From Vulcanimicrobiota bacterium (GTDB lineage: Bacteria; Vulcanimicrobiota; Vulcanimicrobiia; Eremiobacterales; Eremiobacteraceae): a DNA stretch of 64,000 nt. This document shows positions 1 through 64,000 of the stretch, one piece after another; positions within the stretch are counted from its first letter, which is position 1, and each line of letters opens with the position of its first letter. Location: NCBI GenBank assembly GCA_963805945.1, contig CAWDVP010000004.1, positions 32,001 to 96,000 of the forward strand. Reading direction: 5' to 3'. Position numbers and translations under genes: made by a program. The notes under the pieces are model-generated. The model was not told where the DNA came from and made no database searches. It saw only the letters and a program-made list of their open reading frames with translations.

Positions 1-678
1 ATCATCATCGAACCCGTCCAGGGCCGCGGCGGTGACGTGCCGGCGCCGTTCGACTGGCTTCTCGAGCTGCGCGAGCTGTGCGATCGCCGCAAGCTCCTGC
101 TCATCGCAGACGAGGTCTACACCGGCTTCGGCCGGACCGGCCGCTGGTTCGCCTGCGAGCACGCCGGCATCGTGCCGGATCTACTGTGCGTCGGCAAAGG
201 CATGGCGTCCGGCTTTCCGATCTCCGCCTGCATCGGCCGCGCCGAGGTCATGGACGCCTGGCCGCGTTCCTCCGGCGAGGCGATCCACACGAGCACCTTC
301 CTCGGTCACCCGACCGGCTGCGCCGCGGCGCTCGCCTCGATCGCGGAGCTGGAGCGGCTCGGCCTCGTGCAACGCGCGGCGACGCTCTCCGGCGATGTCG
401 GCGAGATGCTTGCGCGGCTCGCCGAGAAGGTCGGTCCTGCCGTCGGCGACGTGCGCGGGCTCGGACTCATGTGGGGCATCGAGTTGGTGCACGAGGACGG
501 CTCGCCGGATCAGCCGCGTGCCGCCGCGGCCGTCAATGGCGCGTTGCGCCGCGGCGTGGTCGTGCTCGCCGGCGGCCCCGACAGCAACGTCTTGGCCCTG
601 TCGCCGCCGCTCGTGATCAGCCGCGAGCAGCTCGAATTCGGCGTCGATGTGCTCGCTGCGGCGCTCGCGGATGTGTGA
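1..678 (+). CDS. Class III PLP aminotransferase (GabT/ArgD-like), 5' truncated by window edge
   Basis: Motifs IIEPVQG, LIADEVYTGFGRTG, PDLLCVGK, HTSTF, VRGLGLMWG. Confidence 0.9.
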   Translation: MIIEPVQGRGGDVPAPFDWLLELRELCDRRKLLLIADEVYTGFGRTGRWFACEHAGIVPDLLCVGKGMASGFPISACIGRAEVMDAWPRSSGEAIHTSTFLGHPTGCAAALASIAELERLGLVQRAATLSGDVGEMLARLAEKVGPAVGDVRGLGLMWGIELVHEDGSPDQPRAAAAVNGALRRGVVVLAGGPDSNVLALSPPLVISREQLEFGVDVLAAALADV

Positions 679-697
679 AGATCATCGCGAATGCGCG

Positions 698-748
698 TTA
701 TGCACAACTCTTCCACAACAAAGTTTTTCAAACCGCCGCTTATCCACA
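698..748 (+). promoter_or_regulatory. Cluster of DnaA-box-like 9-mers
   Basis: TTATCCACA (perfect) 740-748, TTATGCACA 698-706, TCTTCCACA 709-717; same orientation, AT-rich intergenic DNA. Confidence 0.5.
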
Positions 749-778
749 ATTTAATGGCAAAACGAACAGTCGTTCCGC

Positions 779-807
779 TTGTGCTGATTAAGGCCTGATT
801 GTATACT
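779..807 (+). promoter_or_regulatory. Sigma-70/sigma-A type promoter
   Basis: TTGTGC (779-784), 17-nt spacer, TATACT (802-807). Confidence 0.65.
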
Positions 808-813
808 GCCACT

Positions 814-1067
814 ACACCGACCGCGGTGCCGGGGAAGCGAAGCAACAACGGATGGTGCGAGTGCAATCGCACAGAGCTGAGCGCCTCGGGAATGGTACCC
901 CTGCCGTTGGGGACTAGGCTTCCAGCCCAGTGATGGCCCTGGGGATCGCGTCCCAGTAAAGCCAAAGTAAGCGAACCGGCAACGGCCGTTGACCAGTTCG
1001 AAAATGAGGCTTCCGCGCCATCGACCAGACCAGTTACGACCGGGCTCACGCCCGGTCGTTACTGTTT
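814..1067 (+). ncRNA. Unassigned structured RNA (stand-alone sRNA, 6S-like RNA or leader RNA)
   Basis: Lies between a promoter and a terminal hairpin; five nested long-range helices between 851 and 1022; no credible ORF. Confidence 0.55.
1031..1067 (+). terminator. Terminator-like hairpin
   Basis: CAGTTACGACCGGGC-TCAC-GCCCGGTCGTTACTG followed by a short T run. Confidence 0.55.
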
Positions 1068-1074
1068 CCGGGGT

Positions 1075-2394
1075 ATGACATCGGCCCGGCTCTCGCGAAG
1101 AACTGCCGACGTGTCCTCGTCGCTGCAAGAGACCGCCGCTCCGTACGAAGCGCTCATCGAGCAACCCACCCCCCACGCCCGCGCGCGCTACGGCGCGTTC
1201 GCCTACCGCGAGTTCCGCCTGTTGTGGTTCGGCCTGCTCGTGTCCAATACGGGCGGCTGGATGGCCATTCTCGCCCAGGGCTGGCTCGTCGTCGAGCTGG
1301 CGCCCAACGCGGCCCTCGCCTCGCTATACCTCGGCCTGGTGGGCTTTGCGCGCGCGGTGCCCGTCTTCGCGCTTTCAGGCGTCGCAGGGGCGCTCGCCGA
1401 CCGCGTCGATCGCCGCCGTCTCCTCGCGGTCAGCCAGGCCGTGCTCGCGTTGCTCACCCTCGCACTCGGCATGCTCGCGCACACCGGCGCGGTGCGCGTG
1501 TGGCACGTGCTCGTCATCGCAGCCTGCTCGGCCGCCGCGAGCTCGTTCGAGGCGCCGACGCGGCAGTCGCTCGTCTCGATCCTGGTGGGTAAGCGCGAGC
1601 TGATGAACGCGATCGGGCTCAACTCCGCGGCCTTTAACGCCCCCGCGATCGTCGGACCGGCGCTCGGCGGCATCGTGGTGAGCGAGTACGGCGCAGCGAC
1701 GTGCTTCTTCATCAACGCCGCCTCGTACGCGGCGGTGCTGGCGGCCGTGCTGCTCATGAAGCCGAAACCAGCCCTCGGGCCACCGCCAGAGCACGACATC
1801 TGGCATGACGTCATCGAAGGCTTCCTTTATGTACGGGCCAACACGCTGATCTTCGCGGTGCTCGGACTAGGCGCGCTCCAGGCGCTCGTCGCCCGGCCCT
1901 ACATGCAGCTGCTGCCGGCGTTCTCGAAGTCGGTGCTCGGGGGCAATGCTCGGGAGCTGGGCATCCTCATGGCCGTGGCGGGCGCCGGAGCGCTCGCAGG
2001 CTCGATCATCACCGCGTTCCTCGGCGCCCGCCAGCCGCGCGGGCCGCTCTTGCTCGGCACCGCGGCCGCATCGGGCCTTTTCCTCGCCCTGCTCGCTTTC
2101 ACCAAGACGATGTGGCCTGCGGCGATCGCGCTGCTATGTCTCGGCACCGTCGCCATGCTGTTCTTGGGCACGGCGAACACGATCTTGCAGACGCACACGC
2201 CGATGGCGATGCGCGGGCGCGTCATGTCGATCTACACGATGATCTTCTTGGGCTTCATGCCGCTAGGCTCGTGGCTGCTCGGCTCGATCGCCAGCGTCAC
2301 CTCGCTGCCGGTGGCGTTCGCGCTCGGCGGCGCCGTGTTGATCGCCGGCGTGGCGATCACCGCGCGGCGCGCCGACGTCCGCGCCCTGACCTAA
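1075..2394 (+). CDS. MFS transporter (DHA3/EntS-like)
   Basis: About 12 hydrophobic segments, motif A GALADRVDRRRLL, TPxxMRGRV. Confidence 0.9.
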   Translation: MTSARLSRRTADVSSSLQETAAPYEALIEQPTPHARARYGAFAYREFRLLWFGLLVSNTGGWMAILAQGWLVVELAPNAALASLYLGLVGFARAVPVFALSGVAGALADRVDRRRLLAVSQAVLALLTLALGMLAHTGAVRVWHVLVIAACSAAASSFEAPTRQSLVSILVGKRELMNAIGLNSAAFNAPAIVGPALGGIVVSEYGAATCFFINAASYAAVLAAVLLMKPKPALGPPPEHDIWHDVIEGFLYVRANTLIFAVLGLGALQALVARPYMQLLPAFSKSVLGGNARELGILMAVAGAGALAGSIITAFLGARQPRGPLLLGTAAASGLFLALLAFTKTMWPAAIALLCLGTVAMLFLGTANTILQTHTPMAMRGRVMSIYTMIFLGFMPLGSWLLGSIASVTSLPVAFALGGAVLIAGVAITARRADVRALT

Positions 2395-2426
2395 AAGAAA
2401 AACGGCGCCGCGTGTGCGGCGCCGTT
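2393..2426 (-). terminator. Intrinsic terminator between convergent genes
   Basis: AACGGCGCCGC-GTGT-GCGGCGCCGTT with an A-tract on the left (U-tail on the minus strand). Confidence 0.75.
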
Positions 2427-2446
2427 CGTGATGTCTGGCCTTGTCC

Positions 2447-3432
2447 TTAGCCGTTCTGGTCGGGCACCACGATCACAGCCGAAGGACCGTGCGCCGGCAC
2501 GCGTGGTGCTACGCTCGGCGCGTCGACCACGAAGAAGTTGGTGTCCGTTCCTGGGCCGATGGCAAAGGAGTCGTCGCCGAATTGGGTCGGGCTATGGTTG
2601 GTGTTGCTCACGCATGCAGCGTTGCGCGGATCATCGGCCGTAATCGAAGGAAGCGAGGGAACCGCCGCGTTCGGCGGTCCTGCCGCTGCGTTGACTCTCG
2701 GGGATGATCGCGGCTCCTACATAGGCGCCAAAGCAGAAGGTCCCGGTCGTGCTCGACTTCAGCAAGAAGTTGGTCTTCCAGCTCGTCGTCACTTTGCCGG
2801 GCGTACCCACGGTGATTCCCGTGCCGATGGCAGTCCCTGCGTTCGTGCCGTCGCCGCATAGCGCCGGCGCGGGGCACGAATACCAGAAGTCGAGCGTGCC
2901 CGCGTTCGGCGATGCGTTGAGGACGCTCACCGCGCGGATGCCGACCGGCGTCTGATAGACCGGCATGGTGAAGATGCCGAACGTCGTCGTGTGATACGCG
3001 GCGTCGCCTTCCGCGACGACCGTGATCTTCTGACCGGCCGCCACGGTGACGATCTGATCGAGGAACGTCGGGCTGCAGCGTGCCGTGCTGCACGAGTTTG
3101 ATATCATGCGGTCCGACCGGCAGCTCGATGTACGGCGTGACCGGTACCGCGGGGCCGCCGGAGACGAACGGCACTGACGCCGCGTACGGGTACGCGAAAT
3201 TGAGGATCGCGAGCTTGTTGTCGATATACAGGTCGGTGTTGTTCACGAGCAGGTTCAGGTTCGGCGAGCCTTGGACGAATTGAACCCGCGCCGAGCCGCC
3301 TGGAAAGCCGATGGGTTGGCCGAACGGACCCGATGCCGGCACCGGAGTCTGGCTGCTGACACAGGACGCCAAAGTTACCCCGGCCACCAACGCAGCGCCG
3401 ACTGCGGCAAAACGTGAGAAGCTCATCCGCAT
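2447..3432 (-). CDS. DUF4397-like lipoprotein (2 apparent frameshifts)
   Basis: Lipobox LASC; repeated DUF4397-like segments ARVQFVQGSP and VSVLNASPNAGTLD; joined from ORFs 2608..3579 and 2631..3107. Confidence 0.6.
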
Positions 3433-3559
3433 AGAGGTCCTTTCCCCGAACGTGCGTGAGGAGTTCGCAAACGCGCCTTTGCGACGGTTGTACCGGGCCG
3501 TGTTTCGACCAGAAGGGGGGTGTCCCTTCCCCCGCCGCGCGACCTGTCGGACGGGCGGT

Positions 3560-5133
3560 TTAGGCCGGGGGCGCCTCAAGCCGCTTTTTCACGGCTTGCA
3601 GAAAATGGGACGCGACGGCGCCGTCCAAAACCCGGTGGTCGAGGCATAAGCAGAGGTTCATGATGTGCCGGATGACGATGGCCTCGCCCACCACCCACGG
3701 CCTGCGGACGATCGCTTCCATGGTGATGATGGCGGCCTGCGGCGGGTTGATGATGGGCACGGAGGCGATGCTGCCGAGGCTGCCGGTGTTATCCACAGTG
3801 ATGGTGCCGTCGGTGAGATCGTCCAGCACGAGCTTGCGGGTGCGCGCCTTTGAGACCAGATCGTTGATGCTGGCGGCGAGCCCGGCCAGGCTGTAGCGGT
3901 CGGCGTCCCTGACCACGGGCACGACGAGCCCTTCTTCGACGTCGATGGCGACGCCGATGTTGATGTGGCGCCGCTGGATGATGGAATCGCCGGCCCACGT
4001 CGCGTTGACCATCGGGTATTCGCGGATGGCGCCGCATACCGCTTGGATGACGAGCGGCAGGAAGGTCAGCGCCACGCCTTCGCGCGCCTTGAACGCCTCC
4101 TTCTCTTTGTTGCGCCACTCGACGAGACCGGTGACGTCGGCTTCCACCATAGACCAGGCGTGCGGAATCGTCGTCTTCGACAGCACCATGCGTTCGGCGA
4201 TCGTCTTGCGCATCTGCGAGAGCCGGATGACGGTGTCGTCGGGTCCGGGCGGTGCGATCGGCAATGGTTGAATCGTTGAAGCGGCGACTTTTATCGGCGC
4301 GGGCGCTGGCGCGCTCGGCGCAGGCGCGCTCGGCGCGGTGACGCTCGGCGCGTGCGGCTGCCGGCAGGCGCGACGACGGGAGCCGCGCTCGCGGCCGGCA
4401 CGATGGCCGGCGCCGGTTCGGCGGCCGGCTTTTTCGCAGGCGGCGCCGTCGCAGGCGGCGTTGCGGCTGCGGATTGCATCGCTGCCGGCGCGGCTGCAGC
4501 TGCTTTGGGAGCCGTGCCGGATTCGACGTGCGCGACGACGTCGCGCGCGGTGAGCCGTCCGCCGCGTCCGGATCCGGAGAGCCCAGCGAGATCGATATGA
4601 TGCATGCGCGCGAGCCGGCGGACCGCCGGCGAATAGCGCGCGCCGTTGCCGCCCGCCTGTGAATCTGCTTCGGCGGCCGGCGCGGCGACAGGTGCGCTGG
4701 TCGGCGGCGCACTCGCGACAGGTTCCGGCGCGGCTGCGGCGACGGGTGCGGGCGCAGGCGCGGGTGAAGCAGCGGCGCCGGCGCCGGTGGGCGGCGGGTG
4801 CGGCGACCGCGGGCGCATTGCGGCGGCGGGCGCGGCGGCGACGGGAGCAGGCGCCGCGACCGGCGCGGGAGCGGGTGTGGGCTCGCTCGGCGCCTCACCG
4901 GCCGCGAGGATCTCGCACACCGGCGCGCCGACCGGCACAGTCGTGCCTTCTTGCGCCATGATCCTCGAGAGCGTGCCGGCGAACGGCGACGGGATCTCGG
5001 AAGCGACTTTGTCGGTCTCGACTTCGAGCAGCGGCTCGTACTTGGCCACCGCATCGCCGGCCTTCTTAAGCCAGCGGCCGACGGTGCCTTCCGTGACCGT
5101 CTCGCCGAGTTGCGGCATCAAGACTTGTGGCAC
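3560..5133 (-). CDS. bkdB: Dihydrolipoamide acyltransferase E2 of a 2-oxoacid dehydrogenase (frameshift near 4270-4340)
   Basis: Lipoyl domain EVETDKV, E3-binding [16 protein letters not shown], catalytic DHRVLDG. Confidence 0.9.
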
Positions 5134-5149
5134 TACGAACCCCTCGTGG

Positions 5150-6136
5150 TCAGACGGCGATCAGGTCGCGAGCGGCCGCCGCGATGCGCGCGGGGCTCGG
5201 CATGAACGCCTCTTCATATTCCTTCGCGTAGCCCATCGCAGGCACGTCCGGACCGCACAGGCGCCGGATCGGCGCATCGAGCTCGAAGAGCGCTTCTTCA
5301 GCGATGATGGCCGCGATCTCCGCGCCGACGCCGCCGAACTTATTGTCCTCGTGCACGATGAGCAGCGCCGCGTCTTGGTCGCGGTCGCGATGATCGCTTC
5401 TTTATCCATCGGCCGTATGCTGCGCAAATCGAGCACTTCTGACGTCGATGCCCTCGGCCGCCAGCGTCTCCGCCGCTTCCACCGCCATATGGCGCATGAG
5501 GCCGTAGGTGATGATCGAGAGGTCCTTGCCGGGACGGGCGATCGCGGCTTTGCCGATCGGCACCGTGAAGTCGCCGTCGCGGCACGTCGCCTTTGATGAG
5601 CCGGTAGGTCCGCTTGTGTTCGAGCACGAGCACGGGATCGTCGTCGCGGATGGCGCTCGTGAGCAGGCCTTGCGCATCTGCCGGCGTCGACGGCACGCAG
5701 ATCTTGAGGCCGGGGACGTGGTAGAACAGCGCCTCGACGCTCACCGAGTGCGACAGCGCGCCGCGAACGCCGCCGCCGTACGGCGTGCGGATCACGAGCG
5801 GACACGTGTTGCCGCCGTGGCGCTGCGATAGCGTATCTTGGCGGCCTCGCCCACGATCTGGTTGTACGCGGGATAGATGAAGTCGGCGAACTGGATCTCC
5901 GCGATGGGCCGCATGCCGGCCACCGCCGCGCCGATCGCCACGCCGACGATCGACGCCTCCGCGAGCGGCGTGTCGATGACGCGCTGCTTGCCGAACTTGT
6001 CGAGGAAGCCTTGGGTGATGAGGAAGACGTTGCCGCGCGCGCCGACGTCCTCGCCCATGATGAACACGCGCTCGTCGCGGACCATCTCGTTGTACATGGC
6101 GTCGCGCACGCCTTCGAGCACCGTCTTCGTCGGCAT
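5150..6136 (-). CDS. bkdA2: Branched-chain keto-acid dehydrogenase E1 beta (several frameshifts)
   Basis: [37 protein letters not shown]. Confidence 0.88.
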
Positions 6137-7153
6137 TACGAGAGCGGCCCCGACGCGTACACGTGCGTGTACAGGTCTGCTTCGGTCGGCGTGCGGCTGC
6201 GCCTCGGCCCAGTCGGTCGCCTCTTCGACTTCTTTCTCCATCTGCGCGCGCACGTCGGTGAAGAAGTCGTCGTCGGCGAGCCCGCGGTCGCGCAGCCATG
6301 CTTCGAACTTCGGCAATGGGTCGCGTGACTTCACCGACTCGATCTCGTCGGGCGTGCGATAGGTGAGCTGATTGTCGTCCGAGGTGTGCGACATCGCGCG
6401 ATAGCACTTGGCCTCGACCAGCGTCGGTCCGCCGCCGCTGCGCGCGCGCTCGACCGCCTCGTGCACGACCGAGTACGTCATCACCGGATCGGTGCCGTCG
6501 CAGATCATGCCTTGCATGCCGTAGCCCGCCGCGCGGTCGGCGACGTTGTGGATGGCCATCTGCATCTTCTGCGGCACCGAGATTGCGTATTCGTTGTTCT
6601 CGCACAGGAACACGCACGGCACTTTATGGATGGCGGCGAAATTGAGCGACTCGTGCCATTCGCCTTCGCTCGTCGACCCCTCGCCGAACGTGATGAGCAC
6701 GACCGCTTGCTCCTTGCGCATCTTGAACGCGAGCGCCATGCCGACGCCGTGCGGGATGTGCGCGGCGATGATGCTCGAGATGCCCGCGATGTTGCGGTCC
6801 GGCACGCAGTAGTGGTTGGGGAACTGCCGACCGCTCGAGAAGATGTCGCCTTTGCGCGCGAAGAGGCACATCAACTGCTCCTTCGCGGTGACGCCGTACG
6901 ACAGCGCCAGGCAGGTGTCGCGGTAGTACGGCACGACCCAGTCGGTGCCGGCATGCAGGGCGAACGCGGCGCCCGCTTGGACCGCCTCGTGACCCTGGCA
7001 GGTCGCGGCGAAGGGGATCTTGCCCTGGCGGTTGAGCGCGAACGCGCGGTCGTCGCACAGCCGCGTCAAGAGCATCTTGGAATACATCTCGCGCAGACGC
7101 TCGGGCGTCAATCCGTCCGGCAATGCCGCACGGATCCGAGGCTCACTCTTCAT
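6136..7153 (-). CDS. bkdA1: Branched-chain keto-acid dehydrogenase E1 alpha
   Basis: LNRQGKIPF-CQGHEA, TPP motif GEGSTSEG...ENN, HTSDD; resembles Bacillus BfmBAA; true stop probably TAA at 6136-6138 after a late frameshift. Confidence 0.88.
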
Positions 7154-7210
7154 AGGCGGGTTGGTTTCTCCCAGGCGCGGCGCTTCCCCTTACGCGCGCT
7201 TGTTTGAGAG

Positions 7211-7263
7211 TCGACCTAAAGGTCGGCCCCTACATGTCGGCCCCTATATGTCGGCCCCCACAT
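7211..7263 (-). repeat. REP family 1 copy plus tandem half-copies
   Basis: TCGACCTAAAGGTCGGCCCCTAC followed by two GTCGGCCCC(T/C)A units. Confidence 0.8.
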
Positions 7264-8684
7264 CCTCGCCGCCGGGGGATTTGCGCGCCACGCCCGATTC
7301 TGCCGCCGCGGCGGCGACCGCCTTGGCGACCGCCTCGACCACCCGCGAGTCGAACACCGATGGGATCACGTATTCCGACTGACAGTTCGTCGGGCGAGAT
7401 CACCGAGGCGACCGCGTGCGCGGCCGCGAGCTTCATCGCATCGTTGATGCAGCGCGCGCGCGAGTCGAGCGCGCCGCGGAAGACGCCGGGGAAGACGAGC
7501 AGATTGTTGATCTGGTTCGGATAGTCCGAGCGGCCGGTGCCGAGCACCGCGACGTACGGCTCGGCGAGCTCGGGCGCGATCTCGGGCAGCGGGTTCGCCA
7601 TCGCGAAGACGATCGGGTCTTTCGCCATCGAGCGGACCTCGTCGACGCTGACGATGTTCGGCTTCGACAGGCCGATGAACACGTCGGCGCCCTGCAGCAT
7701 CGCCGCCAGCGTGCCGGCCCGGCGCTGTTTGTTGCTGTGATCGGCGACCCACTGCCACATCTCGTTGCCGGGATACGCCGCGCCCGGCACGAGCGCGCCC
7801 GCGCGATCGACGCCGATCACGTCGCCCGCGCCCGCCGAGAGCAGGATCTTCGCGGTCGCGCTGCCGGCGGCGCCGACGCCGTTGATGACGATGCGCACGT
7901 CTCCGATCTTCTTGCGCACGACTTTGAGCGCGTTGAGCAACGCGGCGAGGATGATGATGGCGGTGCCGTGCTGGTCGTCGTGCATGACCGGGATGTCGAG
8001 CGCTTCGGTGAGGCGGCGCTCGATCTCGAAGCAGCGCGGCGACGCGATATCCTCGAGGTTGATGCCGCCGAACACCGGCGCGATGTTGATGACGGTCTTG
8101 ACGATCTCGTCCGGCTCGGTCGTCGCGAGGCAGATCGGGAACGCGTCCACCCCCGCGAACTGCTTGAAGAGCATCGCCTTGCCTTCCATGACCGGCAGCG
8201 CGGCGTACGGTCCGACGTCGCCGAGCCCGAGCACCGCCGTGCCGTCGGAGACGATGGCGACGGTGTTGCGTTTGATGGTAAGGCTCCACGCCTTGCCGGG
8301 ATCTTCGGCGATCGCGAGGCTCACCCGCGCGACGCCCGGCGTGTACACCCGTGACAGCACGTCGCGGTTGGTGACCGCGATCTTCGGATTGACCTCGATC
8401 TTGCCCCCGAGGTGCGCGAGGAACGTGCGATCGGTGATGTGGATGATCCGCACGCCCTCGATCTTCGCGATGTCCGCGACGACCCGGTGGAGATGATCCT
8501 CGTCGCTGACCTCGATGCTGATGTCGCGGATCGCGCGCTTCATGCCGACGCGGCTGACGTCCACCGCGCCGATGCGCGCGCCCGCATCCGCGATGGCCGC
8601 GGCGATGCGGGCGAAGGTGCCCAGCGCGGTCGGCGCCTCGATGCGCACGATCGAGGAAAAGGCGATCTTGAGCGGGCTAGCCAC
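7244..8684 (-). CDS. mae: NAD(P)-dependent malic enzyme with N-terminal ACT domain (late frameshift)
   Basis: [49 protein letters not shown]. Confidence 0.92.
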
Positions 8685-8763
8685 GTGCTCTCCTCATCTT
8701 CTTTACGTGTGCCCTTTCCGCAGCACGTAGGGGGACGCCCTTTGGGCGCGAAGCGATTGCCGC

Positions 8764-9138
8764 ATGAACGCTCCCCGCCATCTGCGCGACCCGCAGGACA
8801 CGCTCGCGCTGAGCGCCGCCGCAGGCGCGCGCGACGCCGGCACGCTCGACGCGTGCCGCCGCCTCCTGCTGCCGCTGCGCCAGGCCGATGCGGACCGGGG
8901 CAGCGACCTGGAGCGGACGCTGCGCTCGTACTACGCCTGCGGCTGCTCGGTCTCCAAGACGGCCGACGTCCTGTTCTTGCATCGCAACAGCGTCCGTTAC
9001 CGGCTCGACCGCGTGCGCGCGCTGCTCGGCGCGCAGCTCGAGCATCCCCACGTCTCCGCCGCGTTCATCGCGGCTTTCGCGATCGATGCTGCGGCGACGC
9101 AGGACGAGGAACGGCATGCGGCTGAGCGCGCGCAATAA
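8764..9138 (+). CDS. Stand-alone PucR-type C-terminal HTH protein
   Basis: LERTLRSYY...SKTADVLFLHRNSVRYRLDRV. Confidence 0.8.
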   Translation: MNAPRHLRDPQDTLALSAAAGARDAGTLDACRRLLLPLRQADADRGSDLERTLRSYYACGCSVSKTADVLFLHRNSVRYRLDRVRALLGAQLEHPHVSAAFIAAFAIDAAATQDEERHAAERAQ

Positions 9139-9319
9139 ACTGCCCGGCGTGGTCGAATCGATCGTCGCCGACGGGCTGCAGGCCAAAGTCGGCATCCGCG
9201 TCGGCGAGAACTACATCGTCGCGATCGTGACCGCCGAGGCGGTCGAGGAGCTCGAGCTCAAAGTGGGCGACGCGGTCACCGCGGTGATCAAGTCCAGCTC
9301 GGTGATGCTCGCGAAATAA
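9116..9319 (+). CDS. TOBE/Mop molybdate-binding domain protein
   Basis: MRLSARNKLPGVV...AIVTAEAVEELELKVGDAVTAVIKSSSV. Confidence 0.88.
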   Translation: MRLSARNKLPGVVESIVADGLQAKVGIRVGENYIVAIVTAEAVEELELKVGDAVTAVIKSSSVMLAK

Positions 9320-9322
9320 AAA

Positions 9323-9350
9323 GGGCCGACCTAAAGGTCGGCCCCTACAT
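9323..9350 (-). repeat. REP family 1 copy
   Basis: GGGCCGACCTAAAGGTCGGCCCCTACAT between convergent genes. Confidence 0.85.
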
Positions 9351-9375
9351 CAGCCGTCGTGATTAGCCGCCGAGA

Positions 9376-11917
9376 TCAGCGGCGGGGGCGGCCGTTCTTG
9401 CGCTGTTCCAGGTCGGCGAACTTCGAGAGCAGCTTCGCGTTCGCGGCGCGCAGCTCGTCGATGTCGAGCCGCAGCCGTTTGACCTCGTCCGATTGCGCGG
9501 TGCTCGAGCGGATGCGCTGCGCCGCTTCGACCGCCATGGTCTTGAGCCGTCCGTCCACGTCGAGCCCGGCGATGCGGTCCAACTCGGGCAGCGCCGCCGT
9601 CGCGCCCAGCGCGCCCAGCGCGTGGATGGCCGCGGTTCGGACGCGCAGCGCCGGGTCGTGCAGCAGATCGACGAGCGCGTCGACGACATCCTTGCGCCGC
9701 TCGCCGAGCTTCCCGAGCGCGTGGACCGCCGCCCGGCGCGCTTCGAGCGGCCGGCCGTAGGCGGTCCATTCGAGCGCGATGGGGATCGCGCGCTCGTCGC
9801 CGAGCGAGCCGAAGCCTGCGAAGACGCCGCAGCGTATCACTTCGTCGAACGATTCTTTGGATAGCGCTTTGCGCAGCAGGTCGAACGCCCGCTTCGACTT
9901 CGTGCGGCCGATGGACGCGGCGGCGGCCTCCTCGACGAAATATGACGGATCGGATGCGAGCAGCGGTTCGAGCGCGCGGCACGCCTCGTCGCCGCGGAAC
10001 TCGCCCAGCGCCGACGCGACCGCGCGGCGCGCTTTCGGATGCGCGACCTTGCGTCCGCGGACCAGCGCCGCGAACGCGGCGTCGGTCTTGATCTGGCCTA
10101 GGGCCGCGGCCGCTTCCGCGCGGACGCCCCAGAACGTGTCGCCCTCGAGCGCGGCGGCGAGCCCCTCGACGACGTCAGGCGCCGCATCGCGCGCGAGCGC
10201 GCGCGCGGCCGCGACGCGTGCGCCGACCTGCGCGGCGTGGCGCAGCTGATGCAGCAGCATCGCGCGCGGCACGTCGAGCTTGACGGTCTTCGGCACGTCG
10301 GCGTTCGGATCGAAGGCGAACGCTTCCGGCCGCGCGGGCAGCGGGAAGCGGAACGATTGCTCGCGCGCGTCGCACAGCTCGCGGCGCGTCTCGCGTTTGC
10401 CGCGCGGCAAGGTGAACTCGAAATCGATGGGGACGGCGAAGAGCGCGGTGGCGTCGTTCGAGCCCTGCGTCTGCTTCACGTCGACGACCGCGGCTTTGGC
10501 CTCTGCATCCCAGCGGTACGCGACGGTGAATTCAGGGTGGCCGGCGCCGAACACCCACTGGTCGAAGAAGCGCGCGAAGTTGACGCCCGCTCGCCTTCTC
10601 GACCGCGCGCGCGAAGTCGACGGTCTCGACGCTGCCCTGCGCGTGCTCGGTCACGTACTGCGTTGATGGCGCGCCACCACAGCTCGTCGCCCAGCTGAGT
10701 GCGCAGCATGTGCAGCACGGCGCCGCCCTTCTCGTAGAGGTGGCGGTCGAACAGATCGGCCGGCTCGAGGTACACGCTTGTGACGATCGGACGCCGATAG
10801 TGCTCGCTGTCCTCGCGCTGATAGGAATCCTGATTGATGATGGCGCGTAGGCGAACTCGTCTTCGCCGTGCTCGTGCTCTTTCCACAGCAGCTCGAAGTA
10901 GGTCGCGAACCCCTCGTTGAGCCAGGCGTGCGCCCAGTCCTTGCAGGTGAGCAGGTCGCCGAACCATTGATGGGCCAGCTCGTGCGCCACGAGCGGCTCG
11001 CTCGAATAGTCCTTATGCGCGCGCGCGTCGTGCAGCGTCGCATCGGTCTGCGTCGTGCACGACGTGTTCTCCATGCCGCCGAAGATGAACTCGCGCACGG
11101 CGATCTCGGCGTACTTCGCGTAGGGATACTTGTAGCCGATGCGCTCGTTGAAGAAGCGCAGCATCTTGGGCGTCTTGCCGAACGAGCGCAGGCCTTCAGC
11201 CTCGCGGCCCGGCTCGACGTACCACGACACCGGCACGCCGTCCGCCATGGTCGTGCGGCCGACGAACTTGCCCGCCACCACGCTGATGAGATAGGTGACG
11301 TGCGGGATGTCCATCTTCCAATGATAGGTCGTGGTCTTGCGCGCCTTGTCCGTCTCGGTCGACACGAGCGCGCCGTTGCTGAGCACGAAGAAGCCGGCAG
11401 GCACGACGGCGATGACCTCGCTCGTCGCCTTCGCGTTGGGATGGTCGACGCACGGGAACCAGTAGTGCGCGTCGGCGTCCTGGCCTTGCGTCCACACCTG
11501 CAGCGGCCGTTTCGGATAGCCTTTGTCCGGTCCGATGAAATAGATGCCTTGCTCGGGCTGGTGCACCTCGTAGTCCACCACGACCGTGGCGGACTTGCCG
11601 GCGGCCAGCCTCGGCAACTCGATGCGCAGCTGATCGCCGACGAGATCGAACGCGACCCGCTTGGCGCCGACGCGGGCGCTCAGGATGCGCATGCGCCCGG
11701 CTTGCAGTTCTAAAGAAGAGAGCGGACCGCCGACCGCGGTCACCGTCGTGGTGCAGCGCCCGTACAAGATCTTGCGCTCGAAATCGAAGGACAGCTCGAG
11801 CTTGATGTGGTCGGTCTGCGCCCGCCGGTCGGGCGCGTAGTGCTGCGTGCTGGGGGGTAGGGCGAACGCGCGGCGCCCGGATCCGTCGGCGGTGCGGCGC
11901 TTGCTGCGAGTGGTCAA
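9376..11917 (-). CDS. M1 family aminopeptidase with C-terminal HEAT repeats (frameshifts near 10580-10850)
   Basis: GGMEN, HELAHQWFG...WLNEGFA, YEKGG; HEAT repeats and coiled-coil tail. Confidence 0.9.
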
Positions 11918-13981
11918 CGTGCGGCCACCGCTTCCTTGCGCTCGGCGGTCACGCTCTGCGTGACCTTCGGCGGAGCGAACTCGAAGTGGTCGTGCTCGGC
12001 GCTGAAATAGCCGAGGCCCTGCGTCGCGGTGCGCAGTTCGGTGAGATAGCGCGGCAGTTCGGCCTGCGGCACGAGCGCGCGCACCACATCCCAGCCGCTG
12101 CGCTCCTCGCTCGCGCCGTAATTGAGGATCTGGCCTCTGTGCCCTGAGACCTGCTGCAACACGGTGCTGGTGAAGTGGGTCGGCACCGTGACCTCCACCT
12201 TCATGATCGGTTCGAGCAACGCCGGCTGGCACTTCGGCAAACCCTCGCGCATCGCGAGCGACGCGGCCGAGCGGAACGAAGCTTCGTTCGAGTCGACGGT
12301 GTGGTACGAGCCGTCGTAGAGCGTGACATGGACGTCGACGACGGGGAAGCCGGCGATCGGCCCCTTTTCGAGCGCCTCGCGCACGCCTTTCTCCACGCCC
12401 GGGAAGAACTGCTTGGGCACGACGCCGCCGACGATGCGCTCGTCGAACTTGATGCCGCCGCCGCGCGTCTGCGGCTGGATCTCGATGTGGACGTCGCCGA
12501 ACATGCCGTGGCCGCCGGTCTGATGTTTGTAGCGGCCCTGTTGCGTCGTCTTGGCGCCGATCGTCTCCCGGTACGGCACGGTCGGCAGATGGGTGTCGAG
12601 CTTGACGCCGTACTTGCGCTGCAGCCGCTCCACCGTCACGCCGAGATGCATCTCGCCGTGGCCGCGCAGCTGGAGCTCTTCGGTGAACGGGGCGCGCTCG
12701 GCGGTGACGCTTGGGTCTTCTTCTTTCATGCGCACGAGCAGCTGCGACAGCTTCGCTTCGTCCGCGCGATCGTGCGGGCGTATGGCCAGCGCGAAGGAGG
12801 CTTTGGCGGCCTGCGGCACCGGCATCTGCGTCTTGGCGTTGCCGGCGCACAGCGTGTCGCCGGTCTGCGTCGAATCCAGACGTGAGATCGCGACGATGCT
12901 GCCCGGCCCCGCGCTCGTCACCGATGTCTGGTTCTTGCCCTGCAGCACGAACAATCCGCCCGGCCGTTCTTTGGATTCCGGACGCCCGGGGTTGAGCAGC
13001 TGCGTGTCGCCTGCGACCGTGCCAGCGAAGATGCGCGTGACCGAGATCTTGCCGCTTTGCGGATGCACGAACGTCTTGCAGACCTGCGCGACGAGCGGCG
13101 CTGCCGGGTTGGGCTCGACCGGTTTGCCCGCCGCGTCGACGCGCGGCGTCAGCAGCGCGTCGGGGAACTGCGTGAGGATCATCTTCAGGAGCTGCGGCAC
13201 GCCCCAGCCGCGCACGCCGGCGGCGACCAGCACGGGCACGATCTTGTCCGCGCTCACGTCCGCTTCGAGGTCGTGCTCGACCTCGTCGACCGGCGGCTCT
13301 TGGCCTTCGAGGATCTCTTCCATGAGATGGTCGTCGAAGTCGGCGAGCGCTTCGAGCAGCTCTTCGTGGGGTTTGTCTGCGAAGTGTTCGGGCAGCGTCG
13401 ACGCGGTCGTCGCGCCACGCGTCGCCATACGCATACGCCTGCAGCGTGACCACGTCGACGTAGCCGGCGAGATTCTCGCCCTGGCCGATCGGCAGCTGTT
13501 CGGCGACGACGTGGTTGCCGAAACGCTGGCGCAGCTGCGCGTAGGTCGCGGGGAAATCCGCGCCGGGCCGGTCGAGCCGGTTGATGACGAAGCAGTGCGG
13601 GATCTTGCGCGACTCGAGGTGATCGACGAGGATCTCGACCTGCGGCACGCGCGCCGGGTCGGCTTCGACCACGATGACCGCCGCGTCGGCGCCGAGCAGC
13701 GCGAGCTTCGTCTCCTCAAAAAAATCGACTGCGCCGGGGCAGTCGATGATGTTGAGGCGTCCGCCGTCCGTCTGCAGGGTCGCGAAACTCGGAGCGACGG
13801 ACATCTGGTGCGCGTGCGATTCGGGATCGTGATCGGTGGTCGCGGTGCCGTCCGTCACCAGCCCTTTGCGCGGTATGGCGCCGGTGTGCGCGAGCAGCGC
13901 CTCGACGAGCGTCGTCTTGCCGCTATGATGCGGTCCGACGAAAGCCACGTTTCTGATACCTGCGGCCGCGGGCGTAGCCAT
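11914..13981 (-). CDS. fusA2: Elongation factor G-like protein (EF-G2), frameshift near 13430
   Basis: GPHHSGKTT, DCPG, NRLD, GEMHL, YRETI, QTGGHG, DGSYHTVDS, LLEPIM. Confidence 0.9.
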
Positions 13982-14005
13982 CTGAGATCACCCCCAGGAG
14001 TGGCG

Positions 14006-14040
14006 GTAGTGCGGTGCCCGAGCGAAGCTCGGGTCCCTAC
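14006..14040 (+). repeat. REP family 2 copy
   Basis: GTAG-TGCG-GTGCCCGAGCGAAGCTCGGG-TCCCTAC. Confidence 0.65.
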
Positions 14041-14143
14041 CGCTCCAGACGAAGAGCGCGAGGAAGGCCCGGCTTCGACGCCGTCGCGGCGCGCCCTGTC
14101 AACCCCCAAAGGGCGCGCCGCCATATTGTTTGAAAAACAGCAT

Positions 14144-14831
14144 ATGCTTGCGACCGCGACGCTGCGCGTCAACGAAACGTTCCTGTCCGTGCAGGGCGAG
14201 GGCAGCGCGATCGGCGCGCCGACGTTCTTCATCCGCTTGGACGGTTGCCCGCTGCGTTGCGCGTGGTGCGATACGCCCTATGCGCTCGCCGGCACTGCGG
14301 GGGTGGAGACGACGCCCGAGCAGCTCGTCGCGCGCAGCGCCGGCGCGCAGCGCATCGTCATCACCGGCGGCGAACCGCTCGCACAGGATATCGGTCCGCT
14401 CACGGCTTCGCTCGCCGGCCGCCATATCACGGTCGAGACCAGCGGCACGATCTTCGCCGATCTTCCCGTCGTCGCGCTCTTCTCGATCAGCCCGAAGGTG
14501 GGCAGTTCGGGGTACACGCCAAAGCCGGCCACGCTGCGCAAGTTCTGCGCGAGCGCCGCGGGCCGCATGCAGCTCAAGTTCGTCATCGCCGACGCGCGCG
14601 ATTATGAAGAAACATTGGCGTGCGTCGACAGAGCCTCGCCGATGCGCTCCCGCCGGCACGCCCATCATCTTGCAGCCGGAGAGCGCGAGCGCCGGCACGG
14701 GCGACGCATACGTCGGCGCGCTGCGCGCGCTGACCGAGAAGACGATCGCCGATGAACGCTGGCAGCGCTACGACGTGCGCGTGCTGCCGCAACTGCATCA
14801 CATGTTGTGGGGCGGAGAGCCCGGCCGATGA
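14144..14831 (+). CDS. queE: 7-carboxy-7-deazaguanine synthase (radical SAM), frameshifted near 14630-14655
   Basis: ETFLSVQGEG, CPLRCAWCDT, ITGGEP, VETSG, SPK, RVLPQLH. Confidence 0.9.
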
Positions 14832-15185
14832 TCTCGATCTCGCTCGTCTGCGATTTCGACGCCGCGCACCGGCTCGTGCTGCCGTACGAATCGCCGTGCA
14901 CGCGGCCGCACGGCCATCGCTATCAGGTGGAGATCGCCGCGTCGGCGCAGCAGCTCGAGCACGGCATGGTGGTGGACTACAACATCCTCAAAGAGGTCGT
15001 CGCCGGCGTACGACCACGTGGACCTCAACGCGCTGCCGGATTTCGCCGAACTGCCGACGACCGCCGAGAACATCGCCGTCGTGCTGGCGCGCAAGCTGCA
15101 GGCCGCCGTCGGGGCGCGCGTGAGCATCGATGAAGTGGTGGTGCGTGAATCGCCGCTGACCGCGGCGCGCTGGAAGAAGGGCTGA
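14828..15185 (+). CDS. queD: 6-carboxy-tetrahydropterin synthase, frameshift near 15008
   Basis: FDAAHRL, CTRPHGHRY, DHVDLN, TTAENIA. Confidence 0.88.
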
Positions 15186-15188
15186 CGG

Positions 15189-15223
15189 AAAAAAGAAAAG
15201 CCCGGGATCTCATATCCCAGGCC
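15189..15223 (-). terminator. Intrinsic terminator of rpoZ
   Basis: Minus strand GCCTGGGAT-ATGAG-ATCCCGGGC-TTTTCTTTTTT. Confidence 0.7.
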
Positions 15224-15242
15224 GCGTGCGCACGGAGCTTGA

Positions 15243-15497
15243 CTACTCTGCTTCTTCTTGTTCCGTCGTTTGCGGGATCTCGGGCTCCGTCGACACTTCG
15301 AGCGTGCCGGCTGCGATTTCCGCGAACGCGCTGCTCACCGCTTTTTCGGGATTGGAGCCGGCGACGGTCGATTCCGCGCCGTTGACGAGCTGTTGCGCGC
15401 GCACGCGCGCGGCGTTGACCAGAAGATACTTGTTGGGGATCCGCTCGACGAGCACGTCGATGTTGCCGAATGCCCTTGAAACGTCTTTCTCTTGCAT
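15243..15497 (-). CDS. rpoZ: RNA polymerase omega subunit
   Basis: IDVLVERIPNKYLLVNAARVRAQQL...AFAEIAAG. Confidence 0.8.
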   Translation of the reverse strand: MQEKDVSRAFGNIDVLVERIPNKYLLVNAARVRAQQLVNGAESTVAGSNPEKAVSSAFAEIAAGTLEVSTEPEIPQTTEQEEAE

Positions 15498-15510
15498 GCT
15501 TTCTTCCTGA

Positions 15511-15533
15511 CCCGAGCTTCGCTCGGGCACTAC
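15511..15533 (-). repeat. REP family 2 copy
   Basis: Minus strand GTAGTGCCCGAGCGAAGCTCGGG. Confidence 0.7.
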
Positions 15534-15671
15534 ATAATGGCTACGTTCGTCGTTGCGGGACGAACGAACCCAATAGTGATATCCGCTTTTCGCTGAATCC
15601 TAAGTATAACAGTACGCAAGTCGCATAACAAGGAGGCTGCAGCGGCAAGCGCGGCAGAAAAGCGAGGCATA

Positions 15672-16191
15672 ATGAAGCTCTTCCTCTCGATAACGGCCCT
15701 CGCCGCGCTCATCCTAATGCTCGATTCGACGCAAGCCCCAGCGATGCACCTCATCTATCCGCCGCCGGTGACGGTCCAAGTGACCGAGCCGGGCCAGCGC
15801 GTGGCGCTCGTCGACATCGATCGGACGCCGGTCGGCGCGGACATCTCGGTCATCGGCTACTACTCGCACAAGTCGGACGAGACCGACGGCGACCTGCAGG
15901 TCTATCTCATCGATCACAAAGGGCAGCTTCATGGTCGCCGAGGCGCCGCATCGCTTCCGCGACATGCGCTTCTTCATCCGCGGCCTGCATTTCCACCGCG
16001 GCGATCTCGTCATCGTGCGCGGCACGCTCACGCGACAGCTCGACAAGCCGACCGACAACTACCCCGCCGGCTGGATGGAGATCAATCCGGTCACCTCGAT
16101 CGCGCACTACCACGGCGAGATCCCGCCCGACCTCCACTACACGCAGGTCACGCGCAGCCTGTTCGGCCACACGAAGGTGGTCGAGAAGTAG
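15672..16191 (+). CDS. Secreted hypothetical protein, possibly OB-fold (frameshift near 15930)
   Basis: Signal peptide; DGDLQVYL...MVAE...VIVRG...WMEINPVTSI pattern. Confidence 0.5.
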
Positions 16192-16193
16192 CG

Positions 16194-16376
16194 ATGGAGG
16201 TCGTCGCGATCCTCGGCGAGCGTCTCTACCACGCGGCGGGCAGCGAATGCCACCGCACATTGGAGAAGGACGGCGCGCAGGTGCTCACCATCACCGCGGC
16301 GCTCGCGCACGAGGTCGGCATGGAGCCATGCGGCGTGTGCATGCTCGGCGCCGAGGAACAGCGGCCTACGCGATAA
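16194..16376 (+). CDS. Small Cys/His metal-binding hypothetical protein
   Basis: YH-x5-C...PCGVC, reminiscent of Ada-type zinc modules. Confidence 0.45.
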   Translation: MEVVAILGERLYHAAGSECHRTLEKDGAQVLTITAALAHEVGMEPCGVCMLGAEEQRPTR

Positions 16377-16777
16377 ACGGCGTGAGCGCCGCGCGCAGAC
16401 CCGTCCGGCAGCTTCTTGCCCTTGAACGTCGCGCGTTCGACGCACACCAGGACGATCGTGCAGTCGGCGACTGCCGCGCCGTCGATCTTCTCGATCGCGA
16501 ACGCGAGTGAGATCGATTTCTCGCCGATGCGCTCGATGCACGCCGACACCCGAAGCTGCTCGCCCAAGCGCGCGGGGGAGCGGAAGACGCAATCGTATTT
16601 CACCCGCGGCAGCCAGCAATCGAAGCGGTCGAAGACCTCGCCGTAGGGGACGCCGGCCGCGCGGAACAGCTCCTCTTCGGCGATCTCGAAGAAGCGCACG
16701 AACGTGCCGAAGTAGACGACGCCGGCGGCGTCGACGTCGCTCCAGCGCACCCGCTCTTCGATCTGGAAGCGGCTCAT
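16366..16777 (-). CDS. Acyl-CoA thioesterase (4HBT/YbgC family)
   Basis: VRWSDVDAAGVVYF, FFEIAE; late frameshift, probable stop 16366-16368. Confidence 0.85.
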
Positions 16778-17217
16778 TTCTTCACCCCGCGCGGATCGAC
16801 GATCATGTACGTCGCGGTGCAGCGCGCGCAGATCGCGCCGCCTTCGATCTCGACGGTCGCGCTGCCGAGCATGAGCGTCTTGCCGCGATGCACGACGTCG
16901 CCGCGCGCGATGATCGGCCCCGCCGTGATCGGCCGGATGAACTGCACGTGCAGGTCAGTGGTCACCATGTCGCGGTCCTCGGGGATGAGCGAGCGCATCG
17001 CCACCGCGACCGCGGCGTCGGCATATGCGGCGACGATGCCGCCCTGCACCGCGCCTTGGTACTGCGTGAACTCTTTCTTGTACGGATAGCGCAGCACCGA
17101 GGTGCCCGGCGCGTGCGCGACGACCTCCATCTCGAAATTGTCGACGATCGGGTTGTCGTAGAACATCCGATGGAGCCGCTCGGGGATCTGGCTCGGGTCG
17201 ATGCCTTTGGCCGGCAT
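16774..17217 (-). CDS. PaaI family thioesterase
   Basis: [29 protein letters not shown]. Confidence 0.85.
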
Positions 17218-17220
17218 GCG

Positions 17221-18643
17221 CTACGTCTTCGCTGTCGTGCGTGCGTCCGCGCGAGCCGGCTCGAAGCGGGCGGTGAAATGACGCAGCGGCGGCGCCTGCC
17301 ACGCGATGTCGAAGCCTTTGATGTGCTGCCGGCGCGTGTAGACGTCGGCCATGACCTCGATGACGTAGTCGATGTGGCTCTGCGTGTAGGTCCGGCGCGG
17401 GATCGCGAGGCGCACCAGCTCCATCGGCGCGAGCTGCTCCTCGCCGCTCGCATCGGTCTTGCCGAACATGACGCTGCCGATCTCGACCGCGCGGATGCCG
17501 CCCGTGAGATACAGTTCGGCGACGAGCGCCTGGCCGGGGAAGTTGCGTTTGTGGATGTGCGGCAGCAGCGCCGCCGCGTCGACGTAGATCGCGTGGCCGC
17601 CTGGCGGCTGCACGATGGGCACGCCCATCGCGGTGAAATGCCGTCCGAGGTAACCGGTCGATGCGATGCGGTAGCGCAGGTAGTCGTGTCGAGCACCTCG
17701 TGCAGTCCGATCGCGATCGCCTCGAGGTCGCGGCCGGCGAGCCCGCCGTAGGTGGGAAAGCCTTCGGTGAGGATGAGCAGCGTCGCTTCCTGTTTGGCGA
17801 GCGCATCGTCGTTGCTGGCCAAGAAGCCGCCGATGTTGACGAGGCCGTCCTTCTTCGCCGACATGGTGCCGCCGTCGGCGTACGAGAACAGCTCGCGCGC
17901 GATCTCGCGCCACGTCGCGCTCCGCGTAGCCCTCCTCCCGCTCGCGGATGAACCAGCAGTTCTCGGTGAAGCGGCACGCGTCGAGGTACAGCGGCAAGCC
18001 GTGCCGCTTGCAGACCGCGCTCACCGCTTTGATGTTCGCCATCGAGACCGGCTGGCCGCCACCCGAGTTGTTGGTCACGGTGAGCATGACCAGCGGGATG
18101 CGCTTTGCGCCCACCCGCTCGATGAGCGCTTCCAGCGCGGCGACGTCCATGTTGCCTTTGAACGGGCAGCGTGGCGGGCTCCAGGCCTTCGGGAATGGGC
18201 AGGTCCACCGCCTCGGCGCCGACGTGCTCGACGTTGGCGCGCGTGGTGTCGAAATGGGTGTTGTTGGGCACGACGTCGCCCGGCTTGCACACGATGGTGA
18301 ACAGGATGCGCTCGGCGGCGCGGCCCTGGTGCGTCGGCAGGCAGTGCTTGAAGCCGAAGATGTCGCGCACCGTGTCTGCGAAGCGGTAGTACGATGTGGC
18401 GCCGGCGTACGACTCGTCGCCGCGCATGATGCCGGCCCACTGGTTCGCGCTCATCGCGCCCGTGCCGGAGTCGGTGAGCAGGTCGATGATGACGTCTTGC
18501 GCGGGTAGTAGGAACGGGTTGTAGCCCGCCGCCTCGAGCAAGCGCTCGCGCTGGGCACGCGTGGTCATGCGCAGCGGCTCGACCGCCTTGATGCGGAAGG
18601 GCTCGATGATCGTCTTGAAGGTGGTCGGCTTATCGGACGCCAG
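17221..18643 (-). CDS. tnaA: Tryptophanase (several frameshifts; start uncertain)
   Basis: [33 protein letters not shown] lysine in [23 protein letters not shown]. Confidence 0.88.
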
Positions 18644-19058
18644 CGAGCCGTCCCTCTTCGAAATCGATGAGATCGGTGCGCGTCTTGATGTTGACCTTGC
18701 CGGGAGCGATCTTCATGAGATCTTGCTTGAAGTGCGCCCAGCCCTTCTCGTTGGTGGGCAGCCAGTGCGTGATGCGCTCGTTGTGGGCTTTGAGCTCTTC
18801 TTCCGTGAGCGGCTTGCGCGCGGGTTCGAGCGCCTTGAGCACGCCGGCGTCGTCGGGCGCCTGGCGCACCGCCGCGAGGAACTGCTCCGCGTCGACGCCG
18901 AGGGTGGCGAAGAGGTAGCGGTCCATCGAGCAATCGTAGATGTATTCGCCGATCGTGCCTGCGAGCTGCGCCCGGGCTTTGTCTATCGTGCGCGGCACCA
19001 TCGCGATGCCGCCCGCCCGCTCGCGCGGGCTGCGCGGGAAGTCTTTGGTCAGATCCAT
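18630..19058 (-). CDS. DUF5069-like protein
   Basis: MDLTKDFPRSPRE..GG...PRTIDKARA...GEYIYDCSMD...D.IDFEEGR. Confidence 0.75.
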   Translation of the reverse strand: MDLTKDFPRSPRERAGGIAMVPRTIDKARAQLAGTIGEYIYDCSMDRYLFATLGVDAEQFLAAVRQAPDDAGVLKALEPARKPLTEEELKAHNERITHWLPTNEKGWAHFKQDLMKIAPGKVNIKTRTDLIDFEEGRLAGVR

Positions 19059-19133
19059 CGGACGTGCATACTTCGGAAAGATTCCGGCTTCATCCCCCAA
19101 GGAATCGCGCGACCGGCAGACAAGTCTGCGGGC

Positions 19134-19340
19134 GTGATTGCCGACCTCACGATCGCTTTGAGCCATTGCCCGAAGTGCCGCGCGCCCGGACTCGAGCGCA
19201 GGCACTACGTCTATCCCGTGCTCGGCTACGGGGAATTCGAATTCGCCTGCTTCATGTGCGGCCTCACCTTATGGCCGCAGCACGATGAGTCGCCGAAGCA
19301 GAGCTACTATCGCCGTTTGATGGATCGTTTCGCAGGCTAA
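19134..19340 (+). CDS. Small zinc-ribbon protein
   Basis: CPKC...CFMC in a 68-aa ORF filling the intergenic gap. Confidence 0.55.
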   Translation: MIADLTIALSHCPKCRAPGLERRHYVYPVLGYGEFEFACFMCGLTLWPQHDESPKQSYYRRLMDRFAG

Positions 19341-20182
19341 GATCCCGTGCCTTGGTAATGGTCGAGGCCGCGCCGCCAGAACAGATACGCCCCGCAGAAC
19401 CATACCAGCCCCACGATCGGCGTCAGCCAGCCGAAGATCGGATTGATCTGCAGCTCGGCGCCGGCGTGCTGCTGCAGCAGCGTCGACGCCGGGAAATAGT
19501 TCATGAACGCGAACGGGAACACGAACGACAGCGTGAAGCGCACGATGCGATTGTAGATCGAGATCGGGTAACGCGTGAAGTCGTTCTCCAGCGACATCAC
19601 GACCCAGCGCAGCGCCTCGAGACGGATCACCCAGAACGCGATAGTCGCGACCGCGAGCTGTATCGCGAAGTCGATAAGCGCGCCGCCGGTCATCGCTCCG
19701 AGCAGCAGCAGCGCGGTCCACGGCGTCCAGTGCAGATGCACCAGCCACTGCGACGCCGAGAAGAACACGATCGCCACCGCGAGATCGTCGGGCCAGATCT
19801 GCCCGGGCTGCGAGAGGACCTGGAAGAGCGGGTCGAGCGGGCGCACGAGGAAGCGGTCGAACTTGCCCTCGCGGATGTGCTCGCCGACGTCGCCGACGCT
19901 GAAGAACAGCGTGTTGTTGAGCGTGTGCGCGAGCATGTAAAGCGTGTATAGGAAGAAGACTTGCTGCCACGTCCAGCCGTGCATGATGGGAAAGCGATGC
20001 ATGGTCAGCCAGATCGTCATGACCGCCGAGCCGTGCAGCACGAGCGTGAACGCCAGCCACACCCAGAAGTTCGCGCGATACTGCGCCAGCGTCAGAAAAT
20101 TGAGCCGCCAGAACTCCTTGTACATGCGCCAATAAGGCGCTAACCCCGAACCTGGCCGGACGGCGGCGATCGCGCTAGCCAC
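19337..20182 (-). CDS. ABC-2 family permease (DUF990 type)
   Basis: QYRANF, IREGKFDRFLVRPLDPLFQ, YPISIY, YQGTGS end. Confidence 0.9.
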   Translation of the reverse strand: MASAIAAVRPGSGLAPYWRMYKEFWRLNFLTLAQYRANFWVWLAFTLVLHGSAVMTIWLTMHRFPIMHGWTWQQVFFLYTLYMLAHTLNNTLFFSVGDVGEHIREGKFDRFLVRPLDPLFQVLSQPGQIWPDDLAVAIVFFSASQWLVHLHWTPWTALLLLGAMTGGALIDFAIQLAVATIAFWVIRLEALRWVVMSLENDFTRYPISIYNRIVRFTLSFVFPFAFMNYFPASTLLQQHAGAELQINPIFGWLTPIVGLVWFCGAYLFWRRGLDHYQGTGS

Positions 20183-20984
20183 CTTGGATCACCACGCGTC
20201 GTTCGCCGACGCGCCACAGCGCGAGCGCACAGACGCCGAACACGACCGCCCACGCGGCCTGCATCCCAAGCGTCGAAAGCAGCTCGGCACCCTGATACTT
20301 GCCGAGATAGATCGACAGCGGCGCGCTCATGATCGCGGCGAACGGCGAGGCGAGCGCGATCTTCGTCAGCGCTTCAGGGAAGAATTGCAAGGGCACGACC
20401 GCGCCGGACAAGAGCGAGGTGATGAACTGCACCATGATCTGGAAGCCGAAGATCTCCATCGTCCAGAAGGTGATCGTGGCCATGAGCAGATCGAGGAAGT
20501 AGTTGACGATGAACCCGAGCGCCACGCTCACCACGAACGCTCCCGCGTCGAGCAGCGAAGCGGGCGGGCTCAAGTGCGTGCCGGTGAGCGCGAGCAGCCC
20601 CATCGCGATGAGCAGCGACGGCACCATCTGGACCAGCGCGAAGCCCGACTGGCCGACGGTGTCGGCGAAGACGTAGAGCGGCACGCTGATCGGGCGCATC
20701 AGGTCGATCGCGATGTTGCCTTCGCGGATCTTCTCGCGGATGACGTACGCGCCGTTGACGTTGTAGAGCAGGCCGAGCAGCAATGCGAGCGTCGAGTACG
20801 TGATCATGTCCTTGAGCGAGAAGCCCGCCTGCGGACCGTTGGCCGCATAGAGCGCGGACCACAGCGCGAAGTAGAGGTAGACGCGCAGCGCCACCGAGCC
20901 GATGTGCGTGAACACCTCTTCGCGATATGTGGCCTCACGCGAAAAAGCGACTTTCGCGAACTCGATGTAGGCGCCGGGCTTCAT
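20175..20984 (-). CDS. ABC-2 family permease (DUF990 type)
   Basis: IREGNIAIDLMRPIS, LSGAVVPLQFFP, C-terminal IQGG. Confidence 0.9.
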   Translation of the reverse strand: MKPGAYIEFAKVAFSREATYREEVFTHIGSVALRVYLYFALWSALYAANGPQAGFSLKDMITYSTLALLLGLLYNVNGAYVIREKIREGNIAIDLMRPISVPLYVFADTVGQSGFALVQMVPSLLIAMGLLALTGTHLSPPASLLDAGAFVVSVALGFIVNYFLDLLMATITFWTMEIFGFQIMVQFITSLLSGAVVPLQFFPEALTKIALASPFAAIMSAPLSIYLGKYQGAELLSTLGMQAAWAVVFGVCALALWRVGERRVVIQGG

Positions 20985-22084
20985 CAGTGCGTGACGCGGC
21001 CTTTGAACTTGACTTTGGTCACCGGGCTGACGAAGCGCAGCACCGTCTCGGTCGGGCCGGTGCCGAGGTATGGCGAGCCGCCGATGACCCACATCGTATT
21101 GCCCAGGGCCACCATCGCCATGCCGTGGCGCGGGCTCGGCAGCCACGGCCCGCTGATCCAGCCGTTGGCATTGGTCGAGGAGATCTCGCTTGTCTGCGTG
21201 TTGGAATCGTTGAGCAGATCCTCGCCGCCCGCCGCGACGAGACGGTTGTTGACCGCCGCCATGCCGAAGTCGCTGCGGCCTTGGTGCAGGTCGCTGCAGG
21301 TGCGCCAGCTGTCCTTGACCGGGTCGTAGGCCTGGCAAGCGCGCAGGTTGATCTGGTCGATGTTGCGCCCGCCGACGAGGTATATCTTGTTGTCGATCAC
21401 CGCGGAGCTGGCGGCCCAGCGCTCGCTGCCGAGCGCGTACTCGCGCACCGACCACTGGTTCATCTCGGGATCGAAGACCATGACGCTCTTCTCGTCGTTG
21501 CCGTGCGAGCTTTGGCCGGCCATGACATACAGCTTGCCGGCGACCGCCTGCATCACCGGGCCGTAGCGCGGGATCGGCATCGAGGGCATCTCTGTCCACG
21601 TGTCCTCGACCGGATCGTAGCGCCAGAACTTGTTGGTCACCAGATTCTCGATGCGGCCGCCCGCGACGTAGAGAAATCCGTTCAGACCGGCCGCCGCCGC
21701 GTGGTCGACCGGCTCGGGCAGCGTCGCGGCGTAATGCCATTCGCCCGGATGGGAGATGATCGGCCCGGCTTCGCCCTCGCGCGCTTCGTCCGAGGGGAAG
21801 GTCGGCTCGAGGATGAGCAGCGTCGCCATCTGCTCGTCCTTCGGACCGAAGCCGCCGACCAAGTAGATACGCCCCGCCATCACCGCCGCAGCGGCGTCCT
21901 GGCGCGGCGAGGGCAGGTTGGGCCCCTTGACCCATATGCCTTTGTTGAGATCGACGCGCAGATCGTAGTCCGCGGGGTTCGGCGTCGGCGTCGCGGTCGG
22001 CGGCGGCGCAGCGCCGGACGCCGGCAGCACGCCGTATGCGGCGAGCGCGAGCGCGGCGGTGAGGAAGATGCCGCGGCGCGTCAT
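20984..22084 (-). CDS. Secreted Kelch-repeat beta-propeller protein
   Basis: Signal peptide plus about 6 repeats of IYLVGG...YDP...W. Confidence 0.88.
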   Translation of the reverse strand: MTRRGIFLTAALALAAYGVLPASGAAPPPTATPTPNPADYDLRVDLNKGIWVKGPNLPSPRQDAAAAVMAGRIYLVGGFGPKDEQMATLLILEPTFPSDEAREGEAGPIISHPGEWHYAATLPEPVDHAAAAGLNGFLYVAGGRIENLVTNKFWRYDPVEDTWTEMPSMPIPRYGPVMQAVAGKLYVMAGQSSHGNDEKSVMVFDPEMNQWSVREYALGSERWAASSAVIDNKIYLVGGRNIDQINLRACQAYDPVKDSWRTCSDLHQGRSDFGMAAVNNRLVAAGGEDLLNDSNTQTSEISSTNANGWISGPWLPSPRHGMAMVALGNTMWVIGGSPYLGTGPTETVLRFVSPVTKVKFKGRVTH

Positions 22085-23126
22085 GATACGGTCTCCGGCG
22101 TCGGCGCGACGAGCGCAGGCTCGCCGTCAGCGCTCGCGAGCCCGTGCTGGTAGATGCCGCGGATGATCGTCTCGAGCGCCGGCTCGGCGATCGTCACGTC
22201 TTTGAGCTCGTAGGAGCTGCGTCAAGGCTTGAGGATGAGCTCGTCGGCGCGCACCGTATCTCGATCGAACTCGATGACGACGCGCGGCCCATCATGCTCG
22301 ATGACCGTCGCGCCCTTCATCATCAGCCGGAAATCCGAGCAATCGTCGCAGTTGAGCACCGCGGTGAGCGTGCGGTTGCGGCCGTAGCGCTGCTTGATCG
22401 TCTCGACGCTGCCGTCGTAGAGCGTGCGCCCGTGGTCGATGAGGATGATGCGCTCGCACAGCCTTCTCGATATCGGCGAGGTCGTGCGTGGTGAGGATGA
22501 CCGTCGTGCCGCGCTCGCGATTGACGCGCAAGATGAACTGGCGGATGTTCTCTTTGGCCACGACGTCGAGCCCGATCGTCGGCTCGTCGAGGAAGACGAT
22601 CTTCGGCTCGTGCAGCATGGCCGCCGCGAAATCGCCGCGCATGCGCTGGCCGAGGCTCAGCTGGCGCACCGGCGTGTTGATGAACTCGTCCAAGCCGAGC
22701 AGATCCCGGAACTCTTTGAGATTGCGCTCGTAGGTCGCCTTCGGCACGTCGTAGATGGCGCGCAGCAGCTGGAACGATTCGATGAGCGGCAGATCCCAAT
22801 ACAGCTGCGTCCGCTGTCCGAACACGACGCCGATCTGGCGGCCGTTGGCCTGCCGGTCGGCCCACGGCACGATGCCCGTCGACCGTGCACGTGCCGCTGG
22901 TCGGCACGAGGATGCCGGTGAGCATCTTGATGGTGGTGGACTTGCCGGCGCCGTTGGGACCGATGTAGCCGACGAGCTCGCCGGCCGCGATGTCGAAGCT
23001 GACGTCGTTGACGGCCGACTTGGTCTCGTAGTCGCGCGAGAAGAGCGTCGCGAGCGCGCCGAAGGTGCCCTGTTGGCGCTTCAGGGTGCGGAACTGTTTG
23101 GTCAGGTGTTCGGCATGAATGATCAT
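22081..23126 (-). CDS. ABC transporter ATP-binding protein (frameshifted)
   Basis: GPNGAGKST, LSLGQRMR, FLDEPTIGLD, TTHD. Confidence 0.9.
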
Positions 23127-23174
23127 TGAAGTGACGGGCGGGAACTCCAGTATGGGACATCGCACCGCTTGTGC

Positions 23175-23591
23175 ATGGGAACGCCCGCTTCCTTGAACCC
23201 GCCGGCGGGGGACGGCGGCGCGCACGTCTTCGTGTACGGCACGCTCATGCGGGGGCTGGCGCTGCACCGCCATCTCGCGGGCGCGGCGTTCGTCGCGCGC
23301 GCGACGGCGCGCGGCAGGCTGTACGATCTGGGCCGTACCCGGCCATGACCGCCGGCGACGGCGAGGTGCGGGGCGAGGTCTATGCGCTGGCGGACGCGGC
23401 CGCCGGGCTCGAAGTGCTCGACGAGGTCGAAGACTACGACCCGCTCCATCCGGAGGAGAGCCTGTACGTGCGGGTGCAGGCGCCGGTCCGCACGGACGAC
23501 GGCCGCGAGCTCGTGGCGTGGTTGTACCTCTACAACCAGCCGCTTGAGCGCAGCCGCGCTCATCCGCGGCGGCGACTGGCGCCGCCGCTAA
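23175..23591 (+). CDS. Gamma-glutamylcyclotransferase (AIG2-like), frameshift near 23330
   Basis: VFVYGTLM, GPYPAM, VRGEVY, LDEVE, AWLYLY. Confidence 0.85.
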
Positions 23592-23594
23592 AAT

Positions 23595-23620
23595 GTAGGG
23601 GCCGAACTTTAGTTCGGCCC
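23595..23620 (+). repeat. REP family 1 copy (stem variant)
   Basis: GTAGGGGCCGAACTTTAGTTCGGCCC. Confidence 0.85.
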
Positions 23621-23629
23621 TTCGCGGTC

Positions 23630-24913
23630 TCACGGCGTGCGCGGCATGCGGATCTGCACGGTGTCGCGCGAGAAGATGAGATCGAGCGTCCAATCGATCG
23701 CCACGCGGATCTTGCGCTCGAGCGTCGGGATGCGGAACAGATAGTACGTCCGCCACAGCCACCACGCCGGAAAACCTGAGATCTTCAGCCCGCCGAGCAT
23801 CGCCACCGCTTGATGCTCGCCGAGGTGCGCCATCTGGCCGACGGCCGTGTAGGCGAATGGCGTCGGCGGCCGTCCGTCGATGACCGCGAGGATGTTGCGC
23901 GCCGCATGCAGCCCTTCGCGCAGCGCGTGCTGCGCGGTCGGCGGATACGGCTTGCCGCCGCCCGGCGGCGTGACGATCGCCGTGTCGCCCACCGCCCACA
24001 CGCCCGGATAGCCCGGCACCGCGAGATTCTCGTCCACCGGCACGCGGCCGCGCTGGTTCGCGCACGGCAATCCCGCGACGAGCGGGTTGGACGTGACGCC
24101 CGCCGCCCACACGAACACCTGCGTGTCGATGCGAGTGCCGTCGTCAAGTTCGACGCCGGACGATCGGCCGAGCGCACGCCGACGCCGAGCCGGAACTGCA
24201 CACCGCGCTTCTCGAGCGTCTGCAGCGTCCAGGTCGCGAGCTGCCTCGCTCAGCTCGGGCAAGATGCGCGGCTGCGGATCGACGACGATCGTCGTGATGT
24301 CGGCTGCCGAGACGTTGCGATACATCCGCGCCGCCGTGCGCATGAACAGGTCGAGCTCGGCGGCGGTCTCGATGCCGGCGAAGCCGGCGCCGGCCACGAC
24401 GAAGGTGAGCAGACGGCGGCGCAGCGCCTCATCGTCTTCCAGCTCCGCCTGCTCGAGCATGTCGATCGCCCGGTTGCGCAGCGCGATCGCGTCGGTCAGC
24501 GTGCGCATGGTGAGCGCGTGTTCGGCCACGCCGGGCAGGCCGAAGAAGTTCGTCTCGCCGCCGACCGCGATCAGCAGCTGGTCCCACGGCAAGGTGTGCG
24601 GATGCTCGCGCTCGTGGGAGACGGTCACGGCGTGGCCGGCGAGATCGATGGAGTCGATCTCCGCCTCGTACACGCGCAGGCGCGGCAAGATGCGCCGCAG
24701 ATTGGCCACCACGTGACGCGTGTCGATGCTGCTGGTGGCGGCTTGCGGCAGCATCGGCGTGAACAGGAAGAAGTTCTCCCGCGCGACGAGCGTCACGTCG
24801 AGATCGCGGCGGCGGCGCACCGCTTTTTGGAGCTCCATGGCGGCGTACACGCCGCCGAACCCCCCGCCGAGGATGACGATCCGGTGAATCGCCGAGCGTT
24901 CCGTGTCGCGCAT
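23630..24913 (-). CDS. ndh: Type II NADH dehydrogenase-like FAD oxidoreductase
   Basis: ILGGGFGG, FTPML, VAGAGFAGIE, WAVGD, PPTAQHA. Confidence 0.88.
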   Translation of the reverse strand: MRDTERSAIHRIVILGGGFGGVYAAMELQKAVRRRRDLDVTLVARENFFLFTPMLPQAATSSIDTRHVVANLRRILPRLRVYEAEIDSIDLAGHAVTVSHEREHPHTLPWDQLLIAVGGETNFFGLPGVAEHALTMRTLTDAIALRNRAIDMLEQAELEDDEALRRRLLTFVVAGAGFAGIETAAELDLFMRTAARMYRNVSAADITTIVVDPQPRILPELSEAARDLDAADAREARCAVPARRRRALGRSSGVELDDGTRIDTQVFVWAAGVTSNPLVAGLPCANQRGRVPVDENLAVPGYPGVWAVGDTAIVTPPGGGKPYPPTAQHALREGLHAARNILAVIDGRPPTPFAYTAVGQMAHLGEHQAVAMLGGLKISGFPAWWLWRTYYLFRIPTLERKIRVAIDWTLDLIFSRDTVQIRMPRTP

Positions 24914-25001
24914 CGCAGTTTCCCTTCGGACGGCAGGCATCGTCACCTGCGCCACAAAATTCATGCCGCGAAAGGCACGCGACGTTTCTCGCTGCTTGGA
25001 T

Positions 25002-27342
25002 ATGAGGTTGCCGATGGTTGTCCGCACGCAGCTCATCAGGCGCATAGCTCTGCTCGCCGCAACCGCCCTCATGACGCTCGGCGTCTTCGCGAGCGCCCGC
25101 GCCGCCGGCACCGCTTTGCCCAACGGCTGGCGCCTGACGCCGGCCGGCGCGACGCTGCCGCTCGGCACGCTGCCGCTGCATATCGCGCAAGACCTGACCG
25201 GGCACTGGCTGGCGATCTCCAACGCCGGCTTCGGCGACCTTTCGATCACCATCGTCAACGAGCAGACCGGCCAGATCGCCGACGGCGCGTCGCTGCCGCG
25301 CACCTTCTACGGGCTGGCGTTCTCACCGACCGGTGACACGCTCTACGCGTCGACCGCCGCCGACGGCGGCGTCGCCCATTACGGTTTCGACTCGAGCACC
25401 GGCAAGCTCGGCGCCCCCGGCTTCTACGGACTCGGCGCCGGCCGCATCTGGACCAACGGCTTGGCCGTGTCGCCCGACGGCGGCACGCTGTATGCCGCCG
25501 TCGCCGGCGCGAACGATCTCGTCGGCGTGAACACCGCGACCGGTGCGACCCAGTGGGCCGCACGGGTCGGCGACACGCCGTACGCGGTCGCGCTCTCCGC
25601 CAGCGGCGCCAAAGCGTTCGTGTCGAACTGGGGCGGCGCATCGGTGAGCGTCGTCGACACCGCGACCGGCGTCGTCACGACGACCGTGAGCACCGACGGC
25701 CATCCGGGTGCGCTGCTGTTGAGCGGCGACGGCCACACGCTCTTCATCGCATGCGCGAACGCCAACGTCGTCGACGTGCTCGATGCGACGACGTTCAAGA
25801 TGCGCGGCAAGATCGACGTCGGTCTGTACCCGAGTTCGCCCGCCGGCTCGACCCCCTCCGGCATCGCGGAGACGCAGGACGGCCGCACGCTGCTGGTGGC
25901 CGACGCGGACAGCAACGCCGTCGCCGTCATCGACATCTCGTCCACCGCGCCCGCCATCTTCGGCGCCGTACCGGTGGGCTGGTATCCGACGGACGTCGCG
26001 CTGAGCAAGGACGGCAGGCGGCTGTACGTGCTCGACGGCAACGGCGTGACCCGCGCCGCCAACCCGAGCTTCATCAATACCGACATCGTTCCCAGGTCGC
26101 AGCAGAAGGCGTCCGACCTGAGCTACTATGCGCCCGCGATGATGTTCGGCGATCTCGAGACGATCGTCGCGCTGGACCGTAGGACGCTCGTGTCGGGTCT
26201 CGCCGCGGCGCGCGCCAACTCCGACTATCGGCCCGATCTGCCGGCGCCGGCGCCGCTGCCGCCATTCAAACACGTCATCTATGTGATCAAAGAGAATCGT
26301 ACGTACGATCAAGTGCTGGGCGACGATCCGCGCGGCAACGGCCAGGCGTCGCTGGCGGTGTTCGGCCAGCGCATCACCCCAACGTGCGCAGGCTCGCCGA
26401 CGAATTCGTGCTGCTCGACGATTTCGACAGCGACGGCACGGTGAGCGCCGACGGCCATGAGTGGGCGGATGGCGCGTACGCGAACGACTGGGTCGAGCGG
26501 ATGTGGCCCTCGGCCTACGCCGGACGCGCCGACGGCTTTTTCGATTTCGGCGGGGCCATCAACCGGCCGGACATCGGCTACATCTGGGATGTCGCCGCGA
26601 GCAAGAACGTCTCCGTCCGCCTGTACGGCGAGGGCGCGGTTTCAGAGAGCAACCCGGCAAGGGTTTCGCGCCCTCGATCGACGCGCTGCTCGATCCGAAC
26701 TACCGTCCCTTCGACTTGACGGTGACCGATCAGGACCGCGTGGTGGAGTGGCTGCGTGAATTCCGCCAGTTCGACCAGAACGGGCAACTGCCGCAGCTCG
26801 AGATCGTGGCGCTGCCCAACGACCACACCGCGGCGCTGAAGCCGGGCGCCCGCACGCCGTACGCGATGGTCGCGGACAACGACTACGCGCTCGGGCGCAT
26901 GGTCGAGGCGCTGAGCCACAGCCGGTATTGGCGGGATACGCTGCTCGTCAGCATCGAGGACGACGCGCAGAGCGGGCCGGATCACGTGAGCAACCATCGC
27001 ATCGAAGCGCTCGTCGTGAGCGCGTACGACAACCGCGGCCTCGTCGACCACACGCACTACTCGACGTCGAGCGTGCTGCGCACCATCGAGCTCGTGCTCG
27101 GCCTGCCGCCGATGAGCCAGTTCGACGCGAGCGCGACGCCGCTGTCCGCGGTGTTCTCCGGCCAGCTCGATCTCAAGCCCTGGAAGGCGACGACGCCGCT
27201 AGTGAACTTGGATGCGACCAACCCGCCGGGCGCGCCGGGATCGCAGGCGTCAGAGAAGCTCGACCTGCGGTCGGCGGACGCGTCGGACCCGGTCGAGTTC
27301 AATCGGATCCTCGCGACCTATCTCCGCTACGTGCATATGTAG
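25002..27342 (+). CDS. Secreted YVTN/YncE beta-propeller plus phosphoesterase fusion (2 frameshifts)
   Basis: LPNGWRLTPAG, PVGWYPT, HVIYVIKENRTYDQVLGD, LPNDHT, EDDAQSGPDHV. Confidence 0.85.
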
Positions 27343-27401
27343 GGGCCGATCTTTAGATCGGCCCTCATTTCTAGGGGCGACCTAAAGGTCGCCCCCTACA
27401 T
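27339..27401. repeat. Inverted pair of REP family 1 copies (REPIN-like)
   Basis: GTAGGGGCCGATCTTTAGATCGGCCC, short spacer, GGGGCGACCTAAAGGTCGCCCCCTAC. Confidence 0.85.
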
Positions 27402-27410
27402 TTCTTGATG

Positions 27411-28487
27411 TTATTCGCCGTCGAAGTATGACAGCGCGGGCTCCGCGCGCAGGATGATGCCGTCGCGCGCGTCGATCATCACCTTGTTGGAACCGGGATA
27501 GTAGCAGACCTCGTCCTTGTCGATGTTGGCAAGCAGCAGCACCGTGCACTCCGCCTGCGACGTGTTCGCGAGCTGATGCGCGCCGTTATCGCCGGTCGGA
27601 AAACAGATGAAATCGCCGCGCCGGCACACGATATTCCCGCGCGGCGTGTTGATGGTGGCCTCGCCGTCCCAGACGAGGAACATCTCCTCTTCTTTCGCAT
27701 GCGCGTGGACCGGGCAGTAGCGCCGCGCCGGGCGGCAGCGTCGCCATGCGATAGCCGAGCTTGCGCGCGCCGATGTACAACCCTATCTCGCGGTCGACGG
27801 CCTCGAAGCGCACGCCGAGCGGGCTCACCTCGACGAACGGATCCGGCGGCGACTCGTCGATATTGATGCGATTGACGTAGACCTCGGTCCGGCTCTCCAA
27901 GTATTCGCCGATCACCGCGTCGGCGCCGTGCCAGATGCACGCGCCGTCGCCGACGAGCAACGTGTCTCAAGTTCGAGCGCCCACAGCTTGCGCAGACTGA
28001 GCACGGCTTTCTTGGGATCGAGAAGTTTCTCGTCCGGCAGCAGCCGTAACGTGCCCGCAGGCTGACCCCACAACGCGTCGCCGACGATGGCGGTCTTGTG
28101 ACGTCGCAGATGCAGCGCGATCTCACCGGGTGACTTGAGGCCCTCCAACTGGATGATCCGGATGCCTTTGAAGGCGTGATCGCCCTCGTGCAGCACGAGG
28201 TCGACCGGCCCGGAGAGCAGCGGCGCATCGCCTTCGCTCGCTGCGATCTTCGCGCCGAACAGCGCGGCGAGATCGCGCGCGCGGCGCTCGTGGTCGCGAT
28301 TGGTGATCACGATCCACGCGACGCCGCCCGCCTCGCGCATCTCTTGCTCGTCTTCTGGAGTCCAGACGAGCGGGTCCACCACGATGTTGCCGTCCTCGCG
28401 CCGCAGGAAGTACGAGTTGAAGTACACCTTTGGGGCCGGCTGCCACACCGACCACATCGCCATGCCTTCGATCGCCAGCGCCTGCAT
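27411..28487 (-). CDS. Metallo-beta-lactamase-fold plus cupin fusion (2 frameshifts)
   Basis: N-half FNSY...VVDP...ITNRDHER...GDAL; C-half PVHAH..EEE...GD...AHQL. Confidence 0.7.
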
Positions 28488-28508
28488 GCGCGAGGACCCG
28501 ATCCGCCT

Positions 28509-29416
28509 TTACTGCGGCGTGGCACGGCGGCGGCACTTGCGTGTAGCCGGCCGGTACGTCGAAGACCGTCGCGTCGAACGGCGTCGTTGCGTACGCCGTC
28601 ACGTCGTCGTGGACGGGGAAAGCGGCGGAGCCTTGGGTTGTTACCTATGCTCGTCGTCGTGGTGTCTTTGAGCACGAAACGATTCGCCGGGTGCGCCTTC
28701 ATCTGCGCTTGCATGCCGAAGTTCGACATGCACGGATTCTGTTGGCCGCCGCCCTGCGGCGCTCCGCCACCTTGCGGCGGTGCCATCGGCCGCACTGGGA
28801 GCGGGCATGCTTTGGGCAAGGTATTCGGCACCCACCATTGGTCGCTCTTGATCGTCATGGTGAAGTTCGGACAGTCGCCGGTGCCTTTCGCCGTCATGGT
28901 GACCGTGCTGACGAGGTGATGCGCGGTCATGCCGAACAGCGTCTGCGTCTGATCGTCTGGGATCTCCGACACCGAGAAATCGATATTGCCGGTCCCCTTG
29001 ATCTGCTGCGGCGAGTTTTGCGGCGAAGGATGCGCCGGGGTCGGCTGCGACTGCGCCTGCTTGATCATCGCCTGCATCTGCTTCATCATGTCGTCGAAGC
29101 TCGCGGTCCAGTAGGTCTTCGCCTTGTTGTCGAGATGGATCACGCGCTGGAGATCGCATTCGGTGATCGTGCTGGTGTCGCCCTCATCGATGCGCGAACG
29201 CTCACCGGCGATCGTGGTGGTCGTGCTCGTGCTGCCGGCGTGGTGCATGAACATCTGCATCGCCTTCGGCAGCTCCACGCTGGTGGTCTTCGTATAGCGG
29301 ATTTGCGTCGGCGTCGGCGTCGGCATGACGGAAGCCAACAGCGGTACTGCAGCGGCGATCACCGCCGCGAGACCCGCGCACAACGCAAAAGGCAAGAGGT
29401 TCAATCGGCGGCGCAT
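28509..29416 (-). CDS. Secreted hypothetical protein (DUF4412-like)
   Basis: Signal peptide; TITECDLQRVIHLDNKAKTY; C-terminal FDVPAGYTQV. Confidence 0.55.
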
Positions 29417-29543
29417 AGTGCAATTCCTCCATGGCGAAAGCGATGAGCACACGATATTCCGTGACGAGGTCACAGGCGATTCGAGCAAATGCAATGCTCG
29501 TCCTAGCGGGAGGCATCGGGGTGGCGGCGAATAGAGAAGAGGT

Positions 29544-32500
29544 ATGGCTGTCCGCGCTCAAGCAAAGTCCGCACAACCCGTTATGTTGCGTTTCGAAGAA
29601 GGCGTCGCGCCCGATCGAGGCGGGCCGCCTCTAGGGACCTGGCAAGCGAGCATCCCGACCCAGCTATCCATCGAAGGCACGTTTCCGAAGACGATCATCG
29701 CGCAAGGGCTCGCGGCCTTTCAGCGCAACAAGGTCCGCAGCCTGAACCTCCGGCGCAACGACATCGTCGCCACCGTCGCCGACACCGAGACCCACACCAC
29801 CACGCTCACCCGCGATTCGTCCCGCCTGCCGCTGGGCATGCGTTGCAATTGCACGTGCCGCTACGGCTACGACTGCAAGCACGCGGTCGCCGCGCTCTAC
29901 ACGCTCATCGAGATGTCGTCGCACGATCCGGAAGCAGGCCCACCGCCCATCGTGCCGACGCCGGTTCCCACGAACGGCCATACTAACGGCGCCCCCAACG
30001 GCAAAGCGGCGGGCAACGGCGAGCACCCGCACAACGGGGCGACGGCCACGCTCGCGCCCGCCTCGCACGAACTGCTCGACCTGCTCACGCCGCACCACGA
30101 AAGCGTCGTGCCACGGCGCCGGTTGTGGGTCGTCGTCGGTTTTGACGATCGACTGGGCATCTTCTACGCCAGGCTGTGCCTCGACGCGCCGAAACTGCAC
30201 GGCGTCGCGCGCACGCATGCGGACCTGCAGCAGCTCTACCGGACCACGCGCCAGGCGAACCTCACCGGCGAGGAGTGGGACCGCCACGATGCTGCGCTCT
30301 TGTCCGATGCGTCGCTCGGCGCGATGTTCGGCATGCCGGCGGACTACGCGCTCGCGCGCGCGACGAGCGAGCAGACGAAGGCGCTCACCAACAATTTCGC
30401 GCAGCTGCTGCTGCGTCTGATCTCCCACCCGCGCGTCCGCTACGACGATCATCTCGGCGCGCATCCCGAAGCGATGCCGACGGTGAAGATCGCGCTCTCG
30501 CCGCTGCGCTTGCGCATCTCCGGCACGCGCCAGGACGACGGCGCGCTCGATCTTTCGGGCTCGTTCGTGCGTCCGGACGGCGCGACGCTCGAGATGTCGA
30601 GCGTCCGCGCGATCGACGGCACGCCCGCCTGGCTCTTCGACGGCAACACCTTCTCCTTGCACGACGGCCTCTTCAGCTTGCGCATCGTCGACCGGCTCAA
30701 AGCGGCCGGCACGGTCCGCATCGCGGCCGACGAACTGCCGATCTTCTTGGAGCGCGCGCACCGCTTCCTCGATCGCGACAGCGCCGCCGCGCTGATGGTC
30801 CTGTCCGACGAGATGTCGCTGCAGACGCTGCTGCGGCTGCGCTGGCAAGGCGATGGCATCACGGTGGAAGCTTCGATAGAAGATGCGCGCAGCGGCGCCA
30901 ACTTCCGAATCACGCCGCAGGACTTCAATCCGCTCCAGCGCGTGGACAGCGGCAAGAAAGGCGTCGCGCCGCGCTACGCGTATTGCGAGCCCGCCGTCGC
31001 GCAGGGCGTGCGCGCACGCCTCGAAGCCGCGGGCTGCCGTCCGGCGCACGACGTGTACGAGCAGCAGGCGGCGCAACATCCCGACGAGACGGTGCAGCGC
31101 TACGACGAGACGGCATGGCGCGTCGAGCCGACGGACGCCGCCTATCAGTTCGGCACCGAGACGCTGCCCGGCTGGCGCGCCGACTATCAGCTCGACATGG
31201 ACGACACGGTGCGCTCGCTCGTCGAAGGCCCCAAAGTGCTGCAGGTCTCGGTCACCGTCGACAGCGATGAGAAGCCGGCCGCCAAGACCGCCAAGCAGGC
31301 CAAAGGCGCCGCCAGCCTCTTCGGCCCGATCGATTGGCTCGAGATCTCGGTCGAGTTGCTGCTCGACGGCCAGAAGCTCACGCCCGACGACATCAAGGCG
31401 TTGTGGCAGAGCACCGGCCGCTACCACCGCCTCTCCGACGGACAATTCGTGGACCTCTCCTCGTTCGCGCTGCTGCGCGAGGCCACCGGCGGCTTCGGCG
31501 GCGGCCTGGAGCGCGGCGGCAAGACCCGCCTCACCGCGGCGCAGATGCTGTCCGTGTATGACGACCTCGCCAAGGCGTGCGGCGATGCGCAACTGCCCGC
31601 GCCGTTGCGCGATCTGCGGGAAGCGGTGCGCGGCTTCTCTGGCATCGAAGAGGTCGACCCGCCCAAGCACCTCGATTCGATCCTGCGGCCGTATCAGCGC
31701 CGCGGCCTCGACTTCCTCGCCTACCTCGGACGGTACGCGTTCGGCGGCATCCTCGCAGACGACATGGGCCTGGGCAAGACGCTCCAGGTCCTGTCATATC
31801 TGGAGCGCGAGCGGCAACGCCGCGGCAGCCGGCCCAACCTCATCGTGTGCCCGACCTCGGTCACCCACACCTGGATCGGCGAGGCGGCGCGTTTCACCCC
31901 GGACATGAAGGTGTGCTTGCTCTCCGCCGGCGCGGGCCGCGAGGATATCTATGAGAAGGCCGCGGAGTACGATCTGCTCGTCACCTCATACGCGCTTGGC
32001 GCGGCGCGATGCCGACAGCCTCTCCAAACTCGGCTTCCGTTCGGTCGTGCTCGACGAAGCACAGCAGATCAAGAATCCGCAAGCCAAGATCTCGCAAGTC
32101 ATCAAATCGTTGGAATCAGAGCAGCGCCTCGCGCTCACCGGCACGCCGATCGAGAACTCGGTGCTCGATCTGTGGTCGATCATGGATTTCGTCATGCCCG
32201 GCCTGCTCGGCAACGAGAGCCACTTCCGCTCAGCTTTTGAGACGCCCATCATGCGCGACGGCGACGTCGAGAAGCAGCAGCGGCTCGCCAAACGCGTGCA
32301 GCCGTTCATGATCCGCCGCCTCAAGACGCAGGTGGCGGCTGACCTGCCTTCGCGCACCGAGCAGACCATCGAATGCGAGATGACCCAGTCGCAGCGCAAG
32401 GCGTACAAAGAGGTCGTGCTGCGCGCGCGGCGCGAGATCATGCGCGAGGTGGACGAGCACGGCATCGGGCGCGCACAGCTCTCGATCCTCGCCGCGCTCA

Positions 32501-33087
32501 CCAAGCTGCGGCAGATCTGCAACCATCCGGGTCTGGTCGGCGAGCACTGGCGCGAGGATGAAGATGCGTCCGGCAAGTTCTCGGCGTTCCTCGAGCTGGT
32601 GGATTCGATCGTCGAGTCTGGCCATCGCGTGCTCGTCTTCTCCTCGTTCACCGAGATGCTCGGCATCATCCGCGAGTCCTTCGACGCGCGCGGGCGCAAG
32701 TACGCCTACCTCGACGGCGCGACGAAGCATCGGGCCAAGGTGCTCGAGGACTTCAAGCGCGAGGACGGCCCGCCGGTGTTCCTCATGAGCCTCAAGGCCG
32801 GCGGCGTCGGCCTCACCGTCACCGAGGCGGACTACGTCATCCTCTACGATCCGTGGTGGAATCCGGCGATCGAGCGCCAGGCGATCGACCGCACGCACCG
32901 CATCGGCCAGACCAAACCGGTCACCGCGTACCGGCTCGTCACCATCGGTTCGGTCGAACAGAAGATCCAGGCGCTCCAGGACCGCAAGCAGGCGCTCGCG
33001 GATTCGGTCATCTCGAGCGATTCGGCCTTCACCAAGAGCCTGACGCGCGAAGACCTCGACGATCTGTTCTCGACGGTGCTGGACTAG
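29544..33087 (+). CDS. SWIM-zinc-finger SNF2 family helicase (frameshift near 31995)
   Basis: CNCTC..GYDCKH, LRPYQ, LADDMGLGKT, LDEAQQIKN, LTGTPIEN, SLKAGGVGL, DPWWNPA, RIGQ. Confidence 0.93.
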
Positions 33088-33090
33088 CTC

Positions 33091-34474
33091 TTAGCCCCAA
33101 CGCTCCAGTCGCGCGATGAGGTCCGGCACGATCGCTTCGTGCTCGGGCTTCATGAGCACGCAGCGGATGACGCTGCACTCTTGCTCATCCCACTCGACCG
33201 TCGGCAGCGCCTGCCGTCCGAGTTCCCGTCCGACACGCCACGTGGCGAGATAGAACGGCCGCGTCGCGTCGTGCTGGCACGCTCGGAAAAGCGCGGCCGT
33301 TCTCGCCGAGAGGGTTGACGCGTTGACGCGCTCGTTTTCGCGCATCGGCGCGAGCGTCCCGATATCAAGCTCCGGCGCGATGACCGGCGCGAGCTTGCCG
33401 CCGGCGAGGGCGCGTTCGTGCGCCGCCAGCGCGGCGCGGCGGCACGCTAAGAGGATGCCGCCCAAACCGTCGGTCGCGTGCAGCGGCAGGACGCGCAGGG
33501 TCGTCCATACCGCCGCGGCCGCCGCGCCGGCCCGCGAACATTCGAGGCTGATCTCCCCGAGGTGCAGCTCCTTCGAGGTGAAGTACGTGTAGGGCGAGTC
33601 GTGCTTGTAGAGCGCACCGACCGCCGGATCCTTGAAGATCACGCAGCCGCAGCCGTACGGCTGCAAGCCGTGTTTGTGCGGATCCACCACGATGGAATCG
33701 CATTCACCTAACGCCCGCCACGGCGCGGCGTCCATGCGCGCCTCGGGCAGCCCGGAGATGAGGGTGAAGAAGCCGCCGTACGCCGCGTCCGCGTGGACGC
33801 GCCAGCCGCGCTCGCGCGCGAGCGCGACGCACCTCGTCGATAGGATCGACCGCACCCGCAGCGGTCGTGCCGGCGGTGACGACGACGGTGCCGATGCGCT
33901 GCGCGCGTGCGTCGCCCGCGAGCGCGCCGACGTCGAGCCTGCCGCGCGCGTCGACCGGCAGCACGAGCGTCTCGACGCCGAGCAGCTCGCACATGCGCGC
34001 GTGCGTGTAGTGCGCTTCGGCCGAGAACGCGATGACGCTGTCAGGGCGCACGCGCGAGGCAACCCACAGCGCCTCGAGATTGGCGATGGTGCCGGAACTG
34101 GTGAGATGGCCGAGATGGTCCGCGCCATAGCCGAACATCGCGGCGAACGCGGCGACGACCTCACGCTCGAGCGCGGCGGTCGCCGGACCGCCGTCGAGCG
34201 CGTGGTTGTTCGGGTTGATGCGCGCCGCCGCGAGATACGCGGCGAGCGCGACGGGATGAGGCGGCGCCAGCATCTGGCCGGCGTAGTCCGGGTGGAAGAA
34301 CGGGTAGTTGTCGCGGAGGCGCTCGACGAGCGCATCGAGCGCCGCGGCGGCGACCGTGTCGTCGACGCGAGCGCTCGGTGCGGGTTCGAAGGGCCGCCAG
34401 GTCTGCTCCCAGGCGGCGATGCCGTCGAGGGCGCGCGCGAGGAGCGCGCGGAACTGCGGCGAGTCTTTGTCTAC
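33091..34474 (-). CDS. Group II PLP-dependent decarboxylase (frameshift near 33830; start uncertain)
   Basis: NYPFFHPDYAGQML, TSSGTIANLEAL, HADAAYGG, DPHK, LECSR. Confidence 0.85.
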
Positions 34475-35157
34475 TGCTGTTTCTCGCCGCTCACGAGGAT
34501 GATGGCGCGCTTATCGGAGCTCTTGAACTCGTTGACCGCGCCGATGGCGGCGCCGAGCGGCGAGCTCTTGTCGGTCATCTCGCTGATCGACATGCCGGTG
34601 CGTTGCTTGACCTGCGCGTCGATGCCTTGACGCATCGGCAGCGGCATGGAGTTGTATCTGTCGAGCAGCGCGAGCACGGGTCCGAGCTTCGTCGTGACCA
34701 GCTTCGGGTCCATGACGATGATCGTCGCGCCCTTGTTGGACCCGCTGACGAACGCCACGTAGTCGACGCCGTACTTGCGCGCTTCTGCGTGGACCGACTC
34801 GCCGCCGGGATCGCTCTTCTTCCATCCTTCGGGCGGTGCCGCGGCGACGCTCGCCAGCCATTTCGCGAGATCCGCATCCGCCGCGAGCGACGACGCGACC
34901 ACTTCGTGGCCGACGTATGTGCCTTTGCCCATCGAGGACAAGGGATTGCCGGCCTGCTGCGTCGGGTCGAGGACCTGGTGGAAGTCGCGCGTGTCGATGA
35001 TGACCGCGTCGGCGATGAGCGGCAGGCCCGTCGTGTTGGTCAATGTCGTCGCCGGCGAAGCGCCGCCTGCAGGCGCGGACGTCTGTTCCGATTGTTTGGC
35101 GCAGCCTGTGGCCAGCAGCGCGGCGCACGCGGCAGCCGCGAAAAGGCGGTAATCCAT
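34471..35157 (-). CDS. Hypothetical lipoprotein
   Basis: Lipobox LATGC after a hydrophobic N-terminus. Confidence 0.65.
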   Translation of the reverse strand: MDYRLFAAAACAALLATGCAKQSEQTSAPAGGASPATTLTNTTGLPLIADAVIIDTRDFHQVLDPTQQAGNPLSSMGKGTYVGHEVVASSLAADADLAKWLASVAAAPPEGWKKSDPGGESVHAEARKYGVDYVAFVSGSNKGATIIVMDPKLVTTKLGPVLALLDRYNSMPLPMRQGIDAQVKQRTGMSISEMTDKSSPLGAAIGAVNEFKSSDKRAIILVSGEKQQ

Positions 35158-35173
35158 GCTCACATGATCCTCT

Positions 35174-36332
35174 TCAGCGTCGTGCGATGGAGACCCATGG
35201 CAGACCCACAAGTCCGGTGTACTCGACTTGCGGTCGAATCAGACGATTGTCCTGCATCTGTTCCATCACATGCGCGGTCCAGCCGGCGGTGCGCGAGCAC
35301 GCGAACATGCAGGTGAACGTGTCGGGTTCGAGGCCGAGCGCGTACAGCGTCGGCGCCGTGTAGAATTCCACGTTGGCGTAGAGGCGCCGGCCCGGCTTCT
35401 TCTCGTCGAGCACGTGGACCGCGACGTCTTCGAGTCTGCGCGCGACCGCATACCATTGCGGTTTCCCCATGCCCTGACCGAGATCGCGCGCCATGCGTTC
35501 GAGCGGCTCCGCGCGCGGATCGCGCACTTTGTACTCGCGATGACCGATGCCCATGACGCGGCCGCCCTTGTCGACGAGCGCGCGCACATACGCCTCGGCC
35601 TTATCGGGTTCGCCGATGTCGAGGATCATCTTCATGACTTTGCCGGGCGCGCCGCCGTGCAGATCGCCCTGCAGCGTGGCGATCGCCGCGGTCACGGCGG
35701 CATACATGTCGGCCCACGTGCTCGCCGCGACGCGCGCCGCGAACGTCGAAGCGTTGAAGCCGTGATCGGCGAGCAGCACGAAGTACACGTCGAGCGCGCG
35801 CGCGGCCGTCTCGTCCGGTGGCGTGCCGTTCTTCATATAGAGGAAGTTGGCGGCGTGCGACAGGTCCTCACGCGGGGCGATCGGTTCTTCGCCGCGGCGC
35901 AGACGGTCCCACGCGGCGACCGCGGTCGCCGGCGCTTGCGGTGAGCCGGATCGCGGTGGCGATGTCGGAGACGTGCGTGCCGTCGGCACGGACGGGCACG
36001 GACAGCGAGAGCGACGACATGACCGTGCGCAGCACGTCCATCGGCCACGCCTTGCGATCGATGCCGTGCATCATCGCGAGCACGTGCTGCGGCAGCGCAC
36101 GTTGCGCCGCCATGTCGCTGCGCAATACGTCGAGCTCCGCCTGATTGGGCAGGCGCCCCGACCACAACAGATAGCAGACCTCTTCGTATGAGGCGTTGGA
36201 CGCGAGGTCGGCGATGTCGTAGCCTCGATAGGTGAGGCGTCCCTCCTGGCCGGCTACCTTGCTGATGCCGGTCGAGCCGACGATGACGCCTTCGAGGCCC
36301 GGGTCGACGGTGATGCTGCTGTCTTTGACGAT
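35174..36332 (-). CDS. gltA: Citrate (or methylcitrate) synthase (frameshift near 35930; no canonical start seen)
   Basis: GLEGV, GRLTYRGY, DHGFNASTF, LHGGA, MGIGHR..DPR, ANVEFY, RTAGWTAH. Confidence 0.9.
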
Positions 36333-36422
36333 TGGTCCTCCTTGTAAGCCCGCGGGACTTCTTGCGAGCGGGCGAAGGCACCTCGGACTTGAGAGGGCGC
36401 GGCGGGACATAACGGGGGCTGG

Positions 36423-37643
36423 GTGTGCGTCAGGTCGAAGACTGGCTTCGTGGCTCGCCCTATCAGTTCGTCGAACGGTCGCCGCCCCATGCTGTTCTTG
36501 TTCTCCGACACGGGCGGCGGGCATCGCACGGCGGCCGAAGCGATCGAAGTCGCCTGCAAACGCGCGCAGCCCGGCCAGCCCGTGCCGACCGAGATGATCG
36601 ACGCCTTTGAGGCATGCGGCATCTTCCCGCTGCGCGAGGGCATCAAGACGTATGGCGCACTGCTCAACGTGCGTCCAAGCCCGTATCCGGCGCTCTTCCA
36701 CCTTTCCAACGGCCGGACGCGCTCGCGCATTATGACAGAGCTCGGCAAACCTTTTATCCGGCGCAACTTCCGCGAGCTGCTCGAGCGCCTCAATCCGTCG
36801 CTCGTCGTCTCGGTGCATCCGCTGTTGAACGAGCTGGCGCGCGAGACGATCGACGAGCTCGGGCTGCGCGCGCCGTTCGTCACCGTCATCACCGATCTCG
36901 TCACCATCCATCATTCGTGGACGTCGGATTCGGCCGCCGATGAATACGTCGTCGCGTCGCCAGAGGCCGCGCACGTCTGCACGAGCCGCGATATCCCGGC
37001 CTCGCGCGTGCACGATCTCGGCCTGCCGATCCGCGACGGTTTCTCGCCGGCCGTCGACGCGGTCGCGGCGAAGACGCGCCTCGGTCTCGATCCGCAGCGG
37101 CGCGTGCTGCTCGTGATGTCGGGCGGCGAAGGCGGCGGCAAGCTGCGCAGCATCCTGCGCCGCGTCGCAGGCGTCGTGCGCGCGCTTAACCTTCAGGTCG
37201 TCGCCATCTGCGGACGCAACGAAGCGCTGCGCGAACAGCTGACTGCGCTCGCTCCGCGCTTAGGCCCGGGTGCGCAGGTGCACGGCTTCGTGACCAACGT
37301 CGCGGATCACATGCGCGCGGCCGACGCGCTGCTGTCCAAGGCGGGGCCCGGCACGATCGCCGAGGCGTCGGCGTGCGGTCTGCCGATCGTCGTGTGCGAT
37401 TACATCTCCGGCCAGGAAGCCGGCAATCTCGCGTACGTCGAGTCGCGCAGCGCCGGCGTCGTCGCGCTCGAGCCGTCCGACGTGAGCGCGACGCTGCGGC
37501 GGCTATTCGGATCCGACTCGGGTCCGTTGGCGAGGCTCAAAGCGGGCGCGCTCGCGAGCGCGCGGCCGCACGCGGCCGACGACATCGCGCGGTTCTTGCT
37601 TGGATTGCTCTCGCGAGCGGAGACGCGCGCAGCCGCTCGCTAA
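36423..37643 (+). CDS. MGDG synthase / UgtP-like glycosyltransferase
   Basis: SDTGGGHRTAA, SVHP, TVITD, GLPI, GGGEG, KAGPGT, GQEAGN. Confidence 0.88.
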   Translation: MCVRSKTGFVARPISSSNGRRPMLFLFSDTGGGHRTAAEAIEVACKRAQPGQPVPTEMIDAFEACGIFPLREGIKTYGALLNVRPSPYPALFHLSNGRTRSRIMTELGKPFIRRNFRELLERLNPSLVVSVHPLLNELARETIDELGLRAPFVTVITDLVTIHHSWTSDSAADEYVVASPEAAHVCTSRDIPASRVHDLGLPIRDGFSPAVDAVAAKTRLGLDPQRRVLLVMSGGEGGGKLRSILRRVAGVVRALNLQVVAICGRNEALREQLTALAPRLGPGAQVHGFVTNVADHMRAADALLSKAGPGTIAEASACGLPIVVCDYISGQEAGNLAYVESRSAGVVALEPSDVSATLRRLFGSDSGPLARLKAGALASARPHAADDIARFLLGLLSRAETRAAAR

Positions 37644-37651
37644 AAGCTTTA

Positions 37652-38122
37652 CTACTGCCTGGCCGCCGTGGGTACGGACTCCACGGGAACTATCCTCGAC
37701 GCGAAAACTTTTTCGGTGATTTTCAAATTGAGTACCAGGCCGAGTCCCGCGCTAAGGGCAAACGCCGGTAACCACCAGTGTGACGGACTACGCAAGATAA
37801 TGGGGAGCGACCCCAGACCACATGCGATGAAGAACGAAGCGAAGAACTCGATAAATAGTAAGGGGTTGCGTAATCGCAATGTCGGGCTTAGCGACCACGA
37901 CGGGCGTTGCCAGGTCGCATCGCAGAGTCCAAGTGCAACGTTGACGGCCACTGTGGCTAGCGGCCCGATCGCAAAGAAGACGAGGGGAACGAATACTAGA
38001 CCCCACGGCGGTTGACTGAGCGTCCAAACGTCAGGAGCGGTAAAGGCAAAAACAGCGTTCGTCACCACGAGGCCCGAGAAGAGCAGAATCCGGAAAGCGA
38101 ACCAAAAGGACGCTGGTTTCAC
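37652..38122 (-). CDS. Hypothetical membrane protein, lower GC than flanks
   Basis: 156-aa ORF with about 4 hydrophobic segments; visibly AT-richer codons. Confidence 0.55.
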   Translation of the reverse strand: MKPASFWFAFRILLFSGLVVTNAVFAFTAPDVWTLSQPPWGLVFVPLVFFAIGPLATVAVNVALGLCDATWQRPSWSLSPTLRLRNPLLFIEFFASFFIACGLGSLPIILRSPSHWWLPAFALSAGLGLVLNLKITEKVFASRIVPVESVPTAARQ

Positions 38123-38134
38123 GCGGCCAGACTC

Positions 38135-39085
38135 TTACGGTATCCCGTGGAGCGCGAGACACGCCGCGCCGACGATTCCCGCTTTGTTGCCCAGTTTCGC
38201 GCTGACGATCGCCGTGTGGCCCTTGGGCACCATGGTCGTCTGTTCGTCGACGAGCTGCTTCAGCGGGGTGGCGAGTAGCAGATGGTCGGTCTTGCCGACG
38301 CCGCCGCCCAATGCGATCATCTCCGGGTTGACGAACGCGACGATGTTCGCGACGCCGATCGCGAGGTCACCGAGCCATGCGCGCCACGTCGCGATGGCGT
38401 GCAGATCGCCCGCGGCGACGCCGCGCACGACCGTCTTCGAACCCCATTGCTCGTGCGGCACGCTGGTGAGCAGCGTGCTGCGGGGAAACGACGACGCGAG
38501 CCGCAGCGCGTGTCGCAGCAGCGCCGTACCGGAGGCTTGCGCCTCGAAACAGCCGATCTTGCCGCAGGTGCAGTGAAACCCGGTTACAGGTTGGATGACG
38601 TGGTGGCCGACTTCGCCGGCGCCCATCGAGTGGCCGAGCGCGAGCTTGCCGTTGCTGACGATGCCGCCGCCGATGCCCGTTCCTAGCGTGATGAGTGCGA
38701 AATCGCGCGTGCCCTTCCCGACGCCGTGCAGGTATTCGCCGATGGTGGCGCAGCGCGCGTCGTTGAGGATGTGCACCGGATGCGCGAGCTTCTTCTCGAG
38801 CTTGGCGCGCAGCGGCACGTCGTGCCAGTCGAAGTTGGGGGAGAAGCGCACCATGCCGGTGCGTTCATCGATGTTGCCGGGCGAACCGATGCCGATGCCG
38901 GCGAGCTTCTTGCCGCGGAGCGCCGTCTTCGCTCGATCGACGACTCTGGCGATCTCGTTGACGACGTACTTGACGTCATGGGCCTCAAGCTCGCGGCTGA
39001 AGACCTCGTGGACCTTGCCGCGCTCGTCGACCGGTGCTGCGGCGACGTGCGTGCCGCCGAGGTCGATGCCGATCGCCCACTTCAC
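38135..39085 (-). CDS. ROK family sugar kinase (glucokinase-like)
   Basis: GIDLGGT, NDA, TLGTGIGGG, GEVGH, CTCGKIGCFE. Confidence 0.92.
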   Translation of the reverse strand: MKWAIGIDLGGTHVAAAPVDERGKVHEVFSRELEAHDVKYVVNEIARVVDRAKTALRGKKLAGIGIGSPGNIDERTGMVRFSPNFDWHDVPLRAKLEKKLAHPVHILNDARCATIGEYLHGVGKGTRDFALITLGTGIGGGIVSNGKLALGHSMGAGEVGHHVIQPVTGFHCTCGKIGCFEAQASGTALLRHALRLASSFPRSTLLTSVPHEQWGSKTVVRGVAAGDLHAIATWRAWLGDLAIGVANIVAFVNPEMIALGGGVGKTDHLLLATPLKQLVDEQTTMVPKGHTAIVSAKLGNKAGIVGAACLALHGIP

Positions 39086-39102
39086 GCTGCCGCTCCATTC
39101 TA

Positions 39103-39189
39103 TGGTGCCCAGGACAGGACTCGAACCTGCACCGGTTTTACCCGACTAGCCCCTCAAACTAGCGCGTCTACCAATTCCGCCACCTGGGC
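39103..39189 (-). tRNA. tRNA-Leu (anticodon GAG)
   Basis: 87-nt cloverleaf GCCCAGG...CCTGGGC-A-CCA, anticodon loop TT-GAG-GG, long variable arm, TTCGAGT T-loop. Confidence 0.96.
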
Positions 39190-39256
39190 AAGGTGTCTGC
39201 TTCATATACGACTTCGCGGGGAGCCGACCTCTCGGCCGCCTAGAAAGCGCTACGAC

Positions 39257-40180
39257 TTATTGCACGTTGGGATCGAGCGCGTCGCGCAGGCCGTCGCCGA
39301 TGTAGTTGATGGCGAGCACGGTGATGAAGATGCACAGACCCGGGAAGACCGCCGCCCACCACGCGATCTGCACGTTCTCTTGCGCGTTGGCGAGCATGCT
39401 GCCCCACGACGCGGTCGGCGGCTGGATGCCGAAGCCGAGGAACGACAGCGCGGACTCCAAGATGATGATGCCGGCGACGTCCAACGTCGCTTGGACGATG
39501 ATCGGCGCGACCGCGTTGGGCAGCAGGTGTTTGAACATGATGCTCAGGTTCTTGCTGCCGATCGCGCGCGCGGCCTCGCAGAACTCCTTCTCGCGCAGGC
39601 TCAGGAACGCGCCGCGCACGAGACGCGCGACGGGCATCCACGAGAGCAGGCCGATGATCATCGCGATCGTGACGAAGTTGAGCGATGCCTTCGACGAGGT
39701 CGCGGCGACGATGCCGGTGAGCACGAGCAGCAGCGGCAGCAGCGGGATCGACAAGAACACGTCAGTGATGCGCATGAGCGCCCAGTCGAGCCAGCCGCCG
39801 AAAAAGCCGGCGAAGGCGCCGACGATGGTGCCGAGGATGACCTCGATCGCCATGGCGACGAACGCGAGCGACAACGAGATCTGCCCGCCGTACATCAGAC
39901 GCGACAGCATGTCGCGGCCGAGCTCGTCGGTGCCGAGGCTGTGCCCGTGCACGCCCAAGCCGAGCGGCGTGCCCGACCAGGCCGGGTCGATGGCGGCGGG
40001 ATCGTATGGGGCGATCCATTTCGCCAACACTGCGGCGAGCACGAAGATCAAGAACACGACGGCTCCGGCGAGCGCGAGGCGATGCCGGCTGAACTTCTTC
40101 CAGACGAGGCTGCGCGATGCGATCGCCTCGTCGTCGAAGACGGCGATCGGCGGCGGGAGCGTTCCGGATGCGACTGCCAC
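39257..40180 (-). CDS. Peptide/nickel ABC permease (DppC/OppC-like)
   Basis: LGTDELGRD, EAARAIG, HLLPN, ESALSFLG, GDGLRDALDP. Confidence 0.92.
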   Translation of the reverse strand: MAVASGTLPPPIAVFDDEAIASRSLVWKKFSRHRLALAGAVVFLIFVLAAVLAKWIAPYDPAAIDPAWSGTPLGLGVHGHSLGTDELGRDMLSRLMYGGQISLSLAFVAMAIEVILGTIVGAFAGFFGGWLDWALMRITDVFLSIPLLPLLLVLTGIVAATSSKASLNFVTIAMIIGLLSWMPVARLVRGAFLSLREKEFCEAARAIGSKNLSIMFKHLLPNAVAPIIVQATLDVAGIIILESALSFLGFGIQPPTASWGSMLANAQENVQIAWWAAVFPGLCIFITVLAINYIGDGLRDALDPNVQ

Positions 40181-40190
40181 GGCCGGCCTC

Positions 40191-41174
40191 CTAGTCGTAC
40201 TTCACGCGCGGGTCGAGCCAGCCGTAGGCCAGATCCGCGAGCAAGTTGCTCAAGACCACCAACGTCGAGATGATGATGAGGTAGCCCATGAGCAGCGAGA
40301 AGTCTTGTTGCCCGAGCGCGGTGTAGAACAAGCGGCCCATGCCCGGCCAGGCGAAGATCGTCTCGGTGATGATCGCGCCGCCGATGACGCCGGGGATGGT
40401 GAGCGCGATGACGGTGACCACCGGCATGAGGCCGTTCTTGAGCCCGTGCTTGAAGAGAATGGTGCCGAACGGCAAGCCCTTGGCCGCCGCGGTGCGCATG
40501 TAGTCGGTGTGCAGCACTTCCTGCATCGACGCGCGCGTGAAGCGCGACCAGGTCGCGACCTGGATGAGCGCGAGCACGGTCACCGGCAGCACGAGATGCG
40601 CGGCGAGATCCCAGAAGCCGCCGCCGTCGGTGGACATGACGCCCGCGGACGGCAATTGGAAGTCGATGCGGTAGCCGAAGGCCTGCACGTGGAGGCCGTT
40701 GACCGCGAAGAGCCACTGCAGCATGAGCGCGAACCAGAACGACGGCATCGACTGGCCGAAGAACGCGAAGGTCGTGACGAAGTAGTCGAGCGTCGAATAC
40801 GGCCGCAGCGCGGCGAGGATGCCGGCGATCAGACCGATGACGAGCGACACGAGGAACGCGGTCACCATGAGTTCGAGCGTCGCCGGCAGGCGTTCGAGCA
40901 GCGCCTCGGTCACCGTCGTCGAATTGAGCTGCGACCAGCCGAGATTGCCGTGGAGCACTTGGTTGAGCCAGGCCAGGTATTGCACGTAGACGGGGCGGTC
41001 GAGCCCGAGATTATGGCGCAGGCGCGCGATGTCGGCCGCGGTGAGATGCGGGTTGCCGGCATAGGCGGCCAGACCGCCGCCCGGCATCTGGTGCAAGATG
41101 AGGAACAGGATCACGCTGATGAAGATCAGCAGCGGGATCGCCTGCAGCGTGCGGCGGATGGCGTAGATCAGCAT
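40191..41174 (-). CDS. Peptide/nickel ABC permease (DppB/OppB-like)
   Basis: LGLDRP..VQY, RLPATLEL, TAAAKGL, ETIFAWPGMG, LDPRV. Confidence 0.92.
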   Translation of the reverse strand: MLIYAIRRTLQAIPLLIFISVILFLILHQMPGGGLAAYAGNPHLTAADIARLRHNLGLDRPVYVQYLAWLNQVLHGNLGWSQLNSTTVTEALLERLPATLELMVTAFLVSLVIGLIAGILAALRPYSTLDYFVTTFAFFGQSMPSFWFALMLQWLFAVNGLHVQAFGYRIDFQLPSAGVMSTDGGGFWDLAAHLVLPVTVLALIQVATWSRFTRASMQEVLHTDYMRTAAAKGLPFGTILFKHGLKNGLMPVVTVIALTIPGVIGGAIITETIFAWPGMGRLFYTALGQQDFSLLMGYLIIISTLVVLSNLLADLAYGWLDPRVKYD

Positions 41175-41192
41175 TCGTATCCCACCCTTAGA

Positions 41193-41615
41193 TCACGGGC
41201 TCGACGGGCTGGGAGGGGTGACGGGCTTGCCGTCCGGCCGGCGCACGTCGTCGGCCACCACCCACCCATACCGTCCACGATTCGGACCCTTGTTCAGCTT
41301 GACGCCGACCAGGTCCACGTCTGTTTTCCCGTATTGCGGCCGTACCGCCGACGGACGGCAGTCGATGACGATCGCCGAGGTGCCCGGGTGCGCGAGGAGC
41401 GTATGCCGTAGCACGCTCTCCGTGTCGTAGTTGCCCTGCTCGTAGGCGATGAGATGGGCCGCCGAATCCCACACGAAGACGTCGGGATCGAGGCCTTGCG
41501 AAGCGAGCACGATGGGATCCCCTCGCGACACCACGCACGCCGCCACCGGTCCTGCGACGCCGACGAGCGCTATAAGGATAAGACCCGCAACGGTGCTCCG
41601 CCACACGACCAGCAT
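41193..41615 (-). CDS. Secreted hypothetical protein
   Basis: Signal-peptide-like N-terminus; C-terminal GP..GRYGWV. Confidence 0.55.
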   Translation of the reverse strand: MLVVWRSTVAGLILIALVGVAGPVAACVVSRGDPIVLASQGLDPDVFVWDSAAHLIAYEQGNYDTESVLRHTLLAHPGTSAIVIDCRPSAVRPQYGKTDVDLVGVKLNKGPNRGRYGWVVADDVRRPDGKPVTPPSPSSP

Positions 41616-41666
41616 GCGGTTGGCGAGGTTCGCTGTCCCGCGCACCGCATCCCGCCTAGGGCCTAT

Positions 41667-41731
41667 GTAGGGGTCGATCTTCAGATCGACCCGCGTCGAG
41701 CAAGGGCCGACCTAAAGGTCGGCCCCTACAT
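41667..41731. repeat. Inverted pair of REP family 1 copies (REPIN-like)
   Basis: GTAGGGGTCGATCTTCAGATCGACCC, 11-nt spacer, GGGCCGACCTAAAGGTCGGCCCCTAC. Confidence 0.85.
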
Positions 41732-41745
41732 GCGCCTTGGGCGGG

Positions 41746-44509
<2,764 letters not shown>

Positions 44510-44547
44510 GATGGCATGAGTTTTCGGCGGCGAATCTGCGCGGGCCT

Positions 44548-44981
44548 ATGCGGCAAGGATTCGGCGCCGGTATCGGCGCAACGGCCTTGACACATTGGTT
44601 CAACGTGGCAACCCGCTCGCATGGGCCTCGCTCGGCGCGGGCGCGATCATCAGCTGTCTCGTCGCCGGCTTCGAGGCGGCGGCATGGGCGCATACCGACA
44701 AGACCGAGAAGATCGTCGGCTTCTTCGCGCTCGCGGTGTGCGTGCTCGGCATCGATTCGCTGATGAAGGCGCGCAGCGGCATGCAGATCGTCACCGCCGG
44801 CCCGGTCAAGCTGCGGCTGCTCGCCGCCGGGCTGCTCACCGCGCTCGCGCTCGTGCTGCTCGGCGTGCAGATCAGCGCGACCGGTTTCGCTTTCAACGTC
44901 CGCCTCATGTTCGATGCGGTGTTCTTCTCGATCGGATTGGTGATGCTTGGCCAAGCTCTCTTCAGCGCAGCGACTCGCTAG
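44548..44981 (+). CDS. Hypothetical membrane protein (start uncertain)
   Basis: ORF 44595..44981 has about 4 hydrophobic segments; probable upstream frameshift. Confidence 0.5.
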
Positions 44982-45730
44982 ACTCGTCGCGTTCGCGCCG
45001 GCGGCCGCGTTCGCGCTTGGCGACCGCCCTGCCGGCGCCGGCCGACGCGGCGAACACCTTCGCGCCGACCGCGTACCTCGAGTATGCCGGCCTATGGGGC
45101 GACACGTACAACGGCGTGACCACCGACGACGGCGATCATCTCGCTGGATCGTATACGGCGCTGGGACGTGTCGACTACGGACGTTTCACGGCGTCGCTCA
45201 TGTTCCAACGGGTCTCGACGCGCAGCGTCACCAACGCGACGACGCCCGCCGGCGCACCAGGCACGGCGCTCGCGTATCCATCAGGCCAAGTGATCGTGCC
45301 GCTCTTCACCGCCGTGAATTCAGAATCGGAGATCCGGCTCGAGTACGAGCCGCCGGCATGGCCGGTGTATCTCGGGCTCGCGTATTCGCTCTCGTCGAAC
45401 AACTACAATTTCCCGGCGCTCAAGGCGTTCGGCGTCGGCGTCGAGCTCCAGCCGAACCCGCGCCACGCGCTCAGCCCCTACGGCTCCTACTTCTATTTCC
45501 CGAATCAGACCGGCACATATCCGCTCGCCGATCCGAACAACCCGAACAGCGGCTCGTATCAATCATCCTATCGCGCGAATGAATTGACGCTTGGCGCAAG
45601 CTTGCGGATCCCGCGGACGCATCTGACGCTCGTTGGCGGCTACAAGCAGACGACCAACGTGGCGCGCGTCAGCAGCTTCAACTTCGTGCAGGACGGGCCG
45701 TTCCTCGGCCTTGGGTATCGTTTGCGCTAG
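44947..45730 (+). CDS. Putative outer-membrane beta-barrel protein (frameshift in signal peptide)
   Basis: Alternating aromatic beta-strand pattern; C-terminal GPFLGLGYRLR. Confidence 0.5.
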
Positions 45731-45793
45731 GTACAGAAAGGTCTCGGAAGCTCGAGACGTCGGACCGCTACAGGTATGTCCCTCTATAGACGT

Positions 45794-47242
45794 CTATTCG
45801 CCGGGGACGGCTGCGAACTCGGGCTGTCCGGCGAACGTGTTGAGCGCCTCGACCGACACGAAATCAAAACCCGCTTTCTCCAGCCGGGCGAGCAGCGCGA
45901 CGACCTGCGCATGCGTGACGGTGCCGGAGCCGGCGGCGAAACGGCAGCGCCATTGATCGGTGCACAGCGTTTCGGGCAAGCCGTTGGGCCAGACGCGCGC
46001 GCCGCGATTGAGGATCGCCTGTAGCATCAAGCCGTCGCCCGAGATCGGCGCGAGCGCCGCGGCGAGCTGGTCGGGCGTGCCCTTGTTCCAATCGAGGAAG
46101 ATATCCACGCCGACCAACGCCTTCGGGCGCGGATCGGTGCCCATGGTCGCGAACTTGCGCGATTGCTCGGGCGCGACGTCTTTGTACGACGCGGCCTTGA
46201 GATGCTGCGGTTTCTCGCCGAGGCGCGCGACGACGGCCTGCGCGAATTCTTTCGTGCCGACCTTCTGCTTGCTCGTGCCCTCGCGGAAGATGTCGTAGGT
46301 GTGGACGCCGTCTTCGATCGTGCGCAGCCACGCGTTGTGGACGCGCGAGGCGATATCGGTCTGGCCGATGTGCACGAGCATCATCACCGCGCCGAGCATG
46401 AGCCCCGAAGGGTTGGCCACGTTCTGGTTCGCGCGTCGCGGCGCGGAGCCGTGGATCGCCTCGAACATCGAGCAGACCTCGCCGATGTTGGCCGAGCCCG
46501 CGAGGCCGACCGAGCCGGTGATCTGCGCCGCCACGTCTGACAAGATATCGCCGTAGAGATTCGGCAGGACGAGCACATCGAACGCCTCGGGGGTGTCGGC
46601 GAGCTTGGCGGCGCCGATGTCGACGATCCAGTGCTCGTGCTCGATCTCGGGATATTCCTTGGCCACCTCTTCGAAGATCTTATGGAAGAGCCCGTCGGTG
46701 AGCTTGAGGATGTTGTCCTTGGTGAAGCAAGTGACTTTCTTGCGGTCGTTGCGGCGCGCGTATTCGAACGCGTAGCGATTGATGCGCTCGCTGCCCGGCC
46801 GCGAGATCAGCTTGAGCGCCTTGTTCACCTGGTGCGTCTGCTGGTACTCGATGCCGCCGTAGACGTCTTCCTCGTTCTCGCGCACGATGACGACGTCCAT
46901 CACCGGATGCTTCGTCTTGACGTACGGATAGTAGGAGACGCACGGCCGGACATTGGCGTACAGGCCGAGCGCGGTGCGCGTCGTCACGTTGAGGCTCTTG
47001 TAGCCGCCGCCTTGCGGCGTGGTGATCGGCGCCTTGAGGAACACTTTGGTGCGGCGCAGCGACTCCCACGCGCTCGGCGCGATGCCGGCCGGATTGCCGG
47101 CGAGGTAGACCTTCTCGCCGATGTCGATGACCTCGAGGTCGAGGCGCGCGCCCGCCGCCTTCAAGACCTCGAGCGTGGCGTTCATGATCTCGGGACCGAT
47201 GCCGTCGCCATAGGCGACGGTGATAGGGACGTTGCCGCTCAT
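45794..47242 (-). CDS. icd: NADP-dependent isocitrate dehydrogenase (long, Thermus/Xanthomonas-like type)
   Basis: GDGIGPEI, KAPITTPQGGGYKSLNV, RENEED, NLYGDILSD, FEAIHGSAP. Confidence 0.93.
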   Translation of the reverse strand: MSGNVPITVAYGDGIGPEIMNATLEVLKAAGARLDLEVIDIGEKVYLAGNPAGIAPSAWESLRRTKVFLKAPITTPQGGGYKSLNVTTRTALGLYANVRPCVSYYPYVKTKHPVMDVVIVRENEEDVYGGIEYQQTHQVNKALKLISRPGSERINRYAFEYARRNDRKKVTCFTKDNILKLTDGLFHKIFEEVAKEYPEIEHEHWIVDIGAAKLADTPEAFDVLVLPNLYGDILSDVAAQITGSVGLAGSANIGEVCSMFEAIHGSAPRRANQNVANPSGLMLGAVMMLVHIGQTDIASRVHNAWLRTIEDGVHTYDIFREGTSKQKVGTKEFAQAVVARLGEKPQHLKAASYKDVAPEQSRKFATMGTDPRPKALVGVDIFLDWNKGTPDQLAAALAPISGDGLMLQAILNRGARVWPNGLPETLCTDQWRCRFAAGSGTVTHAQVVALLARLEKAGFDFVSVEALNTFAGQPEFAAVPGE

Positions 47243-47325
47243 GCACGTGCCATTCATCCGCGTCCATCCGGCACCCTCCGCGCGAAGGGCGCGGTCCCGC
47301 GCGTGCGAAAATGAGGGCACGACAA

Positions 47326-47611
47326 ATGGCACAGACGAACGTCATCGCCGCGAGCTTCGCGCAGATGCGCGAGGCGACCGGCGCCATCGACTGGTTTCGC
47401 AACCAGGGCATCGACGCGACCGCCATCGGCGCGTACGCGGTGCCGCCGGGCGGACACGCGCGTCCGCCGCGGCCCGGCGACAACCAGCGCGACGACCTCA
47501 CCTGGATCGTGTCGCTCGACCTCGCGCGTTCCGCGATCGAGCGCTCGGTCGCGATCGCGACGCATGAAGCGCGAGGGCGGCACGATGCTCGCCCGCCCGC
47601 CGGCGGTCTAA
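47326..47611 (+). CDS. Small hypothetical protein (late frameshift)
   Basis: MAQTNVIAASF...; preceded by promoter motif and GAGG. Confidence 0.45.
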
Positions 47612-47634
47612 GGCCAAGCCGGCACGACGCGGAG

Positions 47635-48256
47635 ATGATCGTCGCCATCGCCCGCGAGCTCGGGGCCGGCGGACGCGCCGTCGGCGCCGCCGTCGCCGAG
47701 ACCCTCGGCATCGAACTGCTCGACAATCAGATCGTCAATCTCGTCGCGGCGCGCATCGGCGCGCCGGAATCCTATGTGGCCGAGCACGAGGAGCACGTCG
47801 AGAGCTTCGTCGATCGCGTGCTGCGCGGCATCACCGCGGCCTATCCGGAATCCGGCTCCGGGCAAGGGCTGCCGGATTGGTCCGAGCCGCGCCTCGTCGG
47901 CGCTCACCGAGACGATCATCAAGGAACGCGCCGCCAGCGAGTCCATCGTGGTGGTCGGACGCGGCGCGCCGATCCTGTTCAAGGACCGGCCGGACGTGCT
48001 GCGCGTCTTCGTGACTGCGCCTGCCGACGTGCGGCTAGCGCGCATCTGCGAGCGCTTGAGCCTGCCGCGCGATGAAGCGCTCAAAGAGCTCAAGAAATCC
48101 GATCTCAATCGGGCGGCGTATTTCAAGGAGCATTACGGCGTCGCGGATTGGCGCGACGCGCACCACTACGATCTCGTCGTCGACACCGGCCGCTTCGGCA
48201 TCCCCGGTTCAGCGCGGTTGGTCGTCGAAGCGACGAAGCTGCTCGGGCCGAACTAA
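47635..48256 (+). CDS. Cytidylate kinase-like family protein (frameshift near 47900)
   Basis: IVAIARELGAGG, VVVGRG, RVFVTAP, D..RAAY, YDLVVDTG. Confidence 0.85.
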
Positions 48257-48270
48257 AGTTCGGCCCCTAC
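48245..48270 (-). repeat. REP family 1 copy overlapping a stop codon
   Basis: GGGCCGAACTAAAGTTCGGCCCCTAC. Confidence 0.85.
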
Positions 48271-48277
48271 AGATGTC

Positions 48278-49588
48278 CTAGGGGCGCGTGGCGCGGATCG
48301 CCGCGAGCGCCGGACCCTGCCCGATCGCGCACGCCACGCCCGCATCCCAGCGCACCTTCTCCTTGACGAAGTCGTTGAAGTCCGACGCGCGCAGGCGGGC
48401 GAGCATCTCTCGTTCTTGCGCCGGCGTCACGAGCGGCTGATCGAAGAGCGCGAGCTCGGCGTAGCGCCGCGCGATCTCCGTGTTCCACTCCTGCGCGAGC
48501 GTGATCTGCGCGTCGAGCGCCTCGCGCCCGCGATCGAATTCCTCGGTCGAAAAACCGTGCCGCGTGTCCTCGAGGATGCGCTGCATCTCGCGCACCGCGA
48601 TGCCGGCCCGGTTCGTGCCGACGGCGGCCATCGCGCTCATGACGCCGATGCTGCCGTAGAAATCCTGCGTCGCGTACACCTCATAGGCGAGACCGAGCCG
48701 CTCGCGCAGCCCATCCCACAGCCTGCTGCCGTCACCGTCGCCGATCATCGTCTGGGCGAGCTGCGTGCGCACGACTTCGTCGTAGCCATCCGGGTAGGAC
48801 GGCGTGGTGGTCGAGATCGAGAACCACACCTGCTGGGTGTTGGAACGGCGCAAGACCTTAGACCGGCGTCCTCGTCGCACCGACGGCTGATAGGACGCGG
48901 TGTGCGGGGCTTTCGGCATGATCGCACCCGCCGCCGCGCGCCAGCCGCCGAAATGGCGTCGTGCCTGATCGAGCATGTCGTCTTCGCTCATGGCGCCCGC
49001 CAAGCTCAGCACCGCGTTGCGCGGATGGAACAGCCGGCGGTGAAATGCGCGGACCTGCGCGCGCGTGATGTCGCGGACCGTGCCGAGCGTGCCCCCGATG
49101 TCGCGGCCGAGCGGGTGCGCACCCCACATCGTCTGGTCGGCGAGCACTTCGATGCGTTTGCTCGGATCGTCTTCCCAATCGCGCAGTTCCTCGAGCACGA
49201 CTTTGCGCTCGGTCTCGACGTCGCGCGCGTCGAAGAGCGGCCGGCGCACGACGCTGCCGAGGACGTCGAGCGCTTCGGCGGTCTTCTCGGTCGGCACCGT
49301 GGCGGACAGCGAGATCAGCTCTTTGTTGGTCGAGGGGTCGAAGCGGTTGCCGCAGCGCTGCATCGCGGCGGCGAGCTCCTGGCGCGTGTAGTCCGCCGTC
49401 GCCTTGAAGATGAGATGTTCGAGGAAATGCGCGAGGCCGTTCGCGTCGCGCGGATCGTAGATCGAACCGGCCCGCAGCGCGAGCGAAACGCTCAGACTGC
49501 CGGAAGCGGGCATCGGCGTAGTGACGACGCGTAGGCCGTTGCGCAGCCGATGACTGGTGGGCTTGGATTTCGTGCGGCGGGGAGACAT
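48278..49588 (-). CDS. M16 (pitrilysin) family zinc peptidase
   Basis: LRNGLRV, GLAHFLEHLIFK, ERKVVLEE, LRERLGLAY. Confidence 0.9.
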   Translation of the reverse strand: MSPRRTKSKPTSHRLRNGLRVVTTPMPASGSLSVSLALRAGSIYDPRDANGLAHFLEHLIFKATADYTRQELAAAMQRCGNRFDPSTNKELISLSATVPTEKTAEALDVLGSVVRRPLFDARDVETERKVVLEELRDWEDDPSKRIEVLADQTMWGAHPLGRDIGGTLGTVRDITRAQVRAFHRRLFHPRNAVLSLAGAMSEDDMLDQARRHFGGWRAAAGAIMPKAPHTASYQPSVRRGRRSKVLRRSNTQQVWFSISTTTPSYPDGYDEVVRTQLAQTMIGDGDGSRLWDGLRERLGLAYEVYATQDFYGSIGVMSAMAAVGTNRAGIAVREMQRILEDTRHGFSTEEFDRGREALDAQITLAQEWNTEIARRYAELALFDQPLVTPAQEREMLARLRASDFNDFVKEKVRWDAGVACAIGQGPALAAIRATRP

Positions 49589-49764
49589 GGCGGTCCGGCT
49601 TTCTTTAGGGGGCGGGGAGGGCGATAGGACTTCTTCGCCACCGGGGGCGCAAACGTCTAGGTCGGTCAGGGACGAGAATATCGGGGTTTGCTTATTTTGT
49701 ATGTCCCTCGGCATGGGATGGACAGAAATAGGCTCCAAAATGAGACTCCGGGACCTGGTTACGT

Positions 49765-49787
49765 CCCGAGCTTCGCTCGGGCACTAC
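49765..49787 (-). repeat. REP family 2 copy
   Basis: Minus strand GTAGTGCCCGAGCGAAGCTCGGG, identical to 15511-15533. Confidence 0.7.
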
Positions 49788-49863
49788 CGACGATGCCTGT
49801 TTGCAAAATCTTGCCAAACGGCGACGAGGTCGCAACCCGACCGTGGCGCAACACGCCTCGTAC

Positions 49864-50743
49864 ATGATCGCACCGCACAACCCTACTGATTCCGATACCT
49901 ACGATCTCGGTTGCGGCCGCATGCGCGAGGTCGGCGCCGGCGCACTCGCGCACATCTTCAGCTACGAGCTCGTACGCGGCGGTCACGAGCGCGTCGACAA
50001 CAAGCCCTTCTTCTATCCTGCGGTGGTGGTGACGACGAGCGGTCGCTGGACGTTCCACGGCCCGGTGACGCTCGAGGTCGAGCCCGGTATCGTCGTGCTC
50101 GGCGATGCCGGCACCGAATTCGCATGCAGCCACGACCGGCTCGATCAACCGGAGACCGACATCATCGTCGGCTTTGATCCCGCCGGGCTCGCGCGCGTGC
50201 TGTCGCAGACCCCTTTCGCGCACTCGACCTTCGCATGGCGGCGCACGGCGGTGCCGCGATCGCGCGCCATCGACGGGCTGAGCCGCGCGTTGCTCGGCGA
50301 AGCGCGACGTCACGCGCCCGGCTTCCAGACGACGATTGACGCCCTCGCATGCCGGCTGCTCGGCGAATTGCTCCGTTTCACGCCCGCGCCGCGGCGTGCC
50401 CAGCCGCGTGCGTCGACCGGCCGCCGCGCGGCTCGGATCGAGAAGCGCGCGCGCATACATGCACGAACATCTCGACCGCGAATGCTCGCTGTTCGAGCTT
50501 GCAGACGTCGCGGGCGTCAGCCCATACTACTTCCATCGCTTGTTCGTCGCGCAGGTCGGTCAGTCTCCCCACCGCTACTTGCGCTCGGCGCGGCTCGAAA
50601 GAGCGAAGACGTTGTTGCGCGCGACCGACATGACGAGCACGCAGATCGGACGCGCGGTGGGATTCGGCAGCCTGCCGCACTTCATCAACACGTTCCGCGC
50701 GCAGGTGGGCCTGACGCCCACGCGCTTCCGCGCGGCTCGATAA
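49864..50743 (+). CDS. AraC family transcriptional regulator (frameshift near 50445)
   Basis: LADVAGVSPYYFHRLF...RLERAKTLL...VGFGSLPHF..TF...GLTPTRFR. Confidence 0.88.
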
Positions 50744-50754
50744 GGAGCGTCACC

Positions 50755-51258
50755 ATGCTCGCATTGCTGCTCTCTATCACCATGGCCGCCGCGGCCTCGT
50801 CGCCTCCCACGACGGCGCCGACGCCCGCACCGTGCGCGGCGCCCCAGTACCATCAATTCGATTTTTGGATCGGCGATTGGACGGTCAAGGAGAACGGCAA
50901 GTTCGCCGGCACCAACGAGATCGACTCGATCCAGCGCGGCTGCGCCATCCAGGAGCACTGGACCGACGCCGACGGACACATCGGCACGAGTTTCAGCATC
51001 TACTATGCGCCGGCCGCTCAGTGGCACCAGACATGGATCGATTCAGGCGGCAGCCTGCTGCGCATGGACGGCGGCATGGTGAACGGCTCGATGGTGATGC
51101 AAGGCACGCGCGTCGGCAAGAAGTACAAACAGGTCATCGACAAGACGACCTGGACGCCGCTGCCCGATGGGCGCGTGCACCAGTTCTGGCAGTATTCGAT
51201 CGACGGCGGCAAGACCTGGCAGACCGCGTTCGACGGCTACTACACGCGGGTGCGATAG
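50755..51258 (+). CDS. Secreted hypothetical protein (DUF1579-like)
   Basis: Signal peptide; QFDFWIGDW, WHQTWID, SIDGGKTW..FDG.Y. Confidence 0.7.
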   Translation: MLALLLSITMAAAASSPPTTAPTPAPCAAPQYHQFDFWIGDWTVKENGKFAGTNEIDSIQRGCAIQEHWTDADGHIGTSFSIYYAPAAQWHQTWIDSGGSLLRMDGGMVNGSMVMQGTRVGKKYKQVIDKTTWTPLPDGRVHQFWQYSIDGGKTWQTAFDGYYTRVR

Positions 51259-51260
51259 GA

Positions 51261-51290
51261 AAAGTCCCGTAACGCAAGTTCCGGGACTTT
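51261..51290. terminator. Bidirectional terminator-like hairpin
   Basis: AAAGTCCCG(T)AAC-GCAA-GTT(C)CGGGACTTT between convergent genes. Confidence 0.65.
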
Positions 51291-51303
51291 GTGGATACCC
51301 GTC

Positions 51304-51885
51304 TTAGCGCGGTGCGCCGAGGTACGGGAACGTCGTCGTATCGTGCTTGCCGCCGTATGGCACGTTGTCGTCAGCCAGACACACCGACTCTTTGCCGTCA
51401 TCGTGGCCCGTGAGCGCAAAGACGGTGCTGCCGAAGATCGCGCCGAGATCCGTCTTGATGACGTCGTCGTGCAATCCGCGGCCGCCGAACGGGCTGCCGG
51501 TCGCGCCGCCCGACTCGACGCCGAGGTACGCAGGCCCGACGCCGGTCTTCGAGAGATCGGAGATCAGCACGTCCGGGATGAGGATGCCGACCACCGCCGC
51601 CGTCGTCTGCGCGTCGCGCCCCGCGACGTTAGTCATGAACGAGTTGACGTCGGCGATGAGCGGATCGCTCGGGTTGAACGGCGAGCTGCGATTGGTGCCG
51701 TCGTGGTTCATATACGGCTGCGTCGCCTCTTTGACCGCCGGCCGCGCGAGCCGTTCGATCTGCACGTAGGTCTGCGTGGTCGGATTCGTGCTCGTCGTGC
51801 TCGAGGAGCACGCGCTGGCCGCCAGCGCTGCGACGACCGCAGCTCCCAAGATGAGCGCTTTGTTGGTCTGCATGATGTCTTTCAT
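51304..51885 (-). CDS. DUF4331-like lipoprotein
   Basis: Lipobox ASAC; YVQIERLARPAV, GGRGLHDDVI, TFPYLG. Confidence 0.75.
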   Translation of the reverse strand: MKDIMQTNKALILGAAVVAALAASACSSSTTSTNPTTQTYVQIERLARPAVKEATQPYMNHDGTNRSSPFNPSDPLIADVNSFMTNVAGRDAQTTAAVVGILIPDVLISDLSKTGVGPAYLGVESGGATGSPFGGRGLHDDVIKTDLGAIFGSTVFALTGHDDGKESVCLADDNVPYGGKHDTTTFPYLGAPR

Positions 51886-51891
51886 CGCCTC

Positions 51892-52688
51892 CTACGATCC
51901 GCTCGTGGTGCTGGTGGTCGCCCACACTTTGATGACGCCGGGCGTCCCTGTCGCCGCCGGCGCCAGCAACGTGCGTGGCATCTCGACGACGATCGACAGC
52001 ACGTTGAAGCCGTTGGTGGACAGGAAGTCCTGCGACGCCGAGTGATCGCAGCCGGTCGTGGTGCCGCTGTTGGGGAAGCCACGGAAGCCGAGGTCCGGGG
52101 TTCGGCGGTGCAGGGTTGGGCTGGTTCTGATAGTTGCGGTCGGGGATGATCATGAAGAAGCGCGCGAGATCGAAGAAGAACGGATCCTCGCGTGGTCCTG
52201 CGAAGACCTGGACGCTCTTGCCGTTCACGGTCAACGTCGCGGGCGTGTTGAAGTTGAACGTGCCTGCCTGCGCGATGAACGTCGAGCTCGTGCCGACGGA
52301 ATTCGGCTTGCCCGGTCCGTACATGGTGAGCGTCTGCCCGGTGCCCGCGCTGTTCGCCTTGAACTGCAGCACGAGGTCCTCTTGCGTATCCGTGCCCTGG
52401 GCGATCTTGAACTGATACATGACCGCCGGATCGAACGCGGCGGTGCTCGACTTGGCCCATCGGGATGAGCGGCAACACGTCCATCACCAGCACGATGTTG
52501 CTGTCTTGCGACGCGGTCGGCGGCGGGAAGGCGAAGACGTCCGTGATGTCGGCGGCTGGCCGGCCGATCATCGTGGGCGAGTCTTGGTGGTCGGAGCCGC
52601 GCACGGGATGCACGGCGTAGAGCACCATCGCGCCGGCGAGGGCCGCAAGCGCGACACCTCCGGCTGCTTGAAGCATCGTACGATTCAT
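51892..52688 (-). CDS. DUF4331 family secreted protein (frameshifted)
   Basis: SDHQDSP...ADITDVFAF, YQFKI, VFAGPREDPFFFDL, NVLSIVVE. Confidence 0.8.
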
Positions 52689-52750
52689 GAAGCATTGCCT
52701 CCGGGAGAAGCGCCGCGCGTGAGACGCGGCTGCCGTGTGTACGATGGTCT

Positions 52751-52810
52751 AACGGTTGGCTGTGCGTTCCGGATGAGCGTTCACCCATCCGGACGACGCG
52801 CACGGACGTT
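52751..52810. promoter_or_regulatory. Divergent pair of ECF-type promoters CATCC-N16-CGTT
   Basis: Plus strand: CATCC 52786-52790, CGTT 52807-52810; minus strand: CATCC 52775-52771, CGTT 52754-52751. Confidence 0.65.
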
Positions 52811-52931
52811 TCCTATAGTGAGATGTTCATGCAGCTGGCCGGCGCTCGCCCTCCCGCGTGGACGAGCCACGCGTTTGGCGGGGTTCGCCACGCCAGGCCT
52901 TGCCTCGCGTTCGCGCGAAACGCGCCCCGAG

Positions 52932-53465
52932 ATGAGCGATGACAGCGCATTGATCGAAGCAGTGCGCCGCGGCGACGCGGACGCGTTCGCGCGTCTGTAC
53001 GATCGGCACGGCGCGATGGTCTTCGGCGTCGCGCGGCGCGTGCTCGGCAATACCGCGCAGGCCGAGGATGTCGCGCAATCCGTCTTCCTTCAGATATGGT
53101 CCAAGCCGCAGGCGTTCCAAGGCGGCAGCTTCGCGGCCTGGGTGGCGACGGTCGCGCGCAACGCATCGATCGACGTGCTGCGCAGCGCCGCGGTCCGCAC
53201 GCGCGAACCGGACATGCCGCTCAACTTGGTGGCGCCGGGCGATCTTGACGAAGAGGTCTTCTCGCGCGTGCGCGCGAGCGCCGTCGGCGACGCGCTCAAG
53301 ACGCTGCCTGCTGACCAGCGCGACGCCATCGAGCGGGCGTACTTCGAAGGCCTTTCCTATCGTGAAGTGGCGGAACGGCTCGGCGAGCCGCTCGGCACGG
53401 TGAAGAGCCGCATCCGCGCTGGCCTGCGCCGGCTCACGGACATCTTGCGCGAGGTGGCGAGCTGA
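52932..53465 (+). CDS. ECF sigma factor (SigK-like)
   Basis: AFARLYDRH, AEDVAQSVFLQIW, AYFEGLSYREVA..LGTVKSRIR. Confidence 0.92.
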   Translation: MSDDSALIEAVRRGDADAFARLYDRHGAMVFGVARRVLGNTAQAEDVAQSVFLQIWSKPQAFQGGSFAAWVATVARNASIDVLRSAAVRTREPDMPLNLVAPGDLDEEVFSRVRASAVGDALKTLPADQRDAIERAYFEGLSYREVAERLGEPLGTVKSRIRAGLRRLTDILREVAS

Positions 53466-54136
53466 TGCCGTACGACGACGAAGCCATGCTCGAACTCGCG
53501 GAGCTCTACGCGCTCGGCGGCTTGGAGGCCGACGAACGGCGCGCCGTCGAGGCGTATGCGGCGAACGCGACCTGCCGCGCGGCGCTGGAGAACGGGATGT
53601 TCGGCGCGTACGCATTGGCCAAGGGCGTCGAAACGCCGCCACCGGCATCGCTGCGCGCGCGCGTCCTCGCGATCGCGGGTCAGGCGACGGCGAGCGCAGT
53701 CGTGCCGATGCGCCGCTCGTTGTGGGCGCAGCCTGTTTGGCTCGCCGCCGCGGCGGCCGTTGTCGTGCTCGTCTTCGCCGGCACCTGGGCGCTGCAGTCG
53801 CGCGTCTTCAATCAGAGCTGGGCCGCGGGTTGCACGCCGCAGACCACGCCCTGCACGCTGTCCGGCCGCGTGATCGCCTGGGGGCCGAGCGAATTGCATC
53901 TCGTCGCTCATGGTCTTGCCGCGCTGCCGGTCGGCAAGGTGTATCAGGCGTGGTACATCCGGCCGGGCGCGCCGCCGACGCCGGCCCCGACCTTCGTGCC
54001 GGACGCGCGCGGTGACGCATCGGTCGCGCTGCCGGTCGGCGCGGAGAAGGGTCTCACCATCGCCGTCACCGTCGAACCGGCGGGCGGCTCGCAAGCGCCG
54101 ACGACGAAACCGTTCTTTGTCGCCTCGATCAACTGA
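53465..54136 (+). CDS. Anti-sigma factor, RskA type
   Basis: YALGGL, PPASLRARVL, one TM segment, YQAW, AVTVEPAGGS.APT. Confidence 0.88.
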   Translation: MPYDDEAMLELAELYALGGLEADERRAVEAYAANATCRAALENGMFGAYALAKGVETPPPASLRARVLAIAGQATASAVVPMRRSLWAQPVWLAAAAAVVVLVFAGTWALQSRVFNQSWAAGCTPQTTPCTLSGRVIAWGPSELHLVAHGLAALPVGKVYQAWYIRPGAPPTPAPTFVPDARGDASVALPVGAEKGLTIAVTVEPAGGSQAPTTKPFFVASIN

Positions 54137-54170
54137 CGCGATCGTCGTCCGGCCGTTTCGCGCGGACGAG

Positions 54171-54596
54171 ATGCCGTCGCTGCTCGAGATGCGGCGTGCG
54201 ATGACGCTCGAACTCGGTGACGAAGACCTCGATGTGGAGTACGACGGCTGGCGCCGGCGCTTCAGCGCGTACGTCGACGAGCTGCGCGCCGACGACGCGG
54301 CGATGTTCTTCGTGGCGGAGCTCGACGGCGCGCTCGTCGGCATGGGCGGCGTCTACAAACTGCGCAACCATCGCAGCGTGATCTACGGCGTGGCCTCGGC
54401 CTACGTGACGAGCGTCTACGTCGCGCCCGAACATCGGCGGCTGGGACTTGCGTCGCGCATCACGCAGGCCGCGGTCGCGTGGGCTCGCGAGCACGGCTGC
54501 GCCGTCGTGCGCCTGCGCGCATCGGCGACGGGCCGACGCGTGTATGAAGCGCTCGGGTTCACGCCGACCGAGGAGATGGAGTTCCGGCTCGAGTGA
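54171..54596 (+). CDS. GNAT family acetyltransferase
   Basis: VYVAPEHRRLGLA, GRRVYEALGF; true start may lie slightly upstream. Confidence 0.85.
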   Translation: MPSLLEMRRAMTLELGDEDLDVEYDGWRRRFSAYVDELRADDAAMFFVAELDGALVGMGGVYKLRNHRSVIYGVASAYVTSVYVAPEHRRLGLASRITQAAVAWAREHGCAVVRLRASATGRRVYEALGFTPTEEMEFRLE

Positions 54597-54625
54597 CGGT
54601 CGAATAAATTCGACCGCTCCAAGGC

Positions 54626-55690
54626 CTAGAGCGTGGCTGTTATATACGCGTCGACGGCGCCGCTGAACGTGGTGGGATCACTTTCCGGCAGGCAACGCGA
54701 CGGATGCGGTTCCCACGATTGGAACAGCACGTAGTCGGGTTTTCCGCCGTATTGCCCTTGATATGTCTCGAAGCGCGCGACGACTTTGGCGGTCCACTGC
54801 GCGTCGGAGACGTCCGTCGGCTCGCCGATGTAGATGATGCCGAATTTCATCCCGCGCTGTCGCGCGCCCGCTTCGAGCGCCTTGACGAGCGAGGGCCACG
54901 CCGGGTTGCTGAAATCGAGATCCGCGAAGTAGAACGGGAACGGCGCGCCGGTGACCGCCTTGTATGTGTCGTGCCACTGCCCGATCGCGGTCACGACGTC
55001 CGGCGTATATGCGCTCGCGATGATCGGTTCGACGTCGCCTACCACGGCGTTCGGGTACACAGTCTTCACCAGTTGCACGTACGCGCCGATGTCGGCGGCC
55101 ACTTGCGACACCGACCATTGGCAGGCGCGCGGATCGGTGACCACGCTTCCGAAGTAGAACGGCTCATCCACCTTGATGAACGGCGCCGGGGCGCCCAACG
55201 CTTTCAATCGATTCAGATAAGCAAGCGTGAAAGTGTTGAGCGATCCGCCAAACGGGATGAATCCCTCGACGCCCGAACCGCATGTGGCCGTTGCCTGAAG
55301 CGCCGGCGCTTCGATCTCTATGCCCATGGCGTGAGCGTTCACAAACGCTATGGTCTGCTGCAGCACCGGGTCGCTGACCGCGGTGATCCATCCCGCATAC
55401 AACCCCAACACCTGTGTGTGCGACGCGACGGTCGCCCAGGGCGCGTTGGGTTGGAACAGGCCGAGGAAATCCGTCGAACCGTCACCGCCAGGCCCGCCGG
55501 GCCAACCCGCCGCCGGTCCCGGTAGAGGATGGAACCAGATGGCGGCGGAGGAGGCGAAGGGAGCCGGCGATGTGTTCGACGACGGGCTTGGCGTTGAGCT
55601 CGTGCTTTGACAGCCGGCCATGCTCAGGAGCATCAGCGCAGCGCATGCTGATAGAAGGCGCGACGTGCGCCTGAAGCCGTGGACCGCCAT
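54626..55690 (-). CDS. Hypothetical lipoprotein
   Basis: Lipobox MAGC, Ser/Pro linker, alpha/beta domain with VDEP and GDVEP acidic motifs. Confidence 0.65.
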   Translation of the reverse strand: MAVHGFRRTSRLLSACAALMLLSMAGCQSTSSTPSPSSNTSPAPFASSAAIWFHPLPGPAAGWPGGPGGDGSTDFLGLFQPNAPWATVASHTQVLGLYAGWITAVSDPVLQQTIAFVNAHAMGIEIEAPALQATATCGSGVEGFIPFGGSLNTFTLAYLNRLKALGAPAPFIKVDEPFYFGSVVTDPRACQWSVSQVAADIGAYVQLVKTVYPNAVVGDVEPIIASAYTPDVVTAIGQWHDTYKAVTGAPFPFYFADLDFSNPAWPSLVKALEAGARQRGMKFGIIYIGEPTDVSDAQWTAKVVARFETYQGQYGGKPDYVLFQSWEPHPSRCLPESDPTTFSGAVDAYITATL

Positions 55691-55691
55691 G

Positions 55692-56123
55692 TCATTTGCC
55701 TCCGGCCGCTTCGAGTTGCCGCGCTTTGATTTGTTGATCGAGCGTCAACTCGTTCTTGACCAGGATCATCAAGCCGAGCTGGATGTGCTTGGCCTCGCGC
55801 TCGAGGTCGAGCAGCGCGTCGAGCTGCGCGAGCGCCTTCGCCTGATCGACGTGGTTCTGCTTGAGCAAGTCGGCGAGTTTCGCGGTCGCAGCGGCGAGCT
55901 GCGGCTGCAGCTTGGCGAAGCGGTCTTGCCCGCTTTGCACGTCGGCTTGGATCGCCCGCGCCTGGACCTCGCTGATGCCCAACTCCTGCTGATGGCTCAT
56001 CACCAGATCGGGCGGGAGCAGCGCGCCGCCGATCGGATCGGCGTTGGGCGGTTGGTCCGCAAAGGCCGCGCCCGCGGCCAGCAGCCATGCGGCGGCGGCG
56101 ATGACGAAGGTCTTACGAAGCAT
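55692..56123 (-). CDS. Spy/CpxP-like periplasmic protein
   Basis: Signal peptide; ELGISEVQ...LTLDQQ (LTxxQ-like). Confidence 0.7.
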   Translation of the reverse strand: MLRKTFVIAAAAWLLAAGAAFADQPPNADPIGGALLPPDLVMSHQQELGISEVQARAIQADVQSGQDRFAKLQPQLAAATAKLADLLKQNHVDQAKALAQLDALLDLEREAKHIQLGLMILVKNELTLDQQIKARQLEAAGGK

Positions 56124-56607
56124 GTGTGACTCCTGGTGCGCGTTGCGAGTGCGTCGACGGTGAGCCGGAGGGGCTGCCGTCGCGAGAAGGTGCGTGTCGC
56201 ACGCCGTTGAGGGGTTCGAGCAGCACCGCGGTCGGCGAGCGCCACTGCGTCAGCGCGACGGTATTCGGGATCGGCGTGGTGTGCGGTTGCAGCCCGCGCA
56301 CGCCGAGGAACAACGCGATGCTTGCCGCGAGCGCCGCGCCGGCCGCGATCCACGACCGCTGCCGTCGTCGCGAACCCGGAGCGGCGAGACGGAAGCGCGC
56401 GGCGATGTCCTCCTGCAACCGTTCGGCGGGCTGCGCCCGGACGAGCGCGAGCACCGCAGCGTCCATGCGCTGCGCGAGCGCGCGCTGGCGTTCGAGTCGC
56501 GCGGTGCACGCGGCGCATTCGGCGAGATGCGCTGCGAGCGTCTCGCTGGGCTGCTCGCCGAGCGCGACCTCGGCGAGCGCGTCCTTCATCTCGTCGCAGT
56601 GATTCAT
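56113..56607 (-). CDS. Zinc-finger (HxxxCxxC) anti-sigma factor
   Basis: HLAECAAC, single TM segment, WRSPT. Confidence 0.8.
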   Translation of the reverse strand: MNHCDEMKDALAEVALGEQPSETLAAHLAECAACTARLERQRALAQRMDAAVLALVRAQPAERLQEDIAARFRLAAPGSRRRQRSWIAAGAALAASIALFLGVRGLQPHTTPIPNTVALTQWRSPTAVLLEPLNGVRHAPSRDGSPSGSPSTHSQRAPGVTHAS

Positions 56608-57101
56608 GACAGCACCTCCAGCAATCGTTTGCGCGCCAGATGCAGGCGAGAGCGGACGGTCCCTTCAGGGATCCCGAGCAGATCGCCGACGGCGCCCGAC
56701 GACATGCCCTCGACCGCGCACAAGAGCAGCACCTCGCGCAGTCGCTCGGGCAGACGGTCGATCTCAAGGCGCACCCGCGCTTGGAACTCGCGTTCCCCTG
56801 CCAGCGCTTCGACGTCGACGACCGCGCTCGCGTCGCCCGCCGCGAGCTCTTCGCGCCGGCGCGCGCGCACCTCCGTGCGCATGCGATTGAGCGCGAGCCG
56901 CCTGGCAATCTGGCACACCCACGCGCGGAAACGTTCCGGATCGCGCAGACCCGCGAGTTTCGCATACGCGCGGACGAAGGTGTCCTGCGTGACGTCTTCC
57001 GCGTCCGCCGCATTGCCGAGCACGCCGTATGCGATCTGATAGACCACGCGCTGATTCTCCCGCACGAGCAGTTCGAAATCGTCAAATGTGGAGGCTGTCA
57101 C
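56604..57101 (-). CDS. ECF sigma factor
   Basis: ADAEDVTQDTF, FRAW, LGIPEGTVRSRLHLARKRL. Confidence 0.92.
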   Translation of the reverse strand: MTASTFDDFELLVRENQRVVYQIAYGVLGNAADAEDVTQDTFVRAYAKLAGLRDPERFRAWVCQIARRLALNRMRTEVRARRREELAAGDASAVVDVEALAGEREFQARVRLEIDRLPERLREVLLLCAVEGMSSGAVGDLLGIPEGTVRSRLHLARKRLLEVLS

Positions 57102-57206
57102 GAATCACTCAGCAAGCAGACACCACCGCGGGGACATCCGTTCACCAAGGGCGCGGCCGCCGCAGTCCAAGAAGGCGCGCCCGCCTGCCCATCGAACGCA
57201 CCGACG

Positions 57207-57761
57207 ATGAGCATCACACGATTTCATCTCACCGTCGCTTCGGTCGCGCTGTGCGCGCTGCTGAGCCAGCAGGCTGTCGCCGGACCGGTCCCGGCGGGGA
57301 CGGGCAAGACCATGTGCTCTGCCCTGAACACGTCCGATTTTACATCCGTGGGGATACAAGGCACGACAGGCCCGCGAGCAGACGTGATCCATCCGACCGC
57401 CGCCTACTGCGTCTATGCCGGGAACTCCGGCATGAGCGGCGGCATCGAATTCGACGTGTACTACCCCGCTGGGGCGACGCCGGCGGCGGTGAAGAGCCAC
57501 GAGCACACGTTGATGATGGAGGCCGGCGGCAGCGTCGGTGAAGGAGCGTACTCGACCATCTCTATGCCGGGAGTCGACGCGGCGCACCTTGGCACAAATA
57601 TGCGCACCGGCAAGGCGCCGTTCGACAGCCTCGTGGTGCGCAAGGGCAACCTCATCATCATCATCACGATCCCGGCCACCGCGCACGCGCCGGTTCAGCT
57701 CAAAAAACTCGCGACGATCGCCTTGGGGCGCTTCGCGACGGTAGTATCGTTCGAGCGCTAG
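57207..57761 (+). CDS. Secreted hypothetical protein
   Basis: Signal peptide ending AVA; Cys pair; preceded by promoter motif. Confidence 0.6.
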   Translation: MSITRFHLTVASVALCALLSQQAVAGPVPAGTGKTMCSALNTSDFTSVGIQGTTGPRADVIHPTAAYCVYAGNSGMSGGIEFDVYYPAGATPAAVKSHEHTLMMEAGGSVGEGAYSTISMPGVDAAHLGTNMRTGKAPFDSLVVRKGNLIIIITIPATAHAPVQLKKLATIALGRFATVVSFER

Positions 57762-59026
57762 TCCACGCAGCGGAACTTCGCGTAGACGTACGGATAGTTC
57801 GGTCTGAACCAGTTGCGCAAGCTGCGCCGAATGAGCTCACGCGCGGTGACCGGCGATGCGCCCTTCATGACGTAATGCTTGCCGTCGAAGAAGTCGGCTG
57901 AGTACGGCGGATAGGTCGCCATCGGCGTGAAACCGGGCAGCGGCGCGAAGACGCTTGACGTCCACTCCCAACCGTTGCCTACCAGATCGTGCACGCCCCA
58001 CGCGCTCGCGGCCGCCGGGTGAGAGCCGGCCGGCACCGGATCGTAGCTCTCGAAGCCGAAATTCCCGTGCGTGCTGTCCGGCGCCGCATCGCCCCACGGA
58101 TGCTGGCGTTCCTCGCCGCCCGGCGTGCCGTACGCCGCGCGGTGGAATTCCGCCTCGGTCGGCAGACGCCGGCCGTGGCATGCGGCATACGCGGTCGCCT
58201 GTTCTTGCGTCACGTAGACGGGCCACGCGAGCGGCAGCGGGATCTCGTCGAACGCTGCGATCTGATACCACGCGCCGTCGCGGCGAACCCAGAACGGCGC
58301 CGCCTCGCCGCCGGACTCGACGAATTTGAGCCAATCCGCATTGGTGACGCTGTGGGCGTCGATCTCGAAGGCCGGCACGTCGACACGTGTCTCCTCGAAC
58401 TCGTTATCCCAACCGAACTCGACGTCTTGAGAACGGGCGCCGAGCGTCGCCTGCCCGGCCGCGATCTTCGCGCGCTTCTTTTCTGGCACGGCTCCGTCGC
58501 GCGGCGGCTTCGCGCCTGCGGGCCGCCGCTTGTCGGTGAGCGGCAGGCGATGCAACATGTATAAGAACGTCTCGTGATGCATCGGCTCGTGCTCGAGGAT
58601 GGTGTGCGCGGCCTGGCGCGACAGCGCGGACGCATCGGCGCCCTGTCGCTCGATATCCTCGAGGGCCGCGATCACCGCGGCATCCCAGCGCGCGCCCATC
58701 GCTTGCACCACGTCGCGCGACGGCCACTCCGGCGGCGCCGAGGTGTTGGCGGCAGCGACGTCATCGGGATCGATGCCGCGCTGGAAGAGCTTCTCCAGTG
58801 TGTCGTCGAGCGCCGGCTGCCCGAGCGCGAAGCGGTTGAGCGTGATGTAGCTGAACGCGGGGATGTGGCCCTCGTAGAATTCTATCGGGTGGCGCAGCGG
58901 GATCGGGCGCGCGAGATACGCGTCCGGCACCGGGATCTCGAAGAGCCCTGCCGAGATGCCGCGGTTGCGGCGATACCAATCGCTGAGCTTTGTGCCGACG
59001 CTGGGGCGTACATCTATCCGAGCCAT
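57758..59026 (-). CDS. egtB: EgtB/OvoA-like non-heme iron sulfoxide synthase (DinB plus FGE-sulfatase domains)
   Basis: RPIPLRHPIEFYEGH, HEPMHHE metal motif, FGWDNE, RLPTEAE, GNGWEWT. Confidence 0.8.
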   Translation of the reverse strand: MARIDVRPSVGTKLSDWYRRNRGISAGLFEIPVPDAYLARPIPLRHPIEFYEGHIPAFSYITLNRFALGQPALDDTLEKLFQRGIDPDDVAAANTSAPPEWPSRDVVQAMGARWDAAVIAALEDIERQGADASALSRQAAHTILEHEPMHHETFLYMLHRLPLTDKRRPAGAKPPRDGAVPEKKRAKIAAGQATLGARSQDVEFGWDNEFEETRVDVPAFEIDAHSVTNADWLKFVESGGEAAPFWVRRDGAWYQIAAFDEIPLPLAWPVYVTQEQATAYAACHGRRLPTEAEFHRAAYGTPGGEERQHPWGDAAPDSTHGNFGFESYDPVPAGSHPAAASAWGVHDLVGNGWEWTSSVFAPLPGFTPMATYPPYSADFFDGKHYVMKGASPVTARELIRRSLRNWFRPNYPYVYAKFRCVD

Positions 59027-59102
59027 GCTGGAGCCTTCCGTTCCTTCTGGGTGTGGGGAGAAGTGGCGATTCGGCGCTCGAAGTAGGGCGCCTTTCTGGC
59101 AA

Positions 59103-59161
59103 GGGCCGACCTAAAGGTCGGCCCCTACATCGCGGGCCGTCTTGAAGGTCGGCCCCTACAT
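59103..59161 (-). repeat. Direct tandem pair of REP family 1 copies
   Basis: GGGCCGACCTAAAGGTCGGCCCCTACAT, then GGGCCGTCTTGAAGGTCGGCCCCTACAT. Confidence 0.85.
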
Positions 59162-59172
59162 CGGCTGGCCCG

Positions 59173-60405
59173 CTATGCGGCCTTGAACACGAGCGCCGCG
59201 TTGAGGCCGCCGAAGCCGAAACTATTCGAGAGCACCACGCGCTGGCGCAGTTGCGTCGGCACGTCCGGCGAGTACCGCAGATCGCAACCCGGCGCCGGCG
59301 TCTCGAGATTGATGGTCGGCACGACCATGCTTTCTTTGAGTCCCATGGCGCACAGCGCCGCTTCGACCGAACCCGTCGCGCCGAGCGCGTGGCCTGTCAT
59401 ACCTTTCGTGCCGGATACCATTATGCGGTCGGCGTCCGCGCCGAACACCTCGCGGATCGCGCGGCTCTCCGTCGGGTCGTTGAGCGGCGTCGACGACCCG
59501 TGCGTGTTGATGTGGTCGACCTCGCCTGCCGACACGCCGGCGTCAGCCATGGCGAGCGTCATCGCGCGTTTGGCTTCGCGGCCGTCCGCGCGCGGTGAGG
59601 CCATGTTGTCGCCGTCGTTGGTGAGCGCGTAGCCGGACAGCTCCGCATACGGCACCGCGCCGCGCGCGATGACGTCCTCTTCGCGCTCGAGCAGCAGCAG
59701 CGCCGACGCCTCCGACATGACGAAGCCGTCGCGGCCCTCGTCGAACGGCCTGCTCGCGGTCGCCGGATCGCCGTTGCGCTGCGACATCGACTTGATGACG
59801 TCGAACGCGCCGAAGATGAGCGGCGTGAGCGGGATCTCGACGCCGCCGGCGAGCGCGCGGCGCACGTAGCCGGAACGCACGGCGCGTAGCGCGTCACCCA
59901 ACGCGACAGCGCCGGCCGCGCACGAATTCGAATTCGAGACCGTGGGACCGTGGATGCCGAAGTGGATGGCGATGTTGCAGCATGCGGCGGCGGGGAAGAC
60001 CGACAGCGCGAGCAACGGGTGCACCGCCTTGATGCCGCGCGTGATGAAGTTACGGTTCTGCTCTTCGCCGTAGGCCGCGCCGCCGAGCGCACTGCCGACC
60101 CACACGCCGAAGTCGCCGTCATCGCCGCTCGGCGTGTAGCCGGCGTCTTCGAACGCGAGGCGCGCGGTCGCGATCGAGAACTGCGCGAAGCGCTCGGAGC
60201 GCTGCAGTGCGCGGCGGTCGAGGAACGCCGCTGGATCGAAATCGTCCACCTGGCCGCCGACCTTGCTGCGGAACGGCGTCGTGTCGAAGCGGTCGAGCGC
60301 CCGCACGCCGCGTCTGCCCTCCAGCGCACCGCGCCACAGACCCGCACGGCCGATGCCGATCGGGGTGATTGCGCCGATGCCGGTGATGAAGACGCGATGG
60401 TTCAC
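59173..60405 (-). CDS. Beta-ketoacyl-ACP synthase (FabF / type II KS-like)
   Basis: VFITGIG, SNSCAAG, SRPFD.GRDGFV, HINTHGSST, KGMTGH, SNSFGFGG. Confidence 0.92.
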   Translation of the reverse strand: MNHRVFITGIGAITPIGIGRAGLWRGALEGRRGVRALDRFDTTPFRSKVGGQVDDFDPAAFLDRRALQRSERFAQFSIATARLAFEDAGYTPSGDDGDFGVWVGSALGGAAYGEEQNRNFITRGIKAVHPLLALSVFPAAACCNIAIHFGIHGPTVSNSNSCAAGAVALGDALRAVRSGYVRRALAGGVEIPLTPLIFGAFDVIKSMSQRNGDPATASRPFDEGRDGFVMSEASALLLLEREEDVIARGAVPYAELSGYALTNDGDNMASPRADGREAKRAMTLAMADAGVSAGEVDHINTHGSSTPLNDPTESRAIREVFGADADRIMVSGTKGMTGHALGATGSVEAALCAMGLKESMVVPTINLETPAPGCDLRYSPDVPTQLRQRVVLSNSFGFGGLNAALVFKAA

Positions 60406-60848
60406 GAGGCCGCCTCCGCTAGCTCTTTCATGCGCGCGAGCGTCTTGCCCGCGATGCTTTGGATGAAGAAATCGCCGATGATGCGCCTGCCGACCCACGG
60501 CCCGATGAGCGGGATGCGCCGGAAGTCGAGATGGTGCTCGATGGTCACGCGCGTGCCGCCTTCTACGGGCGCGAAGGTCCATGCCACCTGCATGCCGGCC
60601 GTCCAGCCCGACAAGTGCGTGAACTCGATGCGCGGCGCGTCCGGATCGAGACGCTCGACGGTCTCCCAGCGCACCGGGATCCAGCCGCGGCGCGCCGCCA
60701 TGATCGCGGTGCGTTCGTGCGGGCCGTCCTTGAGGATGTGCACGAAGCGGTAATGCGGCAACAGCGCGGGCCAGCGGCCGATGTCCTGCGCCAACTCGTA
60801 GATCGCCTGTGCCGGGGCCGCGATGTCGATCGACCGCTGTGCGTGCAT
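60402..60848 (-). CDS. SRPBCC / polyketide cyclase-aromatase-like protein
   Basis: IDIAAP...IY.LAQDI.RWPALLPHY, GM...W.F, IAGKTL. Confidence 0.8.
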   Translation of the reverse strand: MHAQRSIDIAAPAQAIYELAQDIGRWPALLPHYRFVHILKDGPHERTAIMAARRGWIPVRWETVERLDPDAPRIEFTHLSGWTAGMQVAWTFAPVEGGTRVTIEHHLDFRRIPLIGPWVGRRIIGDFFIQSIAGKTLARMKELAEAAS

Positions 60849-62005
60849 CACGCGAGCAGGTTCCACAGCAGCTTCGGAGTGAGGCCGCCGCCCATCGTGC
60901 CGACGACCGCGGCGAGCAGTTCGTCCGCGAGTTCCGGACGGCGTGCGATGCCGCGCGCAGCGCGCCGGCGCAGCCAGCGCGTGCGCAGCAGCGCGTCGAC
61001 CGCGCGCGACGTCCGTCGCACGCGGGCGATCGCCGCGGCGCGCTGCGTCGAGTACCGATCCGCGACCGCGCGCGACAGCGCGCCAGCAGCAAGCGCCTGC
61101 GCGGCATCCGCCGCGTACGTCGACAGGCCGATGGCCATAGCGATACCTTGTCCGAGGAACGGGTCGAGCAGTTCCGCGGCGTCACCGGTGAGGACGACGC
61201 GCCCCTCGGTGATAGAACGAGCGCGGTAGCGCAATGGACCGACGCTGACCCGGCGTGTCAGCAGCGCGGACTCGAAGCGGCATGCGCCGTCGCTCAAGCG
61301 CGAGACGACCTCGTCGGCCTCATCTTCGAGCACCGGCCGCGGCATCACGAGCATCGCATTGGTCATGCCGTTCCCCAACGGGTTGCGCGCATAGTAGCCC
61401 TCCGGGCCTACGTACATCATTACCTCATCGCCGTCCGAAGGTGTCGCCAGATGTCCGCCGACCGCCCAGCGGCCGCCGCGCGGACGCGCGCCGCCGGCCA
61501 TGCCGCAGCGCTGCGCCACGGCCGACCATGCGCCGTCGGCGCCGATGAGCACGTGCGCGACTATCTGATGTACGTCCCCCGCGCCGTCGCGGTACTCGAC
61601 GCGCACGTCGTCCGCACCGCGCCGTGCATCCACGAAGGTACCGTGCACGAGCGTCGCGCCTGCGCTCACCGCAAGCTCCGCGAGCAGCGAGTCGAAACGC
61701 TCGCGCGCGATCGCTAGACCGCCGCGACCCGGCAGTCGCATGTGCACCGGATCGAGCCCGAAGCCGCCGATGCGCAGGCTGCGCAACGGGTGCGCCGACA
61801 CTTCAACGGCGTCAAGCACGCCAAGCCGATCGAGCGCATCGAGCGTCGACGGGCTCAGGTATTCTCCGCACACCTTGGTGCGCGGCAGCCGCGCGCGTTC
61901 CACGATCACCGTCGAGAGCCCGCGCCGCGCGAGCTGCAGCGCGACGCTCGCGCCGGCCGGGCCGGCGCCGACCACCACGACATCGCGAGCGAACGCCGGC
62001 GTCAC
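60848..62005 (-). CDS. FAD-dependent oxidoreductase (geranylgeranyl reductase-like)
   Basis: VVGAGPAG, KVCGEYL, R..FD..L, GADG..S, GDAA..LDPFLGQGI. Confidence 0.88.
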   Translation of the reverse strand: MTPAFARDVVVVGAGPAGASVALQLARRGLSTVIVERARLPRTKVCGEYLSPSTLDALDRLGVLDAVEVSAHPLRSLRIGGFGLDPVHMRLPGRGGLAIARERFDSLLAELAVSAGATLVHGTFVDARRGADDVRVEYRDGAGDVHQIVAHVLIGADGAWSAVAQRCGMAGGARPRGGRWAVGGHLATPSDGDEVMMYVGPEGYYARNPLGNGMTNAMLVMPRPVLEDEADEVVSRLSDGACRFESALLTRRVSVGPLRYRARSITEGRVVLTGDAAELLDPFLGQGIAMAIGLSTYAADAAQALAAGALSRAVADRYSTQRAAAIARVRRTSRAVDALLRTRWLRRRAARGIARRPELADELLAAVVGTMGGGLTPKLLWNLLA

Positions 62006-62023
62006 CGGCCATATCGGATGCTC

Positions 62024-62557
62024 CTAGCGAACGGCTCGTCGCGCCACGCTCTCTCGCGCGCGCCAACCCACCAGCGGCGCGAGATAGCCCGCGATCCAGA
62101 AGAGCAGCGCGAACAGCACGAGACCGCCGACGATCAGCCCGCCGGTCACCGCGGTGACCGACCCGATGGTGCGCACCACCATCGGATTCCATTCCGATCC
62201 GTCGCCGGTCGCGAGATCGAGCAGCGCGAAGACGCGGTACGGCCGCAGGTCGGAGAGCGTCGGCTGCACGTTGACCTTCACGTCGGTCGTGCCTGCGACC
62301 GGCGTGAGCGCGTAGGGCGGCAGTCCGTTGCCGTTGGCGGTGAACGGCTGCATCGAGAAGTAGCCGACCACGAGCGCCTGACCGCGAGAGACGTTCTGTG
62401 CCTGCGCGACCGATTGCAGCGAACGCGGCAGCGGCACGACGGCCGCCACGCCCATGAGCCAGTAGAGCGCGATGAGCGCGGCGAGCAGCCCGAACGTCAG
62501 CGCGATCCGCGGCCCCATCGGTACGGCGCTCGTGGGCGCTCCCGTTCTGCTAGCCAA
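62024..62557 (-). CDS. Hypothetical membrane protein
   Basis: N- and C-terminal hydrophobic segments; overlaps the P5C dehydrogenase stop. Confidence 0.55.
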   Translation of the reverse strand: MASRTGAPTSAVPMGPRIALTFGLLAALIALYWLMGVAAVVPLPRSLQSVAQAQNVSRGQALVVGYFSMQPFTANGNGLPPYALTPVAGTTDVKVNVQPTLSDLRPYRVFALLDLATGDGSEWNPMVVRTIGSVTAVTGGLIVGGLVLFALLFWIAGYLAPLVGWRARESVARRAVR

Positions 62558-64000
62558 TCTTCTCGCTCACCGTCTTCGCCTGCATGAAGAGCAGCAGATA
62601 GTCCGGGCCGCCGGCCTTCGAATCCGTGCCCGACATGTTGAAGCCGCCGAACGGATGGGCGCCGACGAACGCGCCCGTGCACTTGCGGTTGAAGTACAGA
62701 TTGCCGACGTGGAACTCGTCGCGCGCTTGCGCCAGCTTCTTCGGATCCTTCGAGTACACCGCGCCGGTGAGCCCGAACTCCGTGTTGTTGGCGATGCGCA
62801 GCGCGTCGTCGTAGTCCTTGGCCTTGATGACCGCGAGCACCGGGCCGAAGATCTCTTCCTGCGCGATCACCGCGTCGGGCTTCACATCGGCGATGACGGT
62901 CGGCTCGACGAAGTAGCCGCTGCCGGGCCCTCGTCCGCCGCCGGCGACGAGTCGGCCCTCTTTCGCGCCTTGGTCGACATAGGCTTTGATCTTCTTCAAC
63001 GACGCCTCGTTGACGACCGGCCCCATGAAGTTGGCGGGATCGGCGGGATCGCCGACCGTGATCTTCTTGACGCGCTCGGTGAGGCGCTCGACGAATTCAT
63101 CGTAGAGCGGCTGCTCGACGATCGCGCGCGAGCATGCCGAGCATTTCTGGCCTTGGAAGCCGAACGCGGAGAGCGCCACGCCTTCGACAGCGGCGTCGAG
63201 GTCGGCGTCGGCGGCGACGACGATGGAGTCCTTGCCGCCCATCTCGGCGACGACGCGCTTGATCCAGATCTGTCCGGGATGCGGCGCGGCCGCGAGCTGG
63301 TTGACGCGCAAGCCCACTTCTTTGCTGCCGGTGAACGAGATGAAGCGGACGCGCGGGTGCTCGACGAGCATGTCGCCGATGACGCTGCCCGAGCCGGCGA
63401 CGAAGTTGACGACGCCGGGCGGCATGCCGCACTGCTCGAGCAGCTCGACGAACTTATAGGCGATCACCGGCGAGTCGCTCGACGGCTTCAGCACCACGGT
63501 GTTGCCGGCGACGATCGCGGCCGACGTCATGCCGGCCATGATCGCGAAGGCGAAATTCCACGGCGGGATGACGACGCCGACGCCGAGCGGGATGTAGATC
63601 ATGGCGTTCTTCTCGCCGGGCATCGGCGTGAGCGGCTGCGGACCCGCGAAGCGCAGCATCTCGCGCGCGTAATACTCGAGGAAGTCGATGCCCTCGGCGA
63701 TGTCGCCGTCGGCTTCGGGCCAGCTCTTGCCGACTTCGAGCACGAGCAGCGCGTCGAACTCGAAGCGCCGGCGCCGCACTTCGGCGGCCGCTTTGAAGAG
63801 CAGGTCGGCGCGCTTCTCCGGCGCGGTCTTCGACCAGCCGATGAACGCTTGTTCCGCTGCTGCCACCGCCTCCTTGGCCTGCTGCTGCGTCGCTTGCGCG
63901 ACCACGCCGATCACCTCGTCGGGCTTCGACGGGTTGCGCGATGGCGTCGTCCCCGAACCGGCGACCCGCAGGCCGTTGATGATGAGCGGATACGAGGTGC
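62550..64000 (-). CDS. pruA: 1-pyrroline-5-carboxylate dehydrogenase, 5' truncated by window edge
   Basis: PPWNF, FTGS, AEMGGKD, FGFQGQKCSACSR, EEIFGP, GTDSKAGGPDYL (RocA type). Confidence 0.93.
   Translation of the reverse strand, partial: TSYPLIINGLRVAGSGTTPSRNPSKPDEVIGVVAQATQQQAKEAVAAAEQAFIGWSKTAPEKRADLLFKAAAEVRRRRFEFDALLVLEVGKSWPEADGDIAEGIDFLEYYAREMLRFAGPQPLTPMPGEKNAMIYIPLGVGVVIPPWNFAFAIMAGMTSAAIVAGNTVVLKPSSDSPVIAYKFVELLEQCGMPPGVVNFVAGSGSVIGDMLVEHPRVRFISFTGSKEVGLRVNQLAAAPHPGQIWIKRVVAEMGGKDSIVVAADADLDAAVEGVALSAFGFQGQKCSACSRAIVEQPLYDEFVERLTERVKKITVGDPADPANFMGPVVNEASLKKIKAYVDQGAKEGRLVAGGGRGPGSGYFVEPTVIADVKPDAVIAQEEIFGPVLAVIKAKDYDDALRIANNTEFGLTGAVYSKDPKKLAQARDEFHVGNLYFNRKCTGAFVGAHPFGGFNMSGTDSKAGGPDYLLLFMQAKTVSEKIG

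Follow-up and report, generated by a model that had tools for sequence, protein, structure and literature searches.

The window analysed here is a 64,000-nt stretch of one contig from a Vulcanimicrobiota genome, and near its start, between an aminotransferase class III gene and an MFS gene, lies a non-coding RNA gene of ~215-250 nt that is found in one family of uncultured bacteria, the Eremiobacteraceae. Its sigma-70-type promoter, identified by sequence and conservation on the + strand, consists of a -35 element TTGTGC (779-784), a 17-nt spacer and a -10 element TATACT (802-807), and from this spacing a start of transcription is predicted near A814. TATACT is present in 28 of the 29 aligned loci and a TTG-led -35 element stands 17-18 nt upstream of the -10 position in all 29; a generic promoter scan of the region did not list this promoter. 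At the other end, sequence and alignment mark an intrinsic-terminator-like hairpin with a U-rich tail (1031-1067, + strand), built of a 10-bp stem (1036-1059) that is paired in 29/29 copies with five compensatory pairs, and of a further 4 bp beyond a U.U mismatch. Across the homologues, neither the length nor the frame of any small ORF is conserved. These features agree with the original prediction of a structured RNA that is specific to its lineage, contains no credible ORF and is flanked by a promoter and a terminator of its own, a reading that is further supported by the Rfam, distribution, transcript and covariation results below. We regard it as nearly certain that the locus is a real, new and lineage-restricted structured RNA gene. 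The prediction had missed the DnaA boxes, the LexA-type box, the pseudoknot candidate and the palindromic loops.

The RNA is present in many environmental metatranscriptomes, which indicates that repression is not tight. Twenty RNA runs, drawn from 12 studies, contain 21-29% of the sequence words of positions 600-1200. All seven of the runs examined as contigs, from seven studies, contained a contig with 0-1 differences inside 816-1031, with 5' ends at 816-835 and 3' ends at 1020-1031. This span (816-1031) is the probable stable form; the contigs show neither strand nor level, and the + strand is assigned from the promoter and terminator. Mapping of the transcript ends had been proposed as a check, and the contigs cover only 816-1031; in one of the two comparisons nothing matched 500-809 or 1058-1400. 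The 3' ends fall just past the closing helix of the second fold domain, which suggests that the terminator is trimmed, although poor priming within the hairpin could do the same. Across a 6-kb span the other RNA pieces listed were mostly divergent, with at least two pieces of 96-97% identity at a depth of 2.8 in run X7, and raw-read run X21 gave 0 reads in 6% of its data. In run X1 a single contig (depth 7.2), free of ambiguous bases, connects position 1029 with 816; either the two ends were ligated during library preparation, which would map them, or the RNA forms a real circle.

Some other features of the window and genome were recorded in passing. ARAGORN places a tRNA-Leu(GAG) at 39103-39189 of the window (- strand). 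The recA gene at G000:C6:347530-348318 (L036, L037; G000 being the source genome) lies in three pieces in different frames, and ORFs of the window also look frameshifted, namely the pyruvate dehydrogenase subunits near 4300-7150 and a DUF4397 gene near 2600-3600; this pattern suggests indel errors in the assembly. ORF translations at 7020-7524 hint at two copies, near 7170-7240, related to the palindromic, probably REP-like element described below.

Distribution and novelty

By BLAST, 29 of 31 genomes of the family carry the RNA, each in one copy, and a covariance model agrees. The two genomes that lack it are 72% and 55% complete, are both also without the MFS neighbour and contain only 38-40% paralogs of the aminotransferase neighbour; as the flanking genes are missing too, the locus is probably unassembled in these genomes. 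BLAST detected the RNA in 0/29 genomes of other families. The covariance model detected it in 0/119 genomes from two other families of the class and in 0/141 genomes from 20 other families of the phylum, a set that overlaps the 119, while a laxer scan of 40 genomes gave matches of 12.8-18.3 bits in three only, the best of which is a GC-biased alignment. BLAST against phage and plasmid records returned one 26-nt chance match and none, respectively. Pattern scans of public collections listed 200 stretches (54 metagenome, at least 120 genome and 26 viral), among which there were at least seven true model matches, with none among the 26 viral stretches. Three of these matches are titled Vulcanimicrobiota or Ca. 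Eremiobacteraceae and one, by its title only, 'uncultured proteobacterium'; two are listed without a title and one is a metagenome contig. Given the size of the genome pattern scan, distant relatives may exist beyond the family. In metatranscriptome run X11, a second, divergent member of the RNA family was also found, with the apical palindrome TCCGGA.

The comparison with Rfam that had been proposed for the locus returned no family: a scan of the RNA span with the covariance models of Rfam 15 gave zero matches at E<=10, the 6S, Ms1 and ribozyme models included, and five homologous loci gave only weak matches of 14-19 bits, far under the gathering threshold. The RNase P RNA and tmRNA of the genome are present elsewhere, as is its canonical 6S RNA (G000:C2:379189-379369, 90.3 bits). 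The raiA model RF03072 had 0 matches at E<=10 in the whole genome. A search of literature listings, with few subscription papers among them, yielded no description of the RNA, of its lineage or of joint control by LexA and DnaA. A search for antisense targets within the RNA's own genome produced none that stood out (best E 1.7). Judged by model or by defining features, the RNA belongs to none of the OLE, ARRPOF, ROOL, GOLLD and raiA RNAs.

Conserved fold and palindromic loops

The fold was derived from an alignment of 29 full-length copies, those of the source genome and 28 relatives; genome G014 was omitted as its copy is split over two contigs, and three of the 29 rows come from unpublished genomes (G010, locus L009; G013, L022; G016, L028). 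The region folds better than shuffled sequences (z = -3.0). In the consensus, a multi-junction fold with a candidate pseudoknot, 98.0% of cells are paired and 32 of 66 pairs are compensatory (n=29); 0/500 shuffles scored as high and slid controls reached 31-44%. Covariation resolves two helical domains, preceded by a 5' hairpin, all on the + strand. This hairpin, P1 (815-828), is near-invariant, 99% paired and devoid of covariation, and overlaps a palindrome, ACCGCGGT, that is replaced by ACCGCGCGGT in 4/29 copies (an insertion variant of one genus). Domain I (829-889) is closed by P2 (829-833/885-889; 3/5 pairs compensatory), which encloses a conserved strand, AGCAACAACGGATG, and hairpin P3 (855-860/867-872; 5/6 pairs compensatory) with a palindromic loop core at 862-865. 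Domain II (894-1026) has a closing helix at 894-896/1024-1026, in which pair 896:1024 is UA in 20 copies, CG in 5 and UG in 3, and holds P4 (898-912), with one compensatory pair that depends on G013, P5 (914-930; 4/6 pairs compensatory) and P6 (932-936/1018-1022; 2/5 compensatory). P6 leads to a covarying three-way junction with hairpin P7 (939-956), whose palindromic loop core is at 947-950, and the long P8-P9 arm (961-1010), which carries an apical palindrome at 984-987. A candidate closing helix at 825-827/1024-1026 was dropped; 894-896/1024-1026 covaries instead. A candidate pseudoknot between AACGG (847-851) and CCGTT in the P4 loop (904-908) is complementary and invariant in 29/29 copies, with no covariation, and probably locks the two domains together; P1 and the pseudoknot, being invariant, are unproven by this approach.

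This branched fold displaces the nested rod of the original prediction, which can be drawn for the one sequence yet lacks conservation among the homologues: 72% of its cells are paired and 5/32 pairs are compensatory against a shuffle mean of 4.9, a count that leaves out helix 890-896/992-999. Its helix at 903-909/980-986 is just 47% paired across the alignment. In the source sequence itself the rod is less stable (-69.3 vs -84.1 kcal/mol), with pair probabilities of 0.00-0.07. One rod element, the apical hairpin at 939-956, is real and equals P7. By contrast, the hairpin at 855-872 that was thought to compete with the rod as a switch is the constitutive helix P3, and the 'A-rich bubble' at 964-979 belongs to the internal loop of the long arm. 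The collection of homologues and test of covariation that had been suggested for the locus therefore support an RNA gene, with a branched fold and not a rod.

Three loops of this fold, L3, L7 and L9, are palindromic in 29/29 copies and change solely from one palindrome to another. The L3 core (862-865) is TGCA in 26 copies and TCGA in 3, the L7 core (947-950) is CGCG in 26 and CATG in 3, and the L9 apex (984-987) is CCGG in 12, CTAG in 10, GGCC in 6 (the state of the source genome) and GTAC in 1 (n=29 for each). One of the three CATG loops comes from G016, but each loop switch also occurs in other genomes. Palindromic 4-mers are found in 0/29 copies of control loop L4, 1/29 of L5 and 0/29 of the terminator loop, and in 27-46% of shuffled L3, L7 and L9 loops. 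In all 29 copies the bases at 863/864 and at 948/949 are complementary and covary, the sole column that is fully complementary to each being the adjacent base. As adjacent bases cannot pair within one chain, this covariation points to contact between chains. On a tree of the upstream aminotransferase, the loop states require seven changes (minimum six), none of which passes through a non-palindrome. A rough post-hoc probability for five new states all being palindromic comes to 7e-7 when all four positions may vary freely, 3e-4 when just the middle two may, and 1.6e-3 with L3 discounted as a tetraloop swap.

GCAA and UUCG are common stable tetraloops, and the L3 change could be a swap between the two. 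L7 and the majority of L9 states conform to C-NN-G. In the source genus L9 is a 4-nt loop atop a fully palindromic stem and may form an extended duplex, or nothing. The putative kissing loops have behind them only ~5 independent switches of loop cores. The same adjacent-base signature accompanies intermolecular kissing loops verified by cryo-EM in OLE (L9.3) and GOLLD (L21a), according to Kretsch et al. (PMC12286853). From these patterns we infer homotypic kissing and oligomerization, and consider self-association through at least one palindromic loop to be probable.

DnaA and LexA-type boxes before the promoter

A DnaA box, TTATCCACA, lies at 740-748 (+ strand) and keeps the same offset from the promoter (+/-1 nt) in 29/29 loci. 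Further upstream is a DnaA-type box recognised by sequence, TTATGCACA, at 698-706 (+ strand), with a weaker one at 709-717; the boxes at 698-706 and 740-748 were called with the DnaA-box consensus. A second DnaA box occurs 20-55 nt upstream of the main one in 19/29 loci. As dnaA lies on another contig, oriC is unlikely to be at the RNA locus. Upstream of dnaA itself, at G000:C2:309002 (L298), DnaA boxes form a cluster that is likely the dnaA promoter or the oriC region.

Between the main DnaA box and the promoter there is a LexA-type (SOS) box, CGAAC-AGTC-GTTCC (763-776, + strand), which ends 2 nt before the -35 element. Compared with the LexA-box consensus CGAAC-N4-GTTCG, the box has at most one mismatch in 27/29 loci and two mismatches in the other 2. 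We read it as a LexA box because the same box precedes lexA (in two copies), imuA-imuB and a class II ribonucleotide reductase gene in the source genome. No SOS box was found directly upstream of recA, and several box-like sites precede genes without an evident SOS role. The combined DnaA and SOS-box pattern was present in 26/29 genomes of the family, 4/297 genomes of the sister family and 8/74 others; none of the six non-family matches examined, out of 12, held the RNA. On this evidence from sequence and conservation, control of the RNA promoter by LexA or DnaA appears quite probable.

Other sites of this type were noted in the genome. At G000:C4:165400-167500 (L308), two SOS boxes lie in the region between lexA and a small, divergently oriented LysM-domain gene, an arrangement that recalls SOS cell-division inhibitors such as YneA. 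The SOS box upstream of the class II (B12-dependent) ribonucleotide reductase gene, at G000:C5:45958 (L302), is perfect. A repeated palindromic element, GCCGAACT.AAGTTCGGCCCCTACA, at G000:C2:24286, C2:334690 and C6:26575 mimics an SOS box and is probably REP-like.

Alternative readings and a proposed mechanism

The original prediction had offered a riboswitch-like leader for the MFS gene as one function of the RNA. A riboswitch or attenuator controlling the MFS exporter at 1075 would fit the position of the terminator just before this gene, the presence of the gene directly downstream on the same strand in 25/29 loci and three short conserved alternative pairings (5-6 bp) with the terminator arms. 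Linkage is therefore largely kept but fails in the other 4/29 loci (L014, L019, L023 and L025, from two genera), where no MFS gene lies within the stretch examined and the RNA is intact; in the three of these that were examined, a convergent DUF4139-family gene follows the RNA and shares its symmetric terminator. The upstream aminotransferase gene, on the other hand, is present in 29/29 loci. Outside the family the MFS and aminotransferase genes are unlinked, and 60 orthologous loci of one or the other have no such RNA element. This pattern of neighbours inside and outside the family favours an independent RNA gene. Moreover, the alternative pairings would have to break the covarying helices P2, P7 or P4, the supposed switch hairpin is constitutive, and the RNA contigs, among the pieces listed for seven runs, do not extend into the MFS gene. 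A leader function is thus highly improbable, although some read-through into the MFS gene may occur given its linkage. A second RNA-polymerase-binding RNA, similar to 6S or Ms1 RNA, is scarcely credible: the RNA is stable, single-copy, about 200-250 nt long and apparently abundant, and like 6S RNA (RF00013) it stands alone at a similar size, but RF00013 misses the locus, the genome has its canonical 6S RNA elsewhere, no Ms1 model matches and the conserved fold is branched (98% paired) where 6S RNA is a rod with a central bubble (72% for such a fold here). The likelihood that the RNA is a structured message encoding a small, SOS-induced peptide, of the kind represented by tisB and dinQ, is almost negligible; the LexA-type box and the heavily structured transcript would suit it, but candidate ORFs that share a start differ in length between 17 and 52 codons and the homologues differ by frame-shifting indels.

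More weight belongs to the possibility of a monomeric, abundant, trans-acting RNA that acts as a protein sponge or RNP core, as raiA RNA may, with the loops being stable tetraloops or products of symmetric mutation. GCAA and UUCG are both common tetraloops, and in CCGG>CTAG and CGCG>CATG the C>T substitutions are symmetric, as could result from deamination at a methylated site. However, no single-change intermediate occurs at the three loops in 29 sequences, while flanking positions and control loops do vary singly, and GGCC and GTAC need transversions. The longer inverted repeat of the terminator has no palindromic loop (0/29), which argues against hairpin-driven template switching. The RNA does resemble raiA motif RNA, as characterized in PMC12968392, in its size (~200-250 nt), its one locus per genome, and a multi-junction layout in which a putative pseudoknot would tie a hairpin domain to a domain ending in a three-way junction, raiA RNA being trans-acting and abundant. 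Unlike raiA RNA as described there, it lacks both the long closing P1 formed by the 5' and 3' ends, with its GU/GGU bulges, and the UUAGACGUAA linker, and its candidate pseudoknot is invariant and of different topology. We consider a monomeric role unlikely overall. A processed or circularized ribozyme or precursor, with 1029 joined to 816, is very unlikely: the compact core, the invariant single strands and the pseudoknot candidate would be in keeping with it, as would the joined contig of run X1, but this is one contig in 1/7 runs that library ligation or template switching explains, no Rfam ribozyme family matches and RtcB was not found in the 82%-complete genome. Bacterial Y RNA, which acts with Rsr through a Ro-binding stem, is a further stable RNA linked to DNA-damage stress. 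The 5' GGTGCCGA and 3' TCGACC segments loosely recall this stem, but here they pair elsewhere with covariation (in P2 and P6), and no TROVE protein (Rsr) was matched in the 82%-complete genome.

Our preferred reading is of a branched non-coding RNA that is likely self-associating and has predicted tuning by LexA and DnaA, and we assign it as a whole a probability of about 0.6. By analogy, we predict that the RNA works in the manner of OLE, ARRPOF, ROOL and GOLLD, the homo-oligomeric ornate RNAs presented in PMC12990946. It shares with OLE, GOLLD and ROOL an ornate, covarying fold and an unresolved function, and with OLE and GOLLD swaps of loop palindromes at adjacent bases (OLE L9.3 GGCC/GAUC/AGCU; GOLLD L21a GC/CG), as described in PMC12286853. 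In contrast to these RNAs, it has no Rfam match, is about 215 nt long rather than 550-830 nt, combines three palindromic loops in one small RNA, has predicted LexA/DnaA control and was not seen among the phage records and viral contigs examined. ARRPOF RNA, according to PMC12990946 a 255-nt homodimer with kissing loops, is bacterial and of similar size; the likeness is one of size and description only, and the RNA studied here has no Rfam match and belongs to a different lineage.

In the mechanism that we propose, RNA polymerase would start near A814 and stop at the hairpin of 1031-1067, both elements being conserved. A stable ~215-nt form, from about 814/816 to 1026-1031, would then accumulate after presumed trimming of the terminator. 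This form, whose span is that of the RNA contigs, folds into the two helical domains shown by covariation, with the putative AACGG/CCGTT pseudoknot probably locking them, and the adjacent-base covariation suggests that L3, L7 and L9 would each bind their counterpart in a second copy to give a dimer or a higher assembly. Until DNA is damaged, LexA at 763-776 would keep the promoter damped, and DnaA bound at 740-748 would couple it to the state of replication. The weakest step is the last, in which the assembly would have a trans-acting role, most likely as a stable scaffold or sponge that binds protein in replication stress. A bolder version is also conceivable, if rather unlikely, in which three or four self-specific sticky loops build a protein-free, RNA-only cage, lattice or condensate; LexA and DnaA would together set the level of the RNA, and the body would form on DNA damage or stalled replication.

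Here we have described a new RNA family, restricted to one family of bacteria and with its function inferred, which provides a lineage marker for a widespread uncultured group. Few natural RNA-only oligomers are available for comparison, most of them large and of unknown function. This RNA is small enough to synthesise, its fold is backed by covariation and the natural palindrome swaps are ready-made controls; if the model is true, loops from different genera should not cross-pair. The conserved DnaA and LexA boxes offer a physiological lead that is rare for such RNAs, pointing to DNA damage and replication stress. The evolution of multivalent RNA self-assembly, and the reason for it, thereby become directly testable.
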